Source: Nitrospirota bacterium | GTDB taxonomy: Bacteria; Nitrospirota; Thermodesulfovibrionia; Thermodesulfovibrionales; Dissulfurispiraceae | Assembly: GCA_963710375.1 (NCBI GenBank) | Contig: CAVPZX010000003.1 | Location: 352,001-416,000 of the forward strand | Direction: 5' to 3' | Length of the DNA stretch: 64,000 nucleotides | Shown here: one piece after another, positions 1 to 64,000 of the stretch | How the letters are laid out: every line of letters starts with the position of its first letter | Position numbering within the stretch: the stretch's first letter is position 1 | Notes under the pieces: generated by a model | What the model was told of the DNA's origin: nothing | Databases searched by the model: none | Seen by the model: the letters and a program-made list of their open reading frames with translations, nothing else | Program-made: the position numbers and the translations under genes

Positions 1-2333
1 TGGATGAAGCAATGATAGCAATTGATGCAGAGGGGGTCATCAGGCTGATCAATCGTGCGGCTACGGCGATGTTCGGACGGCCTGAAAATGAACTTCTCGG
101 AAGGCCATTTACAATGATTTTCGGCGAAGGCGCGCAACCGGTACTTGACGGAAGCGCCTCGTCCGGTCCTATAAGCTGTTACGAATTATCCTATGCGCAT
201 ACTGAACATGCCCCGCAAATTCTCAGCATGTCTGCATCATCGATGAAAGACGACAGCGGGCGCGTTATGGCCACTGTTTGCACAGTCAGGGACATTACTG
301 ACAGCAAACGGACGGAAGAGGCGCTCAAGAAGGCAAAGACTGCTGCGGAAGCCGCGAATCTGGCAAAGGGCGAGTTTCTGGCAAACATGAGCCACGAAAT
401 CCGCACCCCTATGAACGGCATCATTGGGATGACCGGTTTGCTTCTTGACACAGAGCTTTCCGGGGAGCAGAGAAACTATGCCGAGATGCTGCACTCAAGC
501 AGCGAGCTGTTGCTGGGGCTGATCAACGACATCCTTGACTTCTCCAAAATAGAGGCAGGCAAACTGGAGATAGAGACAATAGAGTTTGATCTGAGAAACA
601 CGCTTGAAGAAACTGCAGAGTTTATGGCCTTGAGGGCCTATCAAAAGGGTCTGGAGTTGATATGCCGGATAGACCCCGGCGTCCACACATTCCTTATAGG
701 CGACCCTGGCCGGCTTCGCCAGATATTAGTGAACCTGATAGGGAATGCCATCAAGTTCACCTCAGTGGGCGAGGTAGTTATCGAAGCAGTGACGGAATAT
801 GAGAGAGACGGTCAGGTTGCAGTGCGTTTCAATATAAGGGATACCGGCATCGGGATACCGGAAGACAAAATACCTTTATTGTTTGACAGTTTCCAGCAGG
901 TCGATGCCTCTACATCGAGGAAGTTTGGTGGCAGCGGCCTTGGGTTGGCAATATCGAAACGTCTGGTGGAACTAATGAACGGCAGGATAGGAGTTGAAAG
1001 CATAGAAGGGAAGGGCTCCAACTTCTGGTTTACAGCAGTGTTCGATAAGGGGAGCGTGCCCTACAGCAGCAAAGTGCCTCCATTTGCCGATATCAGCGGG
1101 GTAAAGATACTGGCAGTAGACGACAATGCAGTGAACCGCATCGTAATTGCAGAGCAGATGAAGTCGTGGGGAGTGCGCAATGCCGAGGCCGGGGGAGCTT
1201 TAAAGGCGATGGAGATGCTCCATGCTGCTCAAGCTGAAGGGGACCCCTTTCGGGTTGTAGTTACCGATATGGAAATGCCTGGCATGGACGGCGAAGCCCT
1301 TGCCAGGGCCATCAAGGCCGACCCTGTTCTTAAGGATACTTTGATGATTATGCTGACATCCAGTGGAGTGAGGGGAGATTCAAAACGGTTTGCGGGCCTT
1401 GGATTTTCCGCATATCTTACCAAGCCTGTAAGGATGGTCCAACTGCACGACTGCATAGCCGCAGTCCTTGGCGGGAGCAGTCTGCATGAAAAGGAGGAAG
1501 CCGCTATTATCACCGGACACCGGCTTCGTGAGGCATCCAGGCAGAATGCGCGCATTCTACTGGTGGAGGATAACAAAGTGAATAAACTGGTGGCAGAGGG
1601 CATTCTGGGGAAATTGGGGTTTATTGCTGACACTGCTGACAATGGTCAGCAGGCGATCAATATGCTGGAAGCCGCTTCTTACGACATAGTATTCATGGAT
1701 GTGCAGATGCCTGTTATGGATGGGTATCAGGCGACCATGGTTATCAGGAGTGGCAAGACAAAGGCAGCGAATCCCAATGTGCCAATTATTGCAATGACAG
1801 CCCATGCCATGATGGGTGACAGGGAGAAATGCCTGCAAAGCGGTATGGACGATTATATCTCGAAGCCGATCTCGCCGCGCAAATTGTCCAAGGTGCTCGA
1901 AAAGTGGCTGCCACAGGCGAGGGTCAAGTTGCCGTCGGCAACTGATACGACCCATGATAAGACAGCAGGGGCAGCAGAGGCATTGCCGGTCTTTGACTAT
2001 GCAGGGCTAATGGAGCGCATAATGGATGACAAGGGTCTTGCAGGAACAATTGTTACGGCATTCATGAAGGAAATCCCCTGGATGGTTGATGAACTGAGGG
2101 AGCAGATAGAACGGGGTGATGCTGGACTTGCCGGGAGACAAGCCCACAAGATCAAGGGGTCGGCGTCCAATACAGGATTTATGGCAATGAGCGCTATAGC
2201 AGCTGATATGCAGCAGGCCGGAGAACAAGGGGAAATGGAGACACTGATTGCACTTATGCCTGCACTTGAAAGCCAGCTTGAGCTACTGAAGGCTGAAATA
2301 AATGACTCGGGGGTCTTAGAGTCTGCTAATTAA
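1..2333 (+). CDS. Hybrid sensor histidine kinase copy 1 (PAS-HisKA-HATPase-REC-REC-HPt), probably 5'-truncated by window edge
   Basis: H-box [13 protein letters not shown]-box [11 protein letters not shown]-boxes DTGIG/GSGLGL, two REC domains, HPt AHKIKG; the frame is open back to the window start. Confidence 0.95.
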
Positions 2334-2366
2334 CAACTAGAGAATTCAGAAGCTCATATTTGAGTG
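2320..2366 (+). mobile_element. Degenerate left end of the 180-bp MITE family, overlapping the kinase stop codon
   Basis: gagtctgctaattaacaactagagaattcagaagctcatatttgagt aligns without gaps (about 70% by eye) to the MITE left end at 25148; preceded by TTA. Confidence 0.6.
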
Positions 2367-2393
2367 CAGTTGAGAACTTACAAAAGCAATCAA

Positions 2394-2813
2394 CTATCCG
2401 TTGACAATAGTATATCGATAATTTATTTTAGCAACACCTTCGAGAGTTGCTTTAACAGAGCAGTATTTATCCATCGATGATTCTATCGCCTTTTTGACCG
2501 CCTCTTCCTGGAGGTCCTTCCCGGTAATAATATATTCAAGCTCAATTCCTGTGAATTTCATGGGATGGGTCTCGGCTTTAGTACCTGTTACCTTTATTTC
2601 GATGCCGTTCAGTTGCTGTCTTTTCTTCTGAAGGATAGACGCAACATCCATGCCTGTACATCCTCCGATAGCTACTAGAAGCAATTCCATCGGTCGCATC
2701 CCCTTATCGGTACCGCCGTATTTGTCATCGGCGTCCATCACAATTTCATGGTTGGTATCCGACTTACCGAGAAATTGAAGACCCTGTACCCACTTAACTT
2801 TAGCCTCCATCAC
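2394..2813 (-). CDS. OsmC/YhfA family protein
   Basis: RPMELLL..GGCTGMDV and KYCSV motifs. Confidence 0.9.
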   Translation of the reverse strand: MMEAKVKWVQGLQFLGKSDTNHEIVMDADDKYGGTDKGMRPMELLLVAIGGCTGMDVASILQKKRQQLNGIEIKVTGTKAETHPMKFTGIELEYIITGKDLQEEAVKKAIESSMDKYCSVKATLEGVAKINYRYTIVNG

Positions 2814-2835
2814 ATTTGCCTCCCTTTTAGAAAAA

Positions 2836-2926
2836 ATGTTGAATTTTGAATGCTGAATTTTGAATTAAGGAAATTAAATTTTATTTTCCTCCACAATTTA
2901 ACATTCAACATTTAACATTCAACATT
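2836..2926. repeat. Hairpin of inverted heptamer tandem repeats (TGAATTT-like / AACATTY)
   Basis: atgttgaattttgaatgctgaattttgaatt ... aatttaacattcaacatttaacattcaacat; the right arm encodes the ymdB C-terminus. Confidence 0.8.
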
Positions 2927-3705
2927 TCATTTATGAGCTGCACTCTTTGAATCGAGGCAGCCCTGCCACTGTTTTCATCTATTTCCAAGACAACAGCACA
3001 AAGCATTCCTCTACCGGCAGCAATATCGTATTTTCTCGGCATATGGTTGAGGAATTTATCAATTATCTGTTTTTTCTCTACCCCGATTACGGATATCTCC
3101 GGCCCTGTCATGCCGACATCAGTAATATATGCTGTACCTTCGGGAAGAATTTTCTCATCTGCTGTTTGTACATGCGTATGCGTACCCACTACAGCACTGA
3201 TTTTACCATCCATGTAGTAGCCGAACGCCGTCTTTTCCGATGTTGCTTCTGCATGCATATCGATAATTATTATATTTGTTATTTCCGAAAGCCGCTCGAC
3301 TTCATGCAAAGATGTTCTGAAGGGACAATCAAGTATATTCATGAACACTCTGCCCGAAACATTGATTACCGCAACCTTTTCCTTGCCGGGGAGTGTTATA
3401 ACTATACTCCCTGTGCCGGGCACGCCGGAAGGATAGTTGATAGGCCTCAGTACTCTGTTCTCTTTGGTGATGTAAGGAAGGGCATCCTTTTTGTCCCATA
3501 TGTGATTACCTGTGGTAATAACATGAACGCCGTAATCAAAAAGTTCCTTGGCAGTTTGTTCTGTGATACCGAAACCGCCTGCCGCATTCTCGCCATTAGC
3601 GATAACAAAGTCCAATTTATAATTTTGTACGAGGCCTGGCAATAGTGCCCTTACAGTCTGTCTGCCTATCTTGCCGACAATATCACCGATGAAAAGAATA
3701 TTCAT
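2905..3705 (-). CDS. ymdB: YmdB-family (TIGR00282) metallophosphoesterase
   Basis: GDIVG, NGEN, GNH, DMHAEATSEK, GTHTH, TDVGMTG motifs; downstream of rny. Confidence 0.93.
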   Translation of the reverse strand: MNILFIGDIVGKIGRQTVRALLPGLVQNYKLDFVIANGENAAGGFGITEQTAKELFDYGVHVITTGNHIWDKKDALPYITKENRVLRPINYPSGVPGTGSIVITLPGKEKVAVINVSGRVFMNILDCPFRTSLHEVERLSEITNIIIIDMHAEATSEKTAFGYYMDGKISAVVGTHTHVQTADEKILPEGTAYITDVGMTGPEISVIGVEKKQIIDKFLNHMPRKYDIAAGRGMLCAVVLEIDENSGRAASIQRVQLINEMLNVKC

Positions 3706-3710
3706 AATAA

Positions 3711-3780
3711 AGTCAGGTTAAGGTCAAGGTCAAGGTTAAGGTTAAGAATAACATCTCAACCTCAACCTCAACCTCGACCT
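3711..3780. repeat. Hairpin of inverted hexamer repeats (AAGGTY)n / (CTCAAC)n
   Basis: Visible between rny and ymdB. Confidence 0.85.
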
Positions 3781-3787
3781 TGTCTTT

Positions 3788-5353
3788 TTATTTCGCATAA
3801 TCAACATAGCGCGCTTCCCGTATGACGGTCACTTTTATCTGACCAGGATATGTCATCTCTGCTTCGATTTTTCGAGCGAGTTCTTTTGACACAGCCGCAC
3901 ACATTGTGTCATCCATGTCATCAGGTTTTACAATAATTCTGATTTCTCTTCCAGCTTGAATTGCATAACACTTCTCGACGCCGTTAAAGGACAACGCAAG
4001 CTCTTCAAGCTTTTCAAGTCGTTTCAAGTAGTTCTCGATGCTCTCTCTTCTTACTCCAGGCCGGGCCGCAGACAAAGCGTCTCCGGCAGCCACGAGGGCT
4101 GATTCAACACAAGTAAAGTCGATTTCTCCGTGATGCGCCTGTATCGTATTGATTACCTTATCAGTTTCAGCATATTTTTTTGCCAGGGCGGCTCCAATCT
4201 CCTGATGTGAGCCTTCTATCTCGTGGTCGACCGCTTTTCCTATGTCATGCAGCAGGCCACCGCGCTTCGCAAGTTTTATATCAACGCCCAGTTCTCCAGC
4301 CATCATGCCCGCAAGGTAGGCGACTTCTTTTGAGTGCTGGAGAATGTTCTGGCCATACGATGAGCGGTATTTTAAGCGTCCTATAATTTTGATAAGTTCC
4401 GGATGAATTCCGGAGATACCGAGGTCAAAGACCGCTTTTTCGCCCTCTTCCCTGATTGTTACGTCGATCTCCTTCTTGACCTTTTCTACCAACTCCTCGA
4501 TCCTGGCAGGGTGAATCCTGCCGTCGTTGACAAGGCGTTCAAGTGCAATTCTGGCGATCTCACGCCTCACAGGATCATGGGCGGAAAGCGTTACGAGTTC
4601 GGGTGTGTCATCAATTATAATATCGACCCCGGTAGCGGCTTCAAATGTCCTGATATTTCTACCTTCCCTGCCGATTATTCTTCCCTTCATCTCATCATTA
4701 GGAAGGCTTACCGCAGAAACCGTTGCATCGACAATATAATCACTGGCATACCTTTGTACCGCAAAACTTATGATCTCTTTAGCTTTTTTTTCCGCCGATT
4801 CCTTTGCCTCATCTTCGATCTTCTTGGCCAGCTTGGCGGCGTCAAATCTTGATTCTTCTTCCACTCTCCTCAGAAGCTCCTTTTTAGCTTCTTCTGTGGT
4901 CGTGGCTGATACTCTCTCAAGGACCTGTGTCTCTTCCCTGATAAGCTGTGCATAGTGGTTCTCTTTTTCGACCAACGAGCGTTCTCTGCCATTGAATTCC
5001 CTTTCTTTTCTGTTGAGTTCGTGGTCCCTTTTATCTAGTTGGTCAATCTTCTTCTCCTGTTGTTCTTCTTTGAGTCTGAGTCGTTTATCGAGCTGATTCA
5101 GTTCTCTTGTCCTCTCACGAATCTCTTTTTCCGCTTCAATTTTAGCCTGGTATGCCTGGTCTTTTGCAGCAATAGCCGCTTCTTTCTTAATTGACTCCAC
5201 TTCACGTCTTGCAGCTTCAAGAAGCCGCTCGTGCTCTCTTTTTGTTGCATCTCTTTCAGATTTAAGGGTAATCCTGTAAATAGAGACAAAGACGATAGCG
5301 CAGACGATTCCTACTGCAACAGCTATAAGAATATAGATCATGGTATTACTCAT
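3788..5353 (-). CDS. rny: Ribonuclease Y
   Basis: N-terminal TM helix, coiled coil, KH domain ([13 protein letters not shown]), HD domain (LLHDIGK). Confidence 0.97.
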
Positions 5354-5419
5354 AGGGCAATCCTCCTCTTAAAACTTTTATTGCAATCCGGCTATTGCCT
5401 GAAACGATCAGCAGCAAGA

Positions 5420-5513
5420 TTGCATAAAATTACCAGGGGAGGAATGGATAGAAACGGCGCGGAAAACTTAAAGACTGCGTAGATGCCAGGAGCAGGATAT
5501 GATTTTTACGCAA
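5420..5513. repeat. Stem-closed motif, copy B (related to 5636-5748)
   Basis: Imperfect closing stem ttgcataaaatta / tgatttttacgcaa; internal blocks shared with copy A. Confidence 0.5.
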
Positions 5514-5635
5514 ACAATAGGTAGTGCAGTACCTCGCACTGAACATATCTGTTTATTGCAAATGCTGTAACACTCGTTAAGAGCATCCGGTCTCCTTTAT
5601 CTGTAAAACATCAATCGCAGCTATCCAAGCGTCCC

Positions 5636-5748
5636 CATTAGTAATTACCACCAGAGGATACATACAAGACCCCGCAAAATTCAAAGACTTTGTGAGGCGC
5701 CCTCCTGAAGAGCAGGAGCGAAGTATTCTATGCCGGTAATTACTAATG
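5636..5748. repeat. Stem-closed motif, copy A; candidate structured RNA
   Basis: Perfect 14-bp inverted repeat cattagtaattacc / ggtaattactaatg with internal hairpins such as ctcctg..caggag. Confidence 0.55.
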
Positions 5749-5771
5749 CGTTTATTCATCTATATTAATTA

Positions 5772-5950
5772 AAGCCCACCCTGCAGTGTAGGCGAAAATC
5801 AGATCTCTATCATTCTACAGTGGGTGCCTTGAAAGTAGCTTAGGCTCTCTCCCGCGATGGAGATATGCACACCGTTTACCTTACGTCGGCTCCCTTAAAG
5901 ATCCAATTTGCGAGATCAACATTATCCCCTAATCACTAACAGGGCAGGTA
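5772..5950 (-). ncRNA. ssrS: 6S RNA
   Basis: About 180 nt; terminal stem ccctg / caggg; 6S-like blocks gggagccga, cggtgtgcat, cacccac; upstream of rny as is typical. Confidence 0.8.
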
Positions 5951-6062
5951 TTTATTACCATTGCATTATTAAAACAGAAAATACAGCAGATAAGCAACTA
6001 AAATCTTGCATATGACAGACGATAGGTTATCACCTGCCACCATGGCTTGAATAAGAGCATAT

Positions 6063-6839
6063 GTGCGTGGTATGATTTTTGTGATGCGATATATCTTCCT
6101 GATAGCGTTGTTTTTATGTTCGGCTTCTGAAATACGCGCCGATATCTATAAACATATCTCGGCAGATGGCGTTATTCTTTTCTCCAACACATCTTTGGGA
6201 GCAAGCAGCACGATAGTGATTAAAGAAAGAAGAGTGCCCCTGAAAAGTATTAATGGGCACAATACTGTTCACCCCGGCTTGACTTTCCAAAAAGTTTCAT
6301 ACCTTCAAAAAGCCGGGGACTTTTCGAGTTCCCGAAGCATGGAGTCCATTCATGCAACTGTCGATGAAAAAGCAAGGCTGCATAATATTGATCCCCAATT
6401 GGTGGAGGCAGTGATAAGGGCGGAATCGAACTGGAACCCTTACGCAGTATCGCCGAAAGGGGCTCTAGGTCTCATGCAGCTCATGCCTTCAACTGCCGCG
6501 CTCTTGGGCGTAGCAAATCCTTTTGATCCCGAAGAGAACATTGACGGTGGAGTTCGGTATCTCAAGCACATGCTTGAACGATTCAACGGTGATCTTACAC
6601 TGGCGCTGGCAGCTTACAACGCCGGACCCAAAATGGTCGAGAAGAACGGCATGGTTCCGTCTATTCCTGAGACAGTCGCTTATGTAAAAAGAGTTCTGGA
6701 ATATTACAAGGGCGAAAAGGGAATTCATTTTAATTCAACTGCGGATGCCCTGGAAATACAAAAAGAAATCAGAAAAGAATACAAGAGGGTAAAGAAAGTA
6801 ATTTTAGAAGACGGTACATTGCTTTTTACCAATTCATAA
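6063..6839 (+). CDS. Lytic transglycosylase (DUF4124-like N-terminus plus SLT domain)
   Basis: VIRAES, GALGLMQLMP, ALAAYNAG motifs; signal peptide; exact start uncertain. Confidence 0.9.
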   Translation: MRGMIFVMRYIFLIALFLCSASEIRADIYKHISADGVILFSNTSLGASSTIVIKERRVPLKSINGHNTVHPGLTFQKVSYLQKAGDFSSSRSMESIHATVDEKARLHNIDPQLVEAVIRAESNWNPYAVSPKGALGLMQLMPSTAALLGVANPFDPEENIDGGVRYLKHMLERFNGDLTLALAAYNAGPKMVEKNGMVPSIPETVAYVKRVLEYYKGEKGIHFNSTADALEIQKEIRKEYKRVKKVILEDGTLLFTNS

Positions 6840-6873
6840 AGTGCCCAATCTTACTGAAGTGACAAAGAACTGA

Positions 6874-7860
6874 ATGTCCGCCGACCCCGAAGCTATAAAA
6901 AAAGAAATACTCGAATTAAAGCAGAGCAGAAAGGCTGTAATACTCGCGCACAATTACCAGAGAGGCGAGGTGCAGGACATCGCCGATTTTGTCGGCGACT
7001 CCCTGGAACTTTCGCGAAACGCGGCGGCTATGGATTGCGAGGTAATTGTTTTTTGCGGCGTAGATTTTATGGCGGAGAGCGCCTCTATACTTTCTCCCGA
7101 AAAAACAGTGCTTCTTACTGAAATAGATGCCTCTTGTCCCATGGCTGAGATGATCCAGGTAGACGCCCCAAGATCGGTGAGGCCGGCATATCCAGGATAC
7201 GAGGTCCAGCCTTCGTTTGTTTTTCCCCATGATTTTACGCTCAGAGACATCAAGTCGCAATATCCCGGCGTCCCTGTTGTCGCATATGTGAATACGACCG
7301 CAGAGATCAAGGCTGAGAGCGACATCTGTTGTACCTCGTCAAATGTTGTAAAAGTGATTGAATCGCTGCCGGATGAAAGAGTCATTTGCGTGCCTGACAG
7401 GAATCTGGCTATGTGGGCTGCTAAAAACACGGGCAAAGAGATAATTTCATGGGACGGATTCTGTCACGTCCATGACAGAGTGACAAAGGACGATGTCCTT
7501 AGAGCACGAAAAGCCCATCCCTGGGCCCTATTAATGGCCCATCCCGAATGCAGGCTCGAGGTATTGGAGCTTGCCGACTACGTAACCAGCACTTCGGGCA
7601 TGCTGCGGTTTGCCCGTTCTTCCGAGGCTAATGAATTTATCATAGGGACAGAAATCGGTATCATGCACCGGATGAAGAGAGAGAACCCGGAAAAGGTGTT
7701 TCATCCGCTCAGAAATGATATGATCTGTCCGAACATGAAAAAAACAACATTAAACAGTGTCTTACGAGCGCTCAAGGACAATACTTACATCATTAAAGTC
7801 CCCGAAACAGTAAGGATCCCCGCGAAAAGATCACTCGACAGAATGCTGGAGCTGTCATAG
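6874..7860 (+). CDS. nadA: Quinolinate synthase
   Basis: ILAHNYQ, GDSLEL, CGVDFMAE, YVNT, AHPEC and three Fe-S cysteines. Confidence 0.96.
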   Translation: MSADPEAIKKEILELKQSRKAVILAHNYQRGEVQDIADFVGDSLELSRNAAAMDCEVIVFCGVDFMAESASILSPEKTVLLTEIDASCPMAEMIQVDAPRSVRPAYPGYEVQPSFVFPHDFTLRDIKSQYPGVPVVAYVNTTAEIKAESDICCTSSNVVKVIESLPDERVICVPDRNLAMWAAKNTGKEIISWDGFCHVHDRVTKDDVLRARKAHPWALLMAHPECRLEVLELADYVTSTSGMLRFARSSEANEFIIGTEIGIMHRMKRENPEKVFHPLRNDMICPNMKKTTLNSVLRALKDNTYIIKVPETVRIPAKRSLDRMLELS

Positions 7861-7863
7861 ACG

Positions 7864-8997
7864 GTGCCGCCTCTGAAGCAAAAAATTGCCGATCGAATCA
7901 AGACAGAGGGGCCTATAAGTTTTGAGACATTTATGGCCCTTGCCCTTTACGATCCCGAATTGGGTTATTACACCAGGTCTTCAACAACTATCGGCAGGGC
8001 AGGAGATTTTTATACGAGCCCTCATCTCCACAGGATTTTCGGAATGATGATAGGCAGACAGATGGAAGAAATGTGGGATATTATAGGGAGGCCGGACAGG
8101 TTTCATATTGTAGAAATGGGCGCCGGCATGGGATATCTCGCAAAAGATATGCTCGACTATATCAGTACAAAAGAACTGTCAAGGCATATAGATTACTCCA
8201 TTGTTGAGCTCAATCCGGCCGTGCGTGAAAGGCAACAAACCCTGCTCGGTTTGCATGCAGGGAAGATACGCTGGTTCTCCGGTCTTGGTGATATCGGGAC
8301 AGTAGCAGGATGCTTCCTTTCAAATGAACTGCTTGATGCATTTCCGGTGCATCTGATTGTTAAGAGGGATGAGTTAATGGAGGTTTTTGTCACCCTACAG
8401 GACGTGAAGGATAACGAGCTTGCCGACACGCTTGTCGAGGTGGAAAGACCATGTAATAGCACTTTATCTGCTTACTCACATGACTTCTCGATAGAAATCC
8501 CTGTGGGATATAAAACGGAAATCAATTTAAAAATTAAGGATTGGCTTTCGGAAGTATATAAAAAACTTGAAAGAGGATTTATTCTGACAATAGATTACGG
8601 TTTTTCGTCTGCGGAATACTACAGTGAGGAAAGAACCACCGGCACACTTCTTTGCTATTATAAGCACCAGGTCAATGAAGATCCCTATCAGCATATAGGA
8701 GAACAGGACATTACAGCGCATGTAAACTTCTCATCAATAAAGAAATGGGGTGAAGAGTTGGGGCTGAGGACGGAAGGCTATTGTCCACAGGGAACTTATC
8801 TGGTGTCCCTCGGAATCGATGAACTAATAACAGAAATGTACGGCCAATCCCCGGACCCATTCGAGATTGCCCAAATCAAAGGTCTGATTTTCCCGCAGGG
8901 CATGGGAGCGTCACATCAGGTTATGGTGCAGAGCAAGGGAATTGACGAGGTAAAGTTGCGCGGCTTTAAGCTCAGAAACCACGTCGGAAGACTATAG
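7864..8997 (+). CDS. SAM-dependent methyltransferase, MidA/NDUFAF7 family
   Basis: GDFYTSP, EMGAGMG, NELLDAFP, IDYG, QDITAHVNF. Confidence 0.9.
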   Translation: MPPLKQKIADRIKTEGPISFETFMALALYDPELGYYTRSSTTIGRAGDFYTSPHLHRIFGMMIGRQMEEMWDIIGRPDRFHIVEMGAGMGYLAKDMLDYISTKELSRHIDYSIVELNPAVRERQQTLLGLHAGKIRWFSGLGDIGTVAGCFLSNELLDAFPVHLIVKRDELMEVFVTLQDVKDNELADTLVEVERPCNSTLSAYSHDFSIEIPVGYKTEINLKIKDWLSEVYKKLERGFILTIDYGFSSAEYYSEERTTGTLLCYYKHQVNEDPYQHIGEQDITAHVNFSSIKKWGEELGLRTEGYCPQGTYLVSLGIDELITEMYGQSPDPFEIAQIKGLIFPQGMGASHQVMVQSKGIDEVKLRGFKLRNHVGRL

Positions 8998-9760
8998 CGA
9001 TGAGATCGAGCTCCTCCAGGCGACTTATGCTTTTCAGCACGTGCTCCACGGAATGAGCTTCTATAGTGTGAATGATTGATGCCGTTGACTTTAGCGTGTT
9101 GAACAACGTTCTGAAGTCGAATGTGCCATCCCCAATCGGGAGATGCTGATCGGCGCTTCTGTCGTTGTCATGCAGATGGAGTTCGATAATATAAGGGCCC
9201 AGACTATCGAGCCACTCATCCAGCGGGACTTTTGAAAAAAGATTGCAGTGGCCGGTATCAAAGCATATCCCGAAATTACCTGAATCCATTTCTTTCATCA
9301 GCAGTATCAGATTTGCCGGTGTGTCTTCAAAGATATTCTCGATGGCTATTTTGACCCCGATACTTTGAGCTTTTTCGTTGAGAGGCTTCCATGTCTCCAG
9401 GCTTTTTCGCAGCCAGAGGTCGGTAGAAAGCGCGTATTTCCACTTCTCATAACCTGAGTGAAAGACGATGCATTCAGGTTTCAAAACCTTAGCGGGCTTC
9501 AGCATTTGGTTGAACCGGTACACAGTAGCTTCACGCACTTTAGCATCTACAGCACCGGGGCACAGGTCCATAAAAGGCGCATGCATCGAAAGCGAAGGGA
9601 TGTATTTTAGGCTTTTCCTTAATGCTTCAAGTGACTGGGTGTCGATTGAATCGAGGACATCAGTATTAAAATATATCTCGAGGTTGGGCCTGTGAGAGTT
9701 GATGAAAGACAGGTTCCCTGCAATTTTCTCGTAAGGCACATGGATATGCGGACCAGCCAT
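8972..9760 (-). CDS. Sugar phosphate isomerase/epimerase (AP endonuclease 2 TIM barrel)
   Basis: HAPF, ENIFE, CFDTGH, HLHDN, DQHLPIGDG. Confidence 0.85.
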   Translation of the reverse strand: MAGPHIHVPYEKIAGNLSFINSHRPNLEIYFNTDVLDSIDTQSLEALRKSLKYIPSLSMHAPFMDLCPGAVDAKVREATVYRFNQMLKPAKVLKPECIVFHSGYEKWKYALSTDLWLRKSLETWKPLNEKAQSIGVKIAIENIFEDTPANLILLMKEMDSGNFGICFDTGHCNLFSKVPLDEWLDSLGPYIIELHLHDNDRSADQHLPIGDGTFDFRTLFNTLKSTASIIHTIEAHSVEHVLKSISRLEELDLIAIVFRRGF

Positions 9761-9762
9761 TG

Positions 9763-10098
9763 TTATGATGCAGCTGCAGGCTCTTTTTTGGTCTCGGTCT
9801 TTGGTTCTTTGGCGCTGTCTGTCTTGGATTCGGCTTTTACATCAGTCGATGTTTCAGTCTCTTTGCTCCCGGTGGATTTCTTATCAGACTCGGAGCTTTT
9901 TTTCGCGGTTCCCGAGTCTTTGCGGCCATAATCCGTTACATACCAGCCGCTTCCTTTCAGGACAAAGGTCGTGTTCGATATAAGCTTCTTCAGTTGGCCG
10001 CCGCATTCAGGACAGGTGTCAAGCAGCGCATCGCTGAATTTCTGCATTGCCTCGGTAGTTTTCCCGCAAGCGAGGCATTCATATTCGTATATAGGCAT
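9763..10098 (-). CDS. FmdB-family zinc ribbon protein
   Basis: MPIYEYEC..C, CPECG, FVLKGSGWYVTDY, low-complexity tail. Confidence 0.92.
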   Translation of the reverse strand: MPIYEYECLACGKTTEAMQKFSDALLDTCPECGGQLKKLISNTTFVLKGSGWYVTDYGRKDSGTAKKSSESDKKSTGSKETETSTDVKAESKTDSAKEPKTETKKEPAAAS

Positions 10099-10183
10099 CT
10101 TTTTTCTCCTCTACCATAAAGGTATCTACTTAATATAATCGACTTGAGGCAGTCAGGTCAAGGAAACAGTTATATCATCCGCA

Positions 10184-10367
10184 ATTCAGACAGTGGACAA
10201 GTCTCGGGAGCGAATCGCGGAGTCATGGTAACAGTTCCTAGCGAAGAGAGCGTTAAACAGTCGCTATGTTTGAGCCCGCAGGGCGAGTTTAGCGACTGTA
10301 GCGAACAAGCCTTTGGAACTGTCATGACGCAGCGTCTGAGCGTAGGAGACTTGTCCACTGTCTGAAT
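10184..10367. mobile_element. Palindromic MITE-like element (second family), 184 bp
   Basis: Perfect 22-bp terminal inverted repeat attcagacagtggacaagtctc; nested stems acagttcc / ggaactgt and acagtcgcta / tagcgactgt. Confidence 0.75.
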
Positions 10368-10380
10368 CACCGTTATATTA

Positions 10381-10410
10381 TTGACATTAGAGAGCATTTT
10401 TTGTTTTAAT
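10381..10410 (+). promoter_or_regulatory. Putative sigma70 promoter of rplU-rpmA
   Basis: TTGACA-N18-TTTAAT. Confidence 0.5.
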
Positions 10411-10441
10411 AATCATTCGAGATTATTTCGGGGGTGAATGA

Positions 10442-10756
10442 ATGTACGCAATTGTTGAATCAGGCGGCGAACAGATAAGGATATCGGAGGGCGATACGGT
10501 CCGCGTAAATAAAATCGACGCTGATATTAATACTGAAATAGTGATTGACAAAGTTTTGATGTTTGAAGACGGCGGTAAAGCTGTATGGGGCGCCCCCTAT
10601 GTAAAAGGCGCCAGTGTGAAAGCCGAAATTATGGGATCGGGAAGGTACGACAAGATCATGGTGTTGAAAACTACCCCGAAAAAAGCGCACAATAAGATCA
10701 GGGGACACAGACAACAGTATACTACGGTCAAGATCAAAGAGATAACTATAGGATAA
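10442..10756 (+). CDS. rplU: 50S ribosomal protein L21
   Basis: [18 protein letters not shown]; upstream of rpmA. Confidence 0.95.
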
Positions 10757-10769
10757 GCGGAGGTCATCT

Positions 10770-11054
10770 ATGGCACATAAAAAAGGTGTTGGAAGCTCAA
10801 GAAACGGTCGTGACAGCGATGCGCAGAGGCTCGGTGTAAAAAGATTCGGTGGAGAGTTTGTGCGTGCAGGCAGCATTATTGTGCGCCAGCGCGGAACAAA
10901 GGTCCATAAGGGTAACAATGTCGGCATCGGCTCGGATGATACCCTCTTTGCATTAATAGATGGCGTGGTAAAGTTTGAGAGGAAAGACAAGACTAGAAAA
11001 AAGGTCAGTGTATATCCGGTAACGGAAGCGCAGCAATCACCGGCTTTGGTATAG
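10770..11054 (+). CDS. rpmA: 50S ribosomal protein L27
   Basis: [16 protein letters not shown]. Confidence 0.98.
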
Positions 11055-11080
11055 AAGAATCCCGAACACAAAGGACGCGT

Positions 11081-11111
11081 AAAGGCGGGTCATCGTGACC
11101 TGCCTTTTTTT
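11081..11111 (+). terminator. Rho-independent terminator-like hairpin between rpmA and obgE
   Basis: aaaggcgggtca-tcg-tgacctgccttt followed by a T run. Confidence 0.7.
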
Positions 11112-11115
11112 ATTT

Positions 11116-12126
11116 ATGAAATTCATAGACTACGCAAAAATATATGTCAAGGCCGGCGATGGCGGCAGAGGATGCATGAGCTTTCGCAGGGAGAAACATG
11201 TGCCGAGAGGAGGACCTAATGGAGGGGATGGCGGCAGGGGAGGACATATTATTTTCCGTGCGGCAAAAGAGTTGAATACCTTGCTTGACCTCCGCTACCA
11301 GAGAGAATACAGAGCTGAAAGAGGAGAACATGGCAAGGGCAGTAACAAACACGGCAAGGATGGTATTGACATGGTTATACCTGTGCCGGTCGGAACATTG
11401 ATCAAAGACGCTGAAAGCGGACAGATAATCGCCGATCTCGATCACGATGGCGCTGAAGTGATTGCAGCTAAGTCCGGGAGGGGAGGGCTGGGCAATTCTC
11501 ATTTCGCTACCTCTACGCGCCAGGCGCCAAGGTTTGCCCAGCCGGGCGAACAGGGTGAAGAGAAATGGCTCGAACTCGAATTAAAGCTTCTTGCCGACGT
11601 AGGTCTTGTCGGACTTCCTAACGCAGGGAAATCCACGCTGATATCTGTGATTTCGGCTGCGAGGCCGAAAATTGCCGATTACCCTTTTACTACTCTCGTA
11701 CCGAATTTGGGTGTAGTCAAGATGGAAGACCTTGGCAGCTTCGTGGTGGCTGATATCCCAGGCATAATAGAAGGAGCGCACACAGGAACTGGGCTAGGCT
11801 TTCAGTTCCTCCGCCACATCGAGCGGACAGCTATCCTGCTCCACCTTGTTGATATTTCCGATACTGTGACGTCGGATCCTGTAGAGGATTTTGAAAATAT
11901 AACCAGGGAATTAGTATTATATAGCGCTGACCTTGCAGGAAAGCCGGTGGCAGTAGCGGGAACAAAACTCGACATAGTTCACGATGGAACGAGGCTACGC
12001 AGACTAAGTGAGTACTGCAAAGAAAATGGACTCGATTTTTTTCCTGTCTCTGCTGTTGCAGGCGAAGGGATAAGGCAGTTAGTCACTTATTTGTCAAATA
12101 AAGTTGAAGAACGGAGAAACGGATAG
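11116..12126 (+). CDS. obgE: GTPase ObgE/CgtA
   Basis: Gly-rich Obg fold, GLPNAGKST, YPFTT, DIPG; start placed at MKFID. Confidence 0.97.
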   Translation: MKFIDYAKIYVKAGDGGRGCMSFRREKHVPRGGPNGGDGGRGGHIIFRAAKELNTLLDLRYQREYRAERGEHGKGSNKHGKDGIDMVIPVPVGTLIKDAESGQIIADLDHDGAEVIAAKSGRGGLGNSHFATSTRQAPRFAQPGEQGEEKWLELELKLLADVGLVGLPNAGKSTLISVISAARPKIADYPFTTLVPNLGVVKMEDLGSFVVADIPGIIEGAHTGTGLGFQFLRHIERTAILLHLVDISDTVTSDPVEDFENITRELVLYSADLAGKPVAVAGTKLDIVHDGTRLRRLSEYCKENGLDFFPVSAVAGEGIRQLVTYLSNKVEERRNG

Positions 12127-12129
12127 GGA

Positions 12130-13230
12130 ATGGCGCGAATAGTCATAAAAATAGGCAGTAACATATTGACCGAGGCGTCGGGAGGGCTGAATCATAAAAG
12201 GATTGATGCTATTGCCGGTGATATTTCCGTTGTATGCGACGGCGGGCATGAAGTCGTGATAGTTTCTTCGGGTGCTGTTGCAGCAGGCATGAAGAAACTC
12301 GGCATCAAAATAAGGCCCACAGAAATAAGGCTCAAACAGGCCGCTGCAGCAATAGGACAATCATCTCTCATGTGGGCCTATGAAAAAAGCTTCGAGACCT
12401 GCGGGAAAAAGGTGGCGCAAGTTCTCCTCACGCGAGAGGATTTTTCCGACCGGGTGCGTTACCTCAACTCCAGAAATACACTCGTCACTCTCCTTTCTTA
12501 TTCCATTATTCCTGTCATTAATGAGAATGACACTGTAGCCACTGATGAGATCAGGTTTGGAGACAATGATCATATCGCCGCACTTGTATCCGGACTTATT
12601 GATGCTGAAAGGCTTATCATCCTGTCCGACGTCGAGGGACTTTACCCTGTTGATCCAAAAAAGAGCCGGGATGCAAAAATCATTTCCTTGGTAGATGAAA
12701 TCACTCCTGAAGTGGAGGCTGCGGCTGGCGGAGCAGGAAGCGCCGTCGGAACAGGCGGTATGTACTCAAAGGTGCTTGCTGCAAAAAAGGCGCTTTCATA
12801 TGGAATAAAAGTAAATATTATAAGCGGCAGAAAAAAGGGACTCATTGCTTCCCTTCTGACAGGCCAACATCACGGAACAGAGTTCAGGCCGCAGATGAAA
12901 AAAATATCTTCCAGAAAGGGCTGGATCGCCTATGCTATAAAACCTAGGGGGTCTCTTACTATCGATGACGGGGCGGTCCATGCTGTACAAAAGTCCGGCA
13001 AGAGTTTGTTGCCCTCAGGTATAGTGAGCGTTGACGGGACGTTCAATACGGGTGACGCGGTAAACTGCATGGATTCAAGGGGCAAACGTATTGCAAAAGG
13101 GATCGTAAATTATTCTGCAGCCGATATAGAAAAAATCAAAGGTAGAAAGACCTCCGAGATAGAACAGATTCTCGGCTATAAGTATTCCGATGAAATAATC
13201 CACAGAGACAATATGGTGGTGGTCTCCTGA
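12130..13230 (+). CDS. proB: Glutamate 5-kinase with PUA domain
   Basis: VIKIGS, SSGAVAAG, NENDTV, FGDND, GTGGM. Confidence 0.97.
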   Translation: MARIVIKIGSNILTEASGGLNHKRIDAIAGDISVVCDGGHEVVIVSSGAVAAGMKKLGIKIRPTEIRLKQAAAAIGQSSLMWAYEKSFETCGKKVAQVLLTREDFSDRVRYLNSRNTLVTLLSYSIIPVINENDTVATDEIRFGDNDHIAALVSGLIDAERLIILSDVEGLYPVDPKKSRDAKIISLVDEITPEVEAAAGGAGSAVGTGGMYSKVLAAKKALSYGIKVNIISGRKKGLIASLLTGQHHGTEFRPQMKKISSRKGWIAYAIKPRGSLTIDDGAVHAVQKSGKSLLPSGIVSVDGTFNTGDAVNCMDSRGKRIAKGIVNYSAADIEKIKGRKTSEIEQILGYKYSDEIIHRDNMVVVS

Positions 13231-13252
13231 TTCCGACGAGTTGTTCAAGGTT

Positions 13253-13282
13253 GATGCATGCAAGTTATTTATTCGCAGACCC
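13253..13282. mobile_element. MITE terminal inverted repeat remnant supplying the C-terminus and stop of kinase copy 2
   Basis: tgcaagttatttattcgcagaccc followed by TAA matches the MITE right end tgcaagttatttattcgcgagccc-TAA. Confidence 0.8.
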
Positions 13283-16200
13283 TAAGACTCCTGAGTCTTT
13301 GATTTTAGCGTCCAGTAACTCAAGCTGGCTTTCAAGTTCAGGCATAAGTACAATCAGTGTCTCCAGTTTCCCTTTTTCTCCGGCCTGCTGCATATCAGCT
13401 GCTATTGCGCTCATTGCCACACATCCTGTGTTGGCCGCTGCCCCCTTGATCTTGTGGGCTTCTCTCCCTGCAAGTTCCGCATCGCCCAGCACGATCTGTT
13501 CCCTTAGTTCATCAAGCATCTGGGGGATTCCCTCCATGAATGCCGCAACAATTGTTCCGGCAAGACCCTTGTCATCCATTATGCGCTCCAAAAGCCCGGC
13601 ATAGTCAAAGACCGGCAATGCTCCCACTGCTGTTTTTCTATGGTACACATCAGTTGTCAATGGCAACTTGACCCGGGCCTGTGGCAGCCATTTCTCGAGC
13701 ACCTTAGCCACTTCCTGCAGCGAGATCGGCTTTGAGATATAATCGTCCATCCCCTCTTGCAGACATTTCTCCCTGTCACCCTTCATGGCATGGGCTGTCA
13801 TTGCAATAATAGGTACATTTGGATTCGCTGCCTTTGTCTTGCCACTCCGGATAACCTTGGTCGCCTGATACCCATCCATAACAGGCATCTGAACATCCAT
13901 GAAGACTATGTCGTAAGAAGCAGCTTCCAGCATATTGATCGCCTGCTGGCCATTGTCAGCGGTGTCAGCAATAAACCCCAATTTCCCCAGAATGCCCTCT
14001 GCCACCAGTTTATTCACTTTGTTATCCTCCACCAGTAGAATGCGCGCATTCTGCCTGGATGCCTCACGAAGCCGGTGTCCGGTAATAATAGCGGCTTCCT
14101 CCTTTTCATGCAGACTGCTCCCACCAAGGACTGCGGCTATGCAGTCATGCAGTTGGAACATCCTTACAGGTTTGGTTAGATATCCAGAAAATCCAAGGCT
14201 CGCAAACCTCTTTGAATCTCCCCTCACTCCACTGGATGTCAGCATAATCAGCAAAGTATCCCTCAAAACAGGGTCTGCCTTGATGGCCCTGGCAAGGGCT
14301 TCGCCGTTCATGCCAGGCATTTGCATATCAGTAACTACAACCCTAAAGGGGTCCCCTTCAGCTTGAGCGGTATGAAGCATCTCCATTGCCGTTAAAGCTC
14401 CCCCGGCCTCTGCATGGCGCACCCCCCACGACTTCATCTGCTCTGCAATTACAATGCGGTTCACCGCATTGTCGTCTACTGACAGTATCCTCACCCCGCT
14501 GATATCGGCAAATGGAGGCACTTCTCCCCTGTCCGGCTGACTCCCCTTATCGAACACTGCTGTAAACCAGAAGTTGGAACCTTTCCCTTCTATGCTTTCA
14601 ACCCCAATCCTGCCGTTCATTAGCTCAACCAGACGCCTAGATATTGCCAACCCTAGACCGCTGCCTCCAAACTTCCTCGATGTCGAGGCATCAACCTGCT
14701 GAAAACTGTCAAACAATAAAGGCAGTTTGTCTTCTGGTATCCCAATGCCGGTATCCCTAATATTGAAGCGCACCGCAATTTGACCGTCTCTCTCATATTC
14801 CGCCACTGCTTCGATAACCACCTCGCCCACTGAGGTGAACTTGATGGCATTCCCTATCAGGTTCACTAATACCTGGCGAAGCCGGCCAGGGTCGCCTATA
14901 AGGAATGTGTGGACGCCGGGGTCTATCCGGCATATTAACTCAAGACCCTTTTCATAGGCCCTCAAGGCCATAAACTCAGCAGTCTCTTCAAGCGTGTTTC
15001 TCAGATCAAACTCTATTGTCTCTATCTCCAGTTTGCCTGCCTCTATTTTGGAGAAGTCAAGGATATCGTTGATCAGGCCCAGCAACAACTCCCCGCTTGA
15101 GCGCAGCATCTCGGCATAGTTCCTCTGCTCCTCAGAAAGCCCTGTGTCTAGAAGCAAGCCATTCATACCCATTATGCCGTTCATTGGGGTGCGGATTTCA
15201 TGGCTCATGTTTGCAAGGAACTCGCTCTTTGCCACATTTGCGGCTTCGGCAGCTATCTTCGCCCTTTTGAGTTCCTCTTCCACAAGCTTGCGCTCCGCTA
15301 TCTCTTCCTTTAACTGTTCATTGCTCTGACGCAGCGCCCTGGCCGCCAGCCTCTCCTGTGTGACATCGCGGAGTATGCAGATACGTGCTATCAAGCGATC
15401 ATGTTCCAACATGAGCGATGCCGAAATTTCGAGCGTCAACTCCTGACCACGTGGACGGCGGTACAGAAGCTCGACATGCCGCACCATACCCTGAGTGCTT
15501 TTGGGATCGAAGACCTCACGGGATGTCTCCACGGGGAAAAACTCGAAAACGTTATGACCCAGGAGATCCTGGGCCTCATGACCGAGGAGGGCAATGGCAG
15601 CGCTATTCACAACACGAATAATGCCGTCTTCTTCGAGGACGATCAACGAGTCGTTCATCGATTTGATAATGTTATCGGTGTATTCCCGTGATGCGACAAT
15701 CTCTCCCTGAGATTTCTGAAGGGCTTCCGTCATCTTGTTAAACGAATGACCAAGGCGTTCCAACTCGTCTCCTGTCGCTATTTCCGCTCTGGCAGTCAGG
15801 TCCCCTGCTGCCACACGCTGAGTTACATTGTCCAGTGCACTGATTGGCTGGCTCAGCTTTCTTGCAAAGTATAGTGAAGCAGCCATGCCGGCCATGATAC
15901 AGAGAATAGCGAGCCAAAAAGTTCGGATATACATGTTTTTGACATCGTCATGATATTTTTTAAGCGACAAGCCTATGTGTATCCATCCCCAGTCAATCCC
16001 TGAATATTTGAAAGGATAGGAATAATGAAATACTTCCTGCCCTACCAGGTCGCTTTTCAGGAATTGGCTTTTCGCCAGCCTATCGGTCGAGGGGTTCCAG
16101 ATGCCTGCGAGTTGCAGCTGTTTCCACCCACTTGAAGTCTGTACAAGCGAAAATCCATCGCGTCGGGTTATCACTACATAAAGAATAGAAGAACTTTCTT

Positions 16201-16459
16201 TGACCACTCGCATGCAATGTTCAATCACTGTACCATAGTCTTCGGAAATAACCGCACCCGCAGCAACCTGATCAATAGATGTAACTATGTTTCTGGCCTC
16301 CGATTTCATGTTGTCGATAATGATCTTTTTCTGGTAAGAGAGGGTTGAGACAACATATGTTCCAAGGGTCAGAATAATCAAAAGCCACGAGAGCATGGTC
16401 GTGCGCAGAAGTATCCTGTTTTTCCAAAACCTTGCCTTATTAGTACGTCGAGATATCAT
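13265..16459 (-). CDS. Hybrid sensor histidine kinase copy 2 (TM-periplasmic-TM-HAMP-PAS-HisKA-HATPase-REC-REC-HPt)
   Basis: Same output cassette as copy 1; HAMP ([12 protein letters not shown]); start moved to ATG 16459 after a GAGGAG RBS. Confidence 0.93.
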
Positions 16460-16481
16460 ACTCCTCACTACAATATTATTA

Positions 16482-17444
16482 TTATCTGCGCTTCCTGGCC
16501 AACGTCCCCCCACGATGCTGATTATACTTATTAAGCAAGGCAACAGTAGTATCAAGCATCCCAGGTTTAAAGGCCTCTATAGTGTCTATCTGGAAAAGGG
16601 TGAGAATTTGTTTCCCTGCGGGGGTAGTGGACATGTTCAGAGCAGCCTTGATTATCTGTGCTTTGATATCGGAACTCAGATTCTTATTGAAACATAACAT
16701 TCCGTACAGGAGTTTATCGGAACTCGAAAGAACCATCAGTTCATTTCCCAGTTGCGGGTTGAGTTCGACCATCGTGTTAAAGAAGCTTTTGCCTACAAGA
16801 CAGACATCAGCCTGCCTGAAAAAGACAGGCAGCACAGCCTGAGATGCTTTCTTCACTTCCCGGACAGACGCAAAAAACCTGTCTCGGTCAGGGAGGTGCT
16901 TGCCGGTTAAAACATTACTCAGCCAGATGTAGGCATCGTCGAGCATGAGGTTAGCGTGAACCACTAATCTCTTGCCTTTAAGTTGACCTATATCTGTGAT
17001 CCCGTGTTCCCGCCGCACAATAAGCACCAGTTCATCGCCGTATGTTGTATCTCGCTTACTTCCCACAAGGGCTGGTTCCAATGGGACTTTATCCCTGATT
17101 TTCAGGTAGTCCATTACTGTCAAGGCGATAAGGTCAGTTTCCCTGTTCTTCAGGGCTTGTACCATGTATTGTGAGTCTCCATACAGTACAGGCTTCGCCA
17201 GCATTTTGAGCTTTGTAGTTTTAGTAATCTCCCTTGTCCATAGCTGAAGGGCAGCCATAGCATCAGCCTCGCTCACGACATCATTGAGAAGCTTAGTCGA
17301 GTAGCCGACCCTGAGGTTTTCCGGCGAATACTCGTCATTTTCACATTTCCCCTCTTTTGTGCAAAGAACCATACATGCAACAATCAAGCAGATGTGCAAT
17401 ATAAGCTTTCTGCGGTTTTTATACCTTTTCCGAAAGACACCCAT
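16482..17444 (-). CDS. PhnD/SsuA-like periplasmic substrate-binding protein
   Basis: Signal peptide; AVLPVFFRQADVCLV, ELNPQLG, GKQILTLFQID pattern of kinase-associated phosphonate-binding-like proteins. Confidence 0.75.
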   Translation of the reverse strand: MGVFRKRYKNRRKLILHICLIVACMVLCTKEGKCENDEYSPENLRVGYSTKLLNDVVSEADAMAALQLWTREITKTTKLKMLAKPVLYGDSQYMVQALKNRETDLIALTVMDYLKIRDKVPLEPALVGSKRDTTYGDELVLIVRREHGITDIGQLKGKRLVVHANLMLDDAYIWLSNVLTGKHLPDRDRFFASVREVKKASQAVLPVFFRQADVCLVGKSFFNTMVELNPQLGNELMVLSSSDKLLYGMLCFNKNLSSDIKAQIIKAALNMSTTPAGKQILTLFQIDTIEAFKPGMLDTTVALLNKYNQHRGGTLARKRR

Positions 17445-17745
17445 CTTACCTCCTGTTCTCCAGCCAACCTTGCTTTAAGATATAGATGCTTCCTCACGTC
17501 AAACGCTAAAGAATACAATCAAGATATAATATACCATACACTAATGCTATTTCCTGCCAGACAACAGGAATCGTCCCGTTTTGGCTTGTCTCTACGGCCA
17601 GCTTTTTATTTTTTAGGTCAGTTAGCCGGTTTATTCCGCGATCCGTTCTTACAGGGAGCAGAAATTTATGGTAAAAGTCCTTACCGCAATCGGCAACATA
17701 GATAGGCTCAAGAGGGACCCTGTTGCTATTGTAAACCTAAGATAT

Positions 17746-19272
17746 TTATTCCTTATCTTTGCCCCAGAGCAGCGTTTGCACTTCCTTGCCTACCACATAG
17801 TCCAGATGTGCTTGCGTCTCAATGTGGTCGTAGAGCGTCTTTTGGTATTGTGCTCTTAGGAAAGACTCAACCAGTTGTGCCTCTATGACATCCTTGGTTT
17901 CAACCAAGTCCTCCTGGTATGCGCGTTCGTTCAGGTCCCTGTTCTCCTCAGCCGCCTTGGCTGCCTCGCCTGCTGATCGCTGCTGCTCCTGCGCACTGAT
18001 CATTAATGTGAAAATATACTTAATTTGCAGTGCAATACCCTCGCGCAGAAGAACCTTTTCATCTGATAGTTGTCCAAGTCGTGCGACAGCCTCCCTTATT
18101 TCCCCTTTAGTCCGAAAACCGCTGAACAGAGGGAGTTCAAGAGCGATCCCCACGTTCCAGCTATTCTTGTTGTTAGGAGTAACTATACCCATATCGTAGG
18201 CATTTTGAATGTTTTCGAGGTTGCCGATAAATGCCACTTTGGGGAAATACCCGCTCTTTGCTTCGTCTATGTGTGCCTCAGCAGCATTTAAACCCTCTTG
18301 CATCTTAGCCCAGTCAGGGTTGAAGGAATAGGCATTGCTTACCAGTGCCGCGAGATTCCCACGGTAAGGGTTAAAGGGGATATCAGATTCAGAAACTTGC
18401 ACCTGGGTGTCCCAATCCAACCCCATAGTATTGGTTAATGCTGCAAGTGTAATGTCTTCATTTGCCTTCAGGTAGGAGACTGCAGAACGCAGCCCCTCGA
18501 CTACCGACTTATTCCTTAGATAGTCTGTCTTCTTAACCCTGCCTGAACCGGTCTTGTATAATTTCTCAGTAAGCTCAAGGGTGACATCCATGCGCTGTAA
18601 GGCCTCGCTGCCGATCCGATATAGCTCGCGAGCTAGGACGGCGCCGTAATACATCCGTTTCACGTCATAGATGACCTGAAGGTCTGTTCGCCTTGCTTCC
18701 TGTTTTGCAGCCTCAAGACCGCTCCGGGCCTGTTTGACAACGGCAGAACGCTGACCGCCTGTGTACAGGGGGTAGGTAACGTTCAATGTGGTCATAAGAG
18801 TTGTCTTATCCAGGAGTTTTACATCCTGCTGCGGGACGTTGGTGGACTGTGCGGGGACATTGATTGGCAAAGGACCCAAAGGGGTATTTGCGATGACCGT
18901 TGACGCCGGCGTGTTGACTGTTGAGGCTGGGAAAAGGAAGTCAGGCCGCTTGTTCATATAAGAGTAGGAAGATCTCAAGGCAGCTTGAGGCCAATAGGAC
19001 GACAGTGCCTGCTGAAGTTGGGCTTCAGATATTTCCACAGCGAACTGTGACATGGGACGTGTCCGGTTTTTATTAAGGGCAATCTCGATGCTTTCCTGGA
19101 GTGTCACGCTCCGTACCTTTTGCCCGCTATTTGCCTCCTTAGTGATCTGTAGTTGTCCCGCTGGGGATTCTTCCGATGCTGTTGAGGTCAGGGGAATGGC
19201 TGATACAAGTGCAATAATCAGTACTTCAAGCAGGATGAATGTCTTTCTCGGCTTCATGTCGTTCTCCTTCAT
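17746..19272 (-). CDS. TolC family outer membrane protein
   Basis: Signal peptide, two OEP repeats (YPLYTGG, LPLFSG). Confidence 0.88.
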   Translation of the reverse strand: MKENDMKPRKTFILLEVLIIALVSAIPLTSTASEESPAGQLQITKEANSGQKVRSVTLQESIEIALNKNRTRPMSQFAVEISEAQLQQALSSYWPQAALRSSYSYMNKRPDFLFPASTVNTPASTVIANTPLGPLPINVPAQSTNVPQQDVKLLDKTTLMTTLNVTYPLYTGGQRSAVVKQARSGLEAAKQEARRTDLQVIYDVKRMYYGAVLARELYRIGSEALQRMDVTLELTEKLYKTGSGRVKKTDYLRNKSVVEGLRSAVSYLKANEDITLAALTNTMGLDWDTQVQVSESDIPFNPYRGNLAALVSNAYSFNPDWAKMQEGLNAAEAHIDEAKSGYFPKVAFIGNLENIQNAYDMGIVTPNNKNSWNVGIALELPLFSGFRTKGEIREAVARLGQLSDEKVLLREGIALQIKYIFTLMISAQEQQRSAGEAAKAAEENRDLNERAYQEDLVETKDVIEAQLVESFLRAQYQKTLYDHIETQAHLDYVVGKEVQTLLWGKDKE

Positions 19273-19567
19273 AAAATAAATATTCTTGAAATATCGTCAC
19301 TATAAAGATATTCCGTGTCACTTGTTTTTTATCGGGAAACGTCTCATATCCTTTAATAGCGCTAATGAAGAATAGGTGACATTCCTATAGTTGCACAAAA
19401 GAATACTGCATTATAATCGAGTCTGCCCGCAGAAAAAGGAGGCATGATTTGCAAAAATTCAGGCTTGGCCGGGGAGAAAATTACAAGCCCGCGACTGAAT
19501 ATACTATTAGAGGTGTTTGCTGGTATAACCGGATCGAACCTTCCTTACTTTGCACCAACTAGCCAGA

Positions 19568-21658
19568 TCAACTCAATCTAGAAAAGTCCGCGATCTGAAC
19601 GGCAAGCTGCTGTATGGTTTTGAGCAGCGCGAGGCGGTTCTGCTTTATTTCCTCGTTCTTATCCATGATCAGCACCTTATCGAAAAATCCGTTTATTGGC
19701 TCTGTAAGCTCCTGGAGCACTTTGACCGCGTTATAGTAAAGGTGTTTTTTCACAAGGGAATTCACCTTTGCAGTGCGTGCTTCGGTCTCCTGGAAAAGTG
19801 ATTTCTCCTCCTCCTGGACGAACAGCGCTTTATCGGGACCCGGGACGTTGCCGCCGGGTGCTATATTGTTAATCCTTTTAAGAGCCAGAAGGAATGAGTC
19901 ATAAGCGCCTTCGGCCTTGAATTTCACAACCGAGTCGAGACGTTCTTTCACCGCAAAAAGAGGCTCATCTTTTATAAAATGCAGCACGGAGGACACGGCA
20001 TCATAAGGGTATCCGTTGGCCTGGAAGAGCGCCTCGGCTCTCTGTTCAAAGAACTTGATTATGCTGTCCTCGACAGCTTCTTTCTTTTTCAGTTTAAACG
20101 GCAGCAATGCCTTGTCCACGAGCGATGAAATCTGGAGCACGCACTTAGTATCTAGTAAAACGGCGATTATGCCGAGTGTTTGTCTCCTGAGGGCAAACGG
20201 GTCTTCCGATCCGGTAGGAGACAAGCCAAGCATGAAAAAGGATGCAACATTGTCAAGTTTATCGGAAAGACTTAATATAGAACCTATAGGGGTTTCCGGC
20301 AGACGGTCTCCTGAATAAGCAGGAAGATACTGTTCGGCAAGCGCCCGCGAGATCTTTTCGTCATGTCCCTCATGAGAGGCATAGTAGCTGCCCATTATCC
20401 CCTGAAGTTCGGGGAATTCTCTTACCACACCGGAAATAAGGTCTGTTTTTGACAGCAGTGCCGCTGTGTTGATGTCTTTCTTTTTTTCTTTAAAGCAGTG
20501 CGTTGCAATATGGTCAGCTATCAAAGCAATACGCATGGTTTTATCGTATAGTGTCCCGAGTTTCTCATGATATACGACTTTCTTGAGACCCTCAAGGCAT
20601 TGCTTGAGAGGAATATTCAGGTCATCTTCGTAATAAAAGCGCGCGTCTTCAAAGCGGGCCTTTAGAACACGCTCAGCTCCTTTCCTGACGTTTTCTGCAT
20701 TGCTCTGGGTTGTGTTGCTGACTACAATAAAATGATTGACCAGCCGCCCATCACGGTCCTCAAGGGCAAAATATTTCTGGTGCCCTTTCATAACCGTGGT
20801 AAGCAATTCTTTAGGAAGCCCAAGATATGCTTCGGAAAAAGTTCCGAGTACAGGGATCGGATATTCCACAAGAAAAACGACATGTTGTAAAAGCTCGGCA
20901 TCGTTTAACACAACGGCATGGACGGATGCCGCAAGCTTCTTGGACACCTCTGTTATTATCCTGGTTCTTTCTTCGGTATCCAGTATGACAAAATTGTTTC
21001 GCAGGAGATTAAAATAGGTCCTGGTATCTTTTATCTCGAACGCTGCCGGAGCAAGAAAACGGTGTCCACGTGTCATGCCTATGCTTTTAATCCCGTCTAT
21101 CTCAAATGGCACACGCTTATTGTTAAATAGGGCGAGAATCCAGTGAATAGGACGGGCGAACCTGAAATCTCCGTTACCCCACCGCATTGATTTCGGGAAG
21201 TGCAGCGTCTTGATGAGATCCGGCAATATTTCACGAAGAAGGGACTCGGTAGGTTTTGCCTGTTCCTTAATGATAGCTACTATGTAACTGCCTTTGCCTT
21301 TCTCTTTTTTTGAAATATCACTCAGTGATATGCCGTTGGCCTTTACAAAAGCTTCTGCTGCTTTAGTAGGATTTCCATCGCTGTCAAAGGCAACGTTCAC
21401 CGGCGGTCCCCATATCTCTCTTGCCAAAGCGTTTTGTGATGTATGAAGCTCCGCGACAAGAGACAGTCTCCTCGGTGTCGCATACGTTCGCAGGGAGTTG
21501 ACACCTATGGCAAAATCCGAAAAAAATTTTTCCGCATTTGTCTTGAGTTTTTCGATAGCTTCCGGCAGGAAGCGGGCTGGTATCTCTTCCGTCCCTATTT
21601 CAAGCAGAAGCTGCGGTTTTGTTTCAATGTTAATTTCCGGAGTTTTTTTCGGAGTCAT
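19568..21658 (-). CDS. glyS: Glycine-tRNA ligase beta subunit
   Basis: LLEIGTEEIPA, PKSMRWG, EFPELQG, SEDPFALRR. Confidence 0.97.
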   Translation of the reverse strand: MTPKKTPEINIETKPQLLLEIGTEEIPARFLPEAIEKLKTNAEKFFSDFAIGVNSLRTYATPRRLSLVAELHTSQNALAREIWGPPVNVAFDSDGNPTKAAEAFVKANGISLSDISKKEKGKGSYIVAIIKEQAKPTESLLREILPDLIKTLHFPKSMRWGNGDFRFARPIHWILALFNNKRVPFEIDGIKSIGMTRGHRFLAPAAFEIKDTRTYFNLLRNNFVILDTEERTRIITEVSKKLAASVHAVVLNDAELLQHVVFLVEYPIPVLGTFSEAYLGLPKELLTTVMKGHQKYFALEDRDGRLVNHFIVVSNTTQSNAENVRKGAERVLKARFEDARFYYEDDLNIPLKQCLEGLKKVVYHEKLGTLYDKTMRIALIADHIATHCFKEKKKDINTAALLSKTDLISGVVREFPELQGIMGSYYASHEGHDEKISRALAEQYLPAYSGDRLPETPIGSILSLSDKLDNVASFFMLGLSPTGSEDPFALRRQTLGIIAVLLDTKCVLQISSLVDKALLPFKLKKKEAVEDSIIKFFEQRAEALFQANGYPYDAVSSVLHFIKDEPLFAVKERLDSVVKFKAEGAYDSFLLALKRINNIAPGGNVPGPDKALFVQEEEKSLFQETEARTAKVNSLVKKHLYYNAVKVLQELTEPINGFFDKVLIMDKNEEIKQNRLALLKTIQQLAVQIADFSRLS

Positions 21659-21660
21659 GG

Positions 21661-22530
21661 TTACCTTTCACAAAGAGGGAAGCCCTTCTCCTCACGCTGC
21701 TTAAGATATGCTTCGGCGCAGAGCTTGGCAAGTGCCCTCACCCGCGCAATATAGCCTGTCCGTTCCGTCACCGACAAGACCCCGCGTGCATCGAGGAGAT
21801 TAAAGGCATGGGAGCATTTGAGGCAGAATTCATATGACGGAAGCACCAGTCCCAGCTCATTCATTTTTTTTGACTCACTTTCGTATGCATCGAACTGTTT
21901 CACGAGTAGATCGGTATTGGCAAAGTCGAAATTGAATTTTGAGAACTCGATCTCTCCCTGCTTATGAATCTCTCCGTATTTCATTCCTTTACACCACTCA
22001 ATATCAAATAGATTATCGACGCCCTGCAGGTACATTGCGATCCTCTCAAGACCGTAGGTGATTTCGAGAGATACCGGCTTGACATCAATGCCTCCGACCT
22101 GCTGGAAGTAGGTAAACTGGGTGATTTCCATACTGTCGAGCCATATTTCCCATCCAAGACCCCATGCCCCCAGCGTCGGAGATTCCCAATCATCTTCGAC
22201 AAAACGGATATCGTGCCTGATAGGATCAATTCCGATATGCGCCATGCTTTCTAGGTACAAATCCTGGCTTTCCATAGGAGAGGGCTTAATGATCACCTGA
22301 TACTGATAATACTGCTGCAGTCTGTTGGGGTTTTCTCCGTAGCGGCCGTCAGTCGGGCGTCTGCAGGGCTCGACATACGCTGTCTTCCACGGTTCGGGGC
22401 CCAGGACTCTGAAAAATGTTGCAGTATGAAAAGTGCCTGCCCCAACTTCCGTATCATAAGGCTGGAGAAGGACACAACCCTTCTTAGCCCAGAAATCATT
22501 CAAAGATGCAATTAAATCCTGAAAATACAT
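21661..22530 (-). CDS. glyQ: Glycine-tRNA ligase alpha subunit
   Basis: [28 protein letters not shown]; start placed at MYFQD. Confidence 0.97.
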
Positions 22531-22554
22531 TGACCTCTCGCGATTATGATTGAA

Positions 22555-22635
22555 GACTCCCTGCGGCAAGAGCGCAGGGAGTTTTACTGACCTCTGTGCC
22601 CGACCACGTGGGGAATACGTCCGCTATCAATTTAA
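22555..22635. repeat. Hairpin-containing intergenic element upstream of glyQ, possibly a mobile-element remnant
   Basis: Stem-loop actccctgcg-gcaagag-cgcagggagt followed by tttt. Confidence 0.35.
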
Positions 22636-22706
22636 ATTTGAATGTACATATTATAAGAAAGGCAAATCCTTTGTCAAACGAAGGATGGGTCAGGAGTGGT
22701 CCGGTT

Positions 22707-24356
22707 TCACACCTTGAACCTTCCCACGAGCCGCTGGAGCATCAGGGAGAGTTCAGCAAGGTCCGACGCAGACTGTGCTATTTGCCCGGAGGTTGACAAT
22801 GTATCTTTTGACACCGATGCTATAGTTTCGATATCTCCGCTTATCACTTCCGAGGTCGTCAACATCTCCTCTGTTGCAGACGCTATCTGCTGTACCATTG
22901 TCTGGAGACCCTGTACACTGCTTACTATGCTGTGAAGTGCGTCACCGGCCTTAGTGGCAAAATCGACACCTACGACAACTCTTTTTGTGCCGTCGCTCAT
23001 ATTCAGGACAGCTTTTTCGACTTCATGCTGGATAGCCGTAATCATGGATCCTATTTCCGTCGTAGCCTTAGACGTCCTTTCGGCCAGTTTTCTAACCTCA
23101 TCCGCCACCACCGCAAATCCTCTGCCCTGGTCGCCCGCTCTCGCAGCCTCGATTGCTGCATTCAAGGCCAGAAGATTTGTCTGATCAGCTATGTCCTTAA
23201 TCACATCGACGATATCCCCTATCTGTTTTGAGCGCTCGCCAAGTGAGCTCATGAGTTCGGCAGATTCGTTAACTGTATCGGCGATAGCTTTTACCTCCTG
23301 GATCGACCTATCTACTATATTTTCGCCCTCTTGAGCTATGACGGTGGTTTCCGCTGCCGAGGTTGACATGGCAGAAGCATTTTTTGCGATATCCACGACC
23401 GTCTGCGACATCTCCTCCGCAGAGGTCGCTATTTGGGAGGACCTGTTGGACTGCTCTGCAACTCCCTTTGACATCTGTTCCGAATTCGCGCTCAACTCCT
23501 GACTTGAAGACGCCAGATTATCAGCGGCGGCCTTGGTTTCAGTAAGCACTTCCTTAAGCTTCCCGCCCATGTTTTTTATGGCTTCCATAAGCTTGCCTAT
23601 CTCATCATTAGAGGTCACATCCACATGCTGCAACAGATCACCTTCGGCAATCTTTGTAGTGACCTCGATCGCTTCCAGCACCGGTCTTATGATAGCCCTC
23701 CGTACAAGAAGACTTACCAGCAACGATAATACTACGGATACAGCTATTACACTTATAAAAATAATAATGGTAAAATTAAAGTCCTTGATAGAATAGTCGT
23801 ACCGGTCTTTGCTCAGTTTCTTCTCCAGACCGATCAAACCCTCCATACTCTTGTGGAGAGCCACATATTTATCGTTCGCCGTCTCCATGAACATGGTTGC
23901 CATATTCAGATCGGAACTCGCCAAATCAATTTCCGATAGGGCGGCTTTCTTATACTCCGAAAAGTCTCCTACAACGGTCTGGTAAGCTTTTTTTTCTTCC
24001 TGGTCAAACCCCTGAAACCGGAGCGTCCTTTTTATAGCCTCCTCAGATTTGTTAAGAACAGCCACCTGTTCTTTTCCTAGCGCCTCGATCTTCTTATCAT
24101 CATATTTAGCATTGGCCCAGGTTATGAGCTTGTACAAATTAGCTTGTACATTGACGATATCCGCAACTAAATCCGTGCTTGATTGAAAGATAGCAAACCG
24201 GTTATTGAAAATGTCGTTGATGGCTGATTTTTGATTGCTGAGGCTCACATACGATACGCCACCAAGAATAAGCAGAAAGATCATAGCAACTGCCGGAGCT
24301 ACGAGTAATTTTTTCGATAGTGCCAGACTATAGAATAGTTTCTTCACTACTTCCAC
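22707..24356 (-). CDS. Methyl-accepting chemotaxis protein (four-helix-bundle-type sensor, HAMP)
   Basis: [35 protein letters not shown]; two TM segments. Confidence 0.96.
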
Positions 24357-24363
24357 CCCTTAT

Positions 24364-24822
24364 CTATTTATATGCGCCGCAACAAACGATCATGTCCTCG
24401 TATTTCTCGATATAGACTATCTTGGGTTCGATCTTTTTTGTGACAGGGTTGGTAAACTTATACTCCTGCCAGCCTTTGCCTTTAGTTTTGGCAAGTTCTA
24501 TCCTCTCTTTTACGAAGGGCACTCCGTCAGGATCTTTCATGTCTATGAAGTTTTTGCCGACCATCTTCTGGTTGGCCCCGTGGGCAAGGGTCGTTCCAGT
24601 CATGTCATAAACCATTACGTAAAGGTCCCTATCGACAAACTTCCCGTTCTTATTGTCGAACTCTGCAAAGGCCTTTTCCTTGCCGTGCTCTTTTATATAG
24701 GCGATGGCCTTCTTTACCATTGCCTCTGCTTCCGCCTTAGTGCCGTGTGCACCTGCGAACGCAACACTCGTTATGCCAACCAGAAAGAAAGCCATCAACG
24801 CAGCCACAAAAAACTTCTTCAT
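24364..24822 (-). CDS. Stand-alone secreted single Cache (sCache_2) domain protein
   Basis: Signal peptide; DLYVMVYD, AHG, KDPDG, GWQEYKFTNP, K..Y motifs. Confidence 0.85.
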   Translation of the reverse strand: MKKFFVAALMAFFLVGITSVAFAGAHGTKAEAEAMVKKAIAYIKEHGKEKAFAEFDNKNGKFVDRDLYVMVYDMTGTTLAHGANQKMVGKNFIDMKDPDGVPFVKERIELAKTKGKGWQEYKFTNPVTKKIEPKIVYIEKYEDMIVCCGAYK

Positions 24823-24905
24823 TTGTATCCTCCTCTTCTAAACAATTTTTTTTACCTGAATCTCTTTTAACCGCCACAAAACTTCCTTAATCGATTTACT
24901 GGTGC

Positions 24906-24922
24906 AGCAAAGAATATGCCAA
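24906..24922 (-). promoter_or_regulatory. Sigma54 (-24/-12) promoter for the Cache-MCP operon
   Basis: Minus strand reads TTGGCATATTCTTTGCT, matching TGGCAC-N5-TTGCW. Confidence 0.75.
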
Positions 24923-25085
24923 GCGAGACAATGTACTATCTTCTTGGTTTGTCGGGATTTCTGAAGAATATTATACAGAATTGATATGGATTAATTCCAA
25001 TGTCCGCGGAAAAATTACAAGATTCTTGCCTTTTTTTGACTTGCCAGATGAGTGAGAAAAGGATACATATAGTGTCCGGTTTTGA

Positions 25086-25114
25086 TTGACACTATGTAAT
25101 AAATGAAATATACT
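25086..25114 (+). promoter_or_regulatory. Sigma70 promoter for deaD
   Basis: TTGACA-N17-TATACT. Confidence 0.7.
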
Positions 25115-25147
25115 AATCAATCTATTCGAATTTAATTAATCCCTCAA

Positions 25148-25327
25148 GGGCTCGCGAATAAATAACTTGTGCATTCAGGCGCTCAGATTTGGGTCAGATT
25201 TGGCTGATCTGACTGAGCAAAACCGCAGGCGTAGCATCGCTACGTTGAGGATTTTGCGACTGAGGATCCGGCAAAGATGGCCTAAATCTGAGATGCATCA
25301 ATGTGCAAGTTATTTATTCGCGAGCCC
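25148..25327 (+). mobile_element. 180-bp MITE, full copy 1, in the deaD 5' leader
   Basis: TIR GGGCTCGCGAATAAATAACTTG / CAAGTTATTTATTCGCGAGCCC, flanked by CAA / TAA; second copy at 35043. Confidence 0.92.
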
Positions 25328-25379
25328 TAATAGGCCCTGAGGTTTTTTTTTGTGACGGAAAAAAGGAGAGGTACCCGGA

Positions 25380-26933
25380 ATGAGATTTGAAGATTTTGGA
25401 TTATCAAAAGAAACGATGCGGGCTATATCTGAGATCGGGTTTGAAGAGCCGACTCCTATACAGGCGTCTGTTATTCCGCTGATTATGGGTGGAGCTGACA
25501 TTATCGGGCAGGCCCAGACCGGCACGGGCAAAACTGCCGCATTCGGCATTCCCATAGTTGAAATGTGCAAAAAAAGCGAGCATCCATTTGCCATCATACT
25601 GGAGCCGACGAGAGAGCTCGCTGTTCAGGTTGCTCTGGAGATTGACCGAATTGGAAGCCGCAAACGGGTCAGGGTGCTTGCGGTATACGGCGGGCAGTCC
25701 ATCGAAAACCAGATAAAGGCATTAAAACACGGCGTCGATGTTGTCGTCGGCACGCCGGGGCGGATCATTGACCATCTGAACAGGAAGACTCTCTCTTTAT
25801 CGGCAATCAAGATTTTGGTGCTTGACGAGGCTGATGAAATGCTGAACATGGGATTCATAGATGACATAGAGATTATTCTCAACAAAATTCCCGAGGCAAG
25901 GCAAACAATGCTTTTCTCTGCGACAATCCCACAGCCTATTATGAGCATCGCCAGGAAGCATATGAAGGAGCCCGAAAAGATACGCATCAATCCCAAGGAT
26001 GTTGTCATACCTCAGATCAAACAGGTGTTTTATGAGGTTCGTGAAGGGGACAAACTCAACGCGCTTTCCAGGCTCCTTGATGTCGAAAACCCGCAATTGG
26101 CGATCGTATTTTGCCACACAAAACGCGAGGTCGATGAAGTTTCCATGAAACTAGGACAACTTGGCTATAATGCAAGCGCACTGCACGGTGATTTTACGCA
26201 GGCCCGCAGGGATGAGGTGATGTATAAGTTCAGGGAAGGCATGCTTGATATACTCGTTGCTACCGACGTAGCGGCAAGGGGACTCGATATAAAAAATGTT
26301 TCCCATGTTATCAACTTCAACATTCCGCAAAATCCCGACAGCTACGTACACCGCATCGGCAGGACAGGCAGGGCCGGAAAGTCCGGGATAGCTATAACGT
26401 TTGTTACTCCGCGGGAGTATCGTCATTTGCGGCTTATTGAGCAGACCGCAAAAACAGTCATAGATAAAAAAAGATTGCCGTCTGCTGACGATGTCCTCAA
26501 AGCAAGGGAGCTGAATATCCTGAAAGACGTTGCCGGTATAATCGAGGCCGGCAGCCATACCCGTTATATGCATACCGTCAAAAGCCTCTCCGAGCGCCAC
26601 AGTTTTGCAGATATTGCTGCAGCGGCCTTTTTCGTTGCCTATGGAGAAATTAAAGAACAGGCTCCAGGGGAACAGGCTGAAACTAAAGGGATGGTGCGCC
26701 TCTTTATGACAATAGGAAGAAAGGACAAGATAAAGGTTGCCGACATTGTGAAATCAATAGCCTCCGAAGCCAACATCCCCTACAGCAAGATAGGCAACAT
26801 TGATGTCCTCGAAAAGTTTACCTTTGTGGAAGTGCCGGCCGAACTCGCAGACCGCGTGATACGCTCGGTGGATGACATGATCATGAAAGGGAAAAGGGTC
26901 AAGATACAAGAAGCTAAAGCAAGACCTGCATAG
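25380..26933 (+). CDS. deaD: DEAD-box RNA helicase with DbpA-type RNA-binding domain
   Basis: AQTGTGKT, PTRELA, DEAD, SAT, HRIGRTGRAG. Confidence 0.93.
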   Translation: MRFEDFGLSKETMRAISEIGFEEPTPIQASVIPLIMGGADIIGQAQTGTGKTAAFGIPIVEMCKKSEHPFAIILEPTRELAVQVALEIDRIGSRKRVRVLAVYGGQSIENQIKALKHGVDVVVGTPGRIIDHLNRKTLSLSAIKILVLDEADEMLNMGFIDDIEIILNKIPEARQTMLFSATIPQPIMSIARKHMKEPEKIRINPKDVVIPQIKQVFYEVREGDKLNALSRLLDVENPQLAIVFCHTKREVDEVSMKLGQLGYNASALHGDFTQARRDEVMYKFREGMLDILVATDVAARGLDIKNVSHVINFNIPQNPDSYVHRIGRTGRAGKSGIAITFVTPREYRHLRLIEQTAKTVIDKKRLPSADDVLKARELNILKDVAGIIEAGSHTRYMHTVKSLSERHSFADIAAAAFFVAYGEIKEQAPGEQAETKGMVRLFMTIGRKDKIKVADIVKSIASEANIPYSKIGNIDVLEKFTFVEVPAELADRVIRSVDDMIMKGKRVKIQEAKARPA

Positions 26934-26940
26934 GAGGCGT

Positions 26941-27022
26941 AAGTCAAGGGTAAGACTAAGGTTTAGGAAATGATCAAGATAATAAATTTGTGGACTATAC
27001 TCAACCTTAACCTCAACCTGAC
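26941..27022. repeat. Hairpin of inverted hexamer repeats
   Basis: aagtcaagggtaagactaaggttt ... ctcaaccttaacctcaacctgac. Confidence 0.7.
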
Positions 27023-27031
27023 TTAGAGTTT

Positions 27032-27199
27032 ATGCAAGTAAGGTGTCCGATATGCAAGAAAAAGACAACGTGGGAAGAAAATCCGTATAAGCCGTTCTGT
27101 TCTGAACGGTGTAAAATGATAGACCTCGGCAAGTGGGCTTCAGATGAGTACAAAGTTCCGGGTGAGGATACTGAAAACGATAAGAAAAAAACAGAATAA
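27032..27199 (+). CDS. yacG: DNA gyrase inhibitor YacG (55 aa, absent from the ORF track)
   Basis: Hand translation MQVRCPICKK...PFCSERCKMIDLGKWASDEYKVPG. Confidence 0.93.
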   Translation: MQVRCPICKKKTTWEENPYKPFCSERCKMIDLGKWASDEYKVPGEDTENDKKKTE

Positions 27200-27208
27200 A
27201 GTATGAAA

Positions 27209-27338
27209 CCACGGAGACACGGTGACACTGAGAATAGGATAAGGTTAAGGCTAAGGCTGAGGTCAAGAAAGGATAAAATAGTTAATCTTAACCTTAACCT
27301 AAACCTCAACCTTTCTTTTTAATGCTGTGTCTCTGTGG
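27209..27338. repeat. Nested repeat hairpin: 9-mer arms enclosing hexamer arms
   Basis: ccacggagacac ... aaggttaaggctaaggctgagg ... cttaaccttaacctaaacctcaacc ... gtgtctctgtgg. Confidence 0.8.
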
Positions 27339-27363
27339 TTAATTTTGCATAGGGGGATGACCA

Positions 27364-28167
27364 ATGAAGAGGATCATAGTAGCCGGTGCAACAGGAAGGA
27401 TGGGGAGCAGGATTGCGGCGCTTTCTAAAGAATATCCCGATCTGCAGCTTTGCGGAGCCCTCGAAATAAAAGGGAGCAAAGATGTAGGCTCTGATATTGG
27501 CCTGCGGCTCGGCATAGGGGAAACAAAAGTGCTTATCAGCGATGCCCTCGAAAATATAATAAGTGACGGAGACGTGGTTATTGACTTTACTGTTCCAGCC
27601 TCAACACTGCAAAATGCAAAAATTGCCTCCAGGAGTGGGAAAGCAGTGGTTATCGGCACTACCGGATTTTCCAAGGATCAGATTGAAGTTTTACGCAGTT
27701 TGTCCGGAGAAATCCCTCTGGTCATGGCCCCTAATATGAGTGTCGGAGTAAATTTATTGTTTAAAGTTCTGAAGGATGTCGCACGGGTGTTAGGCGACGA
27801 TTATGATATTGAGATCATTGAGGCCCACCACCGCATGAAAAAAGATGCACCAAGCGGAACCGCTCTTAAAATGGCTCAGGTCATTGCTGATGCGTTACAG
27901 AGAAATCTTGATGAGGTTGGCGTATATGCCAGAAAAGGGATAATCGGCGAGCGTACAAAGCAGGAGATAGGCATTCAGACTGTCAGGGCAGGAGATATTG
28001 TGGGCGAACATACGGTGCTTTTCGGAGGCCTTGGCGAAAGGATAGAGATCACTCATAAGGCATCCAGCAGAGATACTTTTGCCCGCGGGGCACTGAGAGC
28101 CGCAATGTGGGTAGCTGACAGAAAACCTGGTCTGTATGACATGCAGGATGTGCTGGGACTAAAATAG
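27364..28167 (+). CDS. dapB: 4-hydroxy-tetrahydrodipicolinate reductase
   Basis: GATGRMG, IDFT, GTTG, EAHHRMKKDAPSGTA. Confidence 0.97.
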   Translation: MKRIIVAGATGRMGSRIAALSKEYPDLQLCGALEIKGSKDVGSDIGLRLGIGETKVLISDALENIISDGDVVIDFTVPASTLQNAKIASRSGKAVVIGTTGFSKDQIEVLRSLSGEIPLVMAPNMSVGVNLLFKVLKDVARVLGDDYDIEIIEAHHRMKKDAPSGTALKMAQVIADALQRNLDEVGVYARKGIIGERTKQEIGIQTVRAGDIVGEHTVLFGGLGERIEITHKASSRDTFARGALRAAMWVADRKPGLYDMQDVLGLK

Positions 28168-28263
28168 AAGTTGAGAAGTTGAGAGGATGTGAAGTTGTGA
28201 CAAATAAAGAAAACCTGCCCCTTTTCGTTGCACACCCTCTCACCTTCACAACTTCTCAACTTC
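28168..28263. repeat. Hairpin of inverted octamer repeats (GAAGTTGA-like) between convergent genes
   Basis: aagttgagaagttgagaggatgtgaagttgtga ... tcaccttcacaacttctcaactt. Confidence 0.8.
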
Positions 28264-28292
28264 AAAACTTGACACTCGGCTCCCGACGGTCT

Positions 28293-28454
28293 TTATGCTG
28301 CCTTCTCGAACAAGTCTTTGGTTGCACCGCAAATAGGGCACACCCAGCTGTCGGGGATATCATCGAAAGATGTTCCGGGGGCGATTCCCGAATCCGGGTC
28401 TCCAAATTCGGGTTCATACACATATCCGCATACAGTGCACTTCCACTTTTCCAT
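28293..28454 (-). CDS. Rubredoxin (53 aa, absent from the ORF track)
   Basis: Hand translation [63 protein letters not shown]. Confidence 0.96.
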
Positions 28455-28476
28455 AAGTCCTCCTTTTTTTCAGCCG

Positions 28477-29766
28477 CTATGTGTCAATTATTTCCATCTT
28501 TACTTTTGCGATCCTCTGTGCTACCATCTCGATTATCCTGAAACGTTTATCTTCGAAATCGACCGTATCACCGGTTTTAGGTATTCGTTGCAGACTCATT
28601 ACAATAAATCCGCCAAGGGTCTCATACTCTGTTGATTCAGGAATAACTATATTGTAGTCTTCATTAAGGTCGCTGACGCTGATCGAGGCGTCGATAATCA
28701 TGGATCCGTCCTCAAGCAGGATAACCGGACTCTCGGTATCGTATTCGTCCCTGATCTCGCCGACTATTTCCTCCAGAAGGTCTTCCAGAGTGACAAGACC
28801 TGAAACAGCGCCATATTCATCTATGACAATTGCCATATGGACCCTTTTCCTCTGCATTTCTCTGAGGAGATTACTTATCTTCACGGTTTCCGGAATAAAT
28901 ATGGGCGGCTTGATTATCCTGTGAATGTTGATGCTGTCTGTCTTTGAAATCAGACTATAAAAATCTTTGGCATAAAGAATACCGCGAATGTCATTAATAT
29001 CTTTTCCTATGACCGGATATCGTGAAAACTTTTCTTCAAGAATGATTGTCTTTACTTCGTCGACCGTCATTGATATTCGGACGGTAACCATCTGGAGAGC
29101 GGGTATCATAACCTCTTTGACAGAGGTGTCGGTGAATTCAAACACGCTGTGGATAAGTTCTTTCTCCGCTGATTCGAAAACACCCTGTTCTCCACCTTCT
29201 TCTATAAGCAGTTTTACTTCCTCTTCGGATACGTATTCCCGTGCTGTAAATGCCTTTGTGTGAAAAGGCTTTAATATGATATTGGTGCTGGCAGTCAGGA
29301 TATTGACCAGGATATATGCGATCCTTGAGAACCTTTCGATCAGCGGCGCAACCCAGAGGCCGATAACTTCTGAATTTGCGAGCGCCAGAGATTTAGGGAT
29401 AAGTTCACCGAAGATAAGGAAGAAGAATGTTATGACGATAACAACAAACCCGATTGCAATGGCCTCGCTTGAAGCGGCAATAAACGGTATCGGGACTTCC
29501 TGTAGCAGGGGTTTCAGAATCTTCACTGCGGCAGCGCCTCCGATTGCGGATGCAAGGTCGGCAGTCAGGGTTATGCCTATCTGAATAGTGGCCAAAAAAC
29601 GGTCCGGTCTTCCCTTGAGTTTATAGAGGACGTCGGCATTTTTGTTGCCCTCATCCATTAGCTGCTTTATGCGGGTTCTTCTGCTGGTTACGACAGCAAT
29701 TTCAGAAGCTGCAAAAAAACCATTGATAATAATACAGAGCGCTATAAGGAAGAGTTCAAGCCACAT
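28477..29766 (-). CDS. CNNM/hemolysin-family protein (DUF21-CBS-CorC)
   Basis: FFAASEIA, FGELIPK, SRYPV, DEYG, EDLLEEIVGEI. Confidence 0.93.
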   Translation of the reverse strand: MWLELFLIALCIIINGFFAASEIAVVTSRRTRIKQLMDEGNKNADVLYKLKGRPDRFLATIQIGITLTADLASAIGGAAAVKILKPLLQEVPIPFIAASSEAIAIGFVVIVITFFFLIFGELIPKSLALANSEVIGLWVAPLIERFSRIAYILVNILTASTNIILKPFHTKAFTAREYVSEEEVKLLIEEGGEQGVFESAEKELIHSVFEFTDTSVKEVMIPALQMVTVRISMTVDEVKTIILEEKFSRYPVIGKDINDIRGILYAKDFYSLISKTDSINIHRIIKPPIFIPETVKISNLLREMQRKRVHMAIVIDEYGAVSGLVTLEDLLEEIVGEIRDEYDTESPVILLEDGSMIIDASISVSDLNEDYNIVIPESTEYETLGGFIVMSLQRIPKTGDTVDFEDKRFRIIEMVAQRIAKVKMEIIDT

Positions 29767-29836
29767 ACGGGATAATTATACCATAGCTGACAGCTGATAG
29801 CTCGTAGCTCATAGTCTTTTTATTAGCAATGAGCCA

Positions 29837-31072
29837 TCATGGGTTTACAGTAAGGATAGTCCTTACAACATCAGGATAATGTGCAATAAGCCTTAACTCA
29901 TCATCGGTGAGGGGTTTCTGTGTATGGAGGTTTGCATACTGCGCAAGTTCGAGTATCCTCCTGGCCTCGTTGTCATCATGGAATGCTATGCCGAGCTTCG
30001 AGTATACATGCCTGAACCCTTTAATGCCGCCATATTCACCGGTCGTAATGATTCTGCCCGTCTCGGTGAGTTCGGGTTCGCCTCTTCCCACGTCCTCAGG
30101 GTCGTACAATTCATAGTTTCTCTTGCCTTTCAAGATACCGTCGGCATGAATGCCTGATTCATGCGCAAAGGTGTTAGCGCCGACACCAGGCTGGTTGATA
30201 GGGATAGGGAGATTGAAGGCATAGGACGCATACTTCGCAATCTTCCAGGATTTTTTCAGATCTACATGCTCGTCCAGAGGCGCATTATCTTTCACGCCAT
30301 GTGAGTACTTTAGCGCCAGGACAGTGGATACAAGGTCACAGTTGCCTGCACGCTCACCGTAGCCATTGATCGTCGTATTGATGTAAGAGTCAACACCGGC
30401 ATCTATGGCGCCCCGCGCGCCCGCCACCGAGACGGCCTCCGCCATTCCAAGGTCGTTGTGGCAGTGCATTTCGACATGGAATTTTGTCGCAGTGGAAAGC
30501 GCTTTTATCCTCTCATATATAGTAATCGGGTCGTCTATGCCAAGAGTGTCGGAGTACCTGAATCTGTCCGCCCCCGACTCCTTGCCCATGAGTGAAAATT
30601 CGATGAGCCGGTCGAGTTTGGTCCTCGATGCATCCTCGGCAGTTACCCCTATCGTTTCAGCACCAAGTTCCCTGGCAAGCTTAAGCGATTCTGAAACCGT
30701 TTTTAAAATGTTCCCCCATGACTTCTTCCCCTGGAATTTCCCTTGCAGCATGACGTCGGAAGTCGGCATAGAGATGCTCAGATGTTTTATAGCGGGGCAA
30801 TTCTTAAAAGTGAGTTTTACGTCTTCGGGAATCGCACGGCACCAGCCTTCAAGGTGTAATCTTTTGATCGCTCCCTGCCTGGCCAGCAGGAGGTTCGCAT
30901 TAATATAGTTGATCTCATGTTTAAGAGTCGGGAACCCGATCTCGCTCTGATAGATGCCCATTTCGTCGAGATAAATATTCAGCATGGTCTTCGACAACTT
31001 TGGCAGAAGGATTCTTGATGTCTGGACGCCGTCCCTGTTAGTAACGTCTATGAGATAAACTTTGCCGCTCAT
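29837..31072 (-). CDS. DRE-TIM metallolyase (homocitrate / Re-citrate / isopropylmalate synthase family)
   Basis: DVTNRDGVQT, HCHNDLGMA, GERAGN, FAHESGIHADG; no LeuA regulatory domain. Confidence 0.85.
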   Translation of the reverse strand: MSGKVYLIDVTNRDGVQTSRILLPKLSKTMLNIYLDEMGIYQSEIGFPTLKHEINYINANLLLARQGAIKRLHLEGWCRAIPEDVKLTFKNCPAIKHLSISMPTSDVMLQGKFQGKKSWGNILKTVSESLKLARELGAETIGVTAEDASRTKLDRLIEFSLMGKESGADRFRYSDTLGIDDPITIYERIKALSTATKFHVEMHCHNDLGMAEAVSVAGARGAIDAGVDSYINTTINGYGERAGNCDLVSTVLALKYSHGVKDNAPLDEHVDLKKSWKIAKYASYAFNLPIPINQPGVGANTFAHESGIHADGILKGKRNYELYDPEDVGRGEPELTETGRIITTGEYGGIKGFRHVYSKLGIAFHDDNEARRILELAQYANLHTQKPLTDDELRLIAHYPDVVRTILTVNP

Positions 31073-31108
31073 GCGTTCCTTAAGGCAGAGAGGGACGTTG
31101 AGGTACGG

Positions 31109-31597
31109 TCATTTTTTACGGGCAATCTCACGGGCGATGGCAACTTTGCCGGTCCTTACGAATTCCTTTATCCCCATAGGTTTCATGATTTCGATAAATG
31201 CCTCTATCTTTTTCTCATCACCGGTAATCTCAATGGTATAGGTATTAATACTGGAATCAACCACTCTGCCCCTGAAGATTTCGGCTGTCCTCAGCACTTC
31301 AGCCTTGTTCTCCTGCCTGGGGGAGACTTTGATAAGCACCATTTCTCTTTCAACATGGTCCAGTTCGGTGAGGTCAGTGACCTTTATGACATCGATCAGT
31401 TTGTTGAGCTGTTTATTTATCTGCTCGATGATCCAATCGTCGCCTGAGGTGACAATTGTCATTATCGATACCTGGGGATCTATGGTCTCTGCAACTGAAA
31501 GGCTCTCAATATTATATCCACGACCGCTGAAGAGACCTGAAACTCTCGAAAGAACACCGAATTTATTTTCAACATGCACTGATATTGTGTGCCTCAT
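31109..31597 (-). CDS. ilvN: Acetolactate synthase small subunit
   Basis: ACT domain [25 protein letters not shown]. Confidence 0.96.
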
Positions 31598-31609
31598 GTA
31601 TTTTCCTCC

Positions 31610-33343
31610 TTACTTCACCGCTTTAAGTTTTCTGGGCGCTTTCTTCTCCTGTTCCTCAAAGAGCATATTATCTATCGAGGCGCCTGCAGGGACCATCGGG
31701 TATACCTTCTCTTTCCAATCAACAACGAAGTCCATGAACACAGGCCTCTTGACTTTGAATGCCTCTTTGAGAACCGGCTCGACTTCACCGGGTTTGGTGG
31801 CCCGCAGCCCGACTGCTCCATATGCATGAGCAAGTTCAACGAAATCCGGAGTGACGTCAAGATTGGTGTGTGAGTAACGCTCCTGATAAAAGAGTTCCTG
31901 CCACTGCCTCACCATTCCGAGGTAGCGGTTTTTCAGTATGGCAACCTTTACCGGCAGTTTATAAATGACCGCAGTAGCCAATTCCTGTATATTCATCTGT
32001 ATGCTCCCGTCACCGGCGATATCAATAACAAGTTTGTCTGGAAAGGCAAGTTGGGCGCCGATGGCGGCAGGTAATCCAAAGCCCATGGTGCCGAGTCCGC
32101 CCGAGGTCAGCAAGCGCCTGGGTTTATCGAACTTGTAAAATTGGGCTGTCCACATCTGGTTTTGTCCGACCTCAGTAGTGATAATTGCATCGCCTTTTGT
32201 AAGCTCATATATCTTCTCTACAACATATTGTGGTTTGATGACATCTTTAACGAAGTGATAGGAAAGCGGCCTTTCCTTTTTCCAGACAGCTATCTGCTTC
32301 GCCCAGGCTTTTCTGATTTCATCCCAGGGCTCCTTGATATCCTTCTTGAGCACCTTGTTCAAAACGGTCAGCACATTTTTGACATCTCCGACAATGGGGA
32401 TATCGACCCTTACATTTTTTCTGATGGAAGTTGGATCTATATCGATGTGTATTATCCTGGCATGAGGGGCAAAGTTGTCGATCTTTCCTGTCACGCGGTC
32501 ATCGAATCTCATGCCTATGGCTATCAGCAGGTCGGATTCCTGAACAGTCATATTCGCATAATACGTGCCGTGCATGCCCAGCATGCCCAGGGAAAGCTCA
32601 TGCGTGCCTGGAAAACCGCCCAGACCCATAAGAGTCATGGTGACCGGAATATTGGTATATTCTGCAAGCTCCCGCAACTCGTGCGAGGCTTCGGAGATAA
32701 TACAGCCGCCGCCGGCGATGATAACCGGTTTCTTTGCTCTGGCTATTTCATGCGCCGCCTTCGCTATCATCCACTGGTTGCCCTCATAAGTCGGATTATA
32801 ACTCCGCACGTCTACCTTCTCGGGCCAAATAAATTCCGTTTTATTAGACGTTACATCTTTGGGGAGGTCTATCAGCACAGGGCCGGGACGTCCGGTTGTT
32901 GCTATGTGGAACAACTCTTTTAATTGTGATGCCAGCTCCTTAACATCCTTTGCAAGGATATTGTATTTTGTGCAAGGCCTGGTTATCCCGATTATATCCG
33001 CCTCCTGAAAGGCGTCGTTTCCTATCAGGAGAGTAGGCACTTGACCTGTGAGAACAACAACAGGTATAGAGTCCATGGAGGCGTTAGCAATGCCGGTGAC
33101 GGTGTTGGTGGCTCCTGGTCCTGAAGTTACCAGCACGACTCCGGGCTTTCCTGTTGCGCGTGCATATCCGTCAGCAGCATGGACCGCTCCCTGCTCATGC
33201 CGTGTCAGTATAAGCTTTAAATCCTTGTCATCGTGGAGCAGGTCAAAGATATTTAGGATAACACCTCCCGGGTAGCCAAAAATATGTTTGACGCCAAGTT
33301 TCTTAAGGGACTCAAGTATTATTTCAGCACCTGACAATTTCAT
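31610..33343 (-). CDS. ilvB: Acetolactate synthase large subunit
   Basis: [30 protein letters not shown]. Confidence 0.97.
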
Positions 33344-33480
33344 TTTATTGCTCCTTGCGTTTTAGACTGCTTGCTGTAACTGAAGATATAAAATAGCATA
33401 ATTCCCCAGGCTTTTCCATATTTTAATTATGACATACTCTACCATGACTTTGACAAAACATACCGATTGTGGTTAAATAA

Positions 33481-34125
<645 letters not shown>

Positions 34126-34128
34126 AGT

Positions 34129-35042
34129 ATGACCAAGGACCTGGTCGGAATAAAGGAGATGTCAAAGGAAGACATCGAGCAGGTGCTGCTCACGGCATCG
34201 TCATTCAAAGATGTTTTGAAAAGGGACATCAAGAAAGTGCCTGCCCTCCGTGGAAAAACCGTTGTCAATCTTTTTTTTGAGCCCTCTACAAGAACTAAAA
34301 CCTCTTTTGAACTGGCTGAAAAAAGGCTGAGCACCGACGTGCTCAATTTTTCAGTGCCTACGAGCAGCGTTGTTAAGGGCGAGACGCTTTACGACACAGT
34401 AAAGACTATCGAGGCCTATGGTGTGGATTTCATCGTTATCAGGCATGCTTCAAGCGGTGCCCCGCATTTTATTGCCCGCAACGTCAGCGCATCGGTGATA
34501 AATGCAGGGGATGGTATTAATGAACACCCGACCCAGGCATTGCTCGATGCCTTCAGCATAATAGAAAAGAGGGGAACTCTTGACGGTCTTAAAATCGCTA
34601 TCATCGGAGATATATTTCACAGCAGGGTGGCGAAATCGAACATCTACCTTCTTTCAAAATTCAATACTTCCATCAGGTTGATAGGTCCTCCTACGCTCAT
34701 TCCCGATGTGGGGGATTACGGCGTGGAGGTTTTTTTTGACATGGACAAAGGGCTTAAAGATATCGACGTCGTCATGATGCTGAGAATACAGACGGAAAGG
34801 CAGGGTAAAGGTTTTTTTCCGTCCACCAGAGAGTATTCCAAATATTGGGGAATGGACATGAAGCGGCTTAACCTTACCGGAAAAAATACTATAGTCATGC
34901 ATCCGGGACCGATGAACAGAGGTATTGAGATAGCTTCCGACGTTGCCGACACTCCCGGTCAGTCGTCCTGGACCAGGTGACCAATGGCATTGCGGTCAGA
35001 ATGGCGGTGATGTACCTGTTGGCGGGAGATGGAAAAAATTAA
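34129..35042 (+). CDS. pyrB: Aspartate carbamoyltransferase catalytic subunit with an apparent 1-bp deletion near 34955 (about 304 aa when restored)
   Basis: [17 protein letters not shown]; the conserved tail [21 protein letters not shown] continues in another frame to TAA 35040-35042. Confidence 0.92.
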
Positions 35043-35224
35043 GGGCTTGCGAATAAATAACTTGGGCATTCAGGCGCTCAGATTTGGGTCAGATTTGGCT
35101 GATCCGATTGAGCAAAACCGCAGGCGTAGCACAGCTACGTCGAGGATTTTTCGATTGAGGATCGGACAAAGATGAACCGTAAAGCTGAGATGCATCAAGG
35201 TGCAAGTCATTTATTCGCAAGCCC
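35043..35224 (+). mobile_element. MITE full copy 2 (182 bp) inserted into the original 5' end of pyrC
   Basis: TIR GGGCTTGCGAATAAAT / ATTTATTCGCAAGCCC with a perfect TAA target duplication. Confidence 0.93.
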
Positions 35225-36524
35225 TAATAATCTGCTTATAAAAGACGGCCACATCATCGACCCCTCACAAGGGATCAATGGTATAGGTGATGTCCTAATT
35301 AATGGAGGCACTATAGCAGCAATTAACCTCAAGAACGGAAAACATAATGCCGCTTCCGGACTTAAAGGACTCCCGAACCTGCAGACTATAGATGCGGCCG
35401 GACTATATGTGTTTCCCGGTCTTGTTGACATGCATACCCATCTGCGGGAGCCTGGTGGTGAGCATAAAGAGACCATCAGGACCGGTACTATGGCGGCTGT
35501 CAGGGGCGGCTTTACTTCAGTTTGCTCCATGCCGAATACAAACCCGGTTAATGACAACCCTACAGTCACCGTCTTTATCATTAAAAAGGCAATGAAAGAG
35601 GGATTTTGTTCCGTTTATCCCATAGGAGCCATCACGAAAGGACAAAAGGGTGAGGAGCTTGCTGAGATGGGCCTTATGTATGATGCCGGATGCAGGGCAT
35701 TTTCCGATGACGGCAGGCCAGTCATGAGCAGTATTGTAATGCGTAGGGCACTTGAATACTCCAGGACATTCAATGTACCGATCATCTCTCACTGCGAGGA
35801 CCTTACCCTTGCCGACAATGGCGTGATGAACGAGGGTATTCTTTCTACAACCCTCGGACTGAATGGAGTTCCTTCAGCCGCAGAAGAAGTAATGGTTGCT
35901 AGGGATATTATCCTTTCAGAATTAACGGGAGGACGGCTGCACATTGCACATATTTCGACAGAGGGTTCCGTTAGACTTATACGGCAGGCAAAACAGCACG
36001 GAATACAAGTCACTGCAGAAACATGCCCGCACTACTTTAGTATAACCGAAGACGCGGTCAAGGGATATAATACAAATGCGAAGGTAAACCCTCCTTTGCG
36101 GGCTGAGAAAGACATCGAGGCAATAAAGGGGGGACTACAAGACGGGACGATTGATGTGATTGCTACTGATCATGCGCCCCACCACCGTGATGAAAAGCTT
36201 CAGGAATTTGACAAGGCGCCATCAGGCATCTCAGGCCTGGAAAGCGCCCTAAGCCTGGGACTGAGACTGGTCGAAGACGGCGTTTTAACTCTCGCTGCCC
36301 TTGCGGAAAAAATGGCGTTTAATCCTGCACGAATTATCGGCATTGACAAGGGCACACTTAGGCCGGGTTCGGATGCTGATGTCACAATAATAGATTGCAA
36401 GAAAGAAGTGATTATATACGCAGATGCTTTTGCATCAATGGGAAAGAATACACCTTTCGATAATTGGCAGATGAAGGGGATGCCTGTAATTACAATAGTT
36501 AGAGGAAGTGTCTACAAATTCTAA
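35172..36524 (+). CDS. pyrC: Dihydroorotase; first 18 codons are MITE-derived
   Basis: [24 protein letters not shown]. Confidence 0.95.
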
Positions 36525-36537
36525 ATTTGGAGATTTT

Positions 36538-37656
36538 ATGAATAAGGCATTGCTCGTATTGGCAGATGGGACGGTTTTTGAAGGCAAAGGGTTCGGAGCA
36601 CCGGGCGAGACCATCGGTGAAGTCGTTTTCAATACGTCCATGACCGGCTACCAGGAAATTCTCACAGACGCGTCCTATAAAGGGCAGATCGTTACCATGA
36701 CGTACAGCCAGATGGGCAATTACGGGATAAACAAAGAGGATGTGGAATCGGCAGGGGGACCGAAAGTGGAGGGCTTTATCGTAAAGGAATACCTCGACTT
36801 CCCTAGCAACTGGCGCTCCGAACTTTCGCTGGGTCGCTATCTTCAGGACAACAATATCACCTGCATTGAAGGCATCGATACAAGGGCACTTACGCGTCAT
36901 TTGAGAAATCACGGTGCGCAAATGGGAATAATTTCGACTCTCGATATCGATCCGGACAGCCTGCACGGAAAAGTGAAGGCGCACCCTGGAATATCTGTAT
37001 TTGATTATGTTTCGGATGTTACAGCAAAAGTCCCGTATACCTGGACTGCAGGGTGCTGGAAGTGGCGCACTGCCGAAAAACAGTCACCCCCCTCATTAAA
37101 AGCGGTAGTTTATGATTTCGGCATTAAATTTAATATCTTAAGGAATCTTGTTGATGCGGGTTTTAAGGTTGCGGTGGTGCCTGCCCGTACACCTGCAGAA
37201 GCAGTTCTCGAAATGGCCCCTGACGGTATTATACTCAGCAACGGCCCGGGAGATCCCGAAACCGTTACATATGCTATCGAAAATGTGAGAAAATTGATGG
37301 GGGAAAAGCCCATATTCGGCATCTGCCTGGGCCACCAGATACTCGGCCTGGCAATGGGCGGCACGACATACAAACTCAAGTTCGGCCACCATGGAGGCAA
37401 CCATCCTGTAAAAGATCTTGAGACTGGAAGGGTCGAAATAACATCTCAGAACCACAACTATTGCGTTGATATCCATAGCCTGCGCGGCAAGACAAGACTC
37501 ACCCACAGGAATCTCTACGACGGGACGGAAGAAGGCATGCGTCATGTTGAACTGCCCATTATCTCTGTCCAGCACCATCCTGAGGCAGGTCCTGGACCGA
37601 ATGATTCCGCTCATCTGTTCAAGAGATTCAGGGAAATGGTAATAGGTGATAGGTAA
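36538..37656 (+). CDS. carA: Carbamoyl-phosphate synthase small subunit
   Basis: [31 protein letters not shown]; start placed at MNKA. Confidence 0.97.
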
Positions 37657-37729
37657 AAGATTGAAGATGAGAAGCTGTGAAGTTGAGCGTAAAACAGATT
37701 CTCATCTTCGAGGATTTCGTCTATAAGCT

Positions 37730-38329
37730 ATGACATATGCATTTGATATAAACGATAAGGTGCTTGCCTTCAGGACTGCGTCGTTCAGAGCGGAAAAAGG
37801 CAGTATGCTGCACAGCGGTATTTATAACCGTGAGACGGCTTCCACCTTTGCCGCCGGAGCATGCATAATGCTGCTGGGATTTTTTTTTGCTTCCAGGCCG
37901 CCCCTGTCCACTATTTCCTTTATAGCTGTATTGCCGCTGTTTCTGCTGCTTTTTCTTTTTTTTAGGACCTTTGTTTTCATTGAAACGTTTTTGCAGGTTG
38001 TCATAGACAAAGAAAATAATGTTATTGCCATTATGCGCAAGGGGTTTCTCCGAAAAGGAAAACAGTTATTTCCCATTACTGAGCTTGATGGAATAAGGGA
38101 AGATTATAAAGCAGTTGCTCCGGAAAATCCCGATGGAACAAAAATTGTCGAGAAGATAGCGCTCCAGCATGGCGCTGTTATTCCCGGTTTCGGTGCCGCC
38201 GTAGAATTTTACACTGTTGAATTTGAATTCAAAGATGCGGGAAGAATAATGGTTTTCTCTTCCGGAGACTATTCCGAAGCCGATAATGTAGCAAGAACTT
38301 TTAAAAATTTTATTTTTATAGAGAGGTAA
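37730..38329 (+). CDS. Hypothetical membrane protein between carA and carB
   Basis: Two hydrophobic segments; co-oriented and tightly spaced with carB. Confidence 0.75.
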
Positions 38330-38331
38330 TA

Positions 38332-41300
38332 ATGCCCAAGCGGACGGATATCAGGAAGATACTTTTGATCGGATCAGGTCCTATTGTGATTGGCCAGGCA
38401 TGTGAGTTCGATTATTCGGGGACGCAGGCATGCAAGGCCCTTCGTGAAGAGGGATACACGGTGGTACTGGTTAATTCCAACCCTGCAACGATAATGACCG
38501 ACCCCGAGACAGCTGACGCTATTTATATTGAACCCCTCTCGGTTGAGTTTGTTGAGCTGATCATCAAAAAAGAGAGACCCGATGCAATATTGCCGACCAT
38601 GGGCGGGCAGACTGCCCTCAATCTTGCAGTGGAACTTTCTGATTCAGGTGTGCTGGACCGCTACAATGTGGAACTGATAGGCGCCAAACTGCATGCAATC
38701 AAGAAAGCTGAAGACAGGGAATTGTTTAAGAAGGCGATGCGGAACATCGGGTTGGAAGTCCCTAAGAGTGCAGCAATAACAACCATCCAGGACGGGCTTG
38801 ATATTATAGAGCATCTTGGTTTCCCGGTCATCCTCAGGCCGGCATTTACACTCGGAGGTACTGGAGGAGGGATCGCATATAACATTGAAGAATATCGTGA
38901 ACTCCTTGAGAGGGGGCTGAAGCTCAGCCCGGTCAGCCAGGTGCTTGTCGAGGAGTCTGTGATCGGGTGGAAGGAGTATGAACTTGAAGTGATGCGGGAC
39001 AAGAAAGACAACGTCGTCATCGTCTGCTCCATCGAAAACTTCGATCCTATGGGTGTTCATACCGGCGACTCAATTACAGTGGCGCCTGCACAGACACTCT
39101 CTGATAAGGAATACCAGAGAATGAGAGACGCCGCTATAGCGGTGATACGGGAAATCGGCGTCGATACAGGCGGATCAAACATTCAATTTGCTCTGGACCC
39201 ACGGAACGGGAGGATGGTGCTTGTAGAGATGAACCCGAGGGTATCGAGGAGTTCAGCGCTTGCCAGTAAGGCAACAGGTTTCCCTATTGCAAAAATTGCA
39301 GCCAAGCTTGCGGTCGGATACTCCCTTGATGAGATAAAAAATGACATTACACGGGAAACCCCTGCGTCCTTTGAACCTGCCATCGATTATGTTGTGACAA
39401 AAATTCCGCGATTCACTTTTGAGAAGTTTCCCGATGCGGATGCAACTCTCACCACTCAAATGAAATCGGTCGGTGAGGTAATGTCTATTGGCAGAACTTT
39501 CAAGGAATCTCTGCAAAAAGCACTCAGAAGTCTCGAAATAGATTGCTCAGGTTTTGAGCCGAGGGACGACAATTCAGTCGAAGAGATAAGAGCAAAACTA
39601 AAAACTCCCAATGCCGAGAGGATATGGTACATATCGCAGGCACTCAGACAGGGCATTTCCATCGAAGAGGTTTACGCGCTTACCGGGGTGGATCCCTGGT
39701 TTTTGAACAATATAATGCAGATTATTGAGATGGAAGAGAGGATCGACTCAGAAGCTCGAAAACCGTTGAGCCCGGAAGAGAAATATGCTGTCCTGAGACA
39801 GGCAAAGGAGTTTGGTTTTTCTGATAAACGTATTGCTGCATTGACAGGTGATACCGAAAAAAACATCAGGGACTTCAGGAGAAAGAACGGGCTAAAGCCG
39901 GTCTATAAGCTTGTTGACACCTGTGCAGCAGAGTTTGAGGCCTATACTCCGTACCTGTATTCGACCTATGAGAAACCGTTTTATAGGATCGGGTGTTCCG
40001 GAGTTGTCGAATGCGAAGCAAACCCGACCGACAGAAAAAAAGTCATTATTCTGGGTTCAGGGCCGAACAGGATAGGCCAGGGTATAGAGTTTGATTATTG
40101 TTGCGTCCATGCAGTATTTGCCCTCCGGGAACTGGGTTATGAGACTATCATGGTCAATTGCAATCCCGAAACGGTCAGTACCGATTACGATACTGCCGAC
40201 CGTCTTTACTTCGAACCGTTGACCATTGAGGATGTCCTTAATATCATAGAGATCGAGAAGCCAGAGGGTGTTATTGTTCAGTTCGGCGGACAGACACCGC
40301 TGAAACTTGCGGTGCCCCTTGACAATGAGGGAGTAAAGATACTGGGGACGTCTCCTTATTCCATTGACAGGGCCGAAGACAGGAGAAAGTTCAAGACACT
40401 GCTGCATAAACTGGAGCTTAAACAGGCTGAAAGCGATACTGCTATGTCTATTGACGAGGCTATTGCAGTGGCAGCCAAGATAGGATATCCGGTCATGGTG
40501 AGACCCTCATACGTGTTGGGCGGACGCGCAATGGAGATAGTTTATGACAAAGACTCTATGACTGACTATATGAGAAAGGCAGTTAAGGCGTCGCCGGAAC
40601 ACCCGATTCTGATAGACAAATACCTCGAAGATGCCATTGAAGTGGATGTGGATGCCATCGCAGACGGCTTCGACGTTGTTATTGGCGGTGTTATGGAGCA
40701 TATCGAGGAGGCTGGTATCCATTCCGGCGATTCCGCCTGTTCAATTCCTCCTTACTCATTGCCCCCGCTTATTGTCGGAGAGATCAGGAAACAGACAAAA
40801 GCACTGGCAAGGGAACTCGACGTAAAGGGGCTGATGAACGTACAGTTTGCGGTCAAGGATGGTGAAATATTTGTTCTGGAAGTCAACCCAAGGGGATCAC
40901 GAACAATCCCTTATGTGAGTAAGGCCACCGGAGTTCCTCTGGCAAAACTTGCTGCCAAAGTCATGCTCGGCAAAACCCTGAAGGAACTGGGCCTGACAAA
41001 AGAAAAAGAATTGACGTATGTTGCGGTGAAAGAGGCGGTCTTCCCTTTTGACCGCTTCCCCGGAGTTGATACCATACTGGGCCCCGAAATGAAATCGACC
41101 GGAGAAGTAATGGGCATTGATGAAGATTTCGGTCTGGCATATGCAAAGGCGCAGGCGGCAAGCTACAACAGGATCCCGACTTCGGGAAAGATTATTCTCA
41201 GTGTAAAAGATAAAGACAAACCCCATACGGTCGAGATCGCAAGAAAATTGGTCGATATGGGGTTCAGACTTATCGCCACCAGAGGGACCGCTCAGTTCCT

Positions 41301-41586
41301 CAAACAAAACGGCATAGAGACGGAAGTCATTAATAAAGTGACGGAAGGTCGCCCTCACATAGTGGACCTTATCAAGAACAGAGAGGTGAACTTTATAATA
41401 AATACGGTAACCGGAACGCAGGCGCAGAGGGATTCTCTTTCCATAAGAAGAAGTGCCCTGCAATTTAAGGTCCCATTAACGACAACCATATCAGGTGCAC
41501 GGGCGGTAGTAAAAGCGATTGAAATGCTTCAAAAGAAAGAAGTGAGCATCAAGTCGATTCAGGAATACCATAAAAGCGTGGCTTAG
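38332..41586 (+). CDS. carB: Carbamoyl-phosphate synthase large subunit
   Basis: [17 protein letters not shown], duplicated ATP-grasp domains, MGS domain. Confidence 0.98.
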
Positions 41587-41671
41587 GACTCAGATGATTC
41601 AGATCAAAAACAAACTAACCAACTCCATGAATTTGACTTGCCTTTTCTTTTCTGATATTCTCATTTGGACA

Positions 41672-42451
41672 ATGAGAATATGGATTGTCTTTGTTATTTT
41701 GATTATACCCGTTACATCCGTATTTGCCTTTGACACAGAAGGGTTGCGGCCGCTCCCTCCTTACGGTGTGTTTTCCACATTCAGCGCAGAAAGCCTTCAA
41801 CAAAACAGTGTAGGGATAGACCTTAGTTTGGAAAAATCTTCACGGCCGAATTTTTATCGCTCAACGCTCCAGCTCGCCTATGGACTCCATGACCGGTTTG
41901 AAATAGATGTGACGCTTCCCTATGACGACAATACTCAAAGACAAATTAGCGGATTGGAAGACGCTAACTTCGGGATAAAACACAGGGTTCTGGATGAGGG
42001 GAAGTATTACCCGGCAATTGCTTATATGCTCACGGTTGCCACACCCTCCGGCGCTAAGCAGTATACTACCAACGGGGAGGATGGGGCTGGGTTGGTGTTT
42101 ACCAAGAAGATAGGTCCTTTCAAAGAGCATCTGAATATATTGTATGAGAGACCCGGGAACTCCGCCTTGCACTACCAATATAATTTAAACTGGGGAAGCG
42201 AGCTGGCAATTACCCATGATTCGAATATCCTTGCCGAACTGGTGGGAAGAAAAGATTACTTTCAAAATAAAATTGATCTCCTGGAATGGAGAGTGGGATA
42301 CAGGATTGCCACTCTTGAGAACCTCTATACGACACTGGGTGCGGGTTTTAACATAGAAAGACGCACCCCCGATTACCGCCTGTTGTTTTCAATAAGCCTT
42401 ATTTTGCCTCAACATAAGAAAAAACTTGAAAAAATCTATGAAGAGCAATAA
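41672..42451 (+). CDS. Putative outer-membrane beta-barrel / transporter-like protein
   Basis: Signal peptide MRIWIVF..VFA, amphipathic strands. Confidence 0.6.
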   Translation: MRIWIVFVILIIPVTSVFAFDTEGLRPLPPYGVFSTFSAESLQQNSVGIDLSLEKSSRPNFYRSTLQLAYGLHDRFEIDVTLPYDDNTQRQISGLEDANFGIKHRVLDEGKYYPAIAYMLTVATPSGAKQYTTNGEDGAGLVFTKKIGPFKEHLNILYERPGNSALHYQYNLNWGSELAITHDSNILAELVGRKDYFQNKIDLLEWRVGYRIATLENLYTTLGAGFNIERRTPDYRLLFSISLILPQHKKKLEKIYEEQ

Positions 42452-42454
42452 TAA

Positions 42455-42479
42455 GGGTCTGTTATTTATTCGCGGACCC
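42455..42479. mobile_element. Internally collapsed MITE remnant (25 bp)
   Basis: TAA-GGGTCTG joined directly to TTATTTATTCGCGGACCC. Confidence 0.65.
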
Positions 42480-42502
42480 TGGTATGTGGTATACTACGTA
42501 TC

Positions 42503-42814
42503 ATGTTTAATTTGACATTACCCGAGCTTGTCGTAATTTTTGTAGTAGCACTGATAGTCTTTGGCCCGAATAAGCTTCCTGAGATCGGCAGGGCACTCGG
42601 TAAAGGAATAGGTGAACTTAAAAGGGCGCTTGATGGAGTCAAAGAGCAGGTGGATTCGGAAATTCACAACATAAACCAGCCGGATTCTGGAGAGAGACAA
42701 TCCCAGGGAGGCAATGCCGATCAAACGCTTGAGCATAAATCCACTGAAAAAATTGATGCTCCTGATTCAAATACCGCCGAACAGCACGATACTTCAACTA
42801 AAGATCATGCCTGA
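42503..42814 (+). CDS. Twin-arginine translocase TatA/TatB subunit
   Basis: ELVVIFVVALIVFGPNKLPEIGRALGK. Confidence 0.93.
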   Translation: MFNLTLPELVVIFVVALIVFGPNKLPEIGRALGKGIGELKRALDGVKEQVDSEIHNINQPDSGERQSQGGNADQTLEHKSTEKIDAPDSNTAEQHDTSTKDHA

Positions 42815-42838
42815 TTTATCATAGCCGGGAGAATCTGG

Positions 42839-43627
42839 ATGGCAAACTATACGATGCCACTTACGGCCCACCTTGGCGAACTCAGGAAACGCATTATCAT
42901 ATCACTTATTGCAGTGACTGTGACCTTCGTTATTGCCTTTAATTATTCCGAGGATATTTTCCGGTTTATAATGTTTCCCCTCAAATACAGCCTGGATTTT
43001 TCCGTAAAGAAATTGTTTTTCCACTTTGTGCCCCAGGATAAACTTCATAATACAAAACTGGTGTTCCTCGCACCGGCCGAGGCTTTCTGGATGAACCTGA
43101 AAGTCGCTTTTGTAGCAGGGTTTATGTTGGCCTTGCCGGTAATTTTTCACCAGCTTTGGCTATTTATATCTCCCGGACTTCTTTCAAAAGAAAAAAAATA
43201 TGTTCTCCCATTTATTTTGATTGCCACAGTCCTTTTCATTGCAGGGGCGTCCTTCTGTTTCTTTATAGTAATGCCTTTTGCGATGGGTTTTCTTCTTACG
43301 TATAAAGTGGGGGATTTTCTTATGCCCATGCTTTCTGTGGGGCAGTACGTGGATTTCTGCCTTAAGTTCATTCTCGCTTTCGGCGTCATATTCGAACTTC
43401 CAATCGCCATAATTTTCCTTACAAAAATGGGCATCGTCACTCCTAAGGGACTTGCTAGAAACAGGAAGTATGCTGTTTTGTTGGCTTTTATTGCCGGCGC
43501 AATCCTTACGCCGACGCCTGATGCTTTTAACCAGACACTTATGGCTGTCCCTATAATTTTGCTTTATGAAGTGGGTATCTGGATATCGCCGCTCTTTGTT
43601 AAAAAGAACGGAACTGCCGAAACTTAA
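42839..43627 (+). CDS. tatC: Twin-arginine translocase TatC
   Basis: HLGELRKR, SPGL..EK, FELP, TPTPD. Confidence 0.96.
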   Translation: MANYTMPLTAHLGELRKRIIISLIAVTVTFVIAFNYSEDIFRFIMFPLKYSLDFSVKKLFFHFVPQDKLHNTKLVFLAPAEAFWMNLKVAFVAGFMLALPVIFHQLWLFISPGLLSKEKKYVLPFILIATVLFIAGASFCFFIVMPFAMGFLLTYKVGDFLMPMLSVGQYVDFCLKFILAFGVIFELPIAIIFLTKMGIVTPKGLARNRKYAVLLAFIAGAILTPTPDAFNQTLMAVPIILLYEVGIWISPLFVKKNGTAET

Positions 43628-43652
43628 GCCTAATTATTGAAGAGCCAGAGAC

Positions 43653-43931
43653 ATGGCAGATCATGGTACAAAAAATTTCAAGGCGATCGCGACGGATATT
43701 GCAGAAGGATATGTATCGTTAAACCCGCTTTATTTAAAGCCGTTCAATGAGGTGTCCCTAAAATCTCTCTACTCGATAGTTATGAAAGTGCAAGCCGGAA
43801 TCCGCGACGAGCCTTTCCCTTATCGCGAAATTGAGCTCATAAGAAAACGGAACCTGAAGCTCCAGAGACTCTATACAGCACTTATCGTCATAAAAAATAC
43901 GGCTCGTGAGAGAAAATACAAGTTTTTATAA
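43653..43931 (+). CDS. Hypothetical protein
   Basis: Co-oriented ORF with a plausible start. Confidence 0.65.
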   Translation: MADHGTKNFKAIATDIAEGYVSLNPLYLKPFNEVSLKSLYSIVMKVQAGIRDEPFPYREIELIRKRNLKLQRLYTALIVIKNTARERKYKFL

Positions 43932-44002
43932 CACAGGTCATAGTTGATTATCTTCATAACACTGTGGTAAAAATTGAAGTAGGAGAATAAGATAACTAAG
44001 AA

Positions 44003-44344
44003 ATGGCAATCATTCCTACAAACAAGTTAACGCCCGGCATGGTTTTAAAGAGTGCTGTTTATGACATAACTGGCCGGCTGCTGTTAGGCGAAGGGGCAGA
44101 AATATGTTGGAAACACATAACCATCTTTAAAACTTGGGGTATTACTGAAGTTGAAATAGAGGGAGATGTCGATGGCGATGCTGTTGAAGACGCCGTGATT
44201 CAGGCTGACGAGGAAACTCTTTACATGGTAAGGAAAGAGCTGGAGGAACTATTCTCCTTTACCGACTTAAACAATTCACCGGTTACTAAAGAGATATTTC
44301 GTCTGAGTGTAAAATATAAAATAGACAGACTACATGGTGTCTGA
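44003..44344 (+). CDS. Small protein resembling the N-terminal segment of HD-GYP proteins
   Basis: LTPGMVL..VYDITGRLLL pattern; stop overlaps the HDOD start. Confidence 0.7.
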   Translation: MAIIPTNKLTPGMVLKSAVYDITGRLLLGEGAEICWKHITIFKTWGITEVEIEGDVDGDAVEDAVIQADEETLYMVRKELEELFSFTDLNNSPVTKEIFRLSVKYKIDRLHGV

Positions 44345-45198
44345 TGTCAATCCAATTAGACTCTCTTATAAGAGACAACATAAAGATATTCTCACCTCCG
44401 GAAGTATTTCTCCGCCTTAACAATGTGGTAAATAACCTGCGCAGTTCAGTAACTGACATAGGCAATATAATAAGCGAGGACCAGGGACTTACCGCGCGTA
44501 TTCTCAAAATCGCAAACAGCACTTTATACGGCTTTCCTTCAAAGATCGAAACCATATCTCAAGCTGTATTAATCATTGGCGCGAAGCAAATAAGAGACCT
44601 TACGCTTGCGACTTCAGTAGTACGGATTTTTAAAGGGATACCTGAAGACCTTATAAACATGGAGACCTTCTGGCGACATTCAATAGCCTGCGGTGTAATT
44701 GCCAGAATCATAGCCGGATACAGAAGAGAGCCGAATGTGGAGACTTTTTTTACAGGTGGAATACTGCATGACATAGGACGTCTCATCATGTACACAAAGA
44801 TGCCTGATGAATGCCGGAAAATACTGTCCCAGGTAGGAAAACAGCCTCAATTACTCTTTAATGCAGAAAGGGAGTCACTTGGATACGATCATACTGATGT
44901 CGGAGGCCTCCTTCTAAAGGAGTGGAAACTCCCGCAAACACTTACCGAAGCAATAGCATACCACCATAATCCGTACAAAGCGTCGCAGTATCCGGTTGAA
45001 GCTGCTGCCACCCATATTGCCGATATACTGGCTCACGCCATGCAACTCGGAAGTAGCGGAGAGAAATATGTTCCTCACATTTCTGAGGAAGCATGGGCAA
45101 AACTGTCATTTCAGACCTCAATGTTGCCGTTTCTGTTTAAACAAACGACACAGCATGTAGACATTGCAATGCAGATTATCCTGCCATCTGAGAAATGA
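44344..45198 (+). CDS. HDOD domain protein
   Basis: LTARILKIANS, FWRHS, LHDIGRL, DHTDVG, AIAYHH. Confidence 0.92.
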   Translation: MSIQLDSLIRDNIKIFSPPEVFLRLNNVVNNLRSSVTDIGNIISEDQGLTARILKIANSTLYGFPSKIETISQAVLIIGAKQIRDLTLATSVVRIFKGIPEDLINMETFWRHSIACGVIARIIAGYRREPNVETFFTGGILHDIGRLIMYTKMPDECRKILSQVGKQPQLLFNAERESLGYDHTDVGGLLLKEWKLPQTLTEAIAYHHNPYKASQYPVEAAATHIADILAHAMQLGSSGEKYVPHISEEAWAKLSFQTSMLPFLFKQTTQHVDIAMQIILPSEK

Positions 45199-46796
45199 AG
45201 AAACCTCCAAAAAAAGAGATCCAAATTCAGGCTCTGCAAGAACGTGTAGATCATATGGAGGGAGCTTATGCAAAGCTGCTCGACTATGTGAGCGAACTCG
45301 CATCCAGCAGAGAATTCAATAAGGATATTGTTGTTACTACAGAACCATTGAATATTTTGGATGCCGGGTTGACATATATCAAGCGGCGACTTTTATTTGA
45401 AGAGCTGGCGTTTTATCTTATAGAAGAGAAAGACGCAAGCTTTTACATGGCACGCTGCGAACCTGAATCGAAAAGTGAAAAGTTGCGGGATGAAGTAAAT
45501 CAATGCATAGAAGACGGCACCTTTGCATGGGCTCTCAGGCAGAACCATTCCATAGTTGTTCCATCAAAGGTCCCTGAACTTAAGCTTGTTTTGCATGTCC
45601 TGGCAACCCAAACCCGAGCTCGTGGAATGTTTGTAGGCACCATTAAAGATGAAAACCTTAAAATCAACGACCTGTCAGCTACAATGTTGTCAGTAACAGT
45701 CCAGAACATTGCCTATGCGCTCGAAAACTCGATGCTTTATCAAATGTTTCGGAAAAGTAGTGAGATGCGTTTGAATTCAGCAGTGGAGAAACTGATAGAA
45801 AATGCGCACTTTCTTCAAACCCTTATTGACGCTATCCCTAACCCTATCTTTTACAAAGACATCCACGGCATTTACCAGGGCTGCAATACGGCTTTCGAGG
45901 CGCATCTCGGAATGCACAAGAGTAAGATAGTCGGCAAATCCGTCTATGACGTAGCTCCCCTGGAACTGGCTGACAGATATAACGAAATGGATTTGGAGCT
46001 GTTCCGTAAAGGCGGTTTTCAGGTCTACGAGTCATCTGTTCGTTACGCCGACGGCACTATGCACGATGTTATCTTCAATAACGCAACTTTTACCAATGCA
46101 GACGGCAACATGGGCGGGTTGGTGGGGGTTATGCTTGACATCACCGAGCGCAAGGAGGCCGAGCGGAAGATGAAACAATCACTGAGAGAAAAAGAGACCC
46201 TTCTCAGGGAAATCCATCACCGTGTCAAGAACAACATGGCGGTCGTCTCAAGCTTACTTTATTTGCAGGCAAACAAAATAAATGACAACACTGTGAGATC
46301 CCTTTTTGAAGAAAGCCAGCAGAGGGTCAAGGCAATGGCCCTTGTTCATGAAAAGCTCTATCAGACAAAGGACCTATCATCCATTAATTTTAGAGACTAC
46401 ATCACATCAATAGTTTCGGAGATAGTCAGCCTATACCGGATAGATACCAGTGCAATCAGTATGGAGATCAATGTTGAGGACGTTGAGCTTGATCTTGAAT
46501 CAGCCATACCGTGCGGTCTGATAATCAACGAACTCCTCACAAATGCCTTTAAATACGCCTTCCCGGACAATAGAGGGGGGGTATTAAGCGTCCATTTGAC
46601 AAAGACTGATGACACCTGCACACTGACAATCAAAGACAACGGCGTAGGACTACCGGAAGGTTTTGATTATAAAGAGGCAAGCACTCTGGGCCTTCAGCTT
46701 GTCAATGTTTTAACAGGACAACTGGATGGAACCCTCCAAATCAAATTTGATAAAGGAACGGAAACAGTCGTTACATTTAAGGCCAAAAGGGAATAA
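45195..46796 (+). CDS. Sensor histidine kinase (GAF-like, PAS, HisKA_2)
   Basis: EIHHRVKNNM, NELLTNAFKYAF, DNGVG, LGLQLV. Confidence 0.92.
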   Translation: MKKPPKKEIQIQALQERVDHMEGAYAKLLDYVSELASSREFNKDIVVTTEPLNILDAGLTYIKRRLLFEELAFYLIEEKDASFYMARCEPESKSEKLRDEVNQCIEDGTFAWALRQNHSIVVPSKVPELKLVLHVLATQTRARGMFVGTIKDENLKINDLSATMLSVTVQNIAYALENSMLYQMFRKSSEMRLNSAVEKLIENAHFLQTLIDAIPNPIFYKDIHGIYQGCNTAFEAHLGMHKSKIVGKSVYDVAPLELADRYNEMDLELFRKGGFQVYESSVRYADGTMHDVIFNNATFTNADGNMGGLVGVMLDITERKEAERKMKQSLREKETLLREIHHRVKNNMAVVSSLLYLQANKINDNTVRSLFEESQQRVKAMALVHEKLYQTKDLSSINFRDYITSIVSEIVSLYRIDTSAISMEINVEDVELDLESAIPCGLIINELLTNAFKYAFPDNRGGVLSVHLTKTDDTCTLTIKDNGVGLPEGFDYKEASTLGLQLVNVLTGQLDGTLQIKFDKGTETVVTFKAKRE

Positions 46797-46798
46797 CC

Positions 46799-47188
46799 AT
46801 GGAAGACAACAAAAAAATAGTTGTTGTCGAAGATGAAGCAATACTTGCGTTGCAGGTAAAGGATGCACTTTTGCAGATGGGTCATTCGATCACCGGTATA
46901 TATACCTCAGGTGTGAAAGCGCTTGAAGGTATAGAAACTACCCGACCTGATCTGGTACTGATGGACATAAAGCTTAAGGGAAAAATGGATGGGATAGAGA
47001 CGGCTGACCGCATAAAAAAACAGTATGACATACCGATAATATTCATGACCGCACACTCCGAGAAGGACATGGTTGAAAGGGCGAGGACGACAGGGGCCTA
47101 TGGATATTTGCTGAAGCCGGTCAACCCGAGAGAACTCCAGACAGCCATCGACGTAGCCATGTGCAAGTCCAAAATAGACAAGGAATAG
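46799..47188 (+). CDS. Single-domain response regulator
   Basis: VVEDE, LMDIKL, TAHS, LKP. Confidence 0.92.
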   Translation: MEDNKKIVVVEDEAILALQVKDALLQMGHSITGIYTSGVKALEGIETTRPDLVLMDIKLKGKMDGIETADRIKKQYDIPIIFMTAHSEKDMVERARTTGAYGYLLKPVNPRELQTAIDVAMCKSKIDKE

Positions 47189-47196
47189 GGAGTGTG

Positions 47197-47703
47197 TCAG
47201 ACCTGCTTTTTTTGTATTTCCTGTATCAGATACTTTGCCGCAATCCCGTTAAATGCTCCTGTCACTGTTCCTGCCACAGCTAAAAAGGGGAACACAACCA
47301 GGATTGCCTCGATTTTCCTTACAAAAAGCAGATAGGCCGTAAGTAGCTGCGCTATATTATGAAAAAAAGCGCCGATCAGACTAATTCCTAACGGTCCGAA
47401 AAGACCGGGGAAAAGAGTCATCACAATACACATTGAAAGGGTGCCTGCCAGTCCACCGCTAAGACTGAGGAAAAAACCAGGTCCTAAAAAAGTGCCCAGA
47501 AGCAATGAGCCAAGGACAATCCTGATCATGGTAACGGTCAATGCCGGTTTGATTCCATAAAAAAAAAGTGTGATCACGGTAATTATATTTGAAAGCCCCA
47601 GACGCAACCAGGGTATCGGCGTAGGAATGAGCGCCTCAAAGCCATGCAGGGCAAGGGCGTATGATGCCAGTATGGCGATACGGTACTTATCCGCTGATTG
47701 CAT
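47197..47703 (-). CDS. Gx transporter family protein (heptaprenyl diphosphate synthase component I-like)
   Basis: E..IPTPIPWLRLGLSN, LSLSGG, HNIAQL; start placed at MQSAD. Confidence 0.85.
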   Translation of the reverse strand: MQSADKYRIAILASYALALHGFEALIPTPIPWLRLGLSNIITVITLFFYGIKPALTVTMIRIVLGSLLLGTFLGPGFFLSLSGGLAGTLSMCIVMTLFPGLFGPLGISLIGAFFHNIAQLLTAYLLFVRKIEAILVVFPFLAVAGTVTGAFNGIAAKYLIQEIQKKQV

Positions 47704-48061
47704 CAGGGCCTTTGCTATGGTCGGGGCGCGAAATGGTGACAACGACTTTATTGGGAAGGCATATAATAGCCCCGTTTTCTATCCAGCCCTCATGGATGCA
47801 GACTTTGTTGGGGCAAGGAGCTTCTGTCATCCTGACCTTTCCGCCCTTTATTTCAACCGTGGCCATTCCGATCACCCCGCTGAATTCGACTGTTCTGTCC
47901 TCGTTGAGCGGAAATGTATACTTCAGCTTGCCGTCCACCTCTATCCTGACTTCAGTTCCTTTCGGCATTGCCTCTTTTACATAAGCAAAACTATAAAGAG
48001 AGAGAAAAATACATATTAAGAGCAGGACCTTATCGGCCAGTGTAGTTTTAATAATGCTCAT
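47687..48061 (-). CDS. NusG domain II-containing protein
   Basis: APCPNKVCIHEGWI, IICLPNKVVV. Confidence 0.88.
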   Translation of the reverse strand: MSIIKTTLADKVLLLICIFLSLYSFAYVKEAMPKGTEVRIEVDGKLKYTFPLNEDRTVEFSGVIGMATVEIKGGKVRMTEAPCPNKVCIHEGWIENGAIICLPNKVVVTISRPDHSKGPDAISG

Positions 48062-50589
48062 TTCATCCTCTGGGCCAAATACCTTCCGGTATGCGAATTC
48101 ACATTGCGTGCAACTTCCTCCGGAGTGCCGGCGGCTATGATTCTACCGCCTTCATTGCCGCCTTCTGGACCGAGGTCGATTACATAGTCAGCAGACTTTA
48201 CGATATCGATGTCGTGCTCAATGATAATTACGCTGTTGCCCATGTCGACCAACCTGTTTATTACATTCAGCAGACGCTGCACATCGACGAAGTGAAGCCC
48301 TGTTGTAGGTTCATCGAGAATATACAGAGTATTTCCGGTGGCCTTTTTCCCAAGCTCTTTTGAGAGCCTTAAACGCTGGGATTCTCCTCCAGAGAGAGTG
48401 GTGGCTGGCTGACCAAGTTTTAAGTATCCCATCCCGATATCTTCGAGGATGTCGAGGCGCTGTTTTAATGGAGGGATTGACGCAAAGAATTCAAGCGCCT
48501 CAGAAATAGTCATTTCAAGGAAGTCGGCAATATTTTTACCCTTGTAATAGACATCAAGAGTTTCTTTATTATACCGCTTGCCTTTGCATGAATCACAGGT
48601 GACGTAGACATCCGGGAGGAAGTGCATTTCGATTTTCTTCAGACCATCGCCCTGGCAGGTTTCACAGCGGCCGCCCGCAAGATTAAAACTGAAACGAGAT
48701 ACCTTGTACCCCCTTACCCTGGAATCCGCAAGCTGCGCAAAAAGGTCCCGAATGAACGTAAATATTCCTGTGTACGTTGCGGGATTTGAGCGTGGAGTCC
48801 TCCCCAGCGGCGACTGATCTACACAAATAACTTTGTCGATTTTTTCGAGTCCTTCAATACGCCTGTATTTTCCCGGGGTGACCTTGCTCTTATACAAGTG
48901 CCTGGCAAGCGACTTGTATAAGACTTCGAATATCAAGGTGCTCTTGCCGGAACCCGACACACCTGTTACACAGACAAAAGAGCTGAGGGGAATGGAAACA
49001 TTTATATCTCTGAGGTTGAATTCAGATGCCCCTTGAATAATCAGAAAATCTTTTGGTATCCGGCGTTTAGTCGGCAGCGGAATAGAGAGCTTTTTGCTCA
49101 AATATTTCCCGGTGATGGACGACTCGGTATTTTGAATTTCTTCAGGAGAACCAGCGGCAATAATCCAGCCGCCATTCTTGCCTGCACCGGGCCCCATATC
49201 GATAATATAGTCAGCCCATCGGATTGTTTCCTCATCATGCTCTACGATTATGACTGTATTGCCGCTGTCACGTATTGCCGCAAGGTTATTAAGCAGTTTG
49301 CCGCAGTCCTTCGGATGCAGTCCTATGCTTGGTTCGTCGAGAACATACAGAACACCGGTGAAAGATGAGCCCAATTGTGTTGCAAGCCTTATCCTCTGTG
49401 CCTCTCCTCCTGAGAGGGTGAGAGAAGGTCTGTTCAGCGTCAGATAGCCAAGGCCAACTTTATCAAGAAAGGAAAGCCTGTCACTGACCTCTTTCAGCAC
49501 TCTTTTAGAAATTGTCCTTTCTCTTTCCGAGAGATTGAGGCTGTCCACATATGTTTTTGCATCCTCAACCGACATTGCCGAGAATTCGCCGATGTTTATA
49601 TTGCCTATCTTCACAGAAAGGGCTTCTTTTCTAAGCCGCATGCCTGCGCAGGCCTTGCAAGTCGGCAAATGGATCAGTTCCCGTTCGTAAATATCATCGG
49701 GGTACTCCCCATCGTCAATGCCTTCGAACCCCATGCCGTTGCATTTAGGACAGGCCCCATACTTGCTGTTGAACGAAAACAGGCGAGGCTCTATTTCAGG
49801 ATAGCTGATACCGCAGTTTGGGCATGCAAGGGTTTTGCTGAATGGGATGTCCCTGTTTTCATCAACCAGATTTATCACCACAGTATCGGCATATTTCAGA
49901 GAGGTGTCAATGGCGTGCTTGATCTGCCGCTCTATGCCCGGCTTTATGATAAAGCGGTCGATGACAATCTCGATAGTGTGCAGTTTCTGTTTTTTTAGTG
50001 CAATGTCCTGGGTAAGCTCCACCATCTTTTCGTCTATTCGCGCCCTCACAAAGCCGTCTGTTCTCATCTGCTGGAGTTCCTTTTTATATTCTCCCTTTCT
50101 GCCCCTTACCAGCGGGGCCAGCACCTGGATTCTCGTGCCCTCCGGAAGCGAACAGACAGGCACAATGATATTGTTGATATCCTGTGTTGCTATAACTGCA
50201 CCACACCGGTAACAATACGGGACGCCGATGCGGGTATAGAGTACTCTCATGTAGTCATAGGTTTCCGTGATGGTCCCAACAGTCAACCTGGGGCTCTTGG
50301 TTACAGTCTTCTGGTCAATGGCAATAGAAGGCGAGAGTCCGTCAATGTAATCCAGTTCCGGTTTTTGCATCTGTTCAAGGAACTGCCGGGCATAGGCTGA
50401 AAGGCTCTCGACATAACGCCTCTGTCCTTCGGCATAAATAGTATCCATAGCGAGCGACGATTTTCCAGAACCGGAAGGTCCTGTAATAACAGTTATCTTG
50501 TCCCGTGGAATTGCGACATTGATATTTTTGAGGTTGTGCTCGCGAGCACCCCTTACCACAATGTATTTCCGTAAGCCTTCGTTTCCCAT
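48058..50589 (-). CDS. uvrA: Excinuclease ABC subunit A, short form (843 aa)
   Basis: GAREHNLKN, two Walker A motifs GSGKS, LSGGE twice, zinc-binding cysteines. Confidence 0.96.
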   Translation of the reverse strand: MGNEGLRKYIVVRGAREHNLKNINVAIPRDKITVITGPSGSGKSSLAMDTIYAEGQRRYVESLSAYARQFLEQMQKPELDYIDGLSPSIAIDQKTVTKSPRLTVGTITETYDYMRVLYTRIGVPYCYRCGAVIATQDINNIIVPVCSLPEGTRIQVLAPLVRGRKGEYKKELQQMRTDGFVRARIDEKMVELTQDIALKKQKLHTIEIVIDRFIIKPGIERQIKHAIDTSLKYADTVVINLVDENRDIPFSKTLACPNCGISYPEIEPRLFSFNSKYGACPKCNGMGFEGIDDGEYPDDIYERELIHLPTCKACAGMRLRKEALSVKIGNINIGEFSAMSVEDAKTYVDSLNLSERERTISKRVLKEVSDRLSFLDKVGLGYLTLNRPSLTLSGGEAQRIRLATQLGSSFTGVLYVLDEPSIGLHPKDCGKLLNNLAAIRDSGNTVIIVEHDEETIRWADYIIDMGPGAGKNGGWIIAAGSPEEIQNTESSITGKYLSKKLSIPLPTKRRIPKDFLIIQGASEFNLRDINVSIPLSSFVCVTGVSGSGKSTLIFEVLYKSLARHLYKSKVTPGKYRRIEGLEKIDKVICVDQSPLGRTPRSNPATYTGIFTFIRDLFAQLADSRVRGYKVSRFSFNLAGGRCETCQGDGLKKIEMHFLPDVYVTCDSCKGKRYNKETLDVYYKGKNIADFLEMTISEALEFFASIPPLKQRLDILEDIGMGYLKLGQPATTLSGGESQRLRLSKELGKKATGNTLYILDEPTTGLHFVDVQRLLNVINRLVDMGNSVIIIEHDIDIVKSADYVIDLGPEGGNEGGRIIAAGTPEEVARNVNSHTGRYLAQRMK

Positions 50590-50603
50590 TTATTCGCAGT
50601 CTC
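50587..50603. mobile_element. MITE TIR-like remnant overlapping the uvrA start codon
   Basis: Minus strand TAA-GAGACTGCGAATAAATG versus TIR variant TTA-GGGTCTGCGAATAAATA (14 of 17). Confidence 0.5.
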
Positions 50604-50618
50604 TTACTATAACCCCTT

Positions 50619-51725
50619 TTAGTTCCCCGTTTCCAGCGATTTTAAAATAGCAACTACTTTCCCTATTGGGGCCTTTGTCTCGACTTTTACAGGTGTTTTG
50701 TTGTCATCATCTGTCAGCCAGATCATGATATCCCCCTTGTTCTGGAACAAACCTTCTGATTTAATGACAGGCTTCACCTTGACAGTATCAATTATCTTGG
50801 TTTCAGAGAACCGGACCTGTTCTTTTCCGATTACGTTGACTTCAGCCTGGAAAAATTTATTACTGTCAAAGATATTAATATTGATGGTTTTACCCACCTC
50901 AAAAGGCTGCGTTCTAAGATAATAAAAACCGGAGATCAAATCCCACAATTCACCGCCCTGAATCGGATAGTCGTCCTTTGTTCCTTTTATGTAATTAAAA
51001 AAGGTGACAAGTTTTTTATCAGTATCAAAAATGGTTTCCTTGTCACTCCTGTATTTCCCTTCCTTCTGTTTGATCCTGAAATGCACGGGTACTCCATTGG
51101 CAACCATGCTTTCGGAGTGATCATCGACCCTGTAAAACGCCGAAATAACCGGGGTAGAATGCACCTGGCATTTTATTATCACCATCCCTGAACTGCCCAC
51201 AGCTTCGAGTTCTGCATTTCCGACATGGATACCTAACCAATAAAGGCTGTACGAAAGTTTTTCCCCTGAGAATTTTAGCAGAACCGTACTCCCGGTACCG
51301 CCTTCAGTCTTGATAGCCGGCGGCGTTATTTGAGGCGAGACAGGTACGGCAGCGGCAGTTTCTGTCGCACCCTGAGTCCCCGAATCGAGTGTATCTTTTT
51401 GTGGGATGGAAGGGACCTCAGCCAGAGCGGGTTCCTCGAGCTTCGGCGGTTCGGTAACTTCAGGGCCGGGTTCATCACTTTCCACAACTACTTTGCTTTG
51501 CATGATATTATGTTGCCGGGTCTTGATCTTCGGGGCGATGAGCGGTCTTGAAGTATTTTCAGATGGTTCGGATATCAGCGTCGCAGTCATAGGTTTATCA
51601 GAAAGGTCACTGACAAAAACAAACAATCCCAGCCGATAGGCTCCCGCAATAAAAATGAAATGCAAGATGACGGATAGTACCAATGGGACGATAACAGGAG
51701 TGAAAATTTTTTTCAATAATGCCAC
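50619..51725 (-). CDS. DUF3108-like protein with a proline-rich linker
   Basis: N-terminal TM; GEKLSYSLYWLGIHVG; IWLTDD..PVK C-terminus. Confidence 0.75.
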   Translation of the reverse strand: MALLKKIFTPVIVPLVLSVILHFIFIAGAYRLGLFVFVSDLSDKPMTATLISEPSENTSRPLIAPKIKTRQHNIMQSKVVVESDEPGPEVTEPPKLEEPALAEVPSIPQKDTLDSGTQGATETAAAVPVSPQITPPAIKTEGGTGSTVLLKFSGEKLSYSLYWLGIHVGNAELEAVGSSGMVIIKCQVHSTPVISAFYRVDDHSESMVANGVPVHFRIKQKEGKYRSDKETIFDTDKKLVTFFNYIKGTKDDYPIQGGELWDLISGFYYLRTQPFEVGKTININIFDSNKFFQAEVNVIGKEQVRFSETKIIDTVKVKPVIKSEGLFQNKGDIMIWLTDDDNKTPVKVETKAPIGKVVAILKSLETGN

Positions 51726-51844
51726 CTAATTATTTTATATGATAAAAGAGCCTTTTGTGCAACAAAAACCGTTAACCCGAAAAAAGCATTTATGGGAGCG
51801 ACTTCCTTAAGCGGATAGGATAGGGTAGGGTAGTAGAGTCCTGT

Positions 51845-53423
51845 TCAGTCCGATTGTTTCTGTCTGATTGCCATGACCGTCTGATCGCGCAACATTTTTA
51901 GGTAGTTTAAATGCTCAGCTGAGACTTTCTGAAAGCCTTCCTTGTCCCCTTCCACATAAATCAACCCTACAGGTTTATTATTTATTATAATAGGCAAAAG
52001 GACAATAAAGGTTTTTTTTAATACCCTGTTTTTGAACCACTCCGGCAGCAGCTTTCTGACAGCGGCAGGCTCGAGGTCCTTGATGACAAGATCATGCTGC
52101 TTCGCTACCGCTATGTTAAAGATGTCGTTCGAATCGCCAATTGGAATAGTAAACCACTTTTTCATTTCCTGAATCCCGCTCCCGATTCCGAACTTGATGC
52201 TCATGCTGGCAAATTTTGTATCCTTTATCAGGAAGAGGACTTTTCCGTCCCCTGACAGACTGCATGCCTCTGTAAATAGTTTCCAGCACAATCCTTATTA
52301 TATCGTTCAGCGAGAAACTGCTCAATAATGAACAAGTGACATCGTGCAAGCCGTTTGAGAATATGCTCTCGGGGGTATCTTCTTTTTCAGATCCGGCAAT
52401 AACATCAATCGACTTTAGTTGTTCAGATGTAAAGTCCGCGTGTAGAGGTCCTGCAACCGTTGCTGACGGTTCGACCACCTTATCCGACCAGGTCATCAAC
52501 TGCCTGTTAAAAGGAACACTATCCAGGTTGATATGAAAAATAGTCGAAAACTGATTCAGCTCTTCAAGACTTTCATTAATAACACCGGTTATCACCTTGC
52601 GGTTCAGCCCGGAGAAAGTAGTCTTGAACATGTCGGCAAGTTTGCCAAGCCTCTCATCCATCTCCTTCTTTTCCGAACTGCTCGATAGTATGTTCGATAT
52701 TTCATTGGAAAGGGAAGCAATGCTAATGAGCTGATTGATCTCATCGGACGAGTCTTTGACTTCCGTTCTGCTGAGTTTGTGCATGCTGCGAACGATCTTG
52801 GTCGGGAAATTCCATCCCTTGGCTATTGCCATGCCTATCTCCTCATATCTCCCGCCGAGGACCGAAAGGGCAGCCGCATCTTCTGAAATACCTCTTTGAC
52901 GGCTTACAGATTTTATCTCCTTTATTGTTTCAGGCAAGGCAAAGGATATCAGCATCTTCCCAAAATTGTGGAGCAGCGAACAGATAAACGCCTCTTCCTT
53001 GTTCTCAAAAGATACCTCGCCGCATAACTTCTGGGCCAGGAATCCGCTGTAAAAAGATTTGATCATAGTATCCAGATGCTCGAGATTTGAATCGCCCTCA
53101 CGGAAATGACCAAAAAGCATTAACGTAAGGCAAAGATTCTTGATGTTTTCAAATCCAAGCAGATTGACCGCACGGGAAATAGTAGTAACTTCCCCGAACT
53201 GGGAATAACTGACGCTGTTGACAACTTTTATGATCTTTGACGTCAATGCATAATCCCTCAAAACAATATTGGCTAATTCAGTAACAGAGGCGTCTTCGGC
53301 AGCCTTCAACTGATTAATCATGTTCATGGTATTAGACATGGCAGGAAAGTCACCGTTTTCCTGCAAGCGTCCTAAAATAACATCTTTAACACTTTGTTGC
53401 GCCCCACGCATGACGAACTGCAT
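51845..53423 (-). CDS. HDOD plus GAF-like protein, split by an apparent 1-bp insertion near 52259 (about 525 aa when restored)
   Basis: HDOD motifs (DFPAM, LTSKIIKVVNS, LLHNFGK); C-terminal domain continues in ORF 51845-52291. Confidence 0.85.
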
Positions 53424-53568
53424 ATCCTCCTAAAACAAATCATAGTGTAACAAAAATACAACAAAAACTAAAGGCTACAGCTGACAGCCCACACAGGGGT
53501 ATATATTTAAAGGAATACAGAAAGTGAAAGCTGTTTTGAGGGAATCCGTCGCGCTTAAGTACCAGGCA

Positions 53569-54948
53569 TTAAGATTCATCCTCACCTTTTTCCAGGTTAT
53601 ATTTTTTAAGTTTTCTCCATAGAGATACCCTGTCTATGCCGAGTATCTGCGCTGCGAGTGTCTTGTTGTCTCCGACCTCTCCGAGCACCCACTGGATATA
53701 GGTCAACTCCTGGTCCTCGAGAGAGGGTATTGTACCCCGCTTTTTCCTGAATGTCTTAATGCTTAGCTCCCTGAGGTCCTCCGGCAGGTGGGCAACCTCT
53801 ATTGACGCACCATTGGAAAGCGCCACGCCACGCTCGATAATGTTTTCAAGCTCCCTGACATTGCCCGGGAAATCGTAATTCATTAACAGCGCAATAACGT
53901 CCGGCGCAATCTCCCTGACAGGCTTCTTCATCAGGGTCGCGTACTTGTTAAGGAAATAGTAACTCAAGATGTGGATATCTTCTTTTCTCTCGGAAAGTGG
54001 AGGAAGGTACAATGAAACGACGTTGAGTCTGAAATAAAGGTCCTGTCTGAAGTTGCCGCTTTTAATGGCATCGGAGATGTCCCGGTTTGTGGCTGCAATG
54101 AATCTGACGTCAACTTTTACAGGCGCCGTTGCACCGAGACGAAGCACCTCCTTCTCCTGGATTACCCTGAGAAGTTTTACCTGCATAGAAGCCGGCATCT
54201 CGGTGATCTCGTCCAGGAAAAGCGTACCCTCCGAAGCCATTTCGGTCAGTCCTTTTTTCATGGTCATCGCTCCGGTAAAAGCGCCTTTTTCATGGCCGAA
54301 GAGTTCGTTTGAGAGCAGCTCCTCGGTAAATGCGCCACAGTTAATAGCGAAGAAGGGGCCATTGGAGCGGGCGCTGTTATTGTGTATGAATTTGGCAAGA
54401 ATCTCCTTGCCTGTACCGCTCTCCCCGCTGATGAGGATGTTACAGTCAGTAGGTGCTATCTGTCGTGCTGTATCGAGAAGCCGCTGCATGGACGGGTCCT
54501 GAGTAATGATCTTGACTTTGCCTTCATAGGTTTCGATCTGCTCCCTGAGCTGGATATTCTCCCGCTTCAGACGGACTTTTTCGAGGGCCTCTTTCACGAC
54601 CAGCCGCACCTCGTCCAGTTTGAATGGTTTGGCTACGTAATAAAACGCCCCCAGTTTAATTGTGTCGACAGCGGACTTCAAGGTTGCATATCCGGTGATC
54701 ATGATGACCTCGGTGTCGGAATGAAGTTCCCTGCAGCGTTTCAGTATCTCCAGACCGTCAACTTTTTCCATTTTCAAATCCGTGAGCACCACATCGAAAT
54801 GTTCTTCGTATAGGAGTTTGAGGGCGTTTTGTCCGCTTTGTGTGCCGGTGACGTTGTACCCCTCTTTTTTCATGACATGTTCAAGATTGTTAAGCGCCAC
54901 TTTTTCATCATCGACAATTAATATTCTTGCGTTATTCGGCATTGTCAT
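53569..54948 (-). CDS. Sigma54-dependent response regulator (REC-AAA-HTH, NtrC family)
   Basis: GESGTGKE, GAFTGA, LFLDEI, Fis-type HTH. Confidence 0.96.
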   Translation of the reverse strand: MTMPNNARILIVDDEKVALNNLEHVMKKEGYNVTGTQSGQNALKLLYEEHFDVVLTDLKMEKVDGLEILKRCRELHSDTEVIMITGYATLKSAVDTIKLGAFYYVAKPFKLDEVRLVVKEALEKVRLKRENIQLREQIETYEGKVKIITQDPSMQRLLDTARQIAPTDCNILISGESGTGKEILAKFIHNNSARSNGPFFAINCGAFTEELLSNELFGHEKGAFTGAMTMKKGLTEMASEGTLFLDEITEMPASMQVKLLRVIQEKEVLRLGATAPVKVDVRFIAATNRDISDAIKSGNFRQDLYFRLNVVSLYLPPLSERKEDIHILSYYFLNKYATLMKKPVREIAPDVIALLMNYDFPGNVRELENIIERGVALSNGASIEVAHLPEDLRELSIKTFRKKRGTIPSLEDQELTYIQWVLGEVGDNKTLAAQILGIDRVSLWRKLKKYNLEKGEDES

Positions 54949-54963
54949 TACTCTCCTCTTTGA

Positions 54964-56472
54964 TTACTCTTTGCCTGTTCCTCTCGGTATGGGCAGGCGA
55001 ATAAGGAATATGGTACCGCTGCCAGGTTTGCTATCGACTGCTATGCAGCCGTCGTGTTCTACTATGATTTCATGTACAATGGATAACCCGAGCCCGGAAC
55101 CTTTCCCAACGTCTTTTGTAGTAAAAAAAGGATCGAATACCTTGGGCAACACATCGGCATCTATACCCGATCCGGTATCCGATATCTCTATATCAACGGT
55201 ATCGTCTTCAACAGTGCACTTACCATGATACTTCAGGTAATTGTATATCTCCGGTTCGTCTTCGTGCGCTTTCTCGATAGCACTCCGCCGCTGCGCCCTG
55301 ACATAGACTATGCCTTCGTCTGGAATAGCTTCGATGGCATTTTTGATCAGATTAAGAAAGACCTGCTGAATCCGCTGTTTGTCGGCGAATATTACCACGT
55401 CGTTTGGCACACTGACTTCTATATCGACTTTTGTCGGCACCTGCCCTTTTACAAAACGTATGGTCTCTTCAATGAGGTTTTTAAGCGGCAGCGTCTCTTT
55501 CTTGAAATCCTTGTTCCTCGAGAACTCAAGCAGCGACTTGACGATATTCCTTGCCCTGTCTGTCTGTTCGTCGATCTGTGAAAGGAGTTCCTTCTTATAC
55601 TCCATGTCATCCTCAGCGACTTCTTCAGTTAGAATCTGGCATGAGGTTGAGATATTTGAAAGAGGGTTGTTGAGTTCATGAGCTATTCCTGACAGCAGGG
55701 TACCCAGCGATGCAAGTTTCTCTGTCTGGATAAGGTGCCTCTGCCGCAACTCGAGTTCCTTGAGCATTTTATTGAAAGCATTTGTAAGCGACACAATCTC
55801 CCTGTCTTTTGAGTCCATGTGTATGATTTCGAACCGTCCTTCCGCAATTGTTTCCATGCTTTCTTCGAGAAGCTTAAGCGGCTTGATCACCATCCTGGTC
55901 AGTATCTGCCCCACTACAATACCCAGAAGCGAAAGAGAGATGATCGAAATAATAAGCATGCTTTGTGAATTGTGAAGCTGGACCTGGAGACGTTTTCTCT
56001 CGGTATTGGCAATATCATCAGCCGCGTCCACGATCTCTTTTCCCGTCTTTCTGATCATGCTGTCGAGGACTTCCTTATTCGATGTCCCGATTTGCGGGTT
56101 TGCATATTGCTCCATCATTTTTTTGTATTCCTTCAGGTTTTGGAGCAGCATCGCGGTTTGCATTGGCCGGGCAACAGTATTGAATTCAGCGAGATTGTCC
56201 TCAAGGGATTTTTGCGCCTGGCTCACATAATTAAGAGTTTCCCGGTAATCGGATTCATGCTTGTAGAGGAAAAAGTTCTTCTCAAAGCGCCGCGCTTCAA
56301 GCGTAGAATTGAAAAATTCAGTGATGGTTTTACCGAAAAGGATTTTTTTTTCAAAAAATCTGAGTTCCATAAATGAAAAAACGGAAAGGGCGATGATTAT
56401 GGGGACAATTCCATAATAGCCGAATGCTATTTTTTGCCTGATACTCGGCCGGTACCTGAATTTTTTCAGCAT
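54964..56472 (-). CDS. Membrane sensor histidine kinase (four-helix-bundle-type sensor, HAMP, HisKA)
   Basis: RRFEKNFFLY, GIAHELNNPL, FFTTK, GSGLGL. Confidence 0.95.
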   Translation of the reverse strand: MLKKFRYRPSIRQKIAFGYYGIVPIIIALSVFSFMELRFFEKKILFGKTITEFFNSTLEARRFEKNFFLYKHESDYRETLNYVSQAQKSLEDNLAEFNTVARPMQTAMLLQNLKEYKKMMEQYANPQIGTSNKEVLDSMIRKTGKEIVDAADDIANTERKRLQVQLHNSQSMLIISIISLSLLGIVVGQILTRMVIKPLKLLEESMETIAEGRFEIIHMDSKDREIVSLTNAFNKMLKELELRQRHLIQTEKLASLGTLLSGIAHELNNPLSNISTSCQILTEEVAEDDMEYKKELLSQIDEQTDRARNIVKSLLEFSRNKDFKKETLPLKNLIEETIRFVKGQVPTKVDIEVSVPNDVVIFADKQRIQQVFLNLIKNAIEAIPDEGIVYVRAQRRSAIEKAHEDEPEIYNYLKYHGKCTVEDDTVDIEISDTGSGIDADVLPKVFDPFFTTKDVGKGSGLGLSIVHEIIVEHDGCIAVDSKPGSGTIFLIRLPIPRGTGKE

Positions 56473-56539
56473 GATTTCACTCTATCATAAGAATATTGCA
56501 AAAAGCAACGATTGAGCAAAATGATGTAACATTAGGAAA

Positions 56540-56654
56540 TAGTGAAACGTGAAAGGTGAATAGTGAATCGTCAATGGCATGCAAATCGGCGGCGTCTTAA
56601 TGCTTGTCCTTACTTTTTCTTTTCACCTTTCACTTTTCACGATTCACCTTTCAC
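56540..56654. repeat. Hairpin of inverted heptamer repeats (GTGAANN / NNTTCAC)
   Basis: gtgaaacgtgaaaggtgaatagtgaa ... ttcacctttcacttttcacgattcacctttcac. Confidence 0.85.
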
Positions 56655-56660
56655 TGTTGT

Positions 56661-58677
56661 TTATGTCAGCACAAGATCGATGACTTCATTAATGGTATCG
56701 GCGAAATGAATAGTCATGCCGTCTGTTACTTCGGCGGACAGCTCGTCCATTTCAGCCTTGTTGCGTTCAGGAAGAATAACGGTTTTTACATTAGCCCTTT
56801 TAGCTGCAAGGACCTTTTCTTTGATGCCCCGGACCGGTAATATCCGCCCGGTCAGCGTAATCTCTCCGGTCATGGCCACATCGCGTCTGGCTGGCCTCCT
56901 GGTCAGCAGCGAAAAAAGCGACATGGCTATGGTTATGCCTGCGGACGGGCCGTCTTTTTGTATGGCTCCGGAGGGCACATGAATATGTATATCATGGTGC
57001 TCAAAAAAATCCTCCGGTATGCTGTAAAGGGCGGCATTGCTTCTCACGAAACTCAATGCTGCCTGCGCCGATTCTCTCATAACTTCGCCAAGGGAACCGG
57101 TCATTATAAGTTCTTTCTTCCCCTTCATGGCTACAGCCTCGACAAAGATAATGTCGCCTCCCGCTTCGGTGAGTACAAGGCCTGTGGCAACTCCAATTTT
57201 GTCTTTCTCGCCGGCAACTTCGTAGTAATGATGCCCCTGTCCCAGATATCGAACAACATCACCGGGGGCGATAGTTACAGTATTTGGTCTCGCATCGGGG
57301 GAGCTTGAGCACTGCACCATTTCTCTTGCTATCTTTCGGCATATGGTCGCAATCTCCCTTTCCATGTTCCTGGTGCCGGCTTCATGAGTATAATTATCTA
57401 TAATGCTTGCAATAGCGTCTTGAGTGAACACAACAGGGCCGTATTCGATACCCTTTTCCCTGAGCTGCCTGGGGACAATGAATTGAGAAGCGATCTGTAT
57501 TTTCTCTTCGCGCGTGAAGCCGGTGAATTCTATCACTTCCATGCGGTCTCTAAGCGGCGCAGGAATGTTTTCGATCGTATTGGAAGTCAGAATAAACACG
57601 ACAAAGGAAAGATCAAATGGGACATCAAGATAGTGGTCAACAAAGCTGTGGTTTTGCTCAGAGTCCAGGACCTCAAGCAACACTGAGGAGGGATCTCCCT
57701 TGAAATCACGACCTATTTTGTCGAGTTCATCCAGCATGATGACAGGATTGGAAGATTCCGCCCTCCGTATCTCTTCGATAATCCTTCCGGGTTTAGCGCC
57801 AACATAAGTACGGCGGTGGCCCCTCAGACTCTGCTTCGTCTTTCAGTCCGCCCAGCGCTATCCTGGCGAATTTTCTTCCCAGGGCGTCGGCGATGGCTTT
57901 GCCCATGGATGTCTTGCCTGTGCCGGGAGGGCCTGCAAAGCACAGGACAGAACCCCTGATGTTCTGAGTTTTTGTCCTGCTTTCCAGTGCCTCCCGAACA
58001 GCGGTGCGTACTTCCTCGAGTTTGAAGGGTTTCGAAATATAGGAGAAAGCGCCTTTCTTCATTGCCTCTACAGCAGAAGAGACAGTGGCATACCCGGTCA
58101 CCATTATGACCTTGGTATCGGGCCGCGTCTGTCTTATGCTTTCAAGTACTTCCAGGCCGCTGACACCCGGCATTTTAAGATCCGAGATTACCACATCGAA
58201 TGAAGCCTCAGAAAGCTTTGCCAAAGCATCGCGGCCGTCCTCCGCGGTCAAAACTTCATACGCGTCTTTCTGAAGAATGTGCGACAGGTTTTTTCTCGCG
58301 ACTTCTTCATCATCGACGATAAGTATACGCGATTTTCTGTTCATGATAAGGGATTTGACCGCCAGATGTTCGAGAATCCTCTCTTTGATTGCAGGCAGGC
58401 CATAATGGTTCCTGTCCAGTATGGCTTTAGCGTTTGCAAGATCAATGCTGTCCTCAGTCTTTTTATTCCATGGAAGTGCCAGCAGGTAATCGATATAAGT
58501 CATGCCTATGGAATATTCCGTGGTAGAGGGACTTATCCTCGAAAGGCCCTCCAGTTCATGAAGGGCGATCTTTTCGACCCGGGGTGGCATATTGGCAGAG
58601 GCGATCGACTCCCGGAGTTCATCGAGCGCCGTCTCTTCCCGATGCTCGTCGCCATCGTTCTTTTTAAAGAATTTCAT
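56661..58677 (-). CDS. lon: Lon protease variant with no N-domain and an inserted REC domain; apparent 1-bp insertion at 57828 (about 671 aa when restored)
   Basis: LPW, HYGL..IKERILEHLAV, REC, GPPGTGKT, restored DEAELRGHRRTYVGA, LDELDK, KDGPSAG, GIKEK. Confidence 0.9.
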
Positions 58678-58937
58678 TGTTTGTATATTATCACAGATGC
58701 GTCAAATTAGGAATTTTAGTAGTGGGTCAGTGGTAATCTGCAGCCAATTTGCACAAGATGCAGAATATAATGAAATTTATTTGCGATACATAGTAAAATG
58801 ACACCTATAGAGCGTTGCAGACCACTAAGCTCTCGGATGTCTTCAAGGTGAGTTTCTTGCCGGAATGACATTTCAACAATTTTATGTAATGGATTTCGGG
58901 TTATCTTTATTTCTTGAAAGTTAACCCGGAGGTAATT

Positions 58938-61900
58938 ATGAGCCATAACTTATTTATAGATCAGATGGACTATATTTATTTCATCTATGGTCTTGCCTTT
59001 ATTCTGCTTGGTGCGGTGACTCACTTTCTGTCCCGTATTGACAAAAGGCTGCCCTGGACATGGCTCTGCATGTTCGGTTTTATTCATGGCTTCAACGAAT
59101 GGCTGGATATGTTGGCTTTCAGCCTGGGTAACAGTACTATATTCAGTCTTCTGCGTATGTTGTTAATGGTCGCTTCTTTTCTTCTTCTCGTGGAGTTTGC
59201 AAGAAATGGAACCTCTGCGTTGCAGGGGAGAAATGTGTCTAAGTGGGTTCTAGTGCCCTTTCTGGTGTTAGCTGTCTCTGGCGCATTAACAGGGATCGAG
59301 GGGTTAACTGTATCCTGCCGATATGCACTTGGCCTACCTGGAGGGATCTGGTCAGCATGGGTTTTATATCGCTATTCAGATAAGCCCGATCATTTGGAAA
59401 GCGGACGGTGGCTGACATATGCAGCCTTGGCAATGGCTTTTTATGGTTTTTCCGCAGGTTTTATAGTACCGCCATCAGCATTTTTCCCAGCATCTCAGAT
59501 CAATTATGATTCGTTTCTCGCGACTGCTGGCTTCCCGGTTCAGGCAATGCGGTGTTTTCTGGCACTAGTTATCACTCTTGGTTTGTGGCAGCACTATCGT
59601 TCGTGTCATGAGTCTGTCATTTCAATATGGCAAAGATTCTCGTCATAGGCTCATAGGCCGCCTGCTGGTAATTGCTGTCATCTCTGTGCTTGCAATAGGT
59701 TGGGTAATGACAGGCTATTTTGGAAAAGTCGGATTCAACAATGATCTGGCACGTGGGCACTCGAGGTTAAAGTATTATCAGATCCATTTATCTTCCCTGC
59801 TCCAGACAGTTGACAAGGTCGCGATTGCAGTTTCTGAAAGCCCATCTTTGAGCTCAATGACTTCAACTGGAGGGGGTATCAATGAAAAAGCTGTTAATTC
59901 AACTGTTGACCGATACAGCAGCCTTGTTCCGGATACAATCATCTACATCATAAATACTGAAGGGATAACTGTTGCGTCATCCAACCGAAACACACCATCG
60001 AGCTTCGTCGGCGTGTCTTATTTGAAGCGCCCATATTTTTCGGAAGCCTTGAAGGGAACTGCTTCGTTTTATGTAGCTATGGGAATTATGACAAAAAAAC
60101 CGGGCTATTTTGCGAGCTACCCCATCCGTAATCGGTCCGGAAGAATCACAGGGGTAGCGGTTGTCAAATATACCTTAGATGTTGCAACTGAAGGTGAAGA
60201 GAATTACTTCTTGATTGATTACAATGGAATAATTCTTGGCGCCTCCAATCACGATCTGATTATGCGTGAGCTCTGGCCGCTCTCCGGGAATACCCGTCGG
60301 TTTCTGAGAGAGTCCGGGCAGTATCCCTTGTCAGGCAAGGCGCCTCTTTTGGCTGAAACACCTGAAAATGAAAAGCATGTTTATTATGCCGGCAAGCAAG
60401 CCCGCTTTTTGATGATGGAAGTTCCTGACAAGAGAATGTCTTTTGTTTCTATCGGACAGTTCCGGGATCATAAACTGATGCGTCTGTTGGGTATCGGAGG
60501 CACCTTATTCATTGTCCTTCTCAACATCGGCGTCTTTATTATCGAAGAGCATCAGGAGGCGGATAAAGACGCTCTGCGAAAATCGGAATATGCACTCCGC
60601 AGAGTTTTTGATCATGTATATGACGCTGTTCTTGTCCATGATCGGAACGGAGACATAATGGATATCAATGAGCGGGCACTCGCCCTATATGGCGTTACGC
60701 GTCAGGACGCTCTAAAAATGAGTATTATTAAAGATTTCTTAGGAAAGGACAATCCTGCGGATAAGGTTTCTTTATTGTGGGAAAAGGTGCTTCTCGGAGA
60801 GCCTCAAAACTTTGAATGTAAGGCTCGCCGACCCGGGGATGGCACTGAGTTTTATGTGGATATGTTTTTCGACAGGATGGAACTTTCTGGAAGGCATGTT
60901 GTTGTTGCTACAGTCAGGGACATTACTGACAGCAAGAGGACAATGGAAGAGCTTCAGAAACTTTCACAAGCGATACGGCAAAGTGCATCTGCTGTTACCA
61001 TAACAGACACGCAGGGCAGGATAGAATTTGTAAATCCGCAGGCTGAAAAAGTTACGGGATATTCGGCAAGCGAGGTTTTGGGGCAAAACCCAATGATGTT
61101 CAGATCCGGAATTCACCCCGATGAGTTTTACAATTCCATATTCGAGACCTTGAGGTCAGGGCACGAGTGGGTCGGCGAGATATGCAACAGGAACAAAAAA
61201 GGTGACTTATACTGGGAGCACTCCTCTATCGCTCCTGTATTGAACCAAGAGGGCAATATCACTCATTACATCCTGGTCAATGAAGATATAACTGAGCGAA
61301 AACAGATTGAAGAGGCTCTCAAGAAGGCGAAGACGGCTGCGGAAGCGGCGAATGTGGCAAAGAGCGATTTTCTGGCAAACATGAGCCACGAAATCCGCAC
61401 CCCATTGAACGGCATAATGGGGATGACCGGTTTGCTTCTAGACACAGGGCTTTCTGAGGAGCAGCGGAACTATGCCGAGATGCTGCGCTCAAGCGGCGAG
61501 CTGTTGCTGGGCCTGATCAACGACATCCTTGACTTCTCCAAGATAGAGGCAGGCAAACTGGAGATAGAGACAATAGAGTTTGATCTGAGAAACACGCTTG
61601 AAGAGACTGCGGAGTTTCTGGCCTTGAGGGCCCACGAAAAGGGTCTGGAGTTAATATGCCGGATAGACCCCGGCGTCCACACATTCCTAATAGGCGACCC
61701 TGGCCGGCTTCGCCAGGTATTAGTGAACCTGATAGGGAATGCCATCAAGTTCACCTCAGTGGGCGAGGTGGTTATCGAAGCGGTGACGGAATATGAGAGA
61801 GACGGTCAGGTAGCGGTGCGTTTCAATATTAGGGATACTGGCATTGGGATACCAGAAGACAAACTGCCTTTATTGTTTGACAGTTTTCAGCAGGTTGATG

Positions 61901-63330
61901 CCTCTACATCGAGGAAGTTTGGAGGCAGCGGCTTAGGGTTGGCAATATCTAGGCGTCTGGTTGAGCTAATGAATGGCAGGATAGGGGTTGAAAGCATAGA
62001 AGGGAAGGGTTCCAACTTCTGGTTTACAGCAGTGTTCGATAAGGGGAGTCAGCCGGACAGGGGAGAAATGCCTCCATTTGCCGATATCAGCGGGGTGAGG
62101 ATACTGTCAGTAGACGACAATGCGGTGAACCGCATCGTAATTGCAGAGCAGATGAAGTCGTGGGGGGTGCGCCATGCCGAGGCCGGGGGAGCTTTAACGG
62201 CAATGGAGATGCTCCATGCCGCTCAAGCTGAAGGGGATCCTTTTCGGGTTGTAGTTACTGATATGCAAATGCCTGGGATGGATGGCGAAGCCCTTGCCAG
62301 GGCCATCAAGGCAGACCCAGTTTTGAGGGACACTTTGCTGATTATGCTGACATCCAGTGGAGTGAGGGGAGATTCAAAGCGGCTTGCGAGCCTTGGATTT
62401 TCCGCATATCTAACCAAACCTGTAAGGATGTTCCAACTGCACGACTGCATAGCCGCAGTCCTTGGCGGGAGCAGTCTGCATGAAAAGGCCCAGGAATCCG
62501 CCATTATTACGAAGCATTGGCTTCGTGAGGCATCCAGGCAGAATGCGCGCATTCTACTGGTGGAGGATAACAAAGTGAATAAACTGGTGGCAGAGGGCAT
62601 TCTGGGCAAATTGGGGTTTATTGCTGACACCGCTGACAATGGCCAGCAGGCGATCAATATGCTGGAAGCCGCTTCTTACGACATAGTCTTCATGGATGTG
62701 CAGATGCCTGTTATGGATGGATATCAGGCGACCATGGCTATCCGGGGTGGCAAGACAAAGGCAGCGAATCCTAATGTACCTATTATTGCAATGACAGCCC
62801 ATGCCATGATGGGTGACAGGGAGAAATGCCTGCAATGTGGGATGGACGATTATATCTCAAAGCCGATCTCTCCGAGGAAGTTGTCCAAGGTGCTCGAAAA
62901 GTGGCTGCCACAGGCGCGGGTCAAGTTGCCGGCGGAAACTGATACGACCCATGATAAGACAGCAGCGGCAGTAGAAGCATTGCCGGTCTTTGACTATGCA
63001 GGGCTTATGGAACGAATAATGGATGACAAGGGTTTGGCTGGAACAATCGTTACGGCATTCATGAAAGAAATACCCTGGATGGTTGATGACCTCAGGGTGC
63101 AGATAGCGCGTGGCGATGCTGGACTTGCGGGCAGACAAGCCCACAAGATCAAGGGGGCAGCGGCCAACACAGGATGTATGGCAATGAGCGCCATAGCAGC
63201 TGATATGCAGAAGGCCGGAGAACAAGGGGAAATGGAGACACTGATTGCACTTATGCCTGAGCTTGAAAGCCAGCTTGAGTTACTGAAGGCTAAAATCAAA
63301 GACTCGGGGATAGTAGACAGGCGCAGTTGA
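58938..63330 (+). CDS. Hybrid sensor histidine kinase copy 3 (multi-TM sensor, dCache-like, 2xPAS, HisKA-HATPase-REC-REC-HPt); apparent 1-bp insertion near 59613
   Basis: ORF 58914-59648 ([18 protein letters not shown] membrane sensor) overlaps ORF 59578-63330; GGAGG RBS before ATG 58938. Confidence 0.88.
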
Positions 63331-63399
63331 AAGCGTCCCGATATGGCATTATTAATAATCCTTTTCATGATATAATTTTCTTAGCACAGGAGGACATTC

Positions 63400-63780
63400 T
63401 TGGAAGGACTAAGAATATTGGTAATAGACGATGAATATATCACGCGGATTTTTATTAAGAGTTGCCTGCAAATGTCTTTCCCGGGCTGCATAATAGTTGA
63501 GGCGGCCTCCGGACAAGCTGCATTAGAAAAGATTAAGAGCGAGCCATTCCATATTGTGCTGTGCGACTGGCAATTGCCGGATATAAGTGGGGTCGAAATA
63601 CTCGAATGGGTCAGGGTCGCATCGGATACAAAAAATATGCCCTTCATGATGATAACGGGTGATAGCAACAGGGAACACATTACCAAAGCGATATCATTGG
63701 GGGTCTCGGGTTATGTCATCAAGCCATTGGACTGCGCGAGTCTGTCACAACGTATCGTAGCAGCATTGGTCCCAAAGTAG
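63400..63780 (+). CDS. CheY-like single-domain response regulator
   Basis: VIDDE, LCDWQLP, ITG, IKP; AGGAGG RBS with TTG start. Confidence 0.9.
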   Translation: MEGLRILVIDDEYITRIFIKSCLQMSFPGCIIVEAASGQAALEKIKSEPFHIVLCDWQLPDISGVEILEWVRVASDTKNMPFMMITGDSNREHITKAISLGVSGYVIKPLDCASLSQRIVAALVPK

Positions 63781-63820
63781 CGCGGGATATCTGTAGAGAC
63801 ACTGCGCTAAGCCGGCCCGC

Positions 63821-64000
63821 TCAGTCACCTGCCTTGAGTATGCCCGATGCGGCAAGCGCCAGAATTAAAACCTCAATAACGGAGAAGACGACGTACAGCA
63901 TATCTTTCTTTCTGTATAATATCGGGATGATCCTCAGATAACACAAGATCGTCACACCGGCAAGGAAAGCAATGCTGACGAAATTAAGAAAATCACCTTT
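63821..64000 (-). CDS. C-terminal fragment of a DUF1634-like membrane protein (partial)
   Basis: Hand translation KGDFLNFVSIAFLAGVTILCYLRIIPILYRKKDMLYVVFSVIEVLILALAASGILKAGD*. Confidence 0.7.
   Translation of the reverse strand, partial: KGDFLNFVSIAFLAGVTILCYLRIIPILYRKKDMLYVVFSVIEVLILALAASGILKAGD

Follow-up and report, generated by a model that had tools for sequence, protein, structure and literature searches.

A short mobile hairpin element within the first codons of pyrC in a Nitrospirota bacterium, and a proposed relay of translation across it

How can a dihydroorotase be made when a mobile element has entered the first codons of its gene? The question is raised by a stretch of 64,000 nucleotides from a Nitrospirota bacterium (contig CAVPZX010000003.1, positions 352,001 to 416,000 of the forward strand), here called the window and numbered from its first letter, in which pyrR, pyrB, pyrC, carA, an open reading frame of 199 codons and carB follow one another in one direction; carA and carB were identified from sequence, with no profile match behind either name. 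The first-pass annotation had placed a mobile element just after the pyrC start, and this was confirmed, a hairpin of 182 nt being inserted 14 nt inside pyrC, on the stop codon of pyrB (Table 1). The same annotation had read the original pyrC frame as stopping inside the element and had pointed to an ATG with GAGG upstream, in frame with pyrC and adding 18 residues. The sequence agrees on both points: the frame from ATG 35029 runs for 48 codons to a TGA at 35173-75, ATG 35172-74 overlaps this stop as ATGA (35172-35175), and the 18 N-terminal residues of the dihydroorotase read from that ATG are of element origin. Upstream of the operon, the match to the PyrR-binding leader falls just below the Rfam gathering score.

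Table 1. Positions of the features discussed, in the numbering of the window
Feature	Position	Strand	Basis or remark
PyrR-binding attenuator-like leader of the pyr operon	33481..33584	+	Rfam RF00515, 52.9 bits (gathering score 54), E 1.1e-5
pyrB	34129..35042	+	NCBIfam PRK00856; C-terminus agrees with relatives; true stop TAA 35040-42
Leader of 48 codons that crosses the element, old pyrC ATG to TGA 35173-75	35029..35175	+	relatives' annotated PyrC start is the same ATG
Left copy of the TAA target, also the stop codon of pyrB	35040..35042	+	sequence
MITE-type hairpin element, 182 nt, +2 subfamily, GGG...CCC, ISAzo13-like ends	35043..35224	.	sequence, fold, copy alignment
Inner stem-loop of the element, weak terminator-like match	35123..35141	+	agrees in 16/19 letters with a Geobacter repeat's central palindrome
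GAGG, weak Shine-Dalgarno-like site inside the predicted hairpin	35157..35160	+	11 nt before ATG 35172
pyrC, dihydroorotase of the multifunctional-complex type, 450 aa, from the element-borne ATG	35172..36524	+	residues 1-18 element-derived
Second in-frame ATG of the element, without Shine-Dalgarno site	35190..35192	+	sequence
TAA, target triplet, right copy	35225..35227	+	sequence
Copy 1 (intergenic), the usual 180-nt form, ahead of an ORF of 525 codons	25148..25327	.	same element

The shortness of the element (182 nt) and its lack of a transposase gene fit a MITE, and terminal inverted repeats of the MITE type are present, the arms at pyrC measuring 34 nt with 82% complementarity. The whole element is predicted to fold as one hairpin (-87.6 kcal/mol at 37 C). 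No Rfam family matches the element and no Pfam family the leader peptide. Alignment with copy 1 shows the two extra bases that had been noted at pyrC, and the read check proposed at the time gave a matching result: Logan contigs specific to the locus, which start at 35111, agree with the assembly across the two bases with 0 differences and 0 gaps in all four runs. The left junction is covered as far as 35095 in three of these runs; no single short-read contig reaches from end to end of the element, the only coverage of 35096-35110 comes from contigs that other copies share, and the assembly itself may derive from one of the four runs. The filled pyrC allele was found in runs of two studies (2022 and 2025), which held no empty allele of the strain. 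Upstream in pyrB, the assembly is without one base at 34951, which short-read contigs restore in the three runs out of three that cover the position, and the frameshift near 34951 is an assembly error.

Public gene calls place the start of PyrC at ATG 35172. The resulting protein of 450 aa matches the whole-domain dihydroorotase profile TIGR00857 (421.5 bits against a cut-off of 279) and, over its full length, PDB entries (E 3e-112); as gene calls only, it is on record from six contigs, and with one residue changed on another. The gene is without internal stop and single-copy in the genome of the window (G000, one of the ten genomes of the genus comparison set). Neither a second type of dihydroorotase nor a uracil permease was found in G000, which is 98.8% complete, and a search of it for upp gave nothing above cut-off. 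Since PyrC is the sole dihydroorotase of a genome of this completeness, in which uracil permease and upp were not found and pyrF and pyrD are intact, it is probably needed. The G000 branch of pyrC has a dN of 0.029 and a dS of 0.309, a low ratio that is evidence of function with the element in place only if the insertion is old in the G000 lineage. A single-sequence AlphaFold model was too uncertain to be informative (mean pLDDT 32), and no sigma-70-like promoter was found within 34900-35400.

With an intact, single-copy pyrC, an empty site in relatives and gene calls that use ATG 35172, a start that now lies inside the element would be the best reading of the locus, as the first-pass annotation had it; its further proposal, an unaided start through GAGG, fares less well, that site being weak and predicted to be buried.

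When the pyrB-pyrC junction was compared among relatives (79 pyrC loci examined, junction obtained in 63), the whole element was found in G000 only. Within the genus, eight of the nine other genomes are empty at pyrC and one carries a remnant. In the closest empty relatives (P0011, P0012 and P0014) PyrC begins MEKINSNLL, with seven residues before LL. The empty site had been rebuilt earlier by removing the element with one TAA; the insertion so deduced holds, and the N-terminus so rebuilt does not, being one codon short of that of these relatives. A contig from run X7 has four letters between the two sides, with 6 differences in about 270 nt.

The remnant is that of G003 (L005, C2 about 106578-106607), where 27 nt of the right end of the element survive in frame at the pyrC site that is filled in G000; translation from the old ATG, the only ATG near the start, would give a PyrC with the N-terminus MEKNKAASHLFARPNTLL, and the G003 protein, as predicted, shows that element-derived residues can persist at the PyrC N-terminus. 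An 18-letter stretch of this remnant has exactly two occurrences in the ten genus genomes, both at pyrC (G000 and G003), and both pyrC genes are one codon short on the right side, which favours one ancestral insertion shared by the two. In the protein tree the sister of G000 is P0012, which is empty at pyrC (support 98/96), and the flanks of G000 and G003 are as diverged as those of any pair (dS 0.53). The sequences would thus fit either of two histories, one with the filled allele lost to empty alleles in several lineages, the other with two separate insertions at one hot spot. That the junction passed recently between G000 and G003 in a long tract was considered and finds no support, the flanks being no closer than average (14/100 and 11/96 differences). 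Because the nearest relatives of G000 (P0012 and the X7 contig) are empty, the insertion may be recent in its lineage, and the low dN/dS may be mostly older than the insertion.

Other pyrC loci deviate in ways of their own. In two (L032 and L033) pyrC begins MEKNKGLL and the letters after the pyrB stop resemble the left end of the element, either as a deletion scar or by chance, and were left out of the count, and in a third (L024, G001:C196) pyrB and pyrC lie in a single open frame of 633 codons with the pyrB end altered, which is a fusion or an assembly artefact.

The element is one of a family that comes in two lengths. The consensus of 180 nt is an ungapped palindrome with exactly one of its six frames open, and this is the frame entered by a gene that starts 8, 11 or 14 nt inside the gene upstream, as the old pyrC ATG does. 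From this it follows that a 180-nt copy with its duplicated triplet would make an in-frame insert of 61 residues; the 182-nt form breaks the open frame at its own ATG and so gives a net extension of 13 residues. In-frame 180-nt copies were found in a gspI-like gene (G000), in prepilins (G003 and G008) and in a 5'-nucleotidase (G005). Database proteins of more than 107 aa that bear the peptide number nine, and in six of these it stands, as judged by eye, before a prepilin motif or a signal-peptide-like stretch; the six include G000's own gene and a protein with a Met of its own downstream of the insert, while the remaining three of the nine look spurious. Copies of 180 nt inside prepilin leaders and signal-peptide-like N-termini were also observed at L112 (G000:C3:302519-302698), L130, L146, L154 and P0004-P0008, among them an LptA-like protein (P0008) in which the copy is internally shortened and the frame kept.

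The form with two extra bases makes up 5 of 51 copies compared, in three genomes. The three in G000 lie at pyrC, at an O-antigen ligase-like gene and at ribD, the element start being each time in frame with the gene, while the remaining two give no in-frame start, the next gene being out of frame at L166 and the copy intergenic at L139; four of the five group in a weakly supported clade (0.52). The two bases had first been taken for a local rescue of pyrC, a claim that finds no support, given the same form at ribD in G000 and at the two sites elsewhere that offer no in-frame start. As this form exists at other sites, L166 and L139 included, it predates the arrival at pyrC. Addition of the two bases as a repair after insertion was rejected on the same two copies and on the grouping in a weakly supported clade.

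A gene start is interrupted by all three +2 copies of G000 and by 1 of the 23 others (Fisher p 0.0015, or 0.027 without ribD, in a post hoc test that draws on an ORF scan and not on empty sites for every copy). Among the 180-nt copies the open frame is not kept above chance, 21/35 being open against 23.0 expected, and in 27% of shuffles at least one frame is open; selection for the open frame across the family, which was also considered, finds no support in these counts. A dN/dS row for L035 was dropped from the same analysis, its contig being frameshifted. Selection probably only filters which insertions survive, with no building of a start needed after the event.

How ATG 35172 is reached depends on the RNA around it. 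The opening cost predicted for its region is 18.1 kcal/mol, falling to 7.8 without the 5' arm, and for three reference positions in the operon it is 8.3-11.2 kcal/mol (the carA position set 1 nt off the start). The duplex of GAGG with the genome's own 16S tail (-6.4 kcal/mol) is similar to that of pyrB. Since the hairpin is predicted to bury ATG 35172 and GAGG is weak and 11 nt away, a coupled start is likelier than independent initiation. We therefore lean, with moderate confidence, towards a relay in which a leader begun at the old ATG is read across the element and translation restarts at ATG 35172. In such a relay the old pyrC ATG would still be supplied with ribosomes by coupling to pyrB, and the hairpin would block independent initiation at ATG 35172. 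A ribosome translating the leader would open the hairpin by removing its 5' arm and would come to a stop at the TGA, on the overlapping ATG, where a restart could be by termination-reinitiation or by initiation on the unfolded RNA.

Gene overlaps of -4 and -1 nt are the commonest arrangement according to the available parts of two papers, which report coupling in 13 of 14 overlapping pairs tested and treat ATGA and TGATG overlaps as the standard mark of translational coupling (PMC6728339, PMC10666635); the accessible text of the second gives a range of -8 to +10 nt as predictive of reinitiation (PMC10666635). The overlap between pyrB and the old ATG is -14 nt, beyond that range, and the same native layout is found in the empty relatives.

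Two other +2 copies in G000 can be set beside pyrC. The copy at C8:42118 (L114/L163, G000:C8:41937-42118, minus strand) lies with the upstream stop flush against the element and the old ATG overlapping the gene before it by 11 nt, and its leader of 40 codons ends in a TGA overlapped by an in-frame GTG and ATG of the O-antigen ligase-like ORF of 803 aa. The standard ATG is lost in this copy and a different stop/start overlap is present instead, an arrangement that would fit coupling better than a fixed ribosome-binding site. A search for its empty site gave no orthologue close enough (1/5 genomes, 35% identity), and for this reason the old start there is read from sequence alone. In the other copy (L110, G000:C8:139005-139185, minus strand), inserted between a ubiD-like gene, named from sequence, and ribD, the ATG is in frame with ribD. 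This is the weaker parallel, as the leader is cut short by about 35 nt at a 1-nt gap in the left half, possibly an assembly error, and a separate ATG further down is available to ribD.

An alternative is that ATG 35172 is used alone through GAGG, the leader being unneeded, possibly after an RNase III-type cut in the hairpin has freed the 3' arm. Its 16S pairing as strong as that of pyrB and the drop in opening cost to 7.8 kcal/mol once the 5' arm is gone speak for this, and RNase III action on MITE transcripts of Neisseria has been proposed, going by the part of the source available (PMC2229807). We nevertheless hold it unlikely, in view of the 11 nt between the GAGG core and the ATG, the 18.1 kcal/mol needed in intact RNA, and the C8:42118 copy, which has another stop/start overlap where the standard ATG is missing.

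Initiation at the second in-frame ATG, 35190, would leave an element-derived N-terminus of 12 residues. This ATG is in frame in both length forms, survives in the C8:42118 copy and is used by one public gene call, in a gspI-like gene (P0032), but it lacks Shine-Dalgarno pairing (-1.8 kcal/mol), has the highest predicted opening cost (21.5 kcal/mol) and lies 14 nt past the leader stop, a distance at which reinitiation in E. coli falls by 40-80% in the accessible portion of PMC10666635, so that we regard its use as improbable.

That pyrC is silent or barely made, with the in-frame ATG a coincidence, is a distinctly improbable reading. The strong predicted hairpin with its terminator-like inner stem would suit it, as would empty closest relatives, since decay may then have lacked time; against it stand the standing of PyrC as sole dihydroorotase where uracil permease and upp were not found, the presence of the filled allele alone in the runs of both studies, the intact carA and carB downstream, and the G003 remnant, which suggests that the insertion is old.

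We give very little credence to a -1 shift of the ribosome within the element, for example on the T5 run near 35146-35150, by which one long PyrC would be made from the old ATG. From about 35128 onwards no stop interrupts the frame of pyrC, and TTT would allow a single-codon slip, but the slippery motif of frameshift sites is a heptamer X XXY YYZ, none of which was seen in phase by inspection, and the C8:42118 copy, alike in overall layout, lacks the T5 run. There is next to no likelihood that misassembly produced the two extra bases and that the element is a clean in-frame insertion, as the usual 180-nt form would be: a 1-nt error is proven 220 nt upstream, but short-read contigs agree across the two bases in 4/4 runs and the same form recurs in other genomes.

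Beyond the relay at pyrC, a wider reading of the family can be offered, tentatively and as rather unlikely: that it is suited to overlapping stop/start junctions in two interchangeable and harmless modes. In the first, the 180-nt form would be read through into pilin leaders or signal peptides that are cleavable, and in the second, stop and restart in the 182-nt form would leave a short tag on enzymes such as PyrC and RibD; later in-frame deletions could then make a permanent new N-terminus, as in the PyrC of G003.

G000 holds 26 full-length copies of the element (28 BLAST hits less two that are divergent or composite), 16 of them of 180 nt, and element matches were found in seven of the nine other genus genomes. 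Identical 3-nt flanks occur at 10 of the 26 copies and a stop triplet precedes 11; uncurated counts for relatives were left aside. The lengths of the lysA and ribD sites are consistent with a 3-nt duplication; at pyrC, removal of the element and one TAA leaves one codon fewer than in the closest relatives. Orthologous sites are empty also at ribD (4/4 true orthologues found) and at lysA (G008).

The end of the element agrees in 14-16 of 19 letters with ends beside ISAzo13-type transposase genes (PF07592) at six loci, end-like matches being present at 8 of 12 transposase loci fetched, and one whole ISAzo13-type element (L167) has TAA on each side. The PF07592 transposase itself was found in neither G000 nor any of 23 genomes of the same family, and in 6 of 151 genomes of the class; the element end was not found in viral contigs. 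An insertion upstream of lysA is common to G000 and G002 (L116 and L134), whose pyrC genes have a dS of 0.61, and the two copies differ at 11/180 sites, a likeness which implies either a slower rate of change in these elements than at synonymous sites or their homogenisation.

Further repeats were observed in the window. A lone element end lies at 42461-42480, just past an ORF of 285 codons (41594-42451). A segment of about 2 kb occurs three times (291-2338, 13263-15310 and 61279-63308; 87-94% alike, one inverted), one copy ending at a lone element end (13264-13283), and a perfect 22-nt inverted repeat with 140 nt between its halves (10184-10367) is possibly a second, unrelated MITE of 184 nt.

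The locus indicates that a gene which is probably essential can survive the entry of a mobile element among its first codons. Should the relay operate, PyrC, and possibly the downstream carA and carB as well, would now require ribosomes to read a junk leader across an extended hairpin, and if the two-mode reading is true, core operons would repeatedly gain new N-termini and new translation-dependent switches from this family. For annotation the locus calls for caution, as such elements move predicted starts and the pyrB 'pseudogene' is an assembly error.

The nearest known systems are the MIRUs of mycobacteria (mycobacterial interspersed repetitive units), which the available parts of two papers describe as mobile palindromic repeats of 40-100 bp in operon junctions. 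They target start codons and carry a short ORF that is coupled at -4 nt to the gene which follows, an insertion being thought to cost little expression (PMC12548453, PMC3184786). The pyrC element appears similar in its place in an operon junction and in the short ORF at -4 nt to the next gene, and differs in its length of 180-182 bp, its target of TNA triplets (often stops), its place at pyrC 14 nt after the start, and a leader that begins outside the element at the host's old ATG, the host N-terminus being replaced. It would thus work like a MIRU but falls outside the MIRU size and target, and is here compared by description and not classed as one.

With insertion sequences of the ISAzo13 family the element shares its ends and the TAA flanks seen at L167, but it is without coding capacity, and no PF07592 match was found in its genome or in the 23 others of the same family. 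Chunjie, a MITE of Geobacter uraniireducens, is said to have entered an operon without disturbing it, as a paper title has it. It is likewise a hairpin MITE, of 178-235 bp in a review summary, which gives it 21-bp inverted repeats and 9-bp direct repeats in contrast to the 3-nt flanks of the pyrC element.

An intergenic multicopy repeat family of Geobacter, described as short RNAs in the available part of its source (PMC2700814), has a central palindrome with 16 of 19 letters in common, compared by eye with the motif of a figure legend only; in that portion of the source it is known neither as a mobile element nor as a donor of starts. For RPE, ERIC, BOX/RUP, BRE and YPAL, the accessible text of two papers records in-frame fusions between element ORFs and genes, among them 5' extensions and signal peptides (PMC3184786, PMC2229807). 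The 180-nt form does likewise in prepilins and exported proteins, but the fusions in that text are direct and no family with two lengths, for read-through and for stop and restart, is described in it. A literature search, with few subscription papers within reach, gave no report of this element at pyrC or as a start donor. What is new is the two-length behaviour within one family and the series of empty, full and remnant states at one site; the principle is already known from the MIRUs, and the gain is a new family in which it can be tested rather than a new mechanism.

Follow-up and report, generated by a model that had tools for sequence, protein, structure and literature searches.

A receiver-bearing Lon protease of the DVU3303 family in a Nitrospirota genome and a 58-aa peptide as its candidate client

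The window analyzed here, 64,000 nucleotides of a Nitrospirota genome, carries a Lon protease gene with a receiver (REC) domain inside its coding sequence and a two-component system directly downstream, which raises the question of whether one kinase could switch both transcription and a protease. RssB and CpdR are receiver-domain adaptors for ClpXP that tie aspartate phosphorylation to regulated proteolysis. There the receiver is a stand-alone protein that acts on ClpXP and on the substrates of ClpXP, whereas in the Lon considered here (REC-Lon) it sits inside the protease subunit, and a phospho-switch within the protease motor would be a different mode of regulation. The architecture is already known from the DVU3303-3305 family of Desulfovibrio, described in 2011, a possibility that the sequence-only reading of the window had allowed for. 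We accordingly rejected a novel architecture: the two systems agree in the order and sizes of their genes and in their operator motif. DVU3303-DVU3304-DVU3305 of Desulfovibrio vulgaris Hildenborough have been described as a "three-component system" with the target operon DVU3302-3298, and orthologues have been named in Thermodesulfovibrio (PMC3333781; PMC4641369; PMC10102598). Phospho-gating of Lon has likewise been proposed for this system (PMC3333781), while no biochemical study of a REC-Lon (phosphotransfer, ATPase, or proteolysis) was found in the open-access literature searched, not counting stress-response studies that PMC3333781 cites. With architecture and gating idea in print since 2011, the discovery value is modest. 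What the present analysis adds is Lon as an optional module and an Arg-rich tail, on a 58-aa peptide, that tracks with Lon, which supplies a definite candidate substrate and a definite putative degron; with these, the hypothesis, now 15 years old, can be tested with purified proteins as well as in a sulfate reducer amenable to genetics.

Architecture, integrity, and conservation of REC-Lon

The REC-Lon gene (56661..58677, minus strand) encodes a three-helix bundle, alpha0, the inserted receiver, an AAA+ domain, a lid, and a Lon protease domain, in a stop-free reading frame of 671 aa once one extra base, at 57828, is disregarded. As assembled, the open reading frame 58677-57793 (minus strand) matches Pfam Response_reg at aa 118-228 (57994..58326, minus strand; E = 3e-34) and the beginning of AAA, and the frame 57827-56661 matches the remaining AAA, Lon_lid, and Lon_C (E = 4e-80). 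Base 57828 is missing from the contigs of 4/4 runs from two studies (two of these runs may be the source of the window DNA, and run X4 belongs to the other study), and we therefore rejected a real or programmed frameshift and attribute the apparent one to an assembly error. Assembly indels are also suggested by the housekeeping lon of the same assembly, which is split over three frames. That REC-Lon is a pseudogene in this organism, a worry raised at first sight of the frameshifted assembly, is extremely improbable given these observations and the intact copy found in 7/9 same-genus genomes.

The receiver retains its motif residues D122/D123, the phospho-acceptor D166 (58180-58182, minus strand), T194, and K216-P217, and the Lon part retains Walker A (aa 249-256; 57910..57933, minus strand), pore-loop Y291, Walker B D316-E317, R378, and the Ser-Lys dyad (56814..56945, minus strand; S578 at 56943-56945 and K621 at 56814-56816). 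Walker A/B, sensor-1, Arg finger, pore-loop Tyr, and Ser-Lys protease, all canonical LonA features, thus lie on one chain, in which no membrane segment was found. REC-Lon shares with the LonA proteins of E. coli, B. subtilis, and Meiothermus the three-helix bundle, the AAA+ domain with its pore-loop Tyr, the lid, and the Ser-Lys protease, but differs in carrying a receiver of about 126 residues before the Walker A strand and in having neither the N-terminal globular domain nor the long helix, an absence that makes it LonA-derived rather than a canonical LonA. A Pfam search of its open reading frames likewise gave no match to the Lon N-domain families. Homologue P0003, 89% identical to the N-terminal half of the window's REC-Lon and scoring 712.6 against TIGR00763 (cut-off 608), begins where the engineered N-domain-less AAAP fragment (residues 242-793) begins. 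Its residues 16-110 align with residues 8-102 of B. subtilis Lon (3m6a) and residues 237-670 with 103-530, which places the insertion at one site, after alpha0 and ahead of the Walker A strand. The insert is absent from both PDB alignments shown for P0003, and no REC-Lon fusion was recognized by name or size among the 37 PDB sequences matched (E up to 1e-30). The first description of the protein, as a Lon that starts at the three-helix bundle, with a complete receiver ahead of the Walker A strand and intact Walker and Ser-Lys motifs, is thereby borne out.

Conservation across homologues is strict. D166, K216, P217, S578, and K621 are invariant in 165/165 homologues, residue 194 is Thr or Ser in all of them, and the aromatic switch at residue 213 is Tyr or Phe in 163/165; D122/D123 were demanded by the DNA search pattern for 28 of the 165 rows. 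The stretch ahead of the conserved E54 has a median of 51 residues and exceeds 150 in a single homologue (1/165). No N-domain-bearing form occurred among the fusion matches examined in a search of 50%-identity representatives, a search that was swamped by multi-receiver proteins and contributed a few diverged fusions together with catalytically dead paralogues. These paralogues (nine genome loci and three library proteins) retain the three-helix bundle together with an intact REC; their ATPase is degenerate, and they lack both lid and protease.

The two-component system and its operator

Directly downstream of REC-Lon and co-oriented with it, as originally read, are a sensor histidine kinase of 502 aa (54964..56472, minus strand; HAMP, HisKA with H265, and HATPase_c, with two hydrophobic segments at about aa 15-40 and 169-196) and a sigma54-dependent response regulator of 459 aa (53569..54948, minus strand; REC with D57, Sigma54_activat AAA+ with GAFTGA, and the Fis HTH, HTH_8), the counterpart of DVU3305. 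This order of Lon-containing response regulator, histidine kinase, and sigma54 regulator is that of DVU3303-3305, which also has in common the operator motif and targets that include genes for a small hypothetical protein, a membrane transporter, and UspA. The published gene sizes (DVU3302, 180 nt; DVU3301, 543 nt; DVU3303, 2109 nt; DVU3305, 1356 nt) fit a 58-59 aa peptide, a USP-like protein, REC-Lon, and the activator, respectively. In contrast to the Desulfovibrio system, no divergent target operon adjoins lon here; its upstream side is occupied by a hybrid-kinase block, and the operator stands before the kinase. Compared with the Desulfovibrionales loci, Lon is 42-54% identical, the kinase 33-38%, and the activator 48% (median), and the kinase and activator of one such locus (L199) find their best matches in the window's genome in the neighboring kinase and activator.

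Intact homologues with both fusion and synteny are common. REC-Lon is collinear with 46/121 Desulfovibrionales genomes. In a co-occurrence count over 121 genomes, REC-Lon is present in 36 and the activator in 70, including 35 of the 36 REC-Lon genomes. REC-Lon is thus an optional module of its two-component system. Among loci of at least 10 kb, kinase and activator lie inside the locus in 45/64 and a TauE or DASS transporter in 47/64.

The activator REC ranks first of the 113 RECs in the genome in likeness to the Lon REC, with 56% identity and 11/15 kinase-contact positions, against at most 47% and 6/15 for the other 111. The closeness of the two domains at their kinase-contact regions, already seen in the sequence-only reading, hence exceeds chance. 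An alpha1 signature, A-K/R-N-H, is common to cognate activators and the Lon REC across loci, and activators of a second type, which occur at some loci (nine pairs), have only 5-8/15 contact positions in common with the Lon REC. Considering the common fusion and synteny, the unreal frameshift, the invariant phospho-site, and the matching kinase-contact residues, a single kinase probably serves both receivers. The proposal that one kinase switches transcription and the protease is thereby supported in part, the receiver likeness speaking for the shared kinase.

A palindromic site at 56495..56509, 23-37 bp before the kinase start, is a 9/10 match to the DVU3305 operator GTTGC-N5-GCAAC (motif from Tables S7 and S9 of PMC3333781) and is likely an autoregulatory site of the activator. 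Its position is unusual, as an operator lies behind lon in only 2/75 relatives. Within 300 bp upstream of lon, no operator was found in the window; one is present at that distance in 43/82 loci, compared with 1/82 coding controls and 0.65 in shuffles, and likewise in 16/20 Desulfovibrionales loci. Elsewhere in the window's genome, a pair of operators 87 bp apart precedes the peptide and USP-like genes. The strict sigma54 promoter pattern was found in 0/82 loci toward lon, in 3/82 divergently, before only 4/36 peptide genes, and in neither of the window's two intergenic stretches, and no sigma70 promoter or terminator was found between lon and the kinase.

The 58-aa peptide and its Arg-rich tail

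The target genes (small hypothetical, transporter, and UspA) are present in the window's genome (G000) but dispersed, at 720 kb on contig C2 and at 416-417 kb on contig C3, and not divergent beside lon. The run on C3 (415821-417491), co-oriented with lon and lying just past the window end, consists of the 58-aa peptide, a TauE transporter, and a 137-aa membrane protein, the last gene of this upstream run, whose 3' end falls within the window (63821..64000, minus strand). The order of these three genes is identical in genome G002, and the published target-operon order is retained in relatives such as L010, L017, L020, L034, and L063.

The peptide, a member of the regulon, is helical, with a hairpin and an Arg-rich tail, and has no named family in Pfam, NCBIfam, or the protein atlas. 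A tail with at least four Arg was found in 74/78 Lon-bearing loci vs 1/18 Lon-less loci, both the trait and this cut-off having been set after the data were seen. One locus scored as Lon-less with a full tail turned out to carry a lon gene, and the Lon-less genome G039 retains the Arg-rich tail. On phylogenetically independent pairs, the association of tail and lon gave p = 0.03 for one of five tail definitions (6.0 concordant and 0 discordant of 7) and median p values of 0.125-0.25 for the other four. The peptide was undetected in 36/114 Lon-bearing loci. Since the Arg-rich tail is kept with Lon and mostly absent without it, these comparisons suggest that the peptide could be a dedicated substrate or adaptor of REC-Lon.

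As an adaptor, the peptide would dock on Lon through its tail and pair through its hairpin with the hairpins of USP-like proteins, delivering them for degradation. The same hairpin motif does recur in the 160-aa USP-like protein (which has only a weak Usp match, under the cut-off), as well as in two more families of USP-like proteins and in a family of 100-115 aa proteins encoded at these loci, and the tracking of the tail with lon would suit a docking role. The hairpin peptide is nevertheless retained in 18 Lon-less loci, where there is nothing to deliver to, and we consider an adaptor role unlikely. For the peptide as a substrate, the Arg-rich tail might serve as the handle gripped by the pore, with the hairpin acting on a Lon-independent partner, an assignment that we offer tentatively.

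Proposed phospho-gating of REC-Lon and other possible roles for its receiver

On balance, we favor a mechanism in which an intact, N-domain-less REC-Lon is phosphorylated by its kinase alongside the activator and then degrades narrow targets, most likely the 58-aa peptide. The neighboring kinase would phosphorylate both the Lon receiver and the sigma54 activator, and the activator, for which binding to target operons has been shown in D. vulgaris (PMC3333781), would drive the operons of the peptide, the USP-like protein, and the TauE or DASS transporter, as inferred here from the motif. Phosphorylation would turn on degradation of a narrow target set, with Lon as an optional feedback module on the two-component system. 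Because it has no N-domain, REC-Lon would skip general quality control, and substrates with disordered tails would enter the pore directly, as with AAAP; N-domain-less MtaLonA degrades disordered casein and not damaged folded proteins (PMC8087443). Phosphorylation of D166 probably alters Lon activity, activation being the likelier direction. A more specific version, which we regard as rather doubtful, is that phosphorylation licenses REC-Lon to destroy a single dedicated client, the 58-aa peptide (DVU3302 family), via an Arg-rich C-terminal degron that decays upon lon loss, the catalytically dead paralogues reusing the scaffold without proteolysis.

Alternatively, the receiver could be a docking or timing device, in which case phosphorylated Lon REC would pair with the activator REC or bind the kinase, and destroy or drain them, ending the response. 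The closeness of the Lon and activator RECs would fit such pairing, as would the need of an N-domain-less Lon to choose its substrates in some other way. However, a negative regulator should show the opposite phenotype, while lon, kinase, and regulator of D. vulgaris share their sign, with pairwise cofitness >0.9 (PMC10102598), polarity being possible, and a docking device is in our judgment improbable. The cofitness also speaks for the favored mechanism, although within an operon, where lon comes first, it can stem from polar insertions. Weighing against that mechanism, loss of lon, kinase, or regulator aids growth in chlorate and loss of the target transporter DVU3299 hurts (PMC10102598), phenotypes that simple activation of the DVU3299 operon does not explain.

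Slightly less probable still is a constitutive protease whose proteolysis is not phospho-gated and whose receiver is a phosphate sink or interaction module. The dead paralogues, in keeping the bundle and an intact REC, indicate that the module can work without proteolysis, and in a monomer model of homologue P0005 (built from a 145-row alignment and replacing a poor 20-row model with pTM 0.45) the Lon core adopts its normal fold next to the insert, with TM-scores of 0.89-0.92 to Lon cores. Against an ungated protease, and in keeping with phospho-gating, 165/165 sequences from two phyla have the insert at the same position together with an unchanged phospho-site and an unchanged full set of protease residues, and in the same model REC helix alpha5 continues straight into the Walker A strand.

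Anatomy and spread of the receiver-bearing Lon

REC-Lon, a Lon that lacks the N-domain and carries a receiver (REC) before its AAA+ motor, is encoded on the minus strand of the window (58677-56661), split over two frames and followed in the same orientation by a 502-aa histidine kinase (56472-54964) and a 459-aa sigma54 activator (54948-53569). In Pfam searches the first frame matched a receiver domain (aa 118-228) followed by the beginning of AAA; the second matched AAA, Lon_lid and Lon_C, and neither matched the Lon N-domain. The frame break comes down to one extra base at 57828, which was missing from contigs of all four runs (two studies; this DNA may itself derive from two of the runs, and one run belongs to the other study). 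Without this base the protein has 671 aa, with D122/D123, D166, T194, K216-P217, Walker A (249-256), pore-loop Y291, Walker B, R378, S578 and K621 in place. The domains, frame and gene order thus agree with the sequence-only reading, which had described an N-domain-less Lon with an internal receiver and intact motifs, co-oriented with kinase and activator; the dead gene it had considered is contradicted by the four runs. A short inverted repeat between lon and kinase (56615-56655), possibly a small dispersed repeat, matches unrelated contigs too in all four runs. Downstream of the activator, an HDOD-domain gene (52116-53423), with two same-contig paralogues at 92% and 71% nucleotide identity, is outside the conserved locus.

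The alignment of the homologue P0003 with Bacillus subtilis Lon (3m6a) falls into two blocks (residues 16-110 against 8-102 and 237-670 against 103-530), so the receiver is a clean insertion, ~126 residues long, that separates alpha0 from the Walker A strand. The Lon core is predicted to be undisturbed, since an AlphaFold2 model of the homologue P0005 (145 sequences, mean pLDDT 85.8, pTM 0.78) had Lon structures as its top Foldseek matches, with target-normalised TM-scores up to 0.89-0.92. REC-Lon begins at the three-helix bundle, the same point as AAAP, a fragment engineered from Meiothermus LonA (starting at residue 242; domains named after PMC10643698); according to PMC8087443, AAAP still degrades disordered casein and does not degrade damaged folded proteins.

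Intact homologues of the fusion proved to be common. Among the best 120 of 4292 matches, all had receiver and Lon domains, and 119 covered 97% of the N-terminal half at 59-89% identity. Intact copies occurred in 12 of 30 relatives (7/9 within the genus), and a DNA pattern that spans the junction with fixed gaps matched at least 118 species genomes, including 78 Nitrospirota and 30 Thermodesulfobacteriota as judged by record title, with a collinear frame in 78 of the 80 loci with flanks. Sampled genomes carried REC-Lon at frequencies of 36/121 in the window's class, 32/201 in its phylum and 46/121 in a Desulfovibrionales sample. D166, K216, P217 and all ATPase and protease residues were invariant in 165/165 aligned sequences. 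The labels of the nearest homologues make a Nitrospirota bacterium the most likely host. Its genome also has a second, housekeeping lon with an N-domain (G000:C6:57817-60305, locus L139), broken over three frames in the assembly, likely by further assembly indels.

Membership in the DVU3303-3305 system

The REC-Lon system of the window is real, intact and widespread, and belongs to a system in print since 2011: the 'three-component system' DVU3303-3304-3305 of Desulfovibrio vulgaris, comprising a Lon-containing regulator, kinase and sigma54 regulator (PMC3333781). That the architecture might already be catalogued had been foreseen. The same paper had already put forward gating by phosphorylation; it mapped DVU3305 to its own operon and DVU3302-3298, and named orthologues in Thermodesulfovibrio. 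The regulon is listed in PMC4641369. A literature search, with most subscription papers outside its reach, found no biochemical study of REC-Lon.

Membership was tested by operator, by gene order and sizes, and by cross-matching of one locus (L199). The DVU3305 operator (GTTGC-N5-GCAAC) was found ≤300 bp upstream of lon in 43/82 loci, compared with 1/82 coding controls and 0.65 in shuffles, and likewise in 16/20 Desulfovibrionales loci. The neighbourhood search proposed earlier returned a recurring order in relatives (USP, TauE, 90-aa, 160-aa and peptide genes, then lon, kinase and activator), to which the published gene sizes fit. L199 has two operator sites as printed for DVU3303, 81 bp apart, and genes of 59, 702, 492 and 451 aa; the best matches of its kinase and activator in the window's genome are the window's own. 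At L018, L027, L041, L042, L088, L091 and other Desulfobacterales loci, cultured Desulfobacter strains included, a CitMHS/TrkA-C (DASS-type) transporter replaces TauE in the divergent operon, which kinase and activator close.

In the window's genome the regulon genes are dispersed. The only operator-like site in the window (56495-56509) precedes the kinase. Past the window end, peptide, TauE and 137-aa genes are co-oriented with lon, with a hybrid-kinase block between; the peptide gene lies ~1.3 kb beyond the end (G000:C3:417318-417491, minus strand; L137:2319-2492). On contig C2, two operators 87 bp apart precede a second peptide gene (G000:C2:720328-720501; L136:829-1002) and a 160-aa USP-like gene. 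Both peptide genes encode the 58-aa form, a match in size to DVU3302, and are unnamed in Pfam. Block 58914-63780 is absent at the matching place in the relative G002. The kinase-receiver-receiver-Hpt core (61279-63317) of the 1250-aa hybrid kinase has ~10 more genome copies at 87-96% nucleotide identity, which suggests recent expansion or homogenisation.

An optional Lon and the tail of the regulon peptide

The activator was present in 35/36 REC-Lon genomes and in 35 genomes in which no full REC-Lon was found, many with the locus otherwise intact and lon alone missing; REC-Lon is therefore an optional addition to the two-component system.

The regulon peptide, for which no named family was found, is encoded by frames of 55-66 aa, most with strong ribosome-binding sites. 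It combines a conserved motif, a helical hairpin, with a basic tail that in most cases terminates in L-R-A-D/E or L-R-A-P-G. After removal of seven duplicate loci, a tail-free profile detected it at 78/114 Lon-bearing and 18/41 Lon-less loci. The hydrophobic-Arg end motif was present in 72/78 Lon-bearing versus 2/18 Lon-less loci, and at least four tail Arg in 74/78 versus 1/18; one full-tail locus first scored as Lon-less held a frameshifted lon and was moved. Within a single genus, two genomes with lon had the tail and two without lon had none. The lon state changes ~9 times on the activator tree. Across seven independent pairs, the concordant and discordant numbers were 6.0 and 0 for Arg count (median p 0.03) and 3.7 and 0 for the end motif (p 0.125). 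Three earlier tail definitions showed no significant association with lon. Because the traits were defined post hoc, with the data already seen, the apparent tracking of lon by the tail is only suggestive.

Proposed mechanism and alternatives

Among the genome's 113 receiver domains, the closest to that of Lon is the neighbouring activator's (56% identity). At 15 positions of alpha1, beta4-alpha4 and beta5-alpha5, chosen by kinase-regulator specificity rules, the two agree in 11; the other receivers reach at most 47% identity and 6/15. The likeness at kinase-contact regions reported from sequence thus holds. A second activator type, at some loci, has only 5-8 of the 15 in common with the Lon receiver.

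With the components established as conserved and linked, we propose that the kinase phosphorylates both receivers, as their sequences suggest. The activator would switch on the peptide, USP-like and transporter genes, while phosphorylation of D166 would switch the protease, relayed via helix alpha5 leading into the Walker A strand. The N-domain-less Lon may capture the peptide through the disordered, Arg-rich tail, a step that we regard as possible rather than probable. If the peptide dampens kinase or activator, removing it would act as positive feedback, in keeping with D. vulgaris phenotypes that share one sign: PMC10102598 gives pairwise cofitness >0.9 for lon, kinase and regulator, and on chlorate a growth benefit from losing any of the three but a growth defect from losing DVU3299, the target transporter. 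Polar insertions could also produce this shared sign, and the contrary effect of DVU3299 loss does not follow from simple activation of its operon.

Alternatively, the receiver may serve as a sink or scaffold. This gains some weight because protease-less paralogues of 371-424 aa in other genomes (L160-L165, L167-L170; P0138, P0147, P0159) retain the three-helix bundle and an intact receiver on an ATPase with degenerate Walker A/B, and lack the pore-loop Tyr, lid and protease. We found no description of these paralogues, mostly convergent with another histidine kinase, in the literature surveyed. The peptide might instead be an adaptor, or Lon a shut-off device for the activator.

A perfect single operator match at G000:C4:244117 precedes a gene cluster resembling hydrogenase/sulfhydrogenase subunits (translations judged by eye), a possible further target.
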